A stretch of DNA of 64,000 nt from Microthyrium microscopicum (GCA_010405405.1 MU004247.1:186001-250000), one strand, 5' to 3'; counted from the stretch's first letter, positions 1 to 64,000 are shown. Made by a program: numbers and translations. Notes: generated by a model from the letters alone, not told the origin.

Positions 1-1253
1 TCACTCGCAAGACGGCCTGGGGGAGACATTTTTGAGACGATAGGGGCTGATAATGTGGATGAAGAGGCTGCAATTAGGTGGTAAGGATATTTGGTTTGAC
101 GGAGCCTTCGAAAGACCTGAAAAGATGAACTGAGTAACAGCCACTATAGATTTCTGAACTGCGAAAGGAGATCTCTCAGCATTTATAGAAGGTTTCACAC
201 CAGCTAGCTACAACTCTGGGGATTTTTCTCCCTGATTGAACCTGGTGCCACGTACTTTCTGCGCTAAAGCGCACTCTGAACCAATCTCATCCCTTAGATA
301 CCAATGTGATGCTCTCAGCGAGAACTTCCAGGCCTCGTAGTATGCATGCACACGCTAAATCCAACCCCCGATACCGTTATACCTCGTATTTCGCGGGCCT
401 AAAGTTTAAACAGCCTTATGAGATTGGTTAAGCAGTCAAGCTAAAGCTTACATGCTTTAGCTCAATTCTAGCTCAACTTAGTTGCAGAAGCGACAGCTTT
501 CCTCACTAGCGTGACTTCAGCCTGATCAACGGTCTGATAACAGCGTTGTCAACGCTGACAACGATTGATGTAGACTGTGTATGTAGATATCAGGCCACAT
601 GATATTCTCTTATCTTATACTACGCAGGGTTATTCCAGGCTGTGGGATCCGATAATAGATTCAGGAATATGGAAGCTGACCTGAAGAGATTGACGGGAGC
701 ATATCTTCGCAGTCAAACGCCGGATTTGGTCCTGCGTGACGATATGCAATTCATGCAGAGTAGTGGTTGGTCAATTTTGATGCACCTGTTCAATCAAATC
801 ACTGCCGCGAGAAACTTGTGGACTGAAGACTAAGATTATGCCTCATCTATTCCCAATAACTTGACACACTGATTCATAATATCACTGGCATTATAGAAGA
901 CTGCAGCCCAGTCAGCTTGACTAGAGTAGAACTATAACCAAGTCGCCACTCCTTCGTCATGCTTGCCAATGTCTTATGACCCTTGAGCTTTCGAACGCTT
1001 CAATGCTGCTATTCATATATGGCGGCTTTGAGATTGTGAGCTCGGGTGGCTAAGTATCCATGCGATGAGAACGGCTCAGGCTGGAGAGTCTTTGTTGTAT
1101 TCAAAGCCTGTGATTTTGATCTGTATGCTATGCTAATTATGTAAACAAAAATATACAACTCATCGCTTTTTTATCAACAGGCAAATGCAGAAAGCAATGA
1201 CCATCAAGAGGTCGGGTATCATACAAACTTTCACACAATCCAAACTCGATCCC

Positions 1254-3257
1254 TCAAAAAGCGAGTTGATCAAGCCACTCGTTCATGTAAACACATGTAT
1301 CCGGGTTGACCTTTCCACCAATCCGACAATCCTTCGCTACCGGACATCTACCACAAGGCGACTGCGTGAATCCATTTCCGGGTCCAAACCCGCTCTCGTC
1401 AGGTTCAACTGCTCCAATGAAGTTCAATATCCTAAGATCCCGCGATCCAGGCTCCTGCCAGACCGTTCGAACTGCCCGATATCGTCCAGGAGCCATGGCT
1501 TCAACTCGGTCATCATATACCAGCTGAGCGACGAGTTTCTTGATATCTTGAAGGCCCAACTCCATGTCCTTGATAAAGTCTGCTTGAATAATGGCCTTTC
1601 TGATATCGTCACAGGTTGGATAGTCTTCAAAGTCGGCAGACTGAGGAACGAATGGATTGCCATTTGGTGCAATGGGCTGTCGGAAGAGTGGTGGGTCCGG
1701 CTTGATCTGGTCTGTCTCTTTCTCTGTGCTCTCGGCTGGCTCTTTGCCTTTGCCCGTAGTAGGTGCTTTGCCTTTGCCTTTGATGACTTTGACTGGCTTT
1801 TCGACTTTTGGTGGTTTGACTGCTACCCAGGTTTTTGCCTGGAGGTAATCGACAATGAACTTTCCAACTTCAAGTACTAAACCGTCATCGAGTTCGCCTT
1901 CTGTGTAAAACGTTCCACCTGTGCTTTCTTCATTTGGTTCCAGGTTGTAGAGAATGTACATGCGCTTAGCAGCATTTTTCGAAGTTTTGAATTCCTTAAT
2001 AAGCTTCTTACTGTTAAGGTCTTTCAACGTCTTCGTGATGGTATTTTCGTGCATATTGGTCTTGGACTGAAGTGTCTTTTTCCAGACGCCAATTTGTCCG
2101 GCTTGTTCAATGTGTTGGTAGACCAGGTGAGAGTCCGGAGTCAGTTGGGCGAGCTTGAGAGCGTCCTGCTTGCTTCGAATTCTGTAGCGCACAGTGCTGT
2201 TCCAAGTCTTGTATGGTCTGAACTGCTGGGTTTGAAGTAGCTGGTTACAGAGTTCCATAAGCTCGGCATCATTATCCGTAACGGCAAACTCTTCGAGCTG
2301 CGTTTTGCTGATATCTGTACCAGATTTACCAGCCACAAATTTGACGGCACATTCGTAGAGTAGATCTCGCTTGTTTTTAGTAGTGGTAGACGCACCTTGA
2401 GCAGCGTTAGTGTTGAGCTTTTTCCGCTTGACGACTGGCCCAGACTCGGCTTCTGCAAGGCCAGGGTCCTCCGTAGCATTGGTTGTAGGACTCTTCCGCT
2501 TGGCTGCTGGCTTAGATACAACTTTTGTTGGACCAGCATCCTTTGTAGCTTCTTCATTGGGGTTCGTCTGTGCGGCAGCTGGCTCAGTCTGGCCATCCAC
2601 CAAGCCGAGTTCCTCAGCAGCGTTGTCGGCTTTCTTCTGCTTCGCTGCAGACTCAGATGCACCGCCTGCTGGAGCAGAGCCTTTGGAGGCGTTGGCGCTC
2701 GGTTTCTGTCGCTTAGCGGCTGGTTCTGGTTCTGCTTCATCGAGTTCGGGGTCCTCAGTCACTTCACTATCGGCTTTCTCTTGCTCGGCAGCGGGTTTGG
2801 GTTGCGATACCTCAGCAGCGTCGTCGTCAGTTCTCTTTCGCTTAGCACCTGATTTGGCAGAATTGACAGGCTTGGAGGGTTTCGACGCTTCTGGAGATTC
2901 GACAGGCTTGACAGGTTCAGCGGGTTCGACAGATCCATCTCCTTCAGGCGTGGCTTCTGCCGTGTCAGGGGAGTCCTGAGCATCCTCGGCAGTTGTTTGC
3001 TTGCGCTTAGCAGCCGGTTGACGTTTAGACGTAGCCTTTGAGGTGGCAGGGGAGTCTTGGGCAGCCTTCTTCGTATACTTGCGTTTTGCGACTGGCTTGG
3101 CGGCTGATTCAGATATGCCTTCGGCGACTGCAGAGGCAGCGGGAGCAGCTTTCTTAACGGGCTTCTTCCGCTTAGTAGCTGGTTCGGGTGTGGCACCAGC
3201 GGGACCAGAGGCGACCTGAGTAGCCTCGTTGTTGCCTCTTTTCCGCTTAGGAGCCAT
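1254..3257 (-). CDS. RPC34: RNA polymerase III subunit C34/RPC6 with long N-terminal low-complexity extension
   Basis: Intronless ORF; first ATG at 3257 (MAPKRKRG). The C-terminal ~370 aa show the winged-helix region (LVYQHIEQAGQIGVWKKTL...LKDLNSKKLIK), PNEESTGGTFYTEGELD and the terminal Cys cluster SPCGRCPVAKDC...NPDTCVYMNEWL typical of RPC6. Confidence 0.9.
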   Translation of the reverse strand: MAPKRKRGNNEATQVASGPAGATPEPATKRKKPVKKAAPAASAVAEGISESAAKPVAKRKYTKKAAQDSPATSKATSKRQPAAKRKQTTAEDAQDSPDTAEATPEGDGSVEPAEPVKPVESPEASKPSKPVNSAKSGAKRKRTDDDAAEVSQPKPAAEQEKADSEVTEDPELDEAEPEPAAKRQKPSANASKGSAPAGGASESAAKQKKADNAAEELGLVDGQTEPAAAQTNPNEEATKDAGPTKVVSKPAAKRKSPTTNATEDPGLAEAESGPVVKRKKLNTNAAQGASTTTKNKRDLLYECAVKFVAGKSGTDISKTQLEEFAVTDNDAELMELCNQLLQTQQFRPYKTWNSTVRYRIRSKQDALKLAQLTPDSHLVYQHIEQAGQIGVWKKTLQSKTNMHENTITKTLKDLNSKKLIKEFKTSKNAAKRMYILYNLEPNEESTGGTFYTEGELDDGLVLEVGKFIVDYLQAKTWVAVKPPKVEKPVKVIKGKGKAPTTGKGKEPAESTEKETDQIKPDPPLFRQPIAPNGNPFVPQSADFEDYPTCDDIRKAIIQADFIKDMELGLQDIKKLVAQLVYDDRVEAMAPGRYRAVRTVWQEPGSRDLRILNFIGAVEPDESGFGPGNGFTQSPCGRCPVAKDCRIGGKVNPDTCVYMNEWLDQLAF

Positions 3258-4150
3258 AGCTTCTGAGAGGTCTGAAGTGTCTAGCTTTTTCTTTGATCTC
3301 GCTCTTCTTCTGTGGGACAGACAGATTGAAGTGGTTGAGTAGATGTCAAGGTCCAAGAAAATCCAGAGGAGTCCAAGACGTTGATGAGTTTATTCCATGG
3401 GTGGACGTTGCAGTGCTGAGGTTTGAAGAATTATTGTCGTGGGGCGTTGAATAAAAAAGGTGGGTGACAATTTATGTGGCAGTTGCGATGAACAGTCACT
3501 CCGCACGGACCAGCCTACCGCCGACTACACCCTTCTCGCCCACATTTTGACATAGAATCTAATCTAGTATTTATTCATTATTTTGGTACTATATGTAAGA
3601 AACGGCTACTTGAGGGAAAGCCCGACTACTTGTTCTTATGATTTGGTGAGGAGTGTAGTGCAAAGTATTTATTTACTAAGTAGTTACTCTAGTGTAACCG
3701 AAGTTGGTACAGATCTCTAACTAACATTTTCGTTGTTCCCTATGACAATGGAAAATATGCATAAGTTTAAACAAAGACTCCGTGTATGGTAACGATGACC
3801 TTCGTGTAATTCAAATCAAGAAGTTGCAGCTCAGCGTAGTCAGACCCATCGCATCTTGAACCACAGCCAGCAGTCGTGATTGATCATGATACTGAGAGTG
3901 TATGGCATATGATCAATCTGCTGAAGAGCTACTCTGTCGTCTCTCAATAATTCTTTGTCCTGTGGCTAGTAACCGAATTTTTCTTTGTCAAGATGCTTCC
4001 GACGTCTTCTTTGAGTGATGATGAAAGCAACCATGTAGTGTAAACCGTATTTGAATTTACGCTTCTTCCAACCAACTCATCCACACCACTCTTGATATTT
4101 CGAAAGTGAGACTGATATTTGCAGACTGACACTTCGACATTAACGTCAAA

Positions 4151-5044
4151 ATGGCATTCGCACGAGTAGTCCGAGCCAATATCCCAGCTCATCCAACACC
4201 TCCCGCTCCGCCAGTTCCAACGCTCACACACAATGCCAATGGACAAATAGGGCCAACATTGAATCCGTATGTGCTTCATGAAAATCGTAGAGAACGTGAT
4301 ACTAACCCCCATATTAGCGCAGCGTTGGAAAGCTCCATTCTCGCAAACCTCCCAAATCCAACATCACTCCAACAATCTCTCCAAAACCACCTCTCATCCG
4401 TACTGGCCAACATCCCAACTCCACAGGTACCGAACATTCCACAAGTTACGATTCCTCAAATTACTGTTCCCCAAATAACTGTGAACATTCCACAGGTCAC
4501 CATACCTAATGTCAACATCCCCGGCGTCGTCTACAACACCCAGCCAGCCGCACAACAACCCGCCGCTCAACAGCCAGCCGCCACCGGCAACAGCGGCAGC
4601 GGTAACGGTGGCAGTGGATCCGGCAACAGCGGCTCCGGAAGTAATAACAACAACGGAGGCAATGCTAACGGCGGAGGACAAGTCTCTGTCAACAACCAAG
4701 GTAATGCCGCACCACAAGCGCAGAGTCAAGCGCAGACTCAGGCGCAACCTGCAACGCAGAATGCTAACACTGCTCAAGGGAGCACTGTCACGATCGGTGG
4801 CAGCGCCGCTACGACTACAAATGTCAATGGAATCTTGACTGAGTCCGTAGCGCAGGCGACTGGTAAAGGGAAGGAATCAGGAACGCTGTATGGACCGGGT
4901 TTTGGTTTGAACCCGACGGTTGGTCCGGATGGTATTGGTTTGCATTTGCATAATGGAGCTGGTGCGTTGTTGGAGACGAAACGTGTTTCCTTTGTTGGCG
5001 CTGGATTGGCGGTGTATGTTTTTGTGACTTTGTTATTTTTCTAA
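4151..5044 (+). CDS. Hypothetical low-complexity (P/Q/N/G-rich) protein with C-terminal hydrophobic anchor
   Basis: 297-aa ORF with good start context (caaaATGG), IPQ(V/I)T repeats, a G/N/S tract, and a C-terminal hydrophobic stretch FVGAGLAVYVFVTLLFF. Confidence 0.7.
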   Translation: MAFARVVRANIPAHPTPPAPPVPTLTHNANGQIGPTLNPYVLHENRRERDTNPHISAALESSILANLPNPTSLQQSLQNHLSSVLANIPTPQVPNIPQVTIPQITVPQITVNIPQVTIPNVNIPGVVYNTQPAAQQPAAQQPAATGNSGSGNGGSGSGNSGSGSNNNNGGNANGGGQVSVNNQGNAAPQAQSQAQTQAQPATQNANTAQGSTVTIGGSAATTTNVNGILTESVAQATGKGKESGTLYGPGFGLNPTVGPDGIGLHLHNGAGALLETKRVSFVGAGLAVYVFVTLLFF

Positions 5045-5286
5045 AGACATAAGACTGTAGTGGAGTTATAAGGCTGGGTTAGAATACAATCTGTAGACTG
5101 ATTTGTCGAATGTTTGGTGAGCTCCATGATATGAGTATTGAGCTGGTATAAGGTCGGAATAGCTTCTCCGATGATCATGAGGATACGATCTGCGACACCT
5201 TTGATGAACTCAGTCCAAATCCATAGAAATACCTTATTTTATAACTCTCGGCAAGCCGTTGTCTCATATTTTCTTATCCATCCATC

Positions 5287-5740
5287 ATGACATCCACTTT
5301 CAAACAGGTGCTTTGCTACATCGCCCGAAATCCATCAATGACACAAGAACAATTCTACGACCACTGGAAGAACAAACACGCTCCTCTCTGCGTTGACTGG
5401 GCTCATAAATATGGTATCAGAGGATACATGCAGGTAAGCTCATTTCAAACGCAACGGAGTAACCGCTACAAGCTCATGTATACAGATTCGAGCTGCTGGC
5501 TGGGTGACTCCTGCAGATAGCAATGGAAAGCCATTGACGGAGGCGCCGGTGGAGTATGATGGTATAGCCTTGTTCGAGGTTACGTCGGAAGAATTGTTTA
5601 ATCAAGCCTTTGAGGACGAGCATTTCTTGCACCACATTCGTCCCGATGAAGACCGGATGTTGGATAGGGAGGCGTTTGGACGAGGCATTATCATGACAGC
5701 TTCAGGGGAGGGTCTTAAGATCATCACTCCAAAAGACTGA
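5287..5740 (+). CDS. EthD-domain (dimeric alpha/beta barrel) protein
   Basis: Two exons joined in frame by intron 5434-5485 (GTAAGC...TACAG). Motifs RNPSMTQEQFYDHWKNKHAPL, YDGIA and IRPDEDRMLD match the EthD family pattern. Confidence 0.8.
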
Positions 5741-6284
5741 ATGGAATATATCGCGTCGATGAGTCCGTTTGATGATAGATGCGATGGTGTGATGAATGTA
5801 GAGAGTACATCGGAAGGTTACTCTGGAAAGCGCTGTGAGCGCAAGATTGCTCATTAGCCCTAGCCTCAAATGCCCCTCTTCCGTGATCCTGATGATGTGC
5901 ATATTAGTCGGCCTCTAAAACTGCCCAGTAATGTTAGGGAGGTTGCCTGGTAAGATTAAAATGAAGTTGATAGAACCTGACTTGGATCTAGGATCTGCGA
6001 ACTCGCTGCTGTTATTCTTCGCTTCCATGTCCATATTGATCTTCCCAAGCTTCTAATATTCGCCGCCCATCTATAACCAACGTCCTATCCGTATCTTTCC
6101 TTCTACTCCAACGCGATACCCCTCCCATATCAATTGCGTCTCTCCATCCTCACGTACACCAGATTACATATCAAACACGACCAGCGGCATTTCTTTTATC
6201 CCAATCGGCATGCCTATCTAGCACCGCTCGCCTTCCCCGCGACTCCATATTGCGACCGACATATTCCGTGAAGATATTGATAAC

Positions 6285-8828
6285 ATGCCACGGCCCAAGA
6301 AAGATGGCGCAGGCCCACCCAAGACGCGGAGTCGATTCGGATGCTGGCCATGCAAAGCGCGTAAAGTCAAATGCGGAGAAGAGAAGCCCACCTGCAAGAA
6401 CTGCCAGCGCCAGGGCGAAACTTGCGATTACAGTATTCGTTTGAATTGGGCGGGTCGATCAAAGAGCAAGGGGGAAGATTTAATGACATTTTCAACACAA
6501 AGTCTGCCAAACAGTCCTTCGACCATTGTGTTTCCCTCTCCGGAAGTGTTTTCTGGAAACACCACGCCAAAAGCCTCAACACCAGTGTTCAGTGCCTCCA
6601 AGTTATCTCCAAGACAACATAATCGATCACGATCTCATATTACGAATCCAGCACCCAGAGATGGTTGGAACGTAGATCCATTGTTGTTTGCCAATCAGGA
6701 TGTAAAACCGACTTCAAATCAAATGTCTGCGGCTGAGGGTAGTGGTATATCTCGTGGTATGGAAAGGCAGAGCGAAGGAGGAGCTATATCGGGTATTCCA
6801 GGTGCTCAATATCTTCGAAATTCATGGCACTTTCCTTCAGGATCAATGCCACATTCGCCATTGCTGAATGTGCCAATGTCAGCAGACGGTACTACAGTAT
6901 TTTCTGGAAATCCGACGATAACAGATCCCGGTTCTTTATCCAGACCAGCATCTGGAGGAGATTCCTACATAACCACAGCGGACCGAAGCAAACGTATACG
7001 GCTCAATTCCAGTATGGACAGTACATCTGCGCCGGCCCTGGTTCAATACGAGTCACCACCAGAGGGACAAATCATTGCATCGCCAACCATGAATGCCAAG
7101 TCTCCAAATAGTAGATTTCTAGCTCCCACACCATTCCCTGGCACACCACAAACCACAGGCTCTTCTGCTTCGGACGATCAAGGATCTCGCATATTCTGGA
7201 AACCTGGATCTTCAAGATTATCACCAGGGGACGATGGACGAAGAGCATCCGTCCCAGTGAGCTCTTTACTTATAGATACACCACCCGATCAACTGGACAC
7301 ATCAGAAAAGAGACGAATCACTGTTAAAGAGAGCATCTCCACTTTCTACGGCTACGATAGAGGCGTTCAAGATCTGGACATTGGGCACAATGATGATGAC
7401 AATGCGATTGTCGGTAGTCCGGCAATCTCAACAACAGCAACCCTCGAGGGCCTGAGTAATGGTCAGACAGTTGCCATGGCCTTTGAGCCCGGCGGATACT
7501 ACTCAAAACCAGTTCCTATCAAGATACCCAACACTCTCCTACCACTTCCCGATCAACTTACCAGCAATCACATGAATTTACTCTACTTTCATCATTTTCT
7601 CAACCACACAGCCAGAATCCTCGCACCTCATGATTGTCCTGTCAATGCTTATCGGACTGTTTTACCAAGAAGTAAGTGCGTCCCATCTTTCATGCTTTAT
7701 TCTAATAATTACAGTGGCTATACATGACGAAGACCTAATGAACCTGCTCCTGGCATACTCTGCTTGTCATAGATCCAGATTACTCAAACATCCCGAACCA
7801 GAAACTCGAATCGCTCGCTGGGTCGAAGATGTATTTCCCCGACTCCGCACAGCTCTTATCAATCCCGACAAAATATCCATCAACGCTATCGCCACCAGCA
7901 TCATGCTCGTCTCGCTAGAAATCATCTCTCCCGGAGCATTTGGCGTAGATATTCAATGGTACAGATACCTGTCCATGGCTCGCGAAATGTTCATAGCGCA
8001 CGCACGCAACAACGGTCCACCGGTCTTTGACGATGAACAATTCTTCCTTGCTAGATGGTTCGTCTATCTTGACGTCCTAGGCGCTCTAAGCGGGCCAGCT
8101 CCTTCCCGCCCATTACCGTTGGACACGTATTTTGTCGACGACCCTAATGAGGCGCCTGACACTATTGACTGCTTCTTCGGCTGCACTCGCTACTGCATGC
8201 GTCTCCTCCATCAAGTCGCTGAACTCGTCAAAGACACTGAACCCGCACGTCTAGACGCTGACAAGCAGGTGCGCGCCGACTGGGCACCGTCAGCGGACGT
8301 CGAGGGACGTGCTAATATGCTACTCTCCGCGCTCCATGAAAGCCGTCTCAAAGTCCCCTATACATGTCCACATGGCGACTTGACGAGTCCAGTCGACGAG
8401 AGCACAGTCGATCTGCACGAGATGATATCGACCAACAGCCTCTACCACTGGGCCGGTGTAATTCAACTCCTCCGCCGTGTCCTCAACAAATCGCAAGATA
8501 GCCGGGAAGTTTCCGAAGCCGTGCAATCCGTTCTCGAGAATCTTGAGACGATTCGCGACGGTAGTCCGGCAGAAGCGTGTTTACTCTTCCCCATATTCAC
8601 CGCCGCATGCGAAGCGACGGACCAACATCAGAGGGATAGATTTGCGAGTCGTTTGTCGGATGTGGAGGAATTTGGCATGAAGCAGGTAAGCTTAACTCCA
8701 TCCTATTTCTGAACTTGTACTTTGTCTAACGGGTGTTGTAGGTGATTAATGCAAAGGAACTAATGGAGAAGACATGGGCGTCTAACATGCCCTGGGAGAG
8801 TATAGTGAACGAAGAGTTCATCGGCTAA
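6285..8828 (+). CDS. Zn(II)2Cys6 transcription factor with fungal TF (Fungal_trans_2-like) C-terminal domain
   Basis: GCWPCKARKVKCGEEKPTCKNCQRQGETCDY binuclear cluster; YFHHFLNHTARIL and LLFPIFTAACEA motifs. Introns 7672-7714 and 8686-8741 restore the frame, and the protein ends ...EEFIG*. Confidence 0.92.
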
Positions 8829-9402
8829 GATCGTTTATCGGTTAACAAAATAGCGTTGTGTTCTAATTTCTCAGCTTCTTTTTCAAATTAGGCAAGGTTG
8901 TTATGGCTTGGGATGGCCTACATATATCCACAAAGCGGGTCGGGTTTGTTGATGTTGCTGCTTTTTAGCGATTAAAATTGTAATGGTTTAGAGACGAGAT
9001 TATGAAAATTTTCGTGTGTTTATACATTATAGGCTGTGTGATTGTGTTCTATTGAATACATTGTGTTGATACAAGTGGCACTCCAGGCCCATAGTCCCGA
9101 AGAGTAGAATCAATGAGCGGACCTTGAATAGTAGTGCCCGCGCTCTGGTTATTTTGATTTCTTGTCCCACTATTGTTTCGAAGATACTCTAGAGTATGTT
9201 CTAAACCTCATTGGAGGCTTACTTGGACTGTTGAGCATATGATCTGATCTGATTCCAAGTATGAAGTATTGCAGCTGATGTTGATGGTGAAATTGCTATT
9301 TTTCCATAGGATATTGCTCGAACTTCAGGCCATGAATGAATCGACATAGAGCCGCACACTAAAGAAGTGGCTCAAGGTACTGCTTTCCATTCTCCCATGG
9401 CT

Positions 9403-10662
9403 CTACTTGTGGCTGTAGTTGCAACCATGTCCATCTATTACGCCAATCTGAACTCCATCGATCACCAAAGGCGTGTCCTCTCTGACTCTCCGTCTCTTGG
9501 AGCCAAGTTGAATAGGTGGCCCCTCGAACTTGATGGGCTGTTCCTCTGTCGGTTCTGATTTCTCTTCGAGTCCAGTTTTTCCCAAGGTCTCAGACGATGC
9601 GATGGGAATCATGATATTCGGATTATCCTCAGGATCCTGAATCTGGCTAACAGACCAGTCCATGCTTTCTATTTTGGGCTCGGTCTTGACCTTGACCTGG
9701 CTCGGGTCTGAACCAGAGTTGGAAGCACTCGTTTTGGCACCTGCAATGAAAGCCAATAGATTGGCTGTTACCGTGGCGTGTGGTTTCAGCCCGCTCGGAA
9801 TTCCCCTTTCAATTCGATGCTGTTCTTTGAGAGCTCGTCGTGCCAGTGCTGCTGCTGGGTCTCTCCGTATCCTGCCAGCCTCTCTCTTCTCAAAACGTAT
9901 TTGGGGCTCGTCCGAAGGCAAGTTTACTTTCTCTAAGTTCTTAGAGATCAAGTACGGATCCGTAGGCATAGTCAAATTTGTGTAATCATCTGGCTCTGCC
10001 TCTAGAGCAATGTCATCACTTCGTGATCCCGTGGTCTCAGAACCTGCGGGCACGGGATATTTGAGGGTTAGTGACGCGAGATCGACTCCAAGATTAGCGG
10101 CAAGGCCTTTCGCACCGATTGGGTCTGCCAATGCTCGAGCCGATAGAGCGCGTAATGTACGCTCAGGATGCTTTCGAAGCTCTTTCCTGGTAATGCCCTT
10201 GAAATTAGGATCGAACTCTGGACCTGGACTCTGGAATTCTTCGGAGAGGTTGTATCTCTCGGCTATCCATTTCTCTGCTCTCATCAAGCTACTGTTAGGG
10301 CGCGGGAACTTTCCCTGAAGACGCGCTGTTTGGGCGAGTCCAAATCTCACATGATATCTGGCTTCTTGATAGACTAAACGCCACCCCCTACTGGCTTGTG
10401 TCCTCGGATTTGCGGCTTTGATTTTCGCAGCTCTTGTCTGAGCTTTTGTTGTTAGCTGGTTCCAATTGTACAAGGCCACTTCTCGTGGTGTCTTGATCAC
10501 GTTAGCGTGAAGCCTGGAGAGATTCTTGAGAACGCGCAGATGACTTACTGTGCAATTTCTTGGCAAGTGGTCCGTCAGCCCACAGATATGACACCATACT
10601 GGTTGCTCGTAGGGGAAGAGATCTTGGACTTCTCCTGAATCTGGCGATGGGTTGCTGGCCAT
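9403..10662 (-). CDS. Hypothetical basic protein with single CCHC zinc knuckle
   Basis: Long intronless ORF; first ATG at 10662 (MASNPSP). CHICGLTDHLPRNC fits C-x2-C-x4-H-x4-C. Confidence 0.7.
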   Translation of the reverse strand: MASNPSPDSGEVQDLFPYEQPVWCHICGLTDHLPRNCTVSHLRVLKNLSRLHANVIKTPREVALYNWNQLTTKAQTRAAKIKAANPRTQASRGWRLVYQEARYHVRFGLAQTARLQGKFPRPNSSLMRAEKWIAERYNLSEEFQSPGPEFDPNFKGITRKELRKHPERTLRALSARALADPIGAKGLAANLGVDLASLTLKYPVPAGSETTGSRSDDIALEAEPDDYTNLTMPTDPYLISKNLEKVNLPSDEPQIRFEKREAGRIRRDPAAALARRALKEQHRIERGIPSGLKPHATVTANLLAFIAGAKTSASNSGSDPSQVKVKTEPKIESMDWSVSQIQDPEDNPNIMIPIASSETLGKTGLEEKSEPTEEQPIKFEGPPIQLGSKRRRVREDTPLVIDGVQIGVIDGHGCNYSHK

Positions 10663-11446
10663 CTTGACGACGATGGTGAGAGACGACTTCCCGGTGAGGT
10701 AGGGTTGTACGTAGGAAAATGATGATTGCTTCCGCAGACTTGGGAGGACGATGAAGCGTCGATGGAGCGTCAACTCTGGCTAGTATTTGATCCATAGGGA
10801 GATGAAGTTGACGGACCACGGTTGCCTATGGTAGAGTGTACCTGCCATAAGGCTGAGACGCTAGCCTCTTATGGAAATGGCGACTTTGGAAAAGGCAATC
10901 GAGCTGGAGAGTCTTGGTCGGTGTATATCGCGCTAACATTTATCCGGCGGAAGGGCCCATGAAGTCAGTCGGCTAGAATCACATCATTTTGGTACTCCTA
11001 TAAGCTTAATAGTGTGTTAGCGATAGCTAGTTGTGGGCAACAGGTCGACAAAATAAAAGACATGTCCCTTCGATGCTATACTTCTCCCGCCGCACCATAT
11101 AAAGAGCCAAGCTACTAGATAACACATTAATCATCTCAGTTCCTGATCTTATACATAGACCCAGTACTTACATTCTATGTAGCACTTAGGAACATTGTGG
11201 TAGTGGTAGATATGTCGAAATTCGACCAGGGTCGTACTCTCGCACGGACCAAATCGATTCTCGCCCCTGTGACGGGACCGAACATTTCTTATCCAGAGAC
11301 TTTATCCATTGCAAACTCAACGCAACGTATCGCATCGCATACAATGGACTCAAGATCGTAACATACCATCAAAGGTCATACACGACCTTGTGTCATCATC
11401 AGAAAGAGGGTCGCCCCAGCGGCGGAGCTTGAGGTAGCAGTTGGCG

Positions 11447-14400
11447 ATGAAGGCGCAATTTCTTGGGCTGATGTCCATGTCTGCAGTTGTTTTGCCGAGC
11501 AGGCAGCTTCTAAATCTGTCAACCCAGACTCTTGCTGTCACTTTCCCTTTACGACGGCACCTGCCGTTCCCTGCCACTTTTTCAGGCACAGCAACCGTAG
11601 CAGCAGGCAGGAGCCCCGCGCATATCATCGGCCGCGCCTACTCATCACACACCCCTCTACAGCTCTTAAATTCAACAACACAACCGCAGCATTTCCTCTC
11701 CAGACCTTTCACCTTGACTGCAAATCACAGACTTCGTTCCAAATCCCCCAGTTATCAAATACAGCAAACCAGACTCTGTTCTTACCGTCGCCACACTATG
11801 TGTAAAGGCCACAACGTCGTCAACGATGTCCATGGCGTCTCTGCCTCGAGTGGAAGAGAAATCCTACCAGCTCATGTGAAGCCAGCGCACTATTATTTGA
11901 CCTTGGAACCAAATCTCGAAACCTTTCAATACGATGGCGAGGTAACCATTGAGTTAGTGTCCAGTCATACCCCAACTGCCAGCTCCAATTGCTAACTGTA
12001 GTCAATAGTCTTGATGTCGTCGAAGACACAAAGTCCATATCGCTCAATACCCTTGACCTTCAGATACATTCTACCAAAGTTTCATCAGACGGCCATGTCA
12101 TTGCATCTTCACCCGTAGTCAGCTACGATGAAGATCAGCAAGTTACCACAATCAAGCTTAACGATTCCCTCAAGGCTGGAACCAAGGTCCAACTGGTCCA
12201 CAAGTTCACCGGTGAACTAAACAACAATATGGCAGGCTTCTATCGTTCGTCATACAAGACCAAGGACGGAAAGACAAAGCACATGGCCACCACTCAGATG
12301 GAACCTACCGATGCACGAAGGGCATTCCCATGTTTCGACGAGCCTGCTTTAAAGAGCAAATTCACTATTACTCTAATCGCCGACAAGAACATGACATGTC
12401 TATCTAACATGGATGTTGTCAGCGAGAAAGACGTTGATGGAAAATATGGCAAGGGCAAAAAGGCAGTCACCTTCCGAGAAACACCATTGATGTCTACATA
12501 CCTCCTGGCTTTCATTGTTGGCGAACTCAACTATATCGAAACCAAAGCTTTCCGCCTTCCTGTACGTGTCTATGCACCTCCGGATCAAGACATTGAGCAT
12601 GGCCGCTTCTCCTTGGAACTTGCCGCCAAAACTCTCGAGTTTTACGAAAAGACCTTTGACAGCGAATTCCCATTGCCAAAGATGGACATGGTTGCCATTC
12701 CAGATTTTAGCGCCGGTGCCATGGAAAACTGGGGATTGATCACATATCGTGTCGTCGACTTGATGATGGACGAGGCCTCCAGTGGCGCAGCAAAGAAGGA
12801 ACGCGTGGCAGAAGTTGTGCAGCATGAACTTGCTCATCAATGGTTTGGCAATCTAGTCACCATGGATTTCTGGGAAGGTCTCTGGCTCAACGAAGGTTTC
12901 GCAACATGGATGTCATGGTACTCTTGCAACGTTTTCTATCCAGAATGGAAGGTCTGGGAAAGCTATGTTGTTGATAATCTTCAAAGTGCCTTGTCCTTGG
13001 ATTCTCTTCGAAGCAGTCATCCGATTGAAGTTCCAGTCAAGAAAGCATCCGATATCAACCAAATCTTCGATGCAATTTCCTACTCCAAAGGATCATGTGT
13101 ATTGCGCATGGTCTCCAAATACTTGGGAGAAGATGTCTTTATGGAGGGAATCCGACGTTATTTGAAAAAGCATGCCTTTGGAAACACTCAGACCGGAGAT
13201 CTTTGGGCCGCACTCGCTGATGCAAGTGGTAAAGACGTTGAATCTGTCATGGCTATTTGGACCAAGCAAATTGGATATCCCGTAGTTACGGTCACAGAGG
13301 ACGCCAAAAAGGGAGCCATTACAGTCAAGCAAAATCGCTATTTGCGAACCAACGACGTCAAGCCTGAAGAAGACAAAGCTCTGTTCCCTGTATTCCTCGG
13401 TCTACGAACCAAAGATGGCGTGCAAGAAGACCTTACTCTTTCCGAACGCGAGCAATCATTCCCTGTCAAGGATTTGGACTTTTTCAAGCTTAACGCCGAT
13501 CACAGCAGCATCTATCGAACACTGTACACTCCTGAGCGTCTTGAGAAGCTAGGACAGGCCGCCAAAGATGGCTTGTTGACTACTGAAGATCGTGCTGGTA
13601 TGATTGCTGATGCCGGTGCTCTTGCGGCATCTGGCCATCAAGGAACAGATGGTATGCTGTCTTTGCTCAAGGGATTTAACAGCGAATCCGAGTTTGTGGT
13701 TTGGAATGAAATTCTAACTCGAGTCGCCACTATTCGCAGTGCATGGATCTTTGAAGATGAAGCTATCCGCAAGGCGATCAACAAGTTTAGACTTGACCTA
13801 GTTCAAGACAAAGCACATGAGCTTGGTTGGAGCTTTTCAGACTCTGATGGTCACATCTTGCAGCAGTTCAAGCCTTTGATCTTTAATAATGCCGGACAAG
13901 CTGGTGATGAGAAGGTCGTCAAAGCTGCCTTTGACATGTTCAACAAATTCAGGGAAGGCGAGCGCAATGCAATCCACCCTAACTTGCGAGGCGCTGTCTA
14001 CGCCATTGTCCTTAAGAACGGAGGCAAGGCGGAATACGATGCAGTTCTCAACGAATTCCGCACTGCACCAACCAGCGACGAACGAAACGATGCACTCCGA
14101 TCTCTCGGCCATGCCACAGATCCCGAATTAGTCCAACGAACCCTCGCTCTCCCACTATCCGACGAAGTCAAGGGCCAAGATGTTTATCTGCCAATCGCAG
14201 CCCTCCGCGGTAGTTCGGCAAGTATCGAAGCTCTCTGGACCTGGTTCACCGAAAACTGGGACGCTATCGTTAAGAGACTGCCACCAGGTCTGTCAATGCT
14301 TAGCACCGTTGTCCAATTATGCACATCTGGATTCACTCATGCCGACCATGTGGAGAAGATTGAAAAGTTCTTTGCGTCAAAGAGTACTAAGGGCTTTGAC

Positions 14401-14508
14401 CAGAGCCTTGCGCAGAGCCTGGATAGCATTCGAGCTAAATCCAAGTGGACAGAGCGTGATGGCGACGATGTCCGCAAGTGGCTCAAGTCGAATGGGTACT
14501 TGGAATGA
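11447..14508 (+). CDS. APE2: M1 family alanine/arginine aminopeptidase (aminopeptidase 2)
   Basis: GAMENWG, HELAHQWFGNLVT...WLNEGFA (HExxH-x18-E), TQMEPTDARRAFPCFDEP and YSKG motifs; intron 11953-12008. The start is uncertain (ATGs at 11447, 11471, 11798). Confidence 0.95.
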
Positions 14509-14855
14509 CTTCCAAGGTTGTAGGATATGTATCGGGGTGCATATGTTGATAGATGCTGTGATTGTGTAGCACAATACCCTGTGATCAAAAATTGCATATA
14601 TAGCATTGCATATATCCATAAGAAATAAACTATACTCCTTCCAAAAATCCACTTCTTTTTCTCTTCACAGCTTTTCTTCATCATTGACCACTGGCACCCA
14701 TCACGGAACCACCCCAACGTCCCACATCCCGTTCCACAACATCCACACATGCATCCAGATACATCAAATATAAGGTTTCTCCAATCCGCCAACGATGACA
14801 TAAACCCCTTCCTTATTTTTCTTAGTCTTAACCCTTATCCTCCCCCATCTTAGAG

Positions 14856-15868
14856 ATGGAGTACAACCCCGCCCCTCTCCTACTACCAAATCGCGCCTAC
14901 GCAGACACAAACCCTTCCGCTCTAATCCTGCTAAACCGCTCCCTCCATCCCCTCCCACTATTCAAACGCCTATGGACAAACGCAAAATTTCACGTCGTCG
15001 CTGATGGCGCGGCAAATTGGTTGTATGATGAGATACCCACTGAGGAACGCGAGGAATTCGTACGTTTCCCATCTACCTACTTACCCATATATCCCACTAT
15101 ACCTCCACTATGCCTCCTCTGTCACCCATACTAACATTCCATCAGCTACCAACCCTAATAACCGGCGACCTCGATAGCATCACCCCGTCCGTCCGGTCCT
15201 ACTACGAATCTCAGCATATCCCCATCATAGCCAACGGCGACCAGTATTCCACCGATTTCGCAAAAGCTGTGAAACAAGCGCGATCCCTTTTACGGGGAGA
15301 CAGTGTGGCTAGGTCAGCGGCGTTCCATGCGCCGCCGGAGAGTAGGACGATTGTGGTGCATGGGAGTTTGGGGGGTAGGGTGGATCAGGGGGTTGGTGTG
15401 TTGCATGAGTTGTTGAGGGAGACGAGGGTTGATAAGAGTATGGGAGTGTGGTTGGTTACGGAGAGGTGTTTGTGTTGGTGGGTTGGGCCGGGGAGGAGTA
15501 GGATTGGGGGTTTGATGGCGATGGGGGAGAAGGAGGAGGAGGAGGACATGGAGTTGAAGGAGGATGGACAGGAGAGTAAGAGAAAAGAGGATGCTATGGA
15601 AGATGAGGGTGATGGTGGTAAGGAGGAGCGAATATTCAAGCGTCATTGCGGCATACTCCCCATTCTCGGGAAGGCCGTCATAAGTACAACGGGTCTGGAG
15701 TGGGATGTGACGGACTGGGAGACCGAGATGGGTGGGAAAGTGAGTACGAGTAATCATGTTGTGTCTGATGAGGTTACGATTACGACGGATCAGTGGGTGT
15801 TGTTCAGTATTGAGATTGGGAAGGGGGGTGGTGTTAATGGGGAATATGCACAGAAGCAAGAAGAATAA
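14856..15868 (+). CDS. THI80: Thiamine pyrophosphokinase
   Basis: VVADGAAN, ITGDLDSI, DQYSTDFAKAV, GGRVDQ, TTGLEWDV and VSTSNHV motifs; in-frame intron 15060-15145. Confidence 0.9.
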
Positions 15869-16263
15869 GAGCCGTGTAGTATGAATGTATAGATCAGATC
15901 AATAATAGAGTAGAGATTAGACGACCATGTATGGCAGCATATCGAATGCATCGAGAAGTTCACTGATTGATATGCAGGAACTGAGGGTTGAAATGGTAAA
16001 AGCAAATTTATACATGGTCTATGAATTCATCACCATAGGTAAGCACATCTATAAAGTCTAAGGGGTATCAATCGCAAGCATCACCAAAGACCGTCAAATC
16101 CAGTCTTATCCCAGTCTTCGATCTCATCCAGCTCATCAGTATCATCCAATTTTTCAGTCTCCTCCTCTTCTTCATTCTCATCGACTTCCTCAATTCCATC
16201 CCACTCATCCGCGTCCTCTTCATCAACCAAATGCAAACCATCAGTCAATTCCATGGTCATTTT

Positions 16264-17397
16264 CTAAACGCCATCAACCAAATTCATCCTCAACCCCAAC
16301 CTACTTCCACCTCCCAGCGAAGCATCAAGCGTAGTAGCATACATGGCCCTTCCTTTTCCCCTGTTGGCGTGAAAGACAACATGTGTACCATCACTGGCTA
16401 CGCTGGCACCACCCGGCGCCATCAACCCGCCCGTGCCTGTCCGCATCACCGCATCTTGCCTCACAAATGGCCCACTGATACTGTGGGAGGTCGCCCATGC
16501 GACATCATAGTTTGCAGAGTTCCAGCAATTACTGCTAAAGAATAGTGCATAACGACCATCGGGTAGGCGTGTGAGGCTGGGTGCTTCGATGAGGGGACCA
16601 TCGTTATCTGTGCGATCGAGAAGGACGACTGGTGCAGAGCTATGCGGTGTGATACCATCTGCCCCAAGGCGTGCTAGCATTAATGGTGTAGGGACTTTTG
16701 TTTGCCCGGCATTTCCACAGGTTCCGCTGGGTGTTAGACTGTTGCCGTCGACTTTCCAGAGGACATAGCGAGTTCCTGTGGATGGATCGCGGAAACCGGA
16801 AGCGTCGATTGCGCCGCCGCGGCCTGGAGATGCGATGATGGGGTTTATGGTGGTAAGGGAGTTCGTGCCGGTGGGATCGGGACATATGTAGGGACGATCT
16901 AGAGGTGTGAAGGGGCCGGTTATGGAGATTGATGTTGCGAGGCCGATGCAGTGGGCTGCGGAGTGGGCGCGCAGGGTGGCTGAGAAGTACATTACGAATG
17001 TGCCGCCGTCCTATATCGATATTAGTATCATGGTATCGCTAAGGGAAGATGGGGGATGTGGTACGTTTTGGATAACATCTGGAGCCCAGACAGATGGCCT
17101 TTCAGTGTCGACCCAGGGCGGTAGCTGGGGGAGAGCGTCTTTGCGAATGATCTCCCATTTCTTAAAGTCTTTCGAAGAAGCCATTTGGATGTGTACGCCA
17201 TTAGACGATGTGGCGAACGAATACCATAGATCTCTAACTTTGATAATCGCCGGATCAGGAAAGTCTAGATCCAGCGATGGTGTGAGTTTCGGCGGGTCGA
17301 CTTCTTTGGCGAAGAATTTGTGTTGCTCGGGCGCAAATGGAAGGCCCCATATTCCAAGTGGTAGGATAGTGACGAGGAGTGCTATCGAGGATAACAT
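16264..17397 (-). CDS. Secreted glycoside hydrolase family 43 (arabinanase/xylosidase-type beta-propeller)
   Basis: Signal peptide MLSSIALLVTILPLGIWG; catalytic motifs FPDPAII, WAPDV, AIDASGF, IEAPSL; intron 17011-17064. The C-terminus may extend to 16081 (see findings). Confidence 0.9.
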
Positions 17398-20040
17398 ATT
17401 GACTGAGAGAATCTGCCGGCGATAGGTACCTATAGGATCGAACTGGATGCAAGGAAATCTACCGAATGTAGGTATCCCTCAAGGATATAGGCAAACCACT
17501 CCAGGTGGATGGAAAATCTGTTATAGAAGAAATGCTCACTTCGGTCTCCAAGTAGAAAGAAACAACAAGAACGAGTTACTCAGGAAGTATAATATAGAAA
17601 AACAGGTCAGGAATTAGGAATGCGATGATAGAGTACTGGTTTACAGAACCATGGTACAGAAGTATAACCGCGACTGTCCAACCACCTTTGCCCAAAGGCG
17701 GGTTTGAACCATGGTTGAACCCCAAATGGCAGGAGACGAACCCAGCGTCTTCATGGGACAAAGTCTAGAGAAGGGACAATCGGAATCTACAGAGGCCATT
17801 GCGTCCCGTTGACAGTCGAATCCCAAGCTCTTTCTAGTGGTGGCATACGCGACTTCCAACAAATATGCCGAGTCTGATATTGTGGGGATATGGGTAAAGA
17901 TTGATCTACTGTAGGGGAAGGATAATCTGTTTTGAAACCAATTGTATTGAATGGTTAGTTTGTAGATCCAGGGTCTGAGAAGCTATGTCCCAGATCTAGA
18001 TGCGTTCAGATGAAGTTTGGGGTGTAAGAAGCATTCCGTGTGGCCAAGAGAGTTAAGCTTCGTAGATCTTGAAACTTGAGAAATTTGTAAGGTTATGCAC
18101 CAGCTAGCAGAATAGGGGAGCTTTGACCAGGTTATATATCTCCAGCCTTATAATGGAAGGTCCTATTCTTGCTATTGTGCTGGGGAGGTGGTGGGATTTC
18201 ATCTGTTTGATGTCGGGATCGACGCGAGGATGTGATAGATGTTGATTGGTAACTTGGAGATAAGACCTTTGTAAATATCTCTTCTGCTTCCTGAAGAACA
18301 GAAGATCTCGCAAGAGAAACCATTGTCAAACTAAATTTTGTCTTTTAGGTTTGGTGTTTGACCAAGTGTAGACCTATCATCAAATGTCAGATCTAGGCCA
18401 AGCCCTGATTACAACTGACAGCGGACAGATGCTGTATTCCCACGTGAGTGTTTTAATGATATGCCTCAAACACGGATGGATTCTTGTAAATGAGAAATAC
18501 AATAAAGTCATCATCAATGTTGGTAAGAAGCCTCGCGTGAAGAAGCTTTCGCAATATTTTATACAGCAATCTCATCTTGCAGCTTTGCTCATCTAAGAGA
18601 ATCTAGACCATGTTAACAGATCCATAACCATTGAACGATGAAATAAGAGACGGGAATATGATGCTGTGCGAGATTCGGTGATATAAGGAGAGTGGTCTCG
18701 TCCAAATCAAATTGACATAAGCCCAGATTACTTGTTCAACAGTCTCGTTGGTCCACTTGTGCCTGACAGAAGAAAGCCCACTGGACCTTTTTTTGCCACC
18801 ATACTTGATGAAGAAGTCCTTTGAGACTGTTGAGACGGACGAAGATATATGGTTTATTTATCAGCGCAGACCACAGTGTCTTAGATAAGCCATCCGAAGA
18901 TCAATGAGGCGCAAACACTGGATGGTAGATCGGTTGCGCTGCAGAAGATGTACGATCAGTGACAACCCCAGTACAGATCATTTGACTAGCAAAGAGTTGG
19001 AATGGCGACGCCCCGCGATAACAATCGTGCAGCAAGATGGTGTTGTGGAACTGGGCGAACATGTGCCCTGATTTTGTTGGAGATGGGTCCGGTCCTATTT
19101 GGTGCCAGATAACAAGTCAGGGACAATAAGAGGCTGAAAAAAAGGCCAACCTCAGTTGTTGTGCTCTGTGCAATATATGAGGTTGGTTCTGGCTGGTATT
19201 AAGTGATCCTGTCGTGGTTCCTTTTGGGGGCTGGCATCCAATCCAGCACCACCCAACTCGTTCACCACAAATGTCCAAGGTCGATTGACTTGTATGAAAT
19301 GGGAAACAAGCGCGACAGACGCAGCAAAGTGTAGTTAAACATCAACAATGACATGGTAGGGAATGTTAGTGGGTATGGGAGACGCAGCAATATGCAGGAG
19401 AAAAGAACAAGAGTCGAGATGGAAGTTGAGGGAGTGGCTGAGCATGGGCGGTCCCGACAACACCAACCTCTGATCTTACTGGTTGCTATCACAGTGAGCG
19501 GCGAGGATGTGGTGCAGGCAATACTAAAAATACCCGGTTTCTAGCAGTATTGTTGGCTGGAATACTGGAATAATACAAGGCTTTTTACCAGCAAATACCA
19601 AGTGTGTGGCTGTTGCAGTGTTGATGTGCAAGGCCAGCCCATCATCCTCTCACTCGTCTACTGAGAATTGGAATCAAGGCAATCCGTAGAGTGGGTAGCG
19701 TCAACCATTACTACCTCTCCCCCATCTCACATCAGCCTGCTACCTTTGTACTCTTCTCTTACCATCTATCATCTGTCCTCTATTTACGCCTGTACTCACT
19801 ATTTCTCAGCAATTACCGCTCACTGCCATCCATATTCGCTATCATACACCCCTGCCACCTGGAAATCCTCGCGATCCCTCTCCATGCACTGTCCCAGCTC
19901 CAGCTGAGGGTGCGCCGTGCCACTTCCATAATCCATCCGCTTGAAAGAAGTAGTCTCCCGCCAAACTGGTTCCTCCCTCGAATTCTCCTGCTACTTTCCT
20001 CGATTTTGAGTCCACCAAGGCTCGGTCCCATATTCTTATC

Positions 20041-21467
20041 ATGGCCATCATTGCCAACAGGCTGGTAAATCGCCGACTAGCCACCCGAACTCTACATATC
20101 AGACAAGATGTATCCTTACTACCTACGCGGACACCACCGCCTTCCTCCGATTCAAATGGCATATCCTCAGCAGCCGTTGCTAGTATAGTGGTAAGTCTGG
20201 AATAAGATATATTTCGTAAATCACAGGCTAATAAATTCAGCTGGTCGTCGTATTCATAACCGTCATCGCTGCCGGTCTCCTCCTCTGCATGGTACACAAA
20301 AGAAGACAACGAAACGCCGCCCACCAACCCGAAAACTCCCCAAAAAGTAGTCTACTCAGCAAATTCACAAGATGGAGATCCGATTCTAATCGTGGTGATT
20401 ACTCAGGCCATCTCCAGCCAAGTCTAATCACTGTAACCTCGGGAGATGACCTCTCACGAGAACGCAGTGTCGACCAAACAAGAGATGTCGAAATGGAACT
20501 AGCCACATCCGCCAACCCACCCACCACCACCACTACCAATGGTGCATCAACCACGAATAACACTGATGCCACAGTCGACAGACACTCCTCCGTCCGCAGC
20601 ATAATGACCCTCCCCCCATATTCCGTCTCCGCCCGCCCCTCCGAACAAGTAATTGCCCGCGAAGGCGAACGGGCTGGCGTAGACGTCGTTCTCGAACATC
20701 CCGAAACCGTCAACGAAGAAGAAGAGCGCCGCGACGAAGAAATGGAATCCCTCTATCAAATCCGCCGCGCACGCCGCGAAGAAGCCGCCGAGCGCGAAGA
20801 ACGACGCCGCTTACGACGAGAAGCGCGCGCAAGAGGTGATATGGCTACACTACGTCGCTTGCAAGTCGAAAGCCAACGACGCGCGGAAGCTCAGGCGGAG
20901 GGCGCGACTGTGAGTGCGCAGCTGATTGCTGAGCATCAGAATAAGACTAGGGAGAGGAGGGTTAGTAGTGTGCAGTATCATAATCTGGGTGTGGCGCATC
21001 ATGATGGGTCGAGGGTGAGGGCGACGAGTATTGATTCGGACAATCGGCCTCTTCTTTCGTCCGCGGCGAGTTTTGCGGGGAGTAATAGGCCGGATTCGCT
21101 GGCCCAGTCATTACAGCACCATCGCGGCCTTTCGAGCACGAGTATCAATTCGACATCGAGTGGGATGTCTGGGACTCCGGACTTCGAAGTAATTTCACTT
21201 AACGACCAATCTTCCCGCTCGCCATCATTCGATGCGGGAAGTCAACACACCATCCCGCCAACTGCACCGCCGGAGTATGAGGATGCGCCGCCTTACTCGA
21301 GTCCGATACTTGCAAGGGGTGAGATACCACATTTTCCAGCGTCAAGTTCAATAGCTGCGAGGCATGACGCAGCGAGGAGCGAGCCAGTGACGACTGAAGC
21401 ACCGCAACTTCCCATGCTTCAACCCGTGCCGTCGATTGAAATCACTGCAGTGTCGCCTAGACCGTAG
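20041..21467 (+). CDS. Single-pass membrane protein with cytosolic coiled coil and PY motifs
   Basis: Exon 20041-20190, intron 20191-20240 (GTAAGT...CTAAT...CAG) and exon 2 give the TM segment AVASIVLVVVFITVIAAGLLLCMV followed by HKRRQR. Also LPPY, PPEY and APPY motifs and an E/R-rich helix. Confidence 0.8.
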
Positions 21468-22033
21468 AGTGGTCTTGAGTAACATGCATGATTTCGAAGA
21501 CTTCACCAACTCCTCCACCATTTCTTCATATACTCATAATAATCTCACCCCCTTTGATGGTTGCATCCACCACCAAAACATCAACACACCACTCAAATAT
21601 TACATCGCACGACTACCACCACCAGAATAGGCGGCACATATATGACCCTAACGAACCGTTTGAATAGCCTTTAATGGCACATCCCACGAAAGCGAGAAAG
21701 CGAGTTTGTTTATATTACGATTCTTTTTGATTTGAATTTTGGCGTAACAACACATATTTCGAAAGCGAAGCAGAGTTCAGCAAGGCGCAGTAGGACCATG
21801 TGAAGAGAGTTTGGGCTGAAGAGAACTTGGGCTAAGTAAAGATATCAAGATAGCGAATCTTGCTGCACATCATTATCGATATGGGCTTACCTGGCATAGC
21901 CAGAAGGGAGGAAATATATAGTAGAGGGTTAGCCGGCTCACAGTGGATAAAGTGGATGACAAGAATGCCACGCTGTTGATAACAAAGATTACCTAGTATT
22001 AAATGTGTAATAACTGGTTGACTATCAAATGAA

Positions 22034-22365
22034 TGTGATGCTGTAAGAGCTGTGATGCTGTAAGGACTGTGGTGCTGTAAAGACTTTGATCGTAAGGACT
22101 GTGGTGTTGTAAGGACTGTGATGTTGTAGTGCTGTAAGGACTGTAGCGTTGAAGTGAGTGTGATAATGCTCTCGTAAACAACGCGGTCCGGTCCTGACTG
22201 TCTTGCTGTCAAGATTGACGACCTATGGATTGTGGAATCATAAGGACAGTGATACTACAAGGAGTGTGATGAACTGCAAGAAGTTTGACGGTGTAAGGAC
22301 TGTGCTGGTGTAAGGACGGTGGTGCTGTAAGGACGGTGATGCTATAAGGACGATGATGTTGTAAG
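22034..22365. repeat. Degenerate 17-bp minisatellite, consensus TGTAAGGACTGTGATGC, in two clusters
   Basis: GTAAGGAC recurs at ~17-bp spacing at 22034-22148 and 22241-22365. Confidence 0.85.
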
Positions 22366-22548
22366 AAGTCTTTTCCTGTCGAAATGGAGGCCGTCGTAAT
22401 GTTCGGGGAGATCTTTGTACACGGCAGAGGACAGTGGCTTCTTGGCTTCTATATCATCCAGCGATAGAGATTCTGACTCTGATCTTGTGAGTGCATACAA
22501 ACTGATCCAAGTTGATCAAACCATCGACGCTGATACTCATATGGTCTC

Positions 22549-23892
22549 TCAACAGATGACGAACGCTGGCTCTAATGGCCGTGGTACTTGCTCATTAAAT
22601 CCTGGACAAGCTTTGTATCTTTCCATCTCCTCATCAGTCACGCTTCTGTCTCCCAAGAGCTCTGGCGGGGCCATCTCGGTTGCTGGCAAGCCCCGTCGTG
22701 ACCACTCCCAGATAGATCTTACCTCTGCGTCTGGAGGTAGTTGATCTTTGAAAGGAACAGAGTTGAGAATGGCGTCGTAGAACATGGTCCTTCCAATTGC
22801 GGCTAGGAAAGGAGTATTAATGCCTGTTATCCTCAGTCAGTATAAATGCCATGAAAAAGAGGACATAGAGCTCTTCAAATCTCCGCGTCGGTAGAACTCA
22901 CGATTTTGCGCGGTGTTTTCAATACTATCCAGGTGGACCTGTGAGTATAACGTCGTGGAAGGCAACATTGGATCAGGCGTTGCCATTGTTGCAAAGCCAG
23001 TATTGAATTGTTCAAGTGAGCTAAATTCTGCTGGAAGTTGGAAGGCCGCATAGCAAGGATCTCCTTTGAGCATCTGACGAGTCCAGTGTAGGCCGTAATA
23101 ACTGACAGTATTGCCAACGACTTTTGAACTAGCCTGTTCGTCGAGCGCTCCAAACCTTTCGTTCTCAGGCACTGGAGACGGCCAAGGTAAGTAACTGTTA
23201 TCTTGGAGGACATAACACATGAACATCTCCACCAATTGGGTGGCGAAAGCAATAGCTAATCGCACCACACCAACATACCAGAACCGGGTCATTTGGAAAT
23301 TACTCCCCGTGGCATTTTCTCTGGCCAGAGCTGCTAAGGTAGCCACGAGCTGCTTCGTATTAGTGACAGTACATAGAGGTACTTGGCTTGGCTATACCTG
23401 ACGATTAACAACGATAACTCCAGCCCACTTGGCATCCCAGCCTTCTCTGCTCTTGATCCATTCTTTCTTCCATGTTGGTCTCCTATTATAGCTGCCGCTG
23501 GTGAGGAGCCCAGTATCAGCCAGAATCACAACTGGGAAGCTGGCTCGCATCCGGGCAAAGAAAGCTGCCATCAGACTCTCCGCAGCTTCATCATCAACTG
23601 ACTTTTCCCGCTTGGAAGCTTTCAGACAGACTTTGAGAGTTTTCTTGAGATGATGATGTCCTGCGGAATCCTCCAGTAATTGCAGTCCAAGGTCGGCGCC
23701 AGCTATAGTGACTCTGTAGAGAGGGTCGTGTCGACTGTGAATTTCCGTGACCTGTATGTTGCCTGGTGGATAATCTTCTTGAATGACTTTGAAGCCGTAC
23801 ATTTTGCCCAACGATGTCTGACCAGCGTAATATGCTGCCCGGTTTTTTCTTCGTTCGCCTGCTTGCAACGGGCTTAGACTACTGCTAGACAT
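22549..23892 (-). CDS. Hypothetical protein (3 exons)
   Basis: ORFs 23392-23892, 22837-23346 and 22549-22785 join in frame via introns 23350-23397 (GTATAG...CTAAT...CAG) and 22803-22901 (GTGAGT...CTGAC...TAG). Confidence 0.7.
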
Positions 23893-24019
23893 GATGGCAA
23901 GGTATGCTTGAATACTGAGTTGATATGAGTATCAAAGATCAGATGTATATCAACCTCAGCCCAAAGATAGAACAGTAAGAGTATGAATATATTGGAACCG
24001 GTCCAATGAAACGAAGTTA

Positions 24020-24105
24020 TGAATGTGTGAATGTGTTACTGGAACCTGTCCTGAATGTTGTTGAATGTGTCGATGTGTTGAATGTTGTTGAATGTGTTGA
24101 ATGAA
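24020..24105. repeat. Short degenerate tandem repeat (TTGAATGTG/TTGAATGTTG)
   Basis: GAATG recurs about 7 times within ~85 bp upstream of the gene at 23892. Confidence 0.65.
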
Positions 24106-24196
24106 GAAGTTGGAATAGAACCATCTCTGCATCCTATCTTATACCCAGATTCTCCTGTCATCTCAATCACCCCTCGTTGACTTTGAAGATCGTGCT

Positions 24197-24920
24197 TTGG
24201 CGTTGGAGTGCCAGCAAACTCGTTGGTGCAATCGAGCTGGCATCAACAGCGCTGACCCTAAGAACCGTGTGTTTTCTGGTAAACACTAGACAATGCCGGA
24301 TTGAATCGATAAGAGAGGATGCTTTGATCTTGTGCAACTGCTGGGCAACCTGTTTACCTCGCTGAGAATTGTGCAGTGACTGTAATAACATTGCAACTTA
24401 CGCCCTGAGTAGGGGCCTCTGGCGAGACGGAGCATGCAACTTGTTGACATACGCAAACACTGAACATCTGCGGAAAGCATAAGCACCACTGAGCATTCTA
24501 GTTCCTTTTTAGGCGTTGGATGGCCTGTCGTTGACACACAATTGTACAGTGACTAGAATAGCATTACAATCGAACCAGATTGGGGGCTCTGACGAAAAAG
24601 AGTAAACTACTGTTAGCCTTTGGCAAGCACTGAACGCCTACCTACAGTCTGAGCACCAGAGATTGCTCTGATCTCTTTCAATCGCAGAATCTGATGTCGA
24701 TTGACCCATAAACGTGCAGTGACTGAGATGACATACTGAGGCGTAGCAGATCCAGGAACTTTGATTTTCGACCTTCTATGCCGGTTCGTTGCAAACACTG
24801 TATGTCCGTGGACTTTCTACATAACAATAAACGATACGTTTACTTACAATTGCCTGGCTAGTAGTAGAATGATGCGTAAGTTTGCAGTGACTGAGATGTC
24901 GTTACAAAATGGGGCATATG
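24197..24920. repeat. Degenerate ~170-bp tandem array (about 4 units plus a partial one)
   Basis: The CAGTGACT block recurs near 24372, 24545, 24716 and 24884. A GCAAACACTG-like block recurs near 24279, 24453, 24623 and 24791. Units 2 and 3 align end to end. Confidence 0.7.
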
Positions 24921-25257
24921 GGGAATTGTCGTCAATTACACACGTTTAATTAGACGTTCATCAGTGTAGAGAATGATGGGATGTATCATGAATTTCTCTT
25001 CTCCTAAACGATGTATCAAGACGAATAAAATCGACGACGAGCCAAAAAGATTATGTAACGCTCACAATGACAAGACCAGAACACAATACGCACATTTCTA
25101 GTATTCCAATGCAAATCGAAGCATTTCTGCATAAGAGTTTATTCTTTACAGCTTGATTATGGTATCATTCAAAAGCAGCCAAGCTACTCCGCGATGCAAT
25201 GCAGTATGCAATATCAAAACATAATATATCTTCAAATAGCCTTCAATCACCTCTATC

Positions 25258-26663
25258 TCAGTAATAACCCGTATCCCGCCGCGATCCAGGTTTATCATCC
25301 CGAGCATTCACCAAGCGCTGATGTAGTCCAGCCGCCGGCGTACTAGCCCGCTTCAATGGACTGCCTTCGCGCTTCCGCCCATCTGTACCTGGATTATGAC
25401 GCAGGATATTCGACGATGCTGCTTTTCTCAGCGGTGATGCGGCATGAGTATAGACGCCAAGACTACCTCCGTCGCCTGAACCAGTGCTAGCATATTGTGG
25501 TCTATTGGACTGGAGTGGAGGCGCGTGTCGGATTGGTGATGATTGGTCCGCTGGGCCAGAGGGTGCAGCACTTGAGGGAAAGCCGTATGATTGTGCGCTT
25601 GGAGTGACAAGTGGTCTTGAGCGCTGGGAATCTTGCGCTCCGAGGTTTTGGGGATCGTAGTGTGATGCATATGCAGTGTTTGGTGCGGTCCGGAAGCCAC
25701 GAGGACTGACATATGGACTGCCCGATACCACTTCCGCGACGGCGCCCCATTCGCGCTTGTCCTGATCCCATACTGGTCCTGGATGTGGGAATTGGATGCC
25801 AACGTCTCTAACGGGTCGTTTGTGGGCGTTTGGCTGAACGAATTTGGTATCATATTCTTTGCTGACTTGTTGGGTAATGACTGCCGCGTCTTTGCTTTTT
25901 TGTTCGAACTTTGTTTGTAGGACATAGCCTTGCAGACTGAGCAAAGCACAGAGCGCAATTGTTTGTATTACGGTTACGCTCGGACGGGGGTCAAGTTGTG
26001 AATATGGGAGAAAGAGCCATGTGATGCCAACGTGGCCGGGAGAAAATAGTACGAACAGTCGCAAGCAAACGCTAGGAGGATCCCAAGCTAATATTTCCCA
26101 TACGTCATCATTGTCGTCTGGATGAGCTCGAGATTGGGCAGAAGGAGTTGCTAGGTCTGCGAGGAAGCGGAATGGGGTAGCTAGAGAAGGAGAAGATGTG
26201 ACTTTGACCCGTCGGGCGGAAGGTGTGGCAGGCGGAGCGTTGATGTTGACATGAAAGAGTCTATATGGTTTCGATGATTGGTAGGCGAAGAAGGCATTGA
26301 CAAGTGAGAATGTTGTGAGAACCCAGACTATGAGGGTACACTGGTAACAAGTCAGTCATTATCATATAGCTCCATAGCTCAGTAAGTACTTACCAGACCG
26401 CTGAAGTATGCGCCTGTTGATCTACTGTAGTCGACGAAGATGTCATCTCCATGAGACTTTAAAGTAGAATTGACCCGAGCGAATATAAGAAGGAGGTTTA
26501 GAGATATGCCGATAGTGTTGGACCATGTTTTGTTGAATTGCTCCCAGTCTTGAGAAGCTAGTTCCTCCGACAGCCAGAGAGCTACTTCAGAGGGATGGAG
26601 CCAGGCATTGAGTCGTTGCGCTAGAGGTGCGCGTCGAACATGTCGCGTAGGTTGTGGAGGCAT
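25258..26663 (-). CDS. NUR1: Nuclear rim protein 1 / Mug154-like (DUF2418) inner nuclear membrane protein
   Basis: N-terminal RHVRRAPLAQRLNAWLHP..LWLSEEL, TM segments, PATPSARRV, WDPPSVCLRLFVLFSPGHV, QVSKEYDTKFVQP; intron 26341-26393. Confidence 0.8.
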
Positions 26664-26972
26664 GATGTATGGATGGAACGCTGTCAATATCGCAGCTATG
26701 AGATTAGAACGGCCATGAACTAGAAATTGTAAAAAAGCAACTTGATGCGGGGGATGGGTGTTGGTGAGGTCAATATAATCAGACCAGGAACAAGGAGAGA
26801 ATTGAGGATGGAAATAATAACAAAGGCCTCCACCTCTTTTTTTCGACAGGGGTGCTCCTTTGTAGATCACAGCCCCCACTAGCCTCGATATAGCCCCTCC
26901 ACCCCCACCGGCTCTATCTTGAGCTTGAGCTCCAGGTCTCTCTTCAACTTCACCGTTCCCTTCTCCACCAAG

Positions 26973-27493
26973 ATGGCTGCTCCTCCAACGGCCTATAAGG
27001 ACAGACAGTTCCTCGCTGTAATTGGAGACGAGGTATTTCTATCCTTCACTGGTGCTATGTTTTCGACTAACCAAACACAGGACTCAGTGACCGGCCTTTT
27101 GCTTGCTGGTGTAGGCGTATGATAGCTCCCAAATACACCTCAAAGACATGGCTAATACCACCTTTCAGCATGTCAATCCACCTCCCGACTCTCAGAAGAA
27201 CTTTCTAGTCGTAGACGCAAAGACGGAAACCTCGGCAATAGAAGCTGCCTTTGACAACTTTACCCAACATCGCAAAGACATTGCTATTCTTTTGATAAAC
27301 CAACATGTCCGTCAACCGAATCCCTTGCGCTTTATCTTCTAACGTATATCAGATCGCCGAGAGGATACGGTACAAGGTCGATGCGTACACTGCTGCTTTC
27401 CCTTCACTATTAGAGATTCCATCAAAGGACCATCCATATGATCCAGATAAGGATAGCGTTTTGAAGCGCGTGAGAAGACTTTTCGGAGATTGA
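26973..27493 (+). CDS. VMA7: V-type proton ATPase subunit F
   Basis: [22 protein letters not shown]...[16 protein letters not shown]...[25 protein letters not shown]; introns 27033-27080, 27117-27168, 27307-27352. Confidence 0.96.
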
Positions 27494-28353
27494 TCTGGAT
27501 ATACATTCTGCGGGCTTGGTATGGTGAACAGCAATTGTCAATACTCATTTACTCGGCGGCAATTTCCTCTTCTATGAGATACCAGTTCTGTCCGAAAATG
27601 TTTGTCTTATGGACACTAATACATGCAACCGCTTTTGCTGAAATACTTCTCGTGGGCTCTTAAGCATCGAACACGATGGCAAAACTCGACTCTCCTAGTG
27701 GACAAATTAGCCAAATTACTACCGCGATCATTGTATTCTTTGTGATGCAGCCTTGGGCATCGAAACATGCATGTTACCATGTCCCCTAACATGCAGTCGC
27801 TTGACATCCTCCTGATTCGTGCCTTCCGGTAAACCCCCAGAGTAAAGAGCGCTCCAAGTCCATTATCAGGCTGGCGAGGATCGATCAACTGATAGTCTGC
27901 TGTCCTGCCCCAATTTTTCCAGTCATGCACTAGGAGCCATAATGGTGCATCATCCAATATTGCTACTTTACGCGTAATATGCCAGTGAAACTCTAGGTCT
28001 TCAATACGAGGAAACACATTCTTTGTGAGTATCTTTCAGCCAGTCATGCTCTTGTAAATGTAACTCTCTAGCATCGAAAACCAGGTCTATGACCATTTGC
28101 TAACGACAGCACTTCATTCTGTATACCGGCTGCCTTGAGTTCTGGCGCTGCCTTACTTCTCTCTCTTCCCCTCCCATCAAGCCTGTCATATTGCAACAGT
28201 CGTTACTGCTGTAATGATTGCCGATACGGATTTCTTGCCAGTACAGATGCCCTGTTTCTCCTCTCTCCAAACTTTGTAAACATTCAATTCATCACCCATA
28301 TCATCAAAGCATACAGTAATATCAACAACGCTTTACCACCATCATACTTAACC

Positions 28354-29694
28354 ATGTCTTCCCCAGTCGAAGAAGAAGAAGCCGCTTCTCCTGACTGCAC
28401 CACCGCCTCTCTCTCACCCGAGCGAGTCCACAGCCACGACGAAGACTCCCCTCCCGACACCAATCCATCTACTAACAGCAATCCATCTACCAACAGCGAC
28501 CACACCAACAGCCATTCATCAAGCAACGACGCCGAGATCAACAGCGATGAGATCTTCAGCCCATGTGACGAAGACCCCGAAGTCCTCACCATCCCCAAAC
28601 GTCGCCACGGAACTCGCTTGTCGAAGGCTCTCCGTCGAATCTCCAGCTCCCTCCGCCGAAACCGCGCCCACGCCCCAGAGCCAGAGAGCAGTACATCAAC
28701 CACCATCCACAAACGCAAGCCCAGCAGTACCGTTCCCTCCGATGCCGTCCTAAGTGGCAAACGCTCACGCAGAACATTGTCCTTCGCAAGATATAACACC
28801 CCTATTTCACACCGAGGTCTCATGAACGCCGATGCCTGTAATCAAGCCCAAGTGAAACCCTACCCAACCGGTGAAAACGATGATACGGAATCGATTGGTG
28901 ACGAGGATTACATACCATCAACAAGTCCATCAACCCAGCAAATCACGCCCCACCACCTTCAAACTTCCCACCACAATCTTGAGGAGAGCTCGCACAAATG
29001 TATAAACACACACCTCCTACATCTTGCTCTGTCCCGCGAAGCCAAACACTCCGCCAACAGAGAAGCTGAAATTACTGCGTATCAAAAACGAATTCATGCT
29101 CTCGAATTACAGAACTTGGAAACGAAATTCGAGTTGCGTCTAGCTCAGATCCGTGAATCACTGTCCTTGGATATCAACAAACTTTCCGTTGAGCTCGACA
29201 AGGCACAATCTACACGAGAGACACTGCGAGAGAAGGCTAGTCAAGCGAGCCTCAAAAGCCAAGTTGGTGGGTACGCAGAGACTGGGCTGGGGTATGGAGC
29301 GAATGGTGCGAATGCTGTGTGGCCGATATATCCGAGTGTACAGCCTATGTATGCTACGGCATCATTTCCACAGAGTAATGGGTTTGCGCAGACATATCAA
29401 CCACCCGCTACCGTCCAGGTCCAACCACAGGGGACTTTCCCGCAAGGTGGTGTAGGTCAGCAGGAGAGACAGTCTGCATGGGGTGAATATGCGAATACCT
29501 ATGCCAATACGTATACGGATGCGAATACCTATGCGGATGCCAATACTTACGCGGGTCCAAGTGGATATGCGGGTCCAAGTGGCCCATTGGAAAGTGATGG
29601 CACGAACAGCGGTGAAGGTACTGGAAGTGATGACTTGGCGTATACACTCAAGAGTCCGGATTTCACGAGATATGTCGAGTATCAGGGACGGTGA
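28354..29694 (+). CDS. Hypothetical disordered protein with central coiled coil
   Basis: Long ORF; first in-frame ATG 28354 (MSSPVEEEE). Heptad-like segment EITAYQKRIHALELQNLETKFELRLAQIRE...; short tandem YANT/DANTY/YAGPSG repeats near the C-terminus. Confidence 0.7.
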   Translation: MSSPVEEEEAASPDCTTASLSPERVHSHDEDSPPDTNPSTNSNPSTNSDHTNSHSSSNDAEINSDEIFSPCDEDPEVLTIPKRRHGTRLSKALRRISSSLRRNRAHAPEPESSTSTTIHKRKPSSTVPSDAVLSGKRSRRTLSFARYNTPISHRGLMNADACNQAQVKPYPTGENDDTESIGDEDYIPSTSPSTQQITPHHLQTSHHNLEESSHKCINTHLLHLALSREAKHSANREAEITAYQKRIHALELQNLETKFELRLAQIRESLSLDINKLSVELDKAQSTRETLREKASQASLKSQVGGYAETGLGYGANGANAVWPIYPSVQPMYATASFPQSNGFAQTYQPPATVQVQPQGTFPQGGVGQQERQSAWGEYANTYANTYTDANTYADANTYAGPSGYAGPSGPLESDGTNSGEGTGSDDLAYTLKSPDFTRYVEYQGR

Positions 29695-30076
29695 TGGAGG
29701 AGTCGACGGTGCAGAGAAGGGAGGGCAGATTTTTGGTTGTTGAGAAGGGGAAGAGGAGAAGAGTCTGGGATGACGGGCTTTGTAAATGGAGGGTTGGTGG
29801 AGTTTGTGAATGGAGGGTTGATGGAGAGAAAAGTAAACTCGGGATATGGCATTGCGGAGGTATTCTTGCCATGAAGGATAGATATTGCTACACTAGGATT
29901 GAATTAATTGACATTCTCTGACGCCACTGCGCTTCCATCTCTTAACTTAAAAGTAATGCATTGCGCCGTCCCAAATTTATTTATTGCGGTTTGGAGTTGA
30001 GGTATAAATACAACCAGATAAGAAAAATGCCGATCATAGTTATGACTGGAGGGGCCCATCTCAAAGTATAGAGGTT

Positions 30077-30933
30077 CTAACCTCTGGAGAATTGAACCTG
30101 GGATTTCGTCAGTATAAGTATTGCGTTTGTGCGAGGCATAGCACTCGAGCAGGAGAGAAGAAACTATCTCTTCGTCGTGAAACTAGCAAAACTCGTAACG
30201 GTAGCCACCACAAGCTTGCAGTAATTCGAATATCGTCGAGATAAGTGGTTCACGCGGATTATAGTCTTACCTGGGCTTGTAGACAGGTAATGCGCTCATC
30301 ATCAGCAGTAAACACATCAGCGAGGACGGTGTATTTTCCCTGAATGAAATGTTAGATTGTGTAGCCAAAGATTGCGAATCGGATAACGTACGGGTGGGAT
30401 CTGTTGAGGGAGATCAACGTCTTTGGTGACCACGAGAGGTCCCTTTTTGAGTGGGCACTCGAGGTCAACGTTCTTGACTTGCTCGCAGAGATCAATGGTC
30501 GTCTTGATGAGCGTGATGAGGCCGTATTTCACTTGTATTGCTATGTAGGCGCCCTCGCCGACTGGCTCGTTTAGGGTGCCGGAGGCGGCGATTGTGAGTG
30601 GTACGCCACTGGATAAAGAAATAATGTTAGTACTTGGCTTTGAATTGTGTATTGGTATGAAGTGTTATTGAGTCCGTGAAATATAGTGGTGGGGAGATAG
30701 GTAATGGAGTGGACGTACGCTTTTGGTGGATTTGGAGAGATGTCGACATTGTCGATCTGTAGAATGTATTTGCTTGGTTCTTCGCAAAATAGTAGCGGAT
30801 TGTCTCCTGGGACTGGGTTTGGCTCGTCGGCTGAGAGGCGGATTTGGCCTTGTGTGTTGCTGGAACTGAAGAGAGAGATCGCAGAGGCCGATACGGCGAG
30901 GGGGAGGACGGGCAGGAGGCGTGCAAACAGCAT
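30077..30933 (-). CDS. NPC2: ML-domain phosphatidylglycerol/phosphatidylinositol transfer protein (NPC2 family)
   Basis: Signal peptide, VPGDNPLLFC, VDISPNPPK, VKYGLITLI...DLCEQ...DLECPL, IPPGKYTV; introns 30609-30718, 30340-30391, 30098-30270. Confidence 0.92.
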
Positions 30934-31556
30934 GATGTCTACTGCCGGAGAACAAAGAACTGGTCGTGGAGGAGAGAAGAGTATCAGAGATCACAAACAC
31001 TGGCTGATATGGGATTGGGCAGAGTTGTAATGGTTCCTGAAGGTGTTTTATTTGAGGTGGCGGGTTGTTGGTTGAGATGTTGTTGGAGTTGAAGACAGGG
31101 AAGGAAGCTAGGCGGTCGTCATGAGGAAGGCACAACCTGCAGGGAAGGAGCTGCCATGTGCCGCTACACGAGCCAATAAGCGCCCTGTTCTCTTGTCCCT
31201 ACTGCTCAAGACTGCTGACGTCGTGTTTCTCTCTGCATTTTACTGCTTGTTAAAGAGATGCAGGCACCCCCGCGATATATCTACCGTCCCGCTGGGAAGC
31301 TTGAGGTGTTTGTTATTCTGGAAAGTAGCCGTACGCAAGCTGGACGCTGCTGGTGATGATACGGCGGAGGTTTGACTAGGAGGTATTTGTAGTAGCGGCC
31401 GAAATAGCCTCTTGCTCCAGGCTAGGTACTAGACGTTTCGCTTCAACACCACAAGTTCCACACCCACCACAAAAAACATTTCTCTCGAAATCCCAAAGCT
31501 ACTCTGAGTTGTGCTCCTCGTATCGAGCTCAATACTGCGGAGCTTTTTCCCTCGCA

Positions 31557-34500
31557 ATGGCGAGCCAGAACGCATATCTCAAATACAAACAAGACCAGCG
31601 TCATCTTGTCCGCTGGCTGCTCAATTGCTCCAACAAAATTCTGAAGTTGTCATTGGAACCCGAATGCCAGCGTGAGTTGATGATAGTACCAGCTCGCCCA
31701 ATGCAACGGATCTGATCCGCTATCATGATTCTCCAATGGTAAAGAACAAAACTAAAATGTCATTTTCATAGTCAAGGTCAATACTACTGGCGAACTCAAC
31801 ATCAAAGAATTCGTACCTGTTTCTAGCCTCGTGGCGAAGCATGTAGATCCGGTTCCGTCCACTATCTACACTCTACTGCAGGTATGCCCTTAGAGCCCCA
31901 GGACTTAGTACTACTTAATCCTATTGGGATCTTGTTAGATGCTAACTGAATGACTCACAATAGTCTGTGATAGCTGCTCGGATTAAGTTTAACGCAATTT
32001 ATGCAGAGATAGCAGCGAACAAACCAGACCCAGAAATTGAACGGAAGAATGTTGGCCATAAAAAATTCATTGACGTCCTAACTGACGCTTTCAACATCTT
32101 GGGAGGCGAAAAGTGGGATCGAGAGCGAAAAGCGTCGACCAGTTCGAGCGAGGAAGAAGACCTAGATGAAGTCATCTTTGCGAACAAGTTTAGTATGCTA
32201 AACGTCAACGATGAAGAGGAGAAAGAGGACGCAAGTGATGAAGAGGATGAGCCAACTAGCAATGCTACAGGTTCGCGTCCTATGACCAAGCCCAGAAGCA
32301 AAGCCAAGAAGCGCAAAGGTGGGAAGAAAAAAGGCAAGCCCAAGTTCAAGCCAGCTGCAAAAGAGTCCAATCTCGACGGAGTGCCATTGGAAAGCTACCG
32401 CATTATCGACGACGAAGATGGAATCGTCACCGAATATCTCATGTCTCTCTATTCCTTTGTTCACCAATGGATCGAACTCCGAGATTATATTCAAAAGGTC
32501 TGGCGTCAAGTCTCCTATCAGAGCCTCAATAGTGCAGTGGCGGCAGAAGTTTCCAGCCTTGCCATTGCAATGGTCAAAAAAGCGCAAAATCAAATCTGGA
32601 TAGATTTCCCCAACCACGAGAACTATTACACGATCATGAATACCATTACTCGTGGAGATATAGAGAAGGCACAGAGCAATTATGGTCTCGTTCTGCATCG
32701 GATTGGACCGGACGGCAAGACATCCGAAAAGGTCCAACAGGTCAATGTTGATCTGAAAGAACAATTTTCCATACACACATATCAGACTCTGCTGGCTTTT
32801 GTCAAGGATTTCCAGAACACCCGTACCGGAAAGCCAACCAAGTCCATGCTCGCTGAGATCAAAAACTGGGATCCCAACTTTAATCTCCAACAAGCCAACA
32901 ACGAGCAACGATTGAAATGGCGCCGGGCTTATACCATCAACTGGCTGTATGACCTAGTCAATGTCTTTGCATCCATTGTTACTCAACGAATTTCTATGCA
33001 AGGACAGAAGATTGTGCTCGAAAAGGTGGACTGGTCTCCCAATGGACCTTGGGATGATCATCGCAGACTATACGGCTTGAATGAGGTATGTGATATTATC
33101 TCTAGACGCTTGCCCTGCACCAGCCAATTGTGGTTAAAAATGCACCTTTGATTTTTTGAGACTAATCTGATTGCCTTAGTTTGCTGGCGAGATCACTTGG
33201 CTTGCGATGCAGACGCCTGGTACCGATATTCAGCAGAAAATACTGCCTCACACGGTCTTCCAACTCCAGTAAGCTTCGCTCTATGACATGTGTTTTCTTA
33301 TCCAGGTTTCAACGTTTGGATCGAAGGTCCGCCAACAATATGAAAGCTGACTTTATGACACTACAGGTGCATTGTAGACTCTTTGGCGACCTCTCGAGGA
33401 TGGACACTACATCCTTTAAGAGGCCATGTCCTGTATCCTCCTGCTCGGAGATTTCGCCCTCGAAGAGACGTTGATCTCTTCATGGATCGCGAAAACAAAC
33501 GGCCCAACCATGGTTACTGCCACGGTGTTGACATTTTGAAACAACTCTATAACAAGGACGCAGCACTGCATAGAAACCCAGCTCGTCATGAAGCCTCGGC
33601 AGGTCTGCTTACCATATTTCGTCAAGACTTTATCAACTGGCTTGGGGCATCAAAGTATCAAAGCGGGCTAACGAATGTTCCCCCATCACGCTTCACGAAC
33701 ACAAACTCAAATGGCTTGTGGGAGTATTCGCCGGCATTGTGTGGTTTTGGTCTTATGGAGGCATTGGACCTATCCTTCACCATGGGTCTCACTCTTATGG
33801 ACCGAATTCCTGAGCCATTGTGTCTCATACACTTGCACAACCTGCTAGTCCAGAAAGGCTATATCATTCAGCCAGTAGGATTCTATGCTACTATGGCGGA
33901 GCTTTACCCCGAGGCGTTTTTTGCTGATGGGAAAGCGCCAACGTCAAATTTCCAGGAAGCTTTCAGAGCCCATTGCAGCCGACCTCGAGCCCGCGGGCAA
34001 AATGCGCGACGATCTATGTCCAACTATACGAATTTCTCTCGAATCTTGAATCAAATGGAAAATGACAACTTCAAAACCAAGTCATTGCTTCGAATCTTTC
34101 GCGAGGCAGGTTGGGATGCGGACCGAGTGTCCGAGGCAGATATCCCAATCATGTCTATATTATGGATGCTACGCATCGGTCAAATCAAGCTAATCACTGA
34201 CCCGGCTACCGGTGAGAAAGTGCTGCCCGATACAGAACTTGTGCGCCGCAGCAAAGCCAAGTTACCTGAGAAGGCTTTACTGCAAATTACTGGCATATGG
34301 GAGAAGCAAGCAAAGCAACAGGACGAGCCTATTCCAGAGGAACTCATGAAAACACTCATGAAAGACATGGCCGGCTATAAGACTGGTCCTGCTTATAAAG
34401 GACCTGGCGGTATGCGTGATTTGACCGGCTCGCAGTTGCTGGATTTCCTCAAACTTGATTTCGTCTCCGATATATGTGGTTCACGACCGCTGTCTAGTAA

Positions 34501-35146
34501 GCTGCCTCCTTTGACAATATCTTGCTTTACAAGTGATGTCCGGTCAAAGATTTGATTCGTACATTACTTAGCAACTCAAAGCTATGTCCGACTTGTCTGA
34601 GTTGCACTTGCTAACTCTCCTTTTCTCACAGGTCTCAATTACGTCTGGGCCAAAAACTTATTTTTCTTAGCATTCACGGGGATTGAACGTCGGTAAGTCC
34701 TATCATTAATCACGACATGTATCATCCATTATACAGTGCCAAACTGACTTATCAATTTGTACAGCCTAGAAGAAGTGCAAAACCCTATGTGGAAGATGGC
34801 ATACCAGACCTCGTCAATGGCAGGCGAGAAGAGACTATCTTTAACAACAATGGTATGAATCCTTCCTCTCCCACTTTGCATACACTGTGACTTATACCAC
34901 CATCCTCCAATACCATCCAAATTACAATGAAACTGTCATGTTGACCATAGGCAGATACTGTCTGAGCAAGATGAAGAATGCTTGGAAATTATAGCCGATG
35001 TGCTTACAGATCCAAGAGCTGGCTTCATGCAGTTCATCTACTGGGAAGACTTGCACGATGACTATAGCAGTGGTGGTCTTGACCCTGATAGTGAAGATCC
35101 CATTGGCGATGATCCTCGCAATGGGAGTCTATGTACGGTCATGTAA
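31557..35146 (+). CDS. DUF6604-like fungal helical protein ending in CaaX (CTVM)
   Basis: An 8-exon model reconstructed in frame through canonical GT-AG introns. The N-terminal Y.KYK.DQ..LV.WL, VP..I...LQSVI.AR and H.KFIDVL..AF.ILGG pattern resembles DUF6604. The last exon ends GSLCTVM*. Confidence 0.75.
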
Positions 35147-38100
35147 GACGAGGTAACGGAGAACGTTAGGAAGGCTGTATTTGAAGATCAGATGTCTGCC
35201 TATGAATGTTATGTTGAACGTAAACTTGCAATAGATATCAGATATCTGAATATGATGAATGGTACTTGGGCATATCAAAAGCATGCTGATATCCCATCCT
35301 TGTATGTATTTCCAGGTCAGATCTCAATGCAGACGTCGTGTAAGTCTAGTGCTCTCACAGCTCTTTTGCTAGATACACTTGGCATATCCTCCAGGTGATT
35401 TCCCTCCGTCTTACCTGGAAAAGTTTCATCTACTTCTCTTCCAGTCGGTCAAACTGACCGAGATGACCTTCATCTGTCAGATGACAAGTCCACTAGCAAA
35501 CTCAACTTGCATTCAACGTCCAGCTCAATAGTATTCACCCAAGTAGTTAAGGCCGTTGCTTTGTAGGCAGTATTCGATACTGACGGCAAATATAGCCCTT
35601 CAAGATCCTCATTCCATAGCTTGCAAGCGAAGGAGAATCTAGCGTATATATCTGTGAGTTCACGAAGTAGAGTACTTATGAACATCCCTCAAAAGCGAGA
35701 GATGAACATTCCTCCCGCTCAAATTCACCAAAGTACATCAAAATGTATAGAAGTTCTCTTCAGTTTATTCACTACATATCATTTGGTCCCTATAAGTCGA
35801 GGTTTTACAGTTCATGATATGGTAACGAATACAGGTGCCCTGGTTCGGACCAGATCCATGTTGGCAATATCAAATTCCTCCAAGCTGAGGTCATTCTGCA
35901 GGTCAATGATGAGAAGTGCTAATGATTTCTCGAACCAGAGACGGACTAGTGAAACGGTATGGTAAAATGTCTATTGCTTCTTACTGCATTTTCCTACCTG
36001 CCTTTATCCACGTCCACTTGTAGCTTGGGCAGGGAACTTTTACTTGTTCTATTCTCAATCGTGGTATTTTTCTGGCTCCTTTTCGTTGAAAGAGCGACGC
36101 AGTGGCTTGTATGATGACTTGGAAGAACTGACGACAGCTTTAGCAAAAGCGAGGGCGAGAAATAGTGGATTGATGATTCAAACGGAAGGTGTGATGCTTC
36201 TCAAGCTCCAACACAATATCTGGGCCCAAGAGCAGGACTTTATTTCATCCTCACCAAGTAAAGTACTTGAGATCAACATTGTTTCGGTCGCGAAATATAG
36301 ATAAGATAAAGTTTTACCATAGATACCTCTCAAGAAGCTGCAGACATGGCAGATATCAACTACATTGAAGCAAAGCAAATGACCGTCGTCTTAAAGTGCT
36401 TTTTACAATTTAAACGCCCTGTTATTAGAGCTCTTCCGTGCCATTAACAGACACGGATGACGAGCTAGAAACTTCCCACAGCTTACAGCAACTGTTTCAA
36501 AGCTCAAACACACATGAACGGCCATAGACCCAAATGGCTAGCATCTTTGATTCAGATGGCTCTGTCGCAGACAATGTTTATAGGGACGAGTTTATGCCCA
36601 GCGACTCCGAACGGCCGAGGATAGCATCTGTCAACAATCTGATTCGGCCTCGGAAGGTGCTCCAAGCACCAACAGCTGGGTTGATGAGAGTGACACCGAA
36701 CTGACAGACCCCGGCTTACAGCGTCTTTGAGTGGCAGACTGCTGCTACTACTGATCTTAGCGAGAACCGGCTTGAAGATTATCGGTATCTGGCAAGTCAG
36801 CGGCTTATGCCAATTCGCACTGAGGAGGGCAAAGTGTACCGCTGTCATGATTACGGATGGGAAGTTGAATACATGGACTGCTGATGCGGGATGACATATG
36901 AGGCACGGTACTTTGATCTATCTGATTCTGAGAAGTCTCTCTGATTCCGATTGTTGCCATGGCGTCGTCAACACCGACAGCGAGGAACAGCAGCTCGATT
37001 CTTTCGGGGTTGCGCCAGATTCGAGTGACCACTTGACGCGTTGGCTAACACCAAGCTCGGCCATCACGATAGCGATTTGGTGTACATCACAACTCACGAG
37101 AGCTCCCATGACGAGCACCAAACAAATCCATATCCATTTGAAGATGGCTCAAACAACTTGAACCTCGTTTGCGCTCTCTCAATACCCTGTCCTTTGATCT
37201 TGTAGCAGCATCTACCGATTAGCAAGCCAAGAAGCCTCATCATTCCGGTCTTCGTCTTTCCTTGGATCAAGGATTCTTAACGCACAGAGAGGCGATCGCA
37301 ACCTTACACTTTGAGCGCTTAAATCGCGAAGTGTACAAAGAGAAAACATAAAGCAGCACCGCGCTCTGTTGGACACCGTGAAGAAAATGGCAAACACACT
37401 GGGTACCGCGACCCAATTTATGATTTGGATGAGGAGTTACAGCTACGTGAAATCGAATCAGAGGAGGCGTTGCAGCAACGTGATGCTGCAAATAAGGAGG
37501 TATTGAAATACAGATCAGAGCTTGATGTCTTGACGTCTCAGAAATCAGTTGATGAAATGGAAGCATCGAGGGCTACAATTGAGAGCTGCGGCTGTGGCTG
37601 CTCAAGATTTCATTGAATTCGGCAAGAAAGTCGCCTCCTCGCGGAATAACTGTCAACGAACATGTCGGTCTTGAAGGCCTACACTTGGTTGCGAAAGGTG
37701 CTGTTCCCCAAATCTCTTGTACCTCCTAACATATGCTAGTTTCGACGGAAATCCACCAATCATAGCTAGAATAAAGAAGGTATAAGATTGGGCCTGATCG
37801 ACTTAGCGTTCCAAGCATTACATTCCGTAGGATATTCTTAGTATGATTGGTCAGATTGAACAGAAAGAGCCAATAAATGGTCAGCTCGAGAGATTCAGAA
37901 GGACAGCACTTTTCGCAAACCAGTGTACCAAAACTTGACCTTTTTCTCCGCAATAACTGCCTGAAGGTGGAGGCGACTCGGCGTTTTAATTATGTCCAGT
38001 GAGAAATAAAGGGAAACTATTTCTCTGACTTTCACGTCGTTACTTCCAACTAGTGATGCACGTATACGCAGTATTACCGTAGACCTCTCTACGAAGTAAT

Positions 38101-38436
38101 ACCGCCTGTTTTAAATGTACTACCTTTTACCATCTGGTAGTACATTCCTAATAGGTGTAATAGTGCTCTAGTCATGGACCCTGATATAGATTACCTAGAT
38201 TCTGCTTTATAAGAGATAGCGTCAATATCAATCCACTGAGACAAATCTTTTCAACTCTGAACCCTTTGATCTATTACTGGGACCGAAGCCTATTTTAAGA
38301 ATACTTATTGGACAGATGTTGCTTGGCGGTCGAAGGTAATACTCTTCGACATTTGGTGCATCACTACTTCCAACCCTTCAAACACAAATAAATATAGATA
38401 GCTTGACAAGGTAACTGAGAAACATAGCCTGGAGGG

Positions 38437-40022
38437 CTACATGATGCAACACAGAGGCCCAAGTATTAATGCTGCAGCCGAAATGCCCAAGGCTCCTGTC
38501 ATCACACCTAGCTGAGAAGTTGTTATCTTTCTCGAGTAACTTGCCTCCTGCATAACCCGGTATCTCTCCCGCTCGTCCATTTGCATTTGAATCATCATGG
38601 CCTGGTTACGAAGTTCCAGTGCCTGAATCTCAGCTTGTCGTTTGGCCTCCTCGAAGTTGCGGTACTGTTCCTGCAGTTTTGTTGAATTCTCATCCATGGT
38701 GTTCAGTTGGATTAGCTCCTGACTAAGGTTCTTGTCTCTTTGCAACACAAGGGAAGATGTTGTTCTCTCCAAAGCCAGCATCTTTGCCTCCTGCTGATCT
38801 GCCTCTTTACTCATTTCGTCATGTCGTCGAAGCAGCTTTTCCATATCCTCACGTTGCCGATTCATCTCATCTTCGTGTATCTGCCGCTGCTGCTCCATGG
38901 CCTCTTTTTCTTGCTCTTCCTGGGCAATCTTGTCTTTCAGTAGACTGTCAAAGTTTTTACGCAGGTCTTGGAGCTTGTTCTGGCTCATTTGCATTTCATT
39001 CTTGTACTTTTCTTGCATCTCCATCAATCTCTCAACATTCTCCGAATCATTTTCCTCGAGGTCCTCATCTAGTTCTTCTTGATTGTCTCGTAATCTGGAC
39101 TTGGCCCGCTCTCCTTCACGGATAGCTTTCTCTTCCAGTTTTCGACCAGCAACGGTGTCTCTCACCTGCAGTCCCTCATCAATCATCTCACGTTGAATCT
39201 TTAAGACTATAGAGCTTCGCTTGTTGATGAATTGTTCGACAATCTCCAGCGCGGATGCGCGAGTGTTGTAGTGGCGGAGAACCCGACTTTTTTGCTTTAC
39301 CATGGCTCCCCAGAACTCATCCGTTGTTTCGAGCTCTTCTTCACGACGTTCCCCGTCTTCTAGGCTCACTTTTTCCCAGAACGTGGTAGCTAGCACGACC
39401 GAAGGCATACACTCCTCTCCGCAGACATTTTTGAAGACTTCCAGGTTCTTCTTTGCCGTACCTTGCATCTTTGGTTCGTTTATAGGATGAAGATAGATGA
39501 TACCGTTGAGGATAATCTTCGGTTTTTTTGCATAGGCTACTCCGAGCCACATCGCAATATCGGCCAAGATTCTGGTGTCTGGTATGTGGCTGTCGTCGAA
39601 GCCGGGCGTGTCGATCAGCCATATCGTATGGCCCTTGTGTCGAAAAAAGTATAACTCGCAGTCGGAGGTGTCTTCGGGCCAACTTCGTCAGCTCAACCAT
39701 TTCGTATGCATGATCAAAGAGAACGGGGAGATGTACAAGATAGCTGACCATGTCCAACACCAACATCTTGTCCTGTACATAAGGAGATGAAAGTTGACTT
39801 TCCTGCTAGATATTAGCGGATGAGTTCATATCACAGAGAATACTTAGCTAGTAGCAGAGTGTGGTCTTACCCGAACCGGTCTCTCCCATAACAGGAATTA
39901 CGATATCAGAGGGCCTTCTGTTGTCAGCGATAAGCCCCCAGTATCCTTGAATTGTATTGAACGTACTGGATTGTCAATTTCTCCTTCCCTCTAGCATTTG
40001 AAGACTCTGCGTGACTTTCCAT
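38437..40022 (-). CDS. AIG1/GIMAP/septin-clade-like P-loop GTPase with C-terminal coiled coil, hydrophobic tail and CCaX motif (GTPase A, ~467 aa)
   Basis: Introns 39918-39966, 39803-39870 and 39672-39736 give VMGETGSGKST (G1), LIDTPGFDDS (G3), GIIYLHPI, NLEVFKNVCG and LATTFWE. These are followed by an E/Q-rich coiled coil and the ending LGVMTGALGISAAALILGPLCCIM*. Confidence 0.88.
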
Positions 40023-40451
40023 GTCTGGATATCTAGTTGTAGTTCTTAGACGAGAAAAACTGATAGCGTAGCAATTTGAGGTGTTTGAGAAAACTGTAGA
40101 GAACAATCGTAATCTGAAGCGACACGGCTGAGTTCTTAATGAATTGAATCATGAGGCAAAGAAGGCAACCGGTCACTCACGCATGCAGTTTAGGTCGCAT
40201 TTTATATGCACGTTCCGTTGTGCCGCTTACAACCTTTCCAAGATGATTGGATGCAGATTCGTCAGTCCACGACTCCACGTAGAGTCGAGTCACCCCCTGC
40301 ATTTCGCAAAAACAAGGCAACGAATGAGGCCTGCTTTGGGCATGAGAGGATCCCCAGGTCGCTTCGTTTCTAGTTCCGGGCACTCCAACAGCGAAATATC
40401 TCGAAATTACATCTTGTAAGTTGTGTAACGGTGTCGATTACGCTTGTCTCA

Positions 40452-42161
40452 ATGAGTGAAGGTTCGATCGGGCCAGATGATGTTCTCGTCGCAGTGGTAG
40501 GAGTGACAGGAAGTGGCAAAAGCCAGCTCATACAAACTATAACCCAAGACGACAGCATCGTAATAGGACACAATCTCAAGTCAGGTACGATGCAAGACAA
40601 CCTAGACATTTTGAAGGCATGACAACTGATAAAATTATAGAAACTAATGCCGTCGCACAATATGACTTCTCTGCCAAAGGTGTCAACTTTAAACTTATTG
40701 ACACACCGGGCTTTGACGATACGGATCTCGACGATGAAGATGTTTTCCGAATGATCTCAAAATGGCTTGAAGGATCTTATAGAAAAGGACAACAGCTGAC
40801 TGGTATTATTTACCTTAACCGAATAATCGACACTCGTCAAAAAGGCTCCGCCATCCGGAACTTGAGAATGTTCAAGAAGCTCTGTGGAAAGAATAATTTC
40901 AAGAACATCATTCTTGGTATTACCTTCTGGGACAAGGAGCCAGATCTTCATGTTGCAGAAGCGAGAGAGAAGGAGCTAAGGAAGACGCCAGAATTCTGGG
41001 GTGACATGATTGCCCAAGGCTCGCGTGTCGAACGGATCCCGAACGAACGCGAAGCCTGTATCAACCTCTTGCTAAGCCTAGCCCCAAACGAAAAAGTAAC
41101 TCTCTGTATCCAGAGCGAATTGGTCGACCAAGGCCTTTCGCTTGAAGAGACTGCCGCCGCAACCGAGATTCAGAACTATGAAGAACTCAAAGCTATTCGT
41201 GATCAAGAGGCTCGTAGTCTACAGGCACAGAAGAAAGCTCATGAGAGTGCGATCAGAAAGAAAGATCGCCACTTGCAGAGCCTCATGATGAGGGCAAGAA
41301 TAGATTTCGAGGCACAACAGCTAGCCGATCAACAGGCAGAAAGGGCACTGGAAGAGGAGAAGCTTGCGATCTTGCAGAAACAGGAAGAATCAAGGCGACA
41401 AAAACGAGTACAAGAGCAGAAACAGCGTCAACTAGAATCGGCGAAACTCAAAGAACAACAACGTGAGCTACAAATAAGCATTACTACGCGACAGAACAGG
41501 GATAGACACCAACGCCGCGTTCAAAGAGAACACAGGAGGTCGTTAGCTCATATTGCATCAATCAAGTCGCAGGCAGACTTGATCAAGACGTCCATGGGAT
41601 ACCGAAGAGTACAACAAACGGTCCAGGCAAACCCTCACTTCAGTGAGGGCGCCTTTTGTGATGTATGTTTACGCCACGTAACCATTGACACGCGATTTTG
41701 GAGTACGTACTGTCAATTTAATGGTATGAATTCTGCTGACTTATTTTGACAGGCTGCGCGGGATGTACCGAGAAGTTCGATTTTATAATGTGCAACATAT
41801 GCAAGCAGACAAAGCAGTATATATGCTGGTGCGACCCGATAGACTACCCAAACAGCGCTCATAATTTGCGACCAGCAACCTTTGGTCCTGCTGCTTGGCC
41901 ATGTCCACGAGCCGTACGGGGAGCTTATGATCTACACTGCGATAGCTGCTCCAAGCCACCAGGCAGTATATATCTTCGTATGTGGCCTTCATCAAGATGG
42001 ATGTCAGATGTTTTGCTAACCTTTCAGATTGCTGCATATGTTGCAATGATAATTTTGATTTGTGTGTAGAGTGCTGGGGACGAGGGGCCCATTGCCAAAA
42101 CCCGACATCACATTTCCTGATTCCATTCGGATGGGTTCCTCCTGGGGAACGACCACCTTGA
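40452..42161 (+). CDS. AIG1/GIMAP/septin-clade-like P-loop GTPase with coiled coil and two C-terminal ZZ-type zinc fingers (GTPase B, ~517 aa)
   Basis: Introns 40585-40640, 41703-41752 and 41978-42027 give VVGVTGSGKS, LIDTPGFDDT, GIIYLNRI, NLRMFKKLCG and GITFWD, then a coiled coil. The C-terminus has CDVC..WSCAGC..FIMCNIC and CDSC..YLHCCICCNDNFDLCVECWGRGAHC..H. Confidence 0.88.
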
Positions 42162-43009
42162 TTACAACAGGCCGATCATGTAATGTTTCAGTGCGTTCGA
42201 CCTTCTGGCAAACGGGAGAGATACCTACCTACTTAAATTGGCTCATATCTGGTTAATCGTGGATATAGAAAGAGCCACTGGAGTTTGATTTGGCGATCAA
42301 CAATACTAGACTCCATGGATTCATAATACATGGTCTTGTTTCTGAGATTGAGTATGATGGAGATCCGTTAAGATAGACTGATCAACCAATGCGAGACTCA
42401 ACTATTTTCAGGCGAGCTGTCAATGTTATCAAGCCTGGTCTATTGCTGCGATTCTTTGAGACGAGTAAATACTTGAGTATATCCCTCCCCGATCAAATAA
42501 CAAGAAGTACAAAGTGCAAATAGATACATTATGAATTCATTTGCCATAAACACGGGCCTCCACTCAGCTGAACGCCAAATCCACGTTCTGACATATACGC
42601 CGGTAAACTTATTCTGAAGCCCGCAATATCTACTCGACCTTCTAGCGACATTCGCGCCAAGCAGTTCAGAGGCTCTAAATTATTGGATAATGAAGACTTT
42701 CATGTGAAATATAGTAACAGCCAGTTGCGGATGCACCTGATATGTCTTACCCGATATGGCAAAACTCGGCCTATTTTAAGGTACGATGTCATGAAAAACC
42801 TTTAGTTAATTCTCCGGTACCTGAGCTAAATTCCACATGCTCGAACCCACTTTCAGCTTCATAGTTTCTATGCCAAAGATGAGTACTGTAACAGTAACTA
42901 TAAGTAAAGCAGAGACTTCTGCTTCCGCAAGTGGTTCCTCAACTTCCGTTCACCTTTCTACTCCTCTAGCAAAACCGGACCTTCATTCAATTCGGATGTT
43001 CCATTCATC

Positions 43010-43596
43010 ATGGCCAACCTTTATACTCGCCTAGTTTTGCTCTTGACAATTGCGATCAGTCCAACTCTGTGCTTGCCTCAACATCTACGGACTGGGGCTA
43101 CGTCGGGCCAGTTGACTTATTACAAACCGGGGATGGGCGCTTGTGGAAACTGGAATGGTGAAGGCGATGCGATTGTGGCAATCAGCCATATCGTATACGA
43201 CGAAGGTAAATTCCGAATACACCAAGCCGTTGCATTTGTGAGAATTATATATTCTGCAAGCAGTGTGGCTGTGACATTTCAACAACACTCGCCTGGTCGT
43301 TGGCTTGAAATTGCTAGACTGATCGTTCGATAGGAAATCGTGATGGAAATCCAAATAATAACGCGCATTGCGGCCGACAGATCAAGATCACCAGTGTCCA
43401 TGGACTTCCTGCAGACCAGGTTGTTACTGTACAGGATCGATGTAAGTGTGATTTGCAGAGATCTGCTAGATGCAAGCTGATGGTATGTCCAGGCGAGGGT
43501 TGCGCAGCTGGAGATTTGGATGTTCCAGAACAGCTGTTTCAAACGTTTGCACCGTCGTCAGCTGGGCGTATTCCTGTCGAATGGTATTGGATGTAA
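43010..43596 (+). CDS. Small secreted RlpA-like double-psi beta-barrel (loosenin/expansin-like, Asp f 7-like) protein
   Basis: Signal peptide; GQLTYYKPGMGACG, IVAIS, NPNNNAHCGRQI, VTVQDRCEGC, DLDV, GRIPVEW; introns 43206-43333 and 43442-43492. Confidence 0.88.
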
Positions 43597-44605
43597 ATCA
43601 AGTACAAACGTGAAGTTGATAGAAGATAGACTGGAATAGGTATTATGGTTAGATAAAAGTATATCACTGTTGAAGATCTGCAATCAATGAGATGGCTAAG
43701 TAGGTGGTGTGCTCCCATGGACTGCGATGCTCTTCTTTGGCCATAACTCCGAACCAAGTGTGTAATTTGCCTTAGAAAGCCTCCAGAACCGAGATACTTA
43801 TCAAGTACAATGTAAGATATTACTTCTTGAATTTTAAAGAAGCGATAACAGCAACAACGGTTGATGAGAACGTGCCAGCTATTTTGCCTTTAAGTTAGCA
43901 GTATTGAAAACCGATTGAGGTGAAATTAAGGTTGATGCCCGTCACACCTGTGTGTCGAGTAAGTGATGCACCAGCAGGGCGGATGTAAACGTCTATCCGT
44001 GGAAGATCTGGGGCACAGTACGACTAACTCCAACTGTTGCTCTCGCAAGATGGAAGAGAAGAGGTTAGATTGATGGCAAACGATATCAAAATGATATGCG
44101 ACAAGGACAGGGGTAGCGGCCGCAGCCGAACTGTTTTCCTTGTGTATAATGACGTGGGTGGATCGCTACTGCGGTTTTGAGTGGACGATAGGCATTCCAA
44201 CCAAAGCACGAACTACGCGAAGCTGGGAAGCAACCAGGATGCAGATCCTAAACATGCATTTTCCTGTTTGAAACATCCTAATCCTTCCTCCTATTCATCC
44301 TCTGAGCATTCTCCACTCCTCTATTATCCTTCTCTGTTCCTATTGTCATTCTTCCGAACTATTCACCTAGCCTGTTACCTGTAGAGTACCTTGCCGTATC
44401 CTCCTGTGAATGGGGCTGTGCGATTTCAATGACATATCGCTGCTTGAACATTCTCCACTTCTCCACAACTTGCATTTACTCATTTCTACCGCCACAACGT
44501 CTTACAGTTTGTCCATTGTCCACTGCATTGTTGTATGGCAGCTTTGCAGTATTGCATCTTGTCTGAACCGACAATCGATCGCTTTACCTCTTACTGCCAA
44601 CCATA

Positions 44606-47600
44606 ATGGCCGACATCCTCTCCAATAGCACTGCCGGCGCCCGCGCTGTCCAGGGTCAATCGGCATCTTCATTTGCCAGTGCCTTGGGATTCGGTATTCT
44701 GTCGTCCGTAGCACAACTGCTGGTATTCGTTCTCGTCAAAGACAGACTCCCTAACATCTAGTAAGAGCTTCAATCTCAAATCGGGGACGCCAAGGCTAAA
44801 TGTATATGCAGTCAACCCAAATCTTTTCTCGTGCCTGAGCGCCAAAGATCGAAACCCATTCCTCCTGGTATCTGGCAATGGGTCAAGCCCATGTTCGAAA
44901 AAGCAGATGACGACTTTCTTCGAAAATGTGGTCTGGACGCGTATTTCCTCTCCCGCTATCTCTTCGTTCTCCTCAAAATTCTCTTTCCCATTTCTGTCCT
45001 TGTTCTGCCAATACTCCTTGCAATCGACGCTACCGGCGGCAACAATATAGCATCGAATGTTGTTGGCACCGGCCGAAATGTTACTCAAGGACTCGACGTC
45101 TTGACGATGTCCAACCTCCAACCCAAAGTATACTCAAGATATTGGGCGCATTGCATACTGGCCATATTCATCGTAGTATGGACATGCTACGTGATTGTAC
45201 AGGAGCTACGTAACTTCATTCGGGTCCGACAGACCTTCTTGACCTCTCCTCAGCATAGACTCCGAGCCTCTGCAACCACTGTACTGGTTCGTGGTCTTCC
45301 TCGAAAGTACACTGACCCCAACAAGCTGGAAGAACTTTTTGACGTCTATCCTGGAGGCATTCGAAACATCTGGGTGACTCATGACTTTGTTGCTCTGGCC
45401 AAATTGATCAAGCAAAGAGATGGCTTTGCAAAGAAATTAGAGGGCGCAGAGACAAAATTGATCCAAAAATGTTGGAAAGCACACCGAAGTAACCTTGCTG
45501 TACAGAAAAAGTCAGGCTCGACAAAGGATGATGTCCCGCAGCTGGACGGTCCAGAAGAAATAGAGCTCGAAACTTTGACTGGAGAAGGAATAAGTATCAA
45601 TAATCCAGGTCAAGTGCATCACAATGTCGATGAAGCCGTCGACGCAATGAATCATGACGATGTTAAAGAAGAAGCAGCAGCACTGGGCAAACAAAACTTG
45701 CTAGGCCGAGGTATGGGCGCAGTCAACCAAGGAATACAAACTATCGGACGAGGGATTGGTGACATTGGCAACAAAATGCGCGGTAGAAGTAGCGAGGAGG
45801 GCGCTGATGGCGAGCGTTCCCGCGGCATGTCCAGATTCATTAGTCGCAAACACAAGAAAAATCGGTCGGATGGACATGATCAAGACACTGCCGAGGACGG
45901 TGATCCTGAAACCATCGAATCCAGGGACCAAACAGAAGATAATAGAGTATCCTCTGACAATGGACGAGAGTCAAATATGGAACGCAAATCCGGCGAGACA
46001 GGAAAGGAACTGCCGTTTGATCCTTATTACGACCAGGACAATCATCTCACACCAGAATGGGCCAAGTACATTGGCGCAAAAGATCGACCGACCATGAAAG
46101 TAAAAACAAAGACAAAGTTCATACCATCTTTCATGAATCCTTGGGCTACCAAAGTGGATACCATATACCATTGTCGAAGAGAACTCGCCAGGCTCAACAA
46201 ACTCATTGAACGCTTGCAGAACCCTGATAACGAAGGTCTATATCCCTTGATGAAGTCTGCTTTTATTCAATTCAACAATCAGGCTGCTGCTCATATGGCC
46301 TGTCAATCTTTGGCTCATCACAGCCCAACATTCATGACTCCTCGTCTAATCGAGATCGCTCCAAATGATGTGATCTGGGAGAATATGGCAATCCCTGGCT
46401 GGGCTGCTGTTATTCGAAAAGGCATTGTATTCGTGGTTTGCACTGTCCTGGTTGTCCTATGGACGCCGTTGATTGCGCTTGCATCGGCATTCTCACAAGT
46501 CGATGCCTTGAGGAAGAACAAATATTTCAGCTTCCTCAGTTATCTACCTCCAATCGGTATTTCCATCGTTCAGGGTGTTGTTCCAGTCATACTCGTCTCT
46601 CTTCTTATACTTCTTCTGGGAATCGTCCTTCGAGTCGTCGTAAAGCGAGCTGGCGCACCTACCAACATGATGGTTGAACTCACCGTTCAGAAATACTTCT
46701 TTGTGTTCAGTTTCATCCAATATTTCCTCGTCGTTACCATTGCATCTGCATTGGCATTACTCTTTACTACACTCACTGCCGCTCTTGAGGGGGGTAATAT
46801 CTCCGTTTTTCTCATTCCGCAGCTGCTGGCACAAAACATTCCTATATCAAGCAATTACTTTCTGTCACAAATCTTGCTACAGAGCTTGTCTCAATCTGCC
46901 GGTGGCCTGCTTCAGCCTATAACGTTGTTGGGATTCGCCTGGAACTTCTTTCGAAATCGATCGGCAAGAAAGCAGTTTCGCTCAAGGACTTCGCTGCAGA
47001 CGATGAACTGGGGAACAACATATCCACTTTACACGACACTGGCTTGTATTGCATTGATCTACTCGGTAATCTCACCGCTCATTCTTCCACTGTCTATGGT
47101 TGGTTTTGGCATCTGGTGGATATCAACCAGATATCAAATGCTGTACATCTACTCGTATCGCACGGACACATCAGGCTTGCTGTTTCCTATGGCTCTCAAA
47201 CAGCTGTTCACTGGCCTCTTTGTTCTGGAGCTCTTCCTCATTGGCTACTTCATCATCATTTCTACTGGATCTAGTGATGATCCCAATGCATCAACAGCCG
47301 CTGTTATTCCAATGACTGTGGTCATGGCAATAGTCCTCGTAGCCACCATTATATTCTTCTTTGTCCTCAAGAGCAACTTCGACCCGCTGCTCGAGTTTCT
47401 TCCCATAACATTGGAAGACGACGCCGTGAAGCGCGACGAAGAGTTCGAACGCCTTCTGGCTGAACAACATGCTCCCGAGGATGAAACAGAAATGCTGCGA
47501 GGCGCTGCTGAGGGCGGCCCAGAAGACCACGACGATGACGAAGAAGATGCTAAGAACATTAATGACCCTGTCCGCGATGTCGAAAGTCAAAAGCGTCCCG

Positions 47601-48424
47601 ATAGCCGCACCCTCCCCACAGACCACCACGCCCGCTCCCGCAACAGCCTTCAACCTCTCAGTGACCGCGGCTCCTGGGCCACGCATCGCCGACGCTCCAA
47701 AGCCTGGAGCGGCAGCCGCTCGCCCAGCCACCATCATTCCCTCCTTGCGAACAGTCCACGCACATCAGGCCGCGAATCCGCGTTCGGTCCCTCCGCAGAC
47801 CAACTCGCCAATCTCGACGCTGCCATAGCCAGCGCGAACGATCCCCCCGAATCATCCGACTCCAATACACCCTTCCGGCCCTCCGCCCCCGACCCAGAAG
47901 CTCACGACGTAAATGAAGCCTTACAACCCCAAACCACCCGCGACCGCACCAATTTCCGCACTGTCGCCCTCGACGCCCGCACAGCCGCCACGGATATCAC
48001 CAACAACCTTCTTCGGCCTCTCGCGGCGCCCATAGCAATCATCGCGCCCGACGCTAAAATTGCTGACCAGCAAGCCCAGCGCCTCGAAGCCGAGGCCAAC
48101 GAAATCTACGGCGGCATACCCGATGATTTGGAAAACCTCACACCCGAACAGCGAGACGTGCTATTAAGCCGCGCATTCCGACACAAGGCGTTGCGAGCAA
48201 AGCGCCCGTGTATCTGGATACCACGAGATGTACTTGGTGTGGCAGACGATGAGGTGCGGAATACGGGGTTGTTTACGGGGTGGATTTGGATCAGTGATGA
48301 GAAGCAAGTTTTGACTACTGGGAAGGAGAAAGTGGGGAAGAAGAAGAAAGTGGGCAAAGGAGGCAAATGTGTTTACAAAGGGGCGCCGCCGGATTTCGAT
48401 GAGGTTGAGTTGATTCAGCTTTAA
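44606..48424 (+). CDS. OSCA/CSC1/TMEM63 (DUF221, RSN1/PHM7 family) calcium-permeable stress-gated channel
   Basis: CGLDAYFLSRYL, RYWAHCILA, ATTVLVRGLP, SAFIQFNNQAAAH, APNDVIWENM, YSVISPLIL, DTSGLLFP and CIWIPRDVLGV motifs; multiple TM helices; intron 44761-44811. Confidence 0.93.
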
Positions 48425-49485
48425 AGATGGCTGTGTATGAAGAGAGATATGGGGATAGGGACGATTTGATGATTGTTTATTTTTAGCGGGAAGTCTTCAA
48501 GTACTTGCATAGCATGATGCATGGCGGCGCGTTTGTTTGGTTTGAATTGGTAGATACCCCTTGTTGTGGTGGAGTGGAATTGTATATAGTAATGATTATG
48601 TCTAAAGTACAATTGGACTCTGAACAACCATTTTCCCATCACAACTTTCATGACATCGAGACTTCTTGATGTAGAGATGTTCCAGTCTGATAATTTGTTC
48701 CCCTGCCCGTCAAACATTCTCTTTGAACATATCTTGTACAGGATACTGCAGTCTTTGGCCCTCCGTGTAGCTTTTCCACATATCATCTTCAATGGTTTGA
48801 ATCGCCAGTTGCCAGCTAACAGGCTGACAATTCAAAATTTCAAGTGAGATGAGTTAGTACTGTTGGAAGTGCACATGACTATTAACTAATCAAAAAAAAA
48901 CTACAACCGTATACAAACATTCAGGGGATTGGTTTCATGAAAAGCTAAGATGTTTATTGGTTTTCATCTCGCACTCGCTTTTGTCTTGACCTAATACTAA
49001 AGCTTCTACTTCTCAGCTATAACACTGTAAGTGAATATTTAAGCCTTGTGCATTATGATTGGGCCAATTGCATGTGAACAGTATAGGGTAATATAAACTT
49101 ATGAGCTGCAATATAGTAGACCAGTTTTGTGGATCATTGAATGATATGCACTCTAGCTTGTTCATATCCATGGATTTACTTCTAATGTCTAGTGATGTCT
49201 AAAAGATGGGCCGTGAAAGATGTCTCGTGTGAAGAACGAGTTGTTCGACTTTTCAATCTGAGAGCTTTCGAAAGGCCGTGAGATGTATTGATACATGAAG
49301 TCTGTCTTTACCTCGCGATAGTACATCACTCGGCGCACAACTTCGCCGTTAAGCCTTTTCCTGAGAAGAAGATCAAAGGGATACTCATCAGCATCAAGGC
49401 AAGTTGAAATGATCAGCCAAAACGCCAAATACGGCACTAACAGTTCATAGGTATCCAACTAAGATTCCAGAGCACCATCGCAACC

Positions 49486-51558
49486 ATGCGCTCCACAGTC
49501 CTCCTCTACGCCCTCCTCCCCATTCTCTGCCTCGCCATCGGCCCCCCGATAACCGTCACTGGCACCTCGCAACCCGACGCGATCTACAAATCTCCCTACA
49601 TCGATGTCGACGAACAACGCACCAAGCCCCACGTCCACCGGTACATCCACGGCGGTTTCAACGGCACCGAACATCGTTTCTCCTTCTACTTCCCACCCGC
49701 CTCCATCTATGAGAACCGCTTCTTCCAAGGCCTTCCCGCCGTTCCTGGAAACGAAAACGCCATGCTTGAACCAACAAGACTAGGCGGTGTAATTGATGAT
49801 ATCATGCCCTTTGCGTTTGAAAGCGGTGGGTATGTTGTCGAATCAAATCAGGGGAGTAAGACGATGTTGGGGATGGGGAATCCTGCAAAAGCGAATGCTG
49901 CTGCTGCGATTTTGTCACGCGAAGTGGCGCGACAAGTTTATGGGAAGGAGGGGAGGGTTTATGGATATGTGTTTGGGGGCAGTGGAGGTGGGTATAAGAC
50001 TATAAGCGCCGTGGAAATTACCGACGCATTTGATGGTGCGGTGCCGTTCATCATTGGTAGTCCGGCGTCTATTCCGAATGTGTTTAGCGTGCAGGGCCAT
50101 GCGATGAGATTGCTTGATGGGAAGTTTGATGAGATTGTGGACGCGATTGAGCCGGGTGGTAGTGGGGATATGTATGCTGGTTTGAACCAGGAGCAAAAGG
50201 ATGCGTTGCTGGAGGTTACTCGTATGGGGTTTCCGCCGCATGCGTGGTTTCGACAGAAGAAGATTGCGACTGGGTATACGGGTGTTTTTGCGAGTTTGCT
50301 GGATATTGTGAGGATGGTGGATCCGACTTATTTCACGGACTATTGGACGAAGCCGGGGTATTTGGGATATGAGATGCCGGAATCCTTGAGAAAAGCGAGA
50401 TTCAATGCGACCACGCGGATCAAGAAGGTCATCATGACGAAGGAGGCCATGGATCGTGGGTTGCCGGTTTCATTGTCTGGAGCACGAGGTAGTGGGAAAG
50501 AGGAAAGTCCGGCGGCGTTTGTGCTGGAGAATGTGCCGAATCATAAGCTGCAGGGCGCCACGTTGAAGTTTTTGTCTGGTTCAGGGAAAGATGGCGAAGT
50601 GTATATTTCAGGCCTAGTGGAGAAGGATATCGTGACTTTCGGCTTTGGAGTCCTAGGAGAAGGCAAGATTCGCTCTGTGAAGGAGGGCGATAGCATCCAG
50701 CTTGACAACTCAGTCTATCTAGCCGCATTGACCTATCATCGCCATCAAGATCCAGGCCCACTCTATACCGTCTGGAACCAATTCAAGAACGAAGACGGCA
50801 GTTACAAGTACCCCCAACGCAAAGTCGAGATGAGTAAACTGCCCCTATCAGGCAGTGGATCCGTACAATCCGGAAAGTTCAACGCCAAGATGATCGTCAT
50901 TGAAGCTGGATACGACGAGGCTGCATATCCATGGCAAGCGGATTGGTACCGAACAGCAGTGCTGATGAATCAAGGAGAAAAGGCTGATGAGCACTTTCGC
51001 CTTTGGGTAGTTGATAAAGCTATGCATACTAGCCCAGATCAGCCAAAGAAGAACGATCCAAAGCCAGCAGAGAACACCAGAATTGTCTCGTACACACCAG
51101 TCATTCAACAAGCACTGCGAGATTTGGTGCTGTGGGTTGAGAAGGGCGTGACTCCACCACCAAACAGCAACTATACCGTCAATGATGGACAGGTGCTTCT
51201 CCCAGCAACAGCAGCTGAGCGTCTGAGTGTCCAGCCGGTGGTAAACCTCAAGGTCAACGGAAAAGACCGCGCAGATGTGGCAGTAGGACAACCCGTCGAA
51301 TTCATCGGCACCGTCGAAGTCCCACCGCCAACAGGTACGATCACAACCACGAAATTCGATTTCGAAGGCGATGGTACATTCCCCGTGACAGTCGCTTTCG
51401 AGAAGACAGGATATTATACTGCGCAGGTGAAAACGACGTACAAGTTTGCAAAGGCGGGGACATATTTCCCAGCCTTGATGGGGATAGCTCAGCGAAATAC
51501 AACGTCGCAGTTTGGAAAGGTTGCGAATTTGGGGAGGGTGAGGATTGTAGTTAAGTGA
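49486..51558 (+). CDS. Secreted bacterial-type alpha/beta hydrolase (tannase/feruloyl-esterase-like) with C-terminal PKD-like domain
   Basis: Intronless 690-aa ORF with a signal peptide and the nucleophile elbow YVFGGSGGGYKT. It has candidate Asp (GYDEAAYPW) and His (KAMH) residues, and a C-terminal beta-rich VGQPVEF...FDFEGDGTF...AKAGTYFPAL segment. Confidence 0.75.
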   Translation: MRSTVLLYALLPILCLAIGPPITVTGTSQPDAIYKSPYIDVDEQRTKPHVHRYIHGGFNGTEHRFSFYFPPASIYENRFFQGLPAVPGNENAMLEPTRLGGVIDDIMPFAFESGGYVVESNQGSKTMLGMGNPAKANAAAAILSREVARQVYGKEGRVYGYVFGGSGGGYKTISAVEITDAFDGAVPFIIGSPASIPNVFSVQGHAMRLLDGKFDEIVDAIEPGGSGDMYAGLNQEQKDALLEVTRMGFPPHAWFRQKKIATGYTGVFASLLDIVRMVDPTYFTDYWTKPGYLGYEMPESLRKARFNATTRIKKVIMTKEAMDRGLPVSLSGARGSGKEESPAAFVLENVPNHKLQGATLKFLSGSGKDGEVYISGLVEKDIVTFGFGVLGEGKIRSVKEGDSIQLDNSVYLAALTYHRHQDPGPLYTVWNQFKNEDGSYKYPQRKVEMSKLPLSGSGSVQSGKFNAKMIVIEAGYDEAAYPWQADWYRTAVLMNQGEKADEHFRLWVVDKAMHTSPDQPKKNDPKPAENTRIVSYTPVIQQALRDLVLWVEKGVTPPPNSNYTVNDGQVLLPATAAERLSVQPVVNLKVNGKDRADVAVGQPVEFIGTVEVPPPTGTITTTKFDFEGDGTFPVTVAFEKTGYYTAQVKTTYKFAKAGTYFPALMGIAQRNTTSQFGKVANLGRVRIVVK

Positions 51559-52003
51559 AGCTAACGACGGCGCGACAGCGTTAAAGTATGATAGGTATTT
51601 TTCGAGAATGGAACCCAAACAAAACGATATATGAGCTGATCTACCTAGTGACTGAAGAGTTTATTAGCGATTTTCGTGAACGGACGTCGTGATGTTGGAT
51701 CATATAATACTTTCCCAACAGAATTCTGAGTGCTTCGCCAACCCCTTGACCAGGTTCAGTCAGTTTCTCAAAGTTCTTAAATGCTACAGTCTAGCAAAGC
51801 ATTTCTCCATAGCTTCATTCGATATCCTATGTCGTCTATTAGAGTATACAAGAAGTAGTATGGTGACAAGTATGTTCATGAGAAATTGAGTCTATCGTGC
51901 TAACGCATATCCACCCATTCCGAAATATGCTGGAAATAAATAAATCGTCAATTCAAAAGTAAAAGTGGAGGTGGTATTCGCATGGCCGCAGCATTCGAGA
52001 TAA

Positions 52004-53363
52004 TCAGTCCACATGGACTGTAGAATGCTTCCTCTCCGCCTCCTCACCAGCTTCAGAGCTAGCATCCGTCCATGCACGATCTTCACCCAGCTCTTCCACC
52101 TGCGCTGCTATGACTTCTGTTCTTGCAGCCGCCCGCGAAGCCTCTTGCGCTCGCTTAAAGAAGTCATCTGTTCGGATGCCTCGTAGATCGCGATGGTTGA
52201 TACCTTTTCTTATAGCGCCGTTCTTGGGGAGTTTCTTGATGAACTCGCGCATTGGTAGCATGGCTGCGTCGCGACATGCTTCTTTGATATCAGAACCTGA
52301 TAGGCCGGCGCTGACTTTGACGAGGTAGTCTACGTCGAAGTTGTCGCGATCGACTTTTGTGTCTTTGAGGACGAGCTTGAAGATTCCGCGACGTTGAGCT
52401 GCATTTGGTAGTGGGACTGGGAACTTTTTGGGCATTCGGCGCAGGATGGCTTCGTCAATGTCTTGGATGCGGTTGGTGGCGCCGAGGATACATATGCGCT
52501 GTGGGCGGCCGGTTGAGCTTGATGAGACGAGACCGTCCCAATGTGTCATGAATCTATAGAATATTAGATTGAATGTAGTATTGAGGAGACAGTTTCACAT
52601 ACTCAGCTTTCACCATGGCGCTGGCCTCGTGTTCACCACTTCTCCGCGTGCCTAAAACAGCATCGATTTCGTCAATGAAGACAATCGTAGGCTCCAGTTT
52701 TCGGGCCAGCGAGAACACGGCTCTTACGAGTTTGTTGGAGTCGCCGTACCACTTTTCTGTGAGAGTTGAGATGTGAAGATTGATGAAGCAAGCTCCAGAT
52801 TCATGAGCCAAAGCCTTGGCCAACATAGTCTTGCCACATCCAGGAGGACCATAGAGCAAGACACCAGATGGCGCAGAAAGTAGCGATGATGCTCCAGCAT
52901 ACATGGACTCTATGGTCAAAGGATATATAACCGACTCCTTGAGCTCTTCTATTATGTCTTCTAGCCCTCCTATATCTTCAAAGGTGACCGGAATGTCTTT
53001 GGCAGCCACTAGCTCTGTGGCGATTGTCTGCTCGTAGGTTGTGAGTTGGATGTCCTCGGCTTTAGGCCTTGACTGGCCATAGGGATACTCTTCATCCTCG
53101 GTATCGGTGTCTTCTGCTTCTCGTCGGCTTCCGATTATGCTTTGTATACGTTTTCGCGCTGTGGCGGCGAGGGCTTTGTCTGATTGTTGTTTTCCTTCGG
53201 GGTCACTTAGATGTGAGAGGAGTTGACGGATAAGGAAGAAGGATACGATAGTCTGCAGGTGTTGTTAGAAAGTAGCAAAGAGAAGGGATGAAAGGTTACA
53301 TACGGGAGCTGTCCAGAGAAATACATCTTGGAGAAACTCCCACTTTCGAGAGCCACTTGGCAT
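52004..53363 (-). CDS. MSP1: Mitochondrial outer membrane AAA+ dislocase Msp1/ATAD1
   Basis: N-terminal TM; VTFEDIGGLEDIIEELKESVIYPL, GPPGCGKT, TEKWYGDSNKLV, IFIDEID, EHEASAMVKAEFMTHWDGL, ATNRIQDIDEAILRRMPK; introns 53253-53303 and 52554-52602. Confidence 0.95.
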
Positions 53364-53760
53364 GAGGAAAAGGCGTCGGTCGGCAGCCTCAGGTAGTTGC
53401 GTCTGCAGGTGGATGGAATGAAGGTGCGCGACCTGGACGACGTGGCAAGTATAGCGCGTGTTGGAAGGGCTGAGTTCTAAGAGGAGGGAGTTATATGGTC
53501 ATTAAAGACGATGGAAAAAGTAGCGAAAGATCAGATGTCAAGGCGAGGTCGAGGTTATGCTCGGAAGGTTTGTGTCTGAAGAGCGCGCCTGCCAGCGTGG
53601 TCGTACCGATGACCACTCCAGGCAAGCGACTCCCTAATTGGGGCGGCAATTTTACTGGGGGAGCACCACCACAGCATCCTTGCATCTTCAACAACTTAAT
53701 CCATCCTTATGTAAGCAATATATCCAACTTCACTCAACAATTCACAACAACAGCAATGAA

Positions 53761-54453
53761 ATGTCGCTGCTTCGTATCCGCCTACCACGGCCCTCCGTGC
53801 TAAATCCAACGACCTACAGCACCGCCTCCATTGTCCCCATCACACGCACGATCCGCCATGCCTCCAACACCTCCAGCCACCGCAAAGTGACCGTCCTAAA
53901 CGACGATGGCCGCGTCCAATGGACCGCCCTCAGCGCCCGCGAAAAAGCAGCCCGCACAACCCAGCAAACCGTCAATCTAGCAGTCATAACAGTAGGCATG
54001 CTCTTAACCGGCGCAGTCGCATACTTGCTCTTCTCAGATGTCTTTTCACCGAATAGCAAAACAAGCAATTTCAACCGCGCAGTCAACAGGGTCAAAAAAT
54101 CAAGTCGGTGTATACAGCTGCTAGGCCCTGCAGACTCCATCATGGCTTATGGGGAGAGCCCGTGGGGTTCGTTTGCGCGGGCGAGGATGGCTGGGCCGGC
54201 GCCGTCGAGTAAAGTTGGGAAAGATGAGAAGACTGGCGTGAGTACGCTGAATATGCGCTTTTTGGTCAAGGGGAGTAGGGCAGAGGGCTGGGTGACGTTG
54301 CAGATGGAGAAGGGACCCGAAGACTTGGAGTTTGAGTATGTGCTGCTGGCTCTTGATGTGCATGGGCATAATCGGGTGTATCTTGAAGGCACGAATGGTG
54401 GGTTGTCACGGAAGAAGTCACAAGGGAAAATATTGGGTCTGAAGCTTTGGTGA
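53761..54453 (+). CDS. TIM21: Mitochondrial import inner membrane translocase subunit Tim21
   Basis: Arg-rich presequence-like N-terminus, VTVLNDDGRVQW..LS..EKAARTTQQTVN, one TM helix, FSPNSKT..FNRAV.RVK, MRFLVKG, FEYVLLALDV.GH.RVYLE. Confidence 0.88.
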   Translation: MSLLRIRLPRPSVLNPTTYSTASIVPITRTIRHASNTSSHRKVTVLNDDGRVQWTALSAREKAARTTQQTVNLAVITVGMLLTGAVAYLLFSDVFSPNSKTSNFNRAVNRVKKSSRCIQLLGPADSIMAYGESPWGSFARARMAGPAPSSKVGKDEKTGVSTLNMRFLVKGSRAEGWVTLQMEKGPEDLEFEYVLLALDVHGHNRVYLEGTNGGLSRKKSQGKILGLKLW

Positions 54454-54609
54454 AGGAAAATGCTTTATATTGTTCATGTAATATTAATATCAAAGGCAAA
54501 AGTATAAATCATAAACTTAACTTACTAAAATTAAGGCAGTCTTGCAGGACCAAGGTGAAGCACCAAAGGTCAGATCGCGAGATGATAAATGCGATGCAAA
54601 TGCTGCCGG

Positions 54610-54735
54610 AACTTACAACGAAAACTTACCAAAATCACGAATGCAAAAACTTACGAGATGCAGAAGTCACGAATGCAAAAACTTACAAATGTAGAAATCA
54701 CGAAACCAAAAACTTACGCAATGCAGAAAGTCCAA
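54610..54735. repeat. Degenerate ~31-bp tandem repeat (AAAACTTAC...ATGCAGAA.TCACGAA)
   Basis: AACTTAC at 54610, 54623, 54648, 54680 and 54711 in the convergent intergenic region. Confidence 0.75.
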
Positions 54736-54767
54736 AACACCAAAACAGTTGATGCAAACCAAGGAGT

Positions 54768-55976
54768 TTAACATCCTGCGTTTTGGCCTGTCCTTGCCAC
54801 AAAGGCCCGGTCCATGTAGTCTGCTGCCTCATTCAAGCCTTCTGGGCAGAGCTCCGCAGGATCCATGGCCGTAATGTCTTTGCAAAGGGCCTGAGCCCAG
54901 TTGACTTGAGAGAGTTTTCGTGGCTCCATACCCCCCTGTGCCTTGCCTCCTCTCTGACGGATGGTAATGTGGAGTTTGGCGAAAGCGCGTTCCACTGCCA
55001 GTTCGACATGCTTGATGTCCCAGCCCGAAGTCGCAACTTTCCACGCGCCGTAGCTCAACTTGCGAGCGAGGCTGTTGATTTCGGCCTGGGTGGTATTACC
55101 CCTCGAAGCACGCGACCTTGCCGGTTGTGGAAGGGCCGGACGTGAAGTGGTGGGTGGAGTTGGGAGAGCCACCGGGGCGAAGGTGATGTTGGAGACCGGC
55201 ATCGATGGCGCGGCCAGGAGGGTGTTGTTGTTCAATGGCGCTGTGTCCTGCGCCATGGAGCAGTTGTTATTTGACGCTGTGTCCTGCGCCGGGAAGAAGT
55301 TGTTGTTGACCGGCATCATTTGCACGGTCGGGAAGGTGTTGTTAAACGATGCTGTGTCCTGCATCGAGAAGAAGCTGTTAAACGACGCTCTGTCCTGCGC
55401 CGATAGGGAAGCGTCCTTGGCCTGCAATTGCTCGGCCTCAACGATGCGGCTGTTCCGCACTAGCCCGGCCAGGTGTGTGGGCAAGGGCAACGTCTCCTCA
55501 TTCGGGAAGAACGGTTCAGCCTGGACGATCCGCGACCGCGCACGACGTTTCTGCTCACGTCGATTGATCTCTGGTGCTGCCTTTTTTGGCAGCCGTGAGG
55601 TCTGCTCTTCCCGAGCCAAGTGGTCTGCGATTGGCGCCAATAGGGCCGCGAGCGCAGCCTCATGGCGCGACCTAGACTCCGCCGTGGCGGTGAGGTCCCG
55701 AGGATCAATGAACTCGGGAAGGCCAGTCACTGTCTCGTCCTCCTCAGACTGGTTGAGGAGTGAGTTTGGGTCGAAGGGACTTTCCTCGACGGTGGCAGAT
55801 TCCTGTCCAGATTGGACAGAAGAAGAAGGTCCTGAGATGGGCATATGATGTGACCCAGCGCTCATACCCCAGATGTCACCAGGATTTTCCGAATCGAAGG
55901 CATCTGGAATATCCGCATAATTTGGATCCAGATACTCAAGGTAGCTGGATCCGTATTCTGCTGCTGAATGATCCAT
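54768..55976 (-). CDS. Hypothetical protein with internal 12-13-aa repeats
   Basis: ~402-aa ORF from ATG 55976; repeats AQDRASFNSFFS/MQDTASFNNTFP/AQDTASNNNCSM/AQDTAPLNNNTL; upstream TATAAA at ~56298-56303 on the minus strand. Confidence 0.7.
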   Translation of the reverse strand: MDHSAAEYGSSYLEYLDPNYADIPDAFDSENPGDIWGMSAGSHHMPISGPSSSVQSGQESATVEESPFDPNSLLNQSEEDETVTGLPEFIDPRDLTATAESRSRHEAALAALLAPIADHLAREEQTSRLPKKAAPEINRREQKRRARSRIVQAEPFFPNEETLPLPTHLAGLVRNSRIVEAEQLQAKDASLSAQDRASFNSFFSMQDTASFNNTFPTVQMMPVNNNFFPAQDTASNNNCSMAQDTAPLNNNTLLAAPSMPVSNITFAPVALPTPPTTSRPALPQPARSRASRGNTTQAEINSLARKLSYGAWKVATSGWDIKHVELAVERAFAKLHITIRQRGGKAQGGMEPRKLSQVNWAQALCKDITAMDPAELCPEGLNEAADYMDRAFVARTGQNAGC

Positions 55977-56426
55977 TTTTGGCAAGTCCTTGTTGCTGCT
56001 TTGGGTAAGTGAAGTGTGTTAGGTGGTGTCAAGTGAGAACACCAAAGAGGGCAGGTGAAAGGTGAAGTAAGTAAGTATTTGGAGTACGAAGGTACTCAAA
56101 GGGGGAAGCTGTGAAAGGGGAAAGGTAAGTGAAAGTAAGTGGCTTATTGAAGATGCACTACTTGAAAAGGGGATCAGAAGAAAGTGTGAGTTTCTGTGTC
56201 TGAAAAGCTGTGGTAAATGTAGCTAGAAAGGTAAGTATCTGGGCTGGGGAAATCTGGAGAAAGAAAGAAAGACAAAAAGAACGATCGAAAGGGATACTTT
56301 ATAGGCAGGAGTTTGCCTGCCATCAACACGTACCAGACTATCAGAGGCATCAGTCTCTACCACCGCAAGAACATAGCTGACTATGCGCTGCGTATTGCCG
56401 TGTACAGTACCGTCTGTTGAGAGCAC

Positions 56427-56717
56427 GAAAAGAGTTTAGCGCGACTTGAAACTGTTGATGGCAGAGCGTTTTTGCGGACGGAGCTGCGCTATCGTGATGA
56501 TCTGGTACCTGAAGGGGCATGAAAAGAGTTTAGCGCGACTCGAAACTGTTGATGGCGGTGGTTTTTTGCGGACGGAATTGCGCTATCGTGATCAGCTCTG
56601 GTATCTGATTGGGGAATACACCTCAGACGCTCCCATGGTTCAGCAATTTCCAAGCAAGGTTACCAGAAGAACATTTACTGATGGCAGATGCGGCCTGAAA
56701 AGAGTTTAGCGCAACTC
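56427..56717. repeat. ~90-bp direct repeat (two full copies and one partial)
   Basis: GAAAAGAGTTTAGCGCGACT.GAAACTGTTGATGGC...TTTTGCGGACGGA..TGCGCTATCGTGAT..TCTGGTA.CTGA at 56427-56512 and 56521-56608; partial copy at ~56697-56717. Confidence 0.9.
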
Positions 56718-57913
56718 ATGATTGTGAACATGATCGCAACTATTGATGACTCGCAAGTGTTGATGTGACCAGTTTCAAGATTCCTTATAACCACGGGGTA
56801 TCCTCGGTGGCCATGCGATGTTTGAATGATTCTTAGTCTTCAAGGCAGCATTGTGAGATTTCACAATTGGATACACGCCCAGGAACGCCATGGGGGAAGC
56901 AGATAGCAATATGAGAACGATTTTATTGAATCTGAATAGACCATAACACCAAGAACTCGCAGTGATTTCGCCTGCTGTTGAATATGAAGCTGTAGCGACA
57001 TGCTCCTCTTGTTTCCCAAAGGGGGCTGCCTAAGCTAGATGCCATTATCCGATGGTACGCCGTGATGATCTCTGAAACTCAAGCGTTCCGTACCCAGTGA
57101 GGTCAATCCTTGTGGATCGAATGCCCAGCAAAAAGTTGAGAGTTTACTTCTTGATAATTCGAGCATGACCATGGGCTTCAGAGAATCTGCCCAAGATATC
57201 ATTGAGCACAAAGACAATAGAACACCCACTACGCTGCTATCAACTAGCATGCTCAGAGACTACTTCATCTTGCCAGGGTAATAGCAGGTAATCGAAGGTA
57301 CACCCATCTCCTTCGGTTCGTGGGGCTAGTATGGACAATGCAATGGCCAGGAAACCATTGTGAACAAGAGTGGTCGTTCCGTGGTAGAAACATTGAAGCT
57401 TGAATTTAGCGTACCCGACAATTCAAAGAGTACCAGTCGTCCGTTCGCTCTTCTTGTCGCAGACGTCGTGAGTCGATCAACTCCATCCCTTGAAGAGAGC
57501 AGTAGCTGAATAACCCAGACTCAATTACGATCACAATAGCGATTCCTGAGTTGGATCAGATTGCAGTGCTGACTTTGACGTGCGAGAAAGTTGCTGTTTG
57601 GCGATTTATTTTCCAGTTCTTTGGACCCAATGAAACTCCCTCCGGACAGTTGTGAAGAGCTTTGCTCGGTTACGACTTTTTGACGAGGTCGACTAAGCAG
57701 GAAGGGTCCCCTGAAATTCTTGGTGAAGACTGCAAATGTGCTTCGGTCGCGACAGATCTCCGCGGAGGAGCTAGTCCGGATGTCAACGAAACCAATAGCA
57801 GATTCTACTACACGTCAGAGTCAAGTCCAAGGCGTAATACGCAGAAAGACAAAAATCGGTAATTCTCGAGATGCTTAATACAATACAGGCGCAACCATAC
57901 TTTGTCAAAGCGC

Positions 57914-59543
57914 TCAGCTTTGCAGTCTACCCTTGAGCTTCTCAATACTGCGACGAACAGCATCGTGATTGCCATTCTCTGCGCTGGAAAGAGCGGCAAC
58001 TGTCTCATTGATAGCATCATCCAGCCCCTGCACGTCTCTTTCTACATCCTCTGGTAAGAGTTGAACAGACGAGTAGGTCGTAGATGCATATAGTTGCTTC
58101 AAGGCTGACTGCAGCGCCTTTTTCTGCTCATCTATAGCCTTGTTGACCACATCTGCAGTAGACGTAGCTGCAGACGCGTATTGCTCATGCAGTCGCGCTT
58201 TACTGGCTACTGTAGCAGTTTCCAGAGCGGGGGCACCCACCCTTCCTGGAATCGCAAAGCGACGAAACACCTGCTCCGCTAAATTGATATTGCTGGACGC
58301 AGACTTTGAGTCGGCGCGGCTTGCTAGGCCAGGACGGGCCGATTGCATTTTACTGAGGGGACTCGCTGATTTTTCCGAACCTGAAGTTGCGTTTGGTTCA
58401 AAAAGCTCCGCAAAGGTTGAACTGATTTCCGACAAGACGCTGTTATGATTGCGAAGATCCACGGAACAGGCACTGATGACTTCTAATTGATTGACCATAT
58501 GTTCCAAGGTGGCCAGAACATACTCAAGCCACTCATGCTGTGAGCTTTGTGAGTGTTTTTGATTTGTCCGGATGGCTTTGACGAGCGGCTGACGATAATC
58601 AGATCCCACCACAAGCTCCATGACTGACCCGATTTCAGAGCGAAGGCTTTCCACTTCTGCTTCGAGGTCCTCCAGGTTGGTGTCCTCGTCAGAAATATTT
58701 GCGGCACCTGGCTCCTCCATATAATCGCATATGGCCTCATTGATGAGCGTATCGATCCGAGCTTTGGTATCCTGTTCCCTGAGCGAAGCTAGAGCGCGAG
58801 ACCATCCATCAACGGTTGGCACTGTGACAGCCTCTTTTGACAGTGGCATAGTTCTGGGTGCAAGTTTGGAGAGAGCAGCAAGTATCTGATCATCTGCTCC
58901 AAGACGTTCGGATATCTGAGATGTCAAGGAGGACACAGCCTTGGCGGACTGCTTGGTTGCAATACTAAACTCCTCTTCTATTGAGTTGACTAAATCCTCA
59001 ACCTGCAGAAAGGTGTTAGCTTGTCCAGTAGAAGCGAAGTGCTCAGTTTACCGTAAAGTCCAAACTGCCAGCGAGTGTGCGTTTACTACCAGGACTATCA
59101 GCCTCAGCGGCACTTCGACGTTCCAAAGTTTGCCGCTGGAGAGCATGAAGAGCCTCCCTCTGAGCTTCCAAAGTCTCAGCATGTTTCTCAATCAGATCTG
59201 TTGATGTCTGGAGTGAACTGATAGCCGCTTTGAGTTGCGCATCGTTCAGTATAAGCTGGTCTGATGATGGAGGGCCATTCTGATGCGATAATTCTTGATA
59301 TCTAAAATCTTCTGTCAACAGCAGTCTCAGGAGCTACGCAGAATGACATTGTTACATTTGCATCTCATCCGCAGAGAGTAGGGTCTCATCGTGAAGATAC
59401 TCCTTGACCCACACAATCATTTCATCCCTTGTTTTTGGAGACGCAAAGGCCCACGATATATCGTCTGCTCCCAACGGAATCTCCCTCTCTTTCAAAGCCG
59501 CGAGCAGTCGCTCCCTGGCCTGGTAGTCCTGGATATTCATCAT
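57914..59543 (-). CDS. Probable augmin (HAUS) complex subunit 3-like coiled-coil protein
   Basis: Three exons in frame (introns 59302-59355, 59003-59051). The N-terminal GADDISWAF...MIVWVKEYLHDETLLSADEMQIYQEL resembles the HAUS3 N-terminal pattern (D.DW.F...FL.W....V...NVLS..EL..F..L); the remainder is helical/coiled coil. Confidence 0.65.
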
Positions 59544-60135
59544 GATCGCCTCCCCATGTAAAATTGCGACTGAAGTGTGCTCTGCAAACTTGAAGCTACA
59601 ACAGATGAATTGAAGTGAGGTTGTGGAATTTCTGGGCAGGGATGGCCCACCTGCACGTGGCGGGCATGCAGGAGCTGCATTTCTCTAGCAACCAAAGGGG
59701 AAATATTTACATATGCAACAAACACGTTATTTGGACATCGACTTAGAAGATAGATAATTATCAAGGGATTTTGGCTTGACAGAGGGGGACTCGCCGTATT
59801 TAATACTACAGCTTGCCTGCCTAAAATTATTATTGGGAAATGTGGGCATAAATTTTGGTCGATCTCAAAACTCAACCATAGAATCACAACATCGAAATCA
59901 TCATTTCATAATTAAATTAGCTCTTCTTTATTTTCAGGAGGCCGGACAGAAAGGCACTTGCGGTGGACGTAAGAAATACGAGCTGTCTCCGTTGAAGCTT
60001 GACTGGTAGATGAGAAGCATTTGAAATGCATGAGGCTCATGAGGTGCTTCGTACGCACATGAAGTCACATTTGCCCATCAGTCGGTAAATTATGTATTCG
60101 CAGTTGAGATCTTGAGATAAACACAAAAATGTAAA

Positions 60136-60158
60136 CTACCTACCTACCTACCTACCTA
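60136..60158. repeat. (CTAC)n microsatellite
   Basis: About 6 perfect CTAC units. Confidence 0.9.
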
Positions 60159-63100
60159 CAACACATCCTTACTCTAGAGTAGGATTATCATGTTGTTGAA
60201 TGTGCCATCGAAGTTACATTGACGTTCCCGTCCTGTCCGCCAGAAACAGTGGTACAAGATACGACATCTTACAAAGTATGTAAAGCCACCTGGTAATTGT
60301 AACACTTATATGCTCGACCGAACATACTTCCGCTACATCGCCATCCTCACGATTTCAGTACGCGTGATCGTCAATGTCAGTCTGCATTTCAAGCCCAAGA
60401 ATAAAACCCCGAAACACGTAGATTTCGTTACTCCACACGCAAGCCTCAGACAAGAAAAAGAGGCGTTGACCACCCCCTGAGCCCCCACGTCTCTGGAAAG
60501 CGGCTGGACTTCCCCGATGACTACCGACAGCTTGGAACCGCTGATCAAGTCTGCGCCAACAAGCTCGACGAAAGGGACTGTGGGGAGAATGAATGCAAGT
60601 CTGCAAGGTCTGCAACCCCAAAAGGAAATGGTGGGTGTGGGAAGGGTATCAAAACAGGATGAAAAGACCAGCTTCGTGACTATAATTGGAAGAACAAGTA
60701 TGATCTCCCAGCCCAAAGTGGGAAAGAGTAAAGGAGAAAAGCTGTCTTGAGCGGTTTTGGCCAGGGCCTTGTCTCACCACCATTGCTTGTCATCCACTGA
60801 ATAGTGTTGCAATGAAATCTTGCAGCCAGCGAAGCGACAAAAGAACAGGTCAGGGAAGACCAAGGGGGGTTTCGCGTCAACCCCTGATCATTTTCTGGGG
60901 ATGCTTAACTTGTGGGGAGACAGTTGTCAGATTCGGGCAGCTTCGGCGCGTCCAGAAGAATGCTGTTTTGGCTGTTCTTCTCGGGAATTGATAAGAGGTA
61001 GTCTGGTCCATCTGCCGATCATTTGTGCCAAGTTTCAAGACTCTCTATTTGACTTTCCTTGGTCTTGAAAGTTGAGCAGGTTCGCATATCACCCGGACAA
61101 AATGAACAGAGAACAATGGGGTTGCAAAAGCTGTGTTGGTTGTGCAAGGCGAAGTACATATTATCATCATCGTCGGGCATCTGATGCATTTCACCCCATG
61201 CAATGTCGGCGGCAGGGCATCGTGCCAACCAAACGCGGCAAACAGCCGGCCGCCTGTTGATTGATGGCTGATGATCCGGGGGGACCCCAAACCCCACAAT
61301 CTTTGACCCCCGATGTTGGTTGATACCCCAGAATCCTGAAATGGATTCCAGACGCATCCAATCCTAACATCATTTGCATACAGTCCCAAAGCAAGCGTGG
61401 AGGTAGTCATCTTTCTCCAACTCCTGTTTGATGCTTTCTGTCGATCCAACTCTATATATTGAATTGTTGGGTACAAGGCCCTGTCAAGATACCACCAACA
61501 CACACGCTCACAGGGCTGGAGATCTGGCCTGAATATCGTACCACGCTTCCAGGTGTTGATTGGCTTTGGCATCATCTTAAGCCCCCGCAGTGCGACTGCT
61601 TAGGTATGTATTCTTTTTCGTCCGCAACGACACATTCAAACAAAGCCGGGGACCCCTTATTATTGGCACAGCGCACCAGATGCTTGGGACATGATTACGG
61701 AGGCAAGTGGTAAGATCTATCGCCGCTTTGGAGCCACCAGGAGGCCCTTCATTTGTCTTGAATGATCACGCTTTTCTTGGTCCAATCACACTGTATAAGG
61801 CTGTCCATCATCACCGAATCCTGAAACATTACAGTGAGCAGATATTAAAGTTCCTGTGCTGAGGTCAAGCCGTGAAGTATCGTTTGGATACAATACCATA
61901 CGTGCCCATTTAGTTATCATATGGAAGAGTGAATGATAAAGGTTTCGAAACTCAACAGTAACGACATCTCGCGATAGGTCAGCCCTGTGGTATATGTATA
62001 CCGATAATAGCTGCGGGGAATCACTTTGAGCGCATTACTGAGTACCATCTACAATTTGGTGTAATCGCAACCTGCGGCATAATAATTGGCTACCAACACC
62101 AAGCAATCCCATCCAACTCCCAAGGATCAGATGCAGCTAAAACCTCAAGAAATCGATAGCAGATACAGTGAACATGGGAGCGCACAGCCTCGACTTGAAA
62201 TCTGTAATCGTCGATAGTATGTTGCTATTTTCGAACATATCGGTGGCCGTGTGCGACGGCTTTGACCCTTTCTCCATTTCCGGATATGTTGCAATTCTTC
62301 TTGTATATTGCAAAATGTATATTTACGGCAACAGCATTTAATGGTTTGGAAATATTGTTAGTTCATCGTCATGCCGATTATCCTGAAGGAAATACGGGCG
62401 CACCAACAATGATAGGCAGATCGGGTTCTCGATATATTGGGAGCAATTGCGTATCTGGGGGATTGACCCGAGAGATTACGCGCGTCAATAGACATCGTCA
62501 GCTTCGCTTAAGCTGAGGTTTATCCTGACGGCGCAGACCTGTTAAATTTGGTATACAGAGAAGGCAATTTGACTTGAAGAGGTTTGCTCTTTGCACGTTT
62601 TTAGTTGATGGATGCGCAGGTTTGTATCAACCAACTGAGAATCGATTGTGAAGTGCTTAAAAGCCACGGACAGGGGGCCTTGTGTCTTTTTCATGTGAGG
62701 CTTCCCGTATGGAACTGGTTTGGATCACCTACCTCTACACAGTACGACAGTACGATTGGATACGGAGTATCATTATTGCAGCCTGGATAAAGGTAAACTG
62801 GGTAAGATTCGTATCATTACCCGTAAACGCCAAAATTCTAGGAGGCGGTTTTGGATTATGGCTTTCTGCGACCCACGGAAGGCGTTGAGAGACTCCCACG
62901 TATCGCCTCGCCACACCGGTAGTGCAGGGCTGAAGGCTTTTTTATTTTGCGGCGGTCGGGAAGACCGTTCAGTGTGGGGTCTGGGGATGAGATTTGATGG
63001 AAGCGCTGTGGAATCAAGCCGACAGGGGAGGCGCAGCACAAAGGAAACGCGTCTCGCATTCCGCCAAAGAAGAAAAGAACCGTACTCCTGACGAATAATG

Positions 63101-64000
63101 GAGTTTCAACGCGTTTGCTTGACAGTTTTTGTCGCGCTCAACCCCCTTTCTAGGATGAATTTCCGCGAAAGGGTCTGAGTACGGAATGCTGGTAATGTTA
63201 TTCAGGAACCGTAATCTCTGGATCGCCATGGTTGGGAGTCAGGAAAGGTTGTAGCTAGACAGGTACGAGTTAGTAGTGGTATGGGAGCTTTGTCCTTAGC
63301 TGAATCATTGCTTGCCTGTGACATTGGTTTGCCGAAGACATTTCCTGATAGCTTCGAGTCAAGTAGTAAGTTTCTAAAAGTTCGAGGCCGTGTCAACTGC
63401 CGCACTCCACAATATGCCCAGATTTTGAAGGGAGCTAGCCATTGGTGCCCGAGAGAGAGAGTTTTCCACGTTTGCTAGCGATTGGGGGTTAACAAGAGAC
63501 GAGAAGATTAAGAAGGACATTTTTCTGCACTCTAACTTTGTAAATATGATGGAATTGTGGTAGATGAAAGAGAAAACCGTAACTAAGGACTTCTATGGGA
63601 AAAATGAATATTGCGAGTCTGCGACACGGTATTTGATAGATATGGGAGATACACAATCAAGATTGAGTGGCATTTGATGCGCCTCATTTGTTCCGCGGCT
63701 CCAGTGTTTTGCGGATGCGCAAATATCAGAGATTTTACTTTGGAATCTTACCAGTCAACAACGAGCCTGTGAGCCTAGATGTTGGGAATTGCTAAAGAGG
63801 AAAATCAAGAGATGGCATCATAAGACTGATCCAGGCATGGCAAGGACTTGACCAGCAATGAGAGGGGAGAACTGGGGTTGTAGACAGTGCTGGCTCGGGA
63901 TTGATGAGGCAGAGACGCATTCTGATGGCAGAGCCGAACGGAATGGTTTTCATTTGGATGGCCCGGACGCGTGGGGTTTGGCAGCCAGCCAAGCTTACCA

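Follow-up and report, generated by a model that had tools for sequence, protein, structure and literature searches.

The locus described here occupies positions 38437-42161 of a 64,000-nt window (the whole stretch of DNA analysed) from Microthyrium microscopicum (GCA_010405405.1, MU004247.1:186001-250000). It consists of two intron-split GTPase genes that are transcribed divergently, gene A on the minus strand (ATG 40022-40020, stop 38439-38437) and gene B on the plus strand (ATG 40452-40454, stop 42159-42161). This layout had been proposed in an initial reading of the DNA (the sequence-only reading) with a spacing of about 430 bp, and both the coordinates and the spacing hold: the common intergenic region measures 429 bp from ATG to ATG (40023-40451) and is presumed to be a bidirectional promoter. 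The RNA contig of gene A reaches 40061, and that of gene B is observed from 40470 onwards.

The coding part of gene A (minus strand) begins with exon 1 (39967-40022). Exon 2 (39871-39914) corresponds to a 44-nt RNA contig piece and codes for PSDIVIPVMGETGSG; the contig joints here skip 68 and 52 nt. Exon 3 (39737-39802), which is also defined by RNA contig pieces and their joints, runs from the second half of the P-loop to GHGQLS. The last exon (38437-39671), an open reading frame attached through the contig joint 39671/39737 and matching residues 59-468 of the deposited protein model P0001 at 100%, contains G2-G5 of the G domain, a long helical region, a hydrophobic tail and a CaaX box. Gene B (plus strand) comprises four exons, all supported by RNA contigs. 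Exon 1 (40452-40584) contains the start codon and the P-loop GVTGSGKS (40500-40523). The remaining G domain, a long helix and the beginning of the first of two ZZ-like fingers are encoded by exon 2 (40641-41702), which is further supported by its open reading frame and by an AF2 model. Exon 3 (41753-41977) covers the end of the first finger and the start of the second, and exon 4 (42028-42161) the end of the second finger and the C-terminus.

In transcriptome-type contigs of run X1, the exons are connected over all six introns (three per gene), which have GT..AG or CT..AC ends, indicating that both genes are real, transcribed and spliced. Both are expressed in one RNA sample (a public transcriptome, single library), as would be expected from the co-regulation suggested in the sequence-only reading. 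Two acceptor sites of gene A are NAGNAG-like, and the RNA contig takes the distal AG at both. The transcript therefore encodes a protein of 466 amino acids that reads TIQPSD and GETGSGKS at these sites, whereas P0001 has 468 residues and reads TIQRPSD and GETGSAGKS. One of the two extra residues disrupts the Walker A motif, and domain scans of P0001-like models, in which the choice of acceptor has the same effect, may thus under-call this GTPase family.

Comparison of the two proteins revealed the same set of G-domain motifs. Walker A is GETGSGKS in A (as read from the RNA contig) and GVTGSGKS in B; LIDTPGFDD, GIIYL and TFW are present in each; NLEVFKNVCG and EFWGAM of A correspond to NLRMFKKLCG and EFWGDM of B. 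Every motif that had been quoted as common to the pair was found in both. The Walker A motif (G1), the Thr of G2 and the DxxG of G3, which are the hallmarks of canonical TRAFAC GTPases, are all present, and DTPG is invariant. In G4, T-x-W is conserved, and the following residue is Asp or Asn in the ZZ clade only (12 D and 2 N, n=14); it is Glu in A and variable elsewhere across the family, suggesting that nucleotide specificity and catalysis may be non-canonical. A BLASTP comparison of the large exons gave 39% identity over 192 amino acids (E-value = 6e-35), far above chance, so that the previous description of A and B as related yet strongly diverged is correct and their G domains are paralogous.

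With regard to family membership, both proteins exceed the cut-off of the Pfam MMR_HSR1 model. Scores for Pfam AIG1 (PF04548) were 17.1 bits for A and 19.7 bits for B, below the gathering score of 27, and the relatives P0183 (26.2 bits) and P0011 (24.1 bits) also fell short of this cut-off. The Pfam Septin model (PF00735) gave 21.7 bits for B, against a cut-off of 26.2, and no match for A. In the AF2 model of B, pLDDT exceeds 90 over residues 11-210. A Foldseek search with this model returned Toc34 as the top match (1h65, E-value = 1.5e-11, TM by target 0.61, rmsd 3.6), followed by GIMAP7, Toc33 and GIMAP2, with septin-2 ranked below Toc34 and the GIMAPs; GIMAP7 (3zjc), GIMAP2 (2xtp), GIMAP1, GIMAP4 and GIMAP5 were matched at E-values of 1e-10 to 1e-7 over 198-243 columns. 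The predicted structure of B is thus a GIMAP/Toc-type G-domain fold with a helical extension. Fold comparison of the relative P0085 gave similar results (Toc33, Z 15.5; GIMAP7, Z 15.3, rmsd 3.8, 195 residues aligned). When a profile of the family was compared with PDB sequences, GIMAP7 (7.7e-9) and GIMAP4 (5.5e-8) were matched, along with septins (1e-7 to 1e-5); matches to Toc120/90 (2e-5) and Toc34 (2.5e-3) span G1-G3 only, and those to GBP1 and GBP5 (about 5e-4) are weak and likewise confined to G1-G3. Of the AIG1/GIMAP-like assignment made in the sequence-only reading, the fold class and the profile similarity stand, whereas membership by the Pfam AIG1 threshold does not. Considering that the host is a fungus without plastids, the relation to Toc proteins is one of analogy rather than membership.

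A candidate arginine finger was noted in the alignment of G domains. The stretch Y-L-H-R-I-x-D-x-R after G3 holds a near-invariant Arg, R110 in B (codon 40835-40837, within exon 2), which is shared by 232 of the 250 G domains in the alignment, including B and all 14 ZZ rows. We take this residue to be the counterpart of Toc34 R133 and GIMAP7 R103. Passages of a paper on septin evolution report R-fingers in both TOC34/159 and AIG1/GIMAP proteins. Lys occupies the same position in A itself and in 8 of 43 rows with a tail and CaaX box.

Beyond the G domain, both proteins appear to carry the long coiled coil that had been described for them: a single helix over residues 216-362 is predicted in the model of B, and residues 245-445 of A form a 201-residue stretch free of Pro and Gly, 64% of which is E/K/R/Q/D/L. 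The two C-termini differ and are complementary in the way previously suggested, one with a membrane-type tail and the other with zinc finger-like modules. That of A reads ...VMTGALGISAAALILGPLCCIM, in which a Gly/Ala-rich hydrophobic segment (VMTGALGISAAALILGPL, 38452-38505, minus strand; Kyte-Doolittle mean of 2.2 in the best 16-residue window), with similar segments in relatives, is followed by the CaaX box CCIM (38440-38451, minus strand). A CaaX box in which X is Met directs farnesylation. The box of A has Cys at position -4, two mostly aliphatic residues and a terminal Met, and is predicted to be prenylated; C-x-x-M endings occur in 64 of 231 fetched relatives, the commonest being CVVM, CTVM and CSVM. 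The position of a hydrophobic segment right beside a CaaX box is topologically odd, since a true transmembrane tail in A would place the box in the lumen, beyond the reach of the prenyltransferase.

The C-terminus of B contains two cross-brace Cys/His modules, which we assign as putative ZZ-type fingers because of their ligand pattern and because they resemble ZZ domains of known structure. Finger 1 (residues 383-435, 41654-41862, plus strand) is split by the intron at 41703-41752 and shows the C-x2-C pattern; its match to the ZZ domain of PRT1 is weak (E-value = 0.33), and its FCDxCL is almost invariant among B-type relatives. Finger 2 (residues 457-502, 41926-42113, plus strand), split by the intron at 41978-42027, matches the ZZ domain of p62/SQSTM1 (residues 457-513 aligned, E-value = 4.7e-4) with the C-x2-C pairs aligned. 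The region also has a weak match to the ZZ domain of Schizosaccharomyces pombe Nbr1, and the atlas leads for the fingers are ZZ clusters (0.88). No Pfam ZZ model passes its threshold for B: ZZ_ADA2 (PF25299) reached 16.5 of the required 27.5 bits, and PF00569 was not reported. When the ZZ region was used as the query of a word-based search, the sole match was the protein itself, and the region is modelled at pLDDT <50.

The possibility that the pair is a recent, species-specific inverted duplication without joint function, or an annotation artefact, had been named in the sequence-only reading as what would refute it. The intron after the GH..LS motif has an identical position and phase in genes A and B, which fits such an origin. 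However, identity between the two is just 39%, and in the phylogenetic tree A falls within a clade of ten rows with a tail and CaaX box and B within a clade of nine ZZ rows, each with 99% SH-aLRT support. Forcing A and B to be sisters was 90 lnL units worse and was rejected by the AU test (p-AU = 4e-5), indicating that the pair did not arise by local duplication. Both genes are spliced and transcribed, and equivalent pairs occur in other organisms. We therefore consider this explanation refuted and give it practically no weight.

To examine how often such pairs recur, 25 metagenome loci were surveyed, 12 of which were informative; the other 13 extend <1.6 kb upstream, too little to bear on this question. 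A second family member was found upstream on the opposite strand, i.e., head to head, in 10 of the 12 (L002, L003, L004, L008, L011, L012, L013, L016, L019 and L020), corresponding to approximately 4-6 lineages after collapsing by near-identity. The two unpaired loci (L021 and L023), whose upstream sequence extends for 3.6 kb or more without a second member, belong to another clade, implying that pairing is a property of some clades rather than of the whole family. In L004 and L008, a member with a ...GCVVM tail is paired with a tandem-ZZ member whose ZZ introns are placed as in B, including the intron of finger 1. In L002, L003, L016, L019 and L012/L013, the partners are a Gly-rich member with a double hydrophobic tail and a member with a beta-repeat domain; L001 and L003 were verified to have an SH3 domain. 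Adjacent, head-to-head placement of the same pair of clade types is thus seen in independent lineages.

Additional cases were found in named fungi, where adjacency was read from numbering, the head-to-head orientation having been read in the metagenome loci. In Mytilinidion, the accession numbers of P0115 (ending in CWVM) and P0176 (a ZZ-clade member with one ZZ-like finger) are consecutive, and in Bathelium the consecutive locus tags M1822_005197 and M1822_005198 represent the pairing of double hydrophobic tail and beta-repeat. Source contigs of equal size suggest that P0003 and P0126 (35450) and P0048 and P0133 (108751) each share one contig. In P0232, a G domain of the anchor clade, a G domain of the ZZ clade and the start of a ZZ finger are contained in one predicted protein, and Didymella P0128 combines a G domain and coiled coil with both ZZ and SH3. 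Across the pairs, the membrane-tail partner is kept, and the C-terminus of the other is ZZ-ZZ, a single ZZ, or SH3 plus an unnamed beta-repeat domain. The head-to-head arrangement, retained tail and swapped partner domain anticipated from the single locus were therefore all recovered. The Microthyrium locus is one case of a conserved divergent fungal pair of anciently diverged paralogues, each with a G domain and a long helix.

The wider family of Toc/GIMAP-like TRAFAC GTPases ('paraseptins') is a large one of the Pezizomycotina and ranks among the larger fungal P-loop families: grouping at 50% identity gives no fewer than 5917 clusters for E-value ≤ 1e-3 and 3700 for ≤ 1e-10. Its C-terminal domains are shuffled, including ZZ, SH3, beta-repeat, WD40, FHA and C2H2. 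Two to four G domains were present in 37 of 150 predicted proteins among the matches listed, suggesting that a general clustering of paralogues contributes to adjacency. Our literature searches found no functional study or characterization of this GTPase family.

Because the combination of anchor and adaptor recurs in distant fungi, A and B probably work as a unit. By analogy with known GTPase pairs, we propose that a membrane-anchored A and a soluble adaptor B pair through their G domains and thereby couple client capture to a membrane, a hypothesis whose prospects we regard as evenly balanced. A would be located on the cytosolic face of a membrane, held by a farnesyl group together with its hydrophobic tail. 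B would be soluble, its ZZ fingers (SH3 or beta-repeat domains elsewhere) binding a client peptide, which might be a protein N-terminus as for the ZZ domains of p62, PRT1 and Nbr1. Toc33/34-Toc159 and GIMAP2-GIMAP7 form heterodimers; GTP-bound A and B may pair across their G domains in the same manner. For Toc33/Toc159, dimerization is supported by the PDB title of 2j3e. The near-invariant Arg (R110 of B) would act as an arginine finger in trans, although the Lys of A at this position counts against that part of the model. Client capture could thus be linked to a membrane site, with GTP hydrolysis setting its timing, and coiled-coil pairing or assembly of higher order would probably be contributed by the long helices.

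Other explanations fit part of these observations. A and B might be co-regulated yet physically independent paralogues, each homodimeric, whose layout is kept only for a bidirectional promoter. The 429-bp common upstream region, the presence of both transcripts in one library and the general clustering of family members, including the multi-G-domain predictions, are consistent with this. Toc- and GIMAP-type G domains also homodimerize, and such homodimers are named in PDB titles. However, the pairs consistently combine one member of a membrane-tail clade with one of a domain-bearing clade rather than any two members, and P0232 unites both types in one chain; we thus consider independence unlikely. 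A septin-like scaffold, in which A and B would co-polymerize on a membrane via alternating G interfaces and coiled coils, with SH3 and ZZ linking to actin, endocytic or polarity proteins, is suggested by the architecture shared with septins (a G domain with a long helix on its C-terminal side), by septin-9 and septin-3 among the sequence matches, by the 21.7 bits of B for Pfam Septin and by SH3 on partners in other lineages. Yet this Pfam score lies under the 26.2-bit cut-off, and Foldseek places Toc34 and the GIMAPs ahead of septin-2, which makes this scaffold the least probable of the functional alternatives, with only a slender chance.

The defence or allorecognition role put forward in the sequence-only reading, in which B would be a sensor whose ZZ fingers detect a non-self or damage cue and A a membrane-bound executor that, like the immune GTPases of the GBP, IRG or GIMAP type, would oligomerize and then remodel or damage the membrane, appears about as improbable as independence. 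The large size and diversification of the family, the shuffling of its C-terminal domains, the inclusion of GIMAPs in the same fold class and the weak profile matches to GBP1 and GBP5 are compatible with such a role. Immune GBPs, moreover, use CaaX prenylation. On the other hand, the domain scan found no death-fold, HET, HeLo, TIR, NACHT, NLR, pore-forming or enzymatic effector domain in A or B. The 32 longest neighbouring ORFs likewise lack NLR, HET and death-type domains and are of housekeeping type (e.g., Rpc34, M1 peptidase, TPK, RSN1 channel and TIM21). The adaptor domains ZZ and SH3 are generic scaffolding modules, and the pair types are preserved over distant lineages, showing no turnover. 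The literature searched contained no expression data linked to infection or incompatibility, and the family can be traced there solely through an orthogroup of identical Pfam signature, which was excluded from a survey of Sordariales NLRs. The defence proposal is thus possible but unsupported. A more general version of the anchor-and-adaptor hypothesis is that such modules operate fungus-wide: an exchangeable reader (ZZ, SH3 or beta-repeat) would sense a protein end or motif, for ZZ perhaps a neo-N-terminus generated by proteolysis during stress or attack, and assemble GTP-dependently with its prenylated partner on a membrane. With its Toc/GIMAP-like G domain, such a module would be the fungal equivalent of cell-autonomous immunity of the GBP/GIMAP type, or else of selective autophagy linked to N-degrons. 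We consider this speculative and rather improbable. If the pairs do act in defence or quality control, paraseptin-type immune GTPases would be extended to fungi.

Among known systems, the sensor/executor NLR pairs of plants are similar in layout only, being divergent paralogous NTPases one of which has a lineage-variable integrated domain; plant NLRs are STAND proteins, whereas A and B are TRAFAC GTPases without LRR, WD or TPR sensor repeats and with no known cell-death output. The ZZ domains of p62, PRT1 and Nbr1 are readers of protein N-termini or cargo. Finger 2 of B preserves two features of p62/SQSTM1, the D-L-C motif and the Asp in C-D-x-C, and one acidic pocket residue of p62 is altered (D-Y-D reads N-F-D in B). 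Any ligand binding by B is a prediction, and its ZZ fingers sit on a GTPase rather than on an autophagy receptor or E3 ligase. GBP1/2/5 are alike in outline, with a large GTPase, a long helical part, a C-terminal CaaX box and assembly on membranes, but have a dynamin-superfamily G domain, and the fungal proteins are not GBP family members. Septins, which are obligate hetero-oligomers of paralogues, share the G domain, the C-terminal coiled coil and sequence similarity (septin-9 and septin-3), but the Pfam score is sub-threshold, the rank in the fold search is lower, and the fungal pair is known from sequence rather than from filaments.

The closest parallels are GIMAP2/GIMAP7 and Toc34/Toc33-Toc159. 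GIMAP2 and GIMAP7 are an anchored member and a soluble activator encoded by paralogues clustered in the genome, and the family provides fold matches (2xtp and 3zjc) and, in GIMAP7 and GIMAP4, the best single-domain sequence matches. The fungal proteins differ by an additional helix of 150-200 residues, the CaaX box, the ZZ/SH3 modules and a sub-threshold AIG1 score. The Toc system combines a small tail-anchored GTPase and a larger paralogous partner that bears an extra domain, and Toc34 (1h65) is the best structural match to the G domain of B. We know of no Toc genes that form a divergent gene pair. Toc proteins are plant plastid proteins that lack the long coiled coil as well as the CaaX box and the ZZ fingers, and the sequence similarity of Toc34 to the fungal family is weak (profile E-value = 2.5e-3); their G domains dimerize with an arginine finger, according to the title of 2j3e and to passages of the septin-evolution paper. 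The conserved pairing of an anchored and an adaptor GTPase in fungi thus parallels both Toc34-Toc159 and GIMAP2-GIMAP7, which offers a testable handle on its function.

Genes A and B are old paralogues, both transcribed, that form a divergent pair; each combines a Toc/GIMAP-like G domain with a long helix. Gene A is encoded on the minus strand (start codon 40022-40020, stop codon 38439-38437) and gene B on the plus strand (start codon 40452-40454, stop codon 42159-42161), leaving 429 bp (40023-40451) between the two start codons. The DNA of the window is fungal, and the products are deposited for Microthyrium microscopicum as hypothetical "G domain-containing" proteins, P0001 (A, 468 aa) and P0121 (B, 517 aa). 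A divergent pair of intron-split genes had been described here in a sequence-only reading; coordinates, spacer and spliced transcript contigs confirm this arrangement, and every motif it quoted was found in the A and B sequences. Two contigs of X1, a single public run whose kind was guessed as RNA and whose depths are not comparable between A and B, together lack all six introns (39672-39736, 39803-39870 and 39915-39966 in A; 40585-40640, 41703-41752 and 41978-42027 in B), whose ends read GT..AG or CT..AC, showing that the sample contained spliced transcripts of both genes. The A contig extends to 40061 and the B contig begins at 40470. Between the genes, the search for intergenic repeats gave short, weak ones at most, and no promoter motif was assigned. 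The contig over gene B also runs about 906 nt past 42300, crossing a plus-strand ORF (42908-43330) that starts with a signal-peptide-like stretch and matches no Pfam family at E <= 1e-4; this extension represents a long 3' UTR or, alternatively, a merger with the next same-strand gene.

The deposited B model agrees with its X1 contig, whereas that of A differs. At two NAGNAG-like acceptors of gene A (minus strand, 39803-39805 and 39915-39917), the distal AG is used in the contig, so that P0001 contains two surplus residues, R20 and A35: the transcript encodes TIQPSD and GETGSGKS instead of TIQRPSD and GETGSAGKS. A35 breaks the Walker A motif, which is canonical in the transcript form (compare GITGSGKS in the relative P0011). 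This usage is seen in one contig, and alternative splicing at both acceptors is possible.

The two partners differ at their C-termini: A ends in a membrane-targeting signal, and B carries ZZ fingers. Protein A ends in ...VMTGALGISAAALILGPLCCIM, and its tail reaches a mean Kyte-Doolittle value of 2.2 in the best 16-residue window. A CaaX box with X = Met, which we take to mark a farnesyltransferase substrate, also ends 64 of the 231 relatives fetched (most commonly CVVM, CTVM and CSVM); a hydrophobic stretch precedes it in 28 of these and is absent in 36. Within the last 135 residues of B there are two cross-brace Cys/His modules. The second matches the ZZ domain of p62/SQSTM1 (E 4.7e-4), sharing the Asp of C-D-x-C and the D-L-C motif but differing in one acidic pocket residue, and the first weakly matches the ZZ domain of PRT1 (E 0.33). 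Pfam ZZ_ADA2 was sub-threshold on B, and Atlas leads for the region were ZZ clusters. Across 14 B-type relatives, the motif FCDxCL directly behind the helix hardly varies; prokaryote-style gene calls, which stop at the intron, cut most of these sequences short at that point. A word-based search with the ZZ region (residues 372-517) returned B itself as the only match, and thus yielded no alignment for a better ZZ model.

To classify the G domain, both profile and structure comparisons were used. The generic MMR_HSR1 was the sole Pfam model above cut-off for both proteins; a Pfam scan of single exons was uninformative, the P-loop exon being absent from the query. In the AF2 model of B (106 sequences), residues 11-210 have pLDDT > 90 and are followed by one helix (216-362), the C-terminus being unmodelled. 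Foldseek against the PDB placed pea Toc34 at the top (E 1.5e-11, TM by target 0.61), then GIMAP7, Toc33 and GIMAP2/1/4/5, with septin-2 and translation or Ras-like GTPases lower. A profile search of PDB sequences, all of whose matches are confined to G1-G3, gave GIMAP7 (7.7e-9), GIMAP4 (5.5e-8) and septins (1e-7 to 1e-5), and more weakly Toc120/90 (2e-5), GBP1/5 (about 5e-4) and Toc34 (2.5e-3); the better E-values of Der/EngA arise from their two G domains per protein. Thus, the earlier label "AIG1/GIMAP-like" is justified at the level of fold but not as membership in AIG1, whose Pfam profile scores 17.1 (A) and 19.7 (B) against a cut-off of 27 bits.

Eight residues past the Tyr of GIIYL, presumably the site of the trans arginine finger in Toc34 and GIMAP7, 232 of the 250 G domains in the alignment carry Arg, including B (R110); A has Lys. 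The G4 Asp is expected directly after the conserved T-x-W; this position is D/N in the ZZ clade only and E in A. Such residues hint that much of the family recognizes the base non-canonically or is less strict about the nucleotide, and reading TFW as a G4 variant, as had been suggested, is positionally plausible. Outside the ZZ clade, E, S, G, K or R occupies this position in the 250-member alignment. A consistent catalytic asymmetry, with the Arg finger or G4 Asp in one partner only, was also considered, and nothing systematic was found between anchor partners (tail plus CaaX box, or membrane tail) and adaptor partners (bearing a ZZ, SH3 or beta-repeat domain).

The large exons of A and B are 39% identical across 192 residues (E 6e-35), and the intron following the GH..LS motif has identical position and phase in both genes. 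In phylogenetic trees built from about 178 columns of the G domain, C-terminal type follows the branching (44 label changes versus a shuffled mean of 117; FastTree, 250 rows). In a quick IQ-TREE analysis of 80 rows, A falls with P0003 and P0048 in a 10-row tail-plus-CaaX clade (99% SH-aLRT), and B with P0133 and P0124 in a 9-row ZZ clade (99%). A tree constrained to unite A with B is worse by 90 log-likelihood units (p-AU 4e-5). Hence, the pair is old; a species-specific inverted duplication, named beforehand as the refuting scenario, is ruled out by the separate clades and this test.

We then asked how often the arrangement recurs. Scanning JGI metagenome contigs with the B-type alignment revealed 25 intron-bearing loci, whose neighbors were typed by tblastn with A and B. 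Ten (L002, L003, L004, L008, L011, L012, L013, L016, L019 and L020) have a second family member upstream on the opposite strand, head-to-head, with 630-1750 bp between first HSPs. Thirteen carry less than 1.6 kb of upstream sequence and were left out of the count; L021 and L023, which fall in another clade, show no second member despite at least 3.6 kb. Hence, 10 of the 12 loci with enough upstream sequence are paired, standing for roughly 4-6 lineages because some are near-copies.

The anchor-plus-domain pairing recurs with the domain exchanged, in keeping with the two-component, swappable-domain layout proposed in the sequence-only reading. L004 and L008 have the window's pair type: a partner with a hydrophobic stretch and GCVVM (the end being observed in L004 and the near-identical L010), and another with two ZZ modules and both introns placed as in B. 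In a second type (L002, L003, L016, L019 and L012/L013), a partner with a Gly-rich double hydrophobic C-terminus accompanies an adaptor of 620-730 aa with a beta-rich repeat domain that no Pfam family covers; an SH3 domain was confirmed in L001 and L003. Consecutive numbering, from which adjacency but not orientation can be read, links M1822_005197 (P0085, beta-repeat type) with M1822_005198 (P0183, tail type) in Bathelium by locus tag, and P0115 (CWVM end) with P0176 (ZZ clade, one ZZ-like finger) in Mytilinidion by accession. Two hints are weaker. Contigs of equal size are reported for P0003 and P0126 and likewise for P0048 and P0133, and a single predicted protein, P0232, combines an anchor-clade G domain (74% identical to P0035) with a ZZ-clade G domain and a ZZ start; it may be a genuine fusion or else neighboring genes merged into one model.

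Tail partners in L002, L003, L012, L013, L016, L017 and L019, as well as P0183, have two short hydrophobic stretches split by N-P, followed by a Gly-rich end without a CaaX box. This end is more suggestive of a membrane hairpin than of one transmembrane tail. The beta-rich domain of P0085 (about residues 370-575, pLDDT about 90) consists of about five three-stranded repeats with recurring [VI]-[AS]-L-G-x4-[YW] motifs. It has no Pfam family, is also present in the plus-strand genes of L001, L002, L003 and L007, and is preceded by an SH3 domain in metagenome copies. Protein Atlas offered only unnamed Ascomycota clusters (<= 0.90) for it; in a wide VIA-align search with the whole P0085 model, the matches listed were taken up by the G domain.

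The family is large: HMMER with the B G domain against 1.84 billion representatives detected 5917 proteins at E <= 1e-3, of which 3700 remain at <= 1e-10 and 525 at <= 1e-30. Other members bear WD40, FHA, C2H2 or SH3 domains. Two to four G-domain stretches occur in 37 of the best 150 representatives listed, being either genuine multi-G proteins of the GIMAP8 kind or merged neighboring genes; either way, members cluster. In P0007, the sequence continues past a CIIL end and takes in half of a further family member.

Full-text literature searches found no study of this GTPase family, and none for NCU05928. A defence role, which the sequence-only reading had attached to its otherwise sound layout, appears unlikely. 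AIG-type GTPases are listed as effectors of bacterial conflict systems in the available text of an eLife survey. Among the other ORFs of the window, the 32 longest showed no NLR, HET or death-type domain. These include Rpc34, a Zn2Cys6 factor, M1 aminopeptidase, thiamine pyrophosphokinase, GH43, DUF2418, DUF6604, an RSN1-type channel, an AAA ATPase and TIM21. The DUF6604 ORF (31964-33148, plus strand; E 5e-35), about 5 kb from gene A, belongs to a fungal family without known function. In the sections available, a Sordariales NLR preprint set aside, for lack of C-terminal repeats, an orthogroup whose Pfam signature is exactly this one, a Podospora incompatibility paper names MMR_HSR1 solely among down-regulated ribosome-biogenesis domains, and the AIG1+Hint proteins reported from Glomeromycotina differ from A/B in architecture.

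That A and B are independent paralogues sharing only their regulation would agree with the shared 429-bp spacer and with the occurrence of both transcripts in X1; set against the recurrent combination of anchor and adaptor, we regard it as improbable. A septin-like scaffold, toward which the septin profile matches point, is very unlikely: Pfam Septin stays below cut-off (21.7 versus 26.2 bits), and Toc34 and GIMAPs lead the structural comparison. A complex prediction (A 1-440 with B 1-366) scored 0.00 with its alignments unused by the folder, and weighs neither for nor against pairing.

The evidence is about evenly balanced on whether A and B act jointly, by analogy with known GTPase pairs, as a G-domain heterodimer with A at the membrane and the fingers of B selecting a client. 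The likeliest mechanism would be nucleotide-dependent heterodimerization of the G domains, with A tethering the complex at a membrane and the peptide-binding fingers of B picking the client; the ZZ domains of p62, PRT1 and Nbr1 suggest by analogy that this client might be the N-terminus of a protein. The locus belongs with paired paraseptin-type GTPases; in the available text of a septin-evolution paper, R-fingers are reported in the "paraseptin" GTPases TOC34/159 and AIG1/GIMAP. The G-domain heterodimers Toc33/34-Toc159 and GIMAP2-GIMAP7 provide the models for the proposed pairing of A with B.
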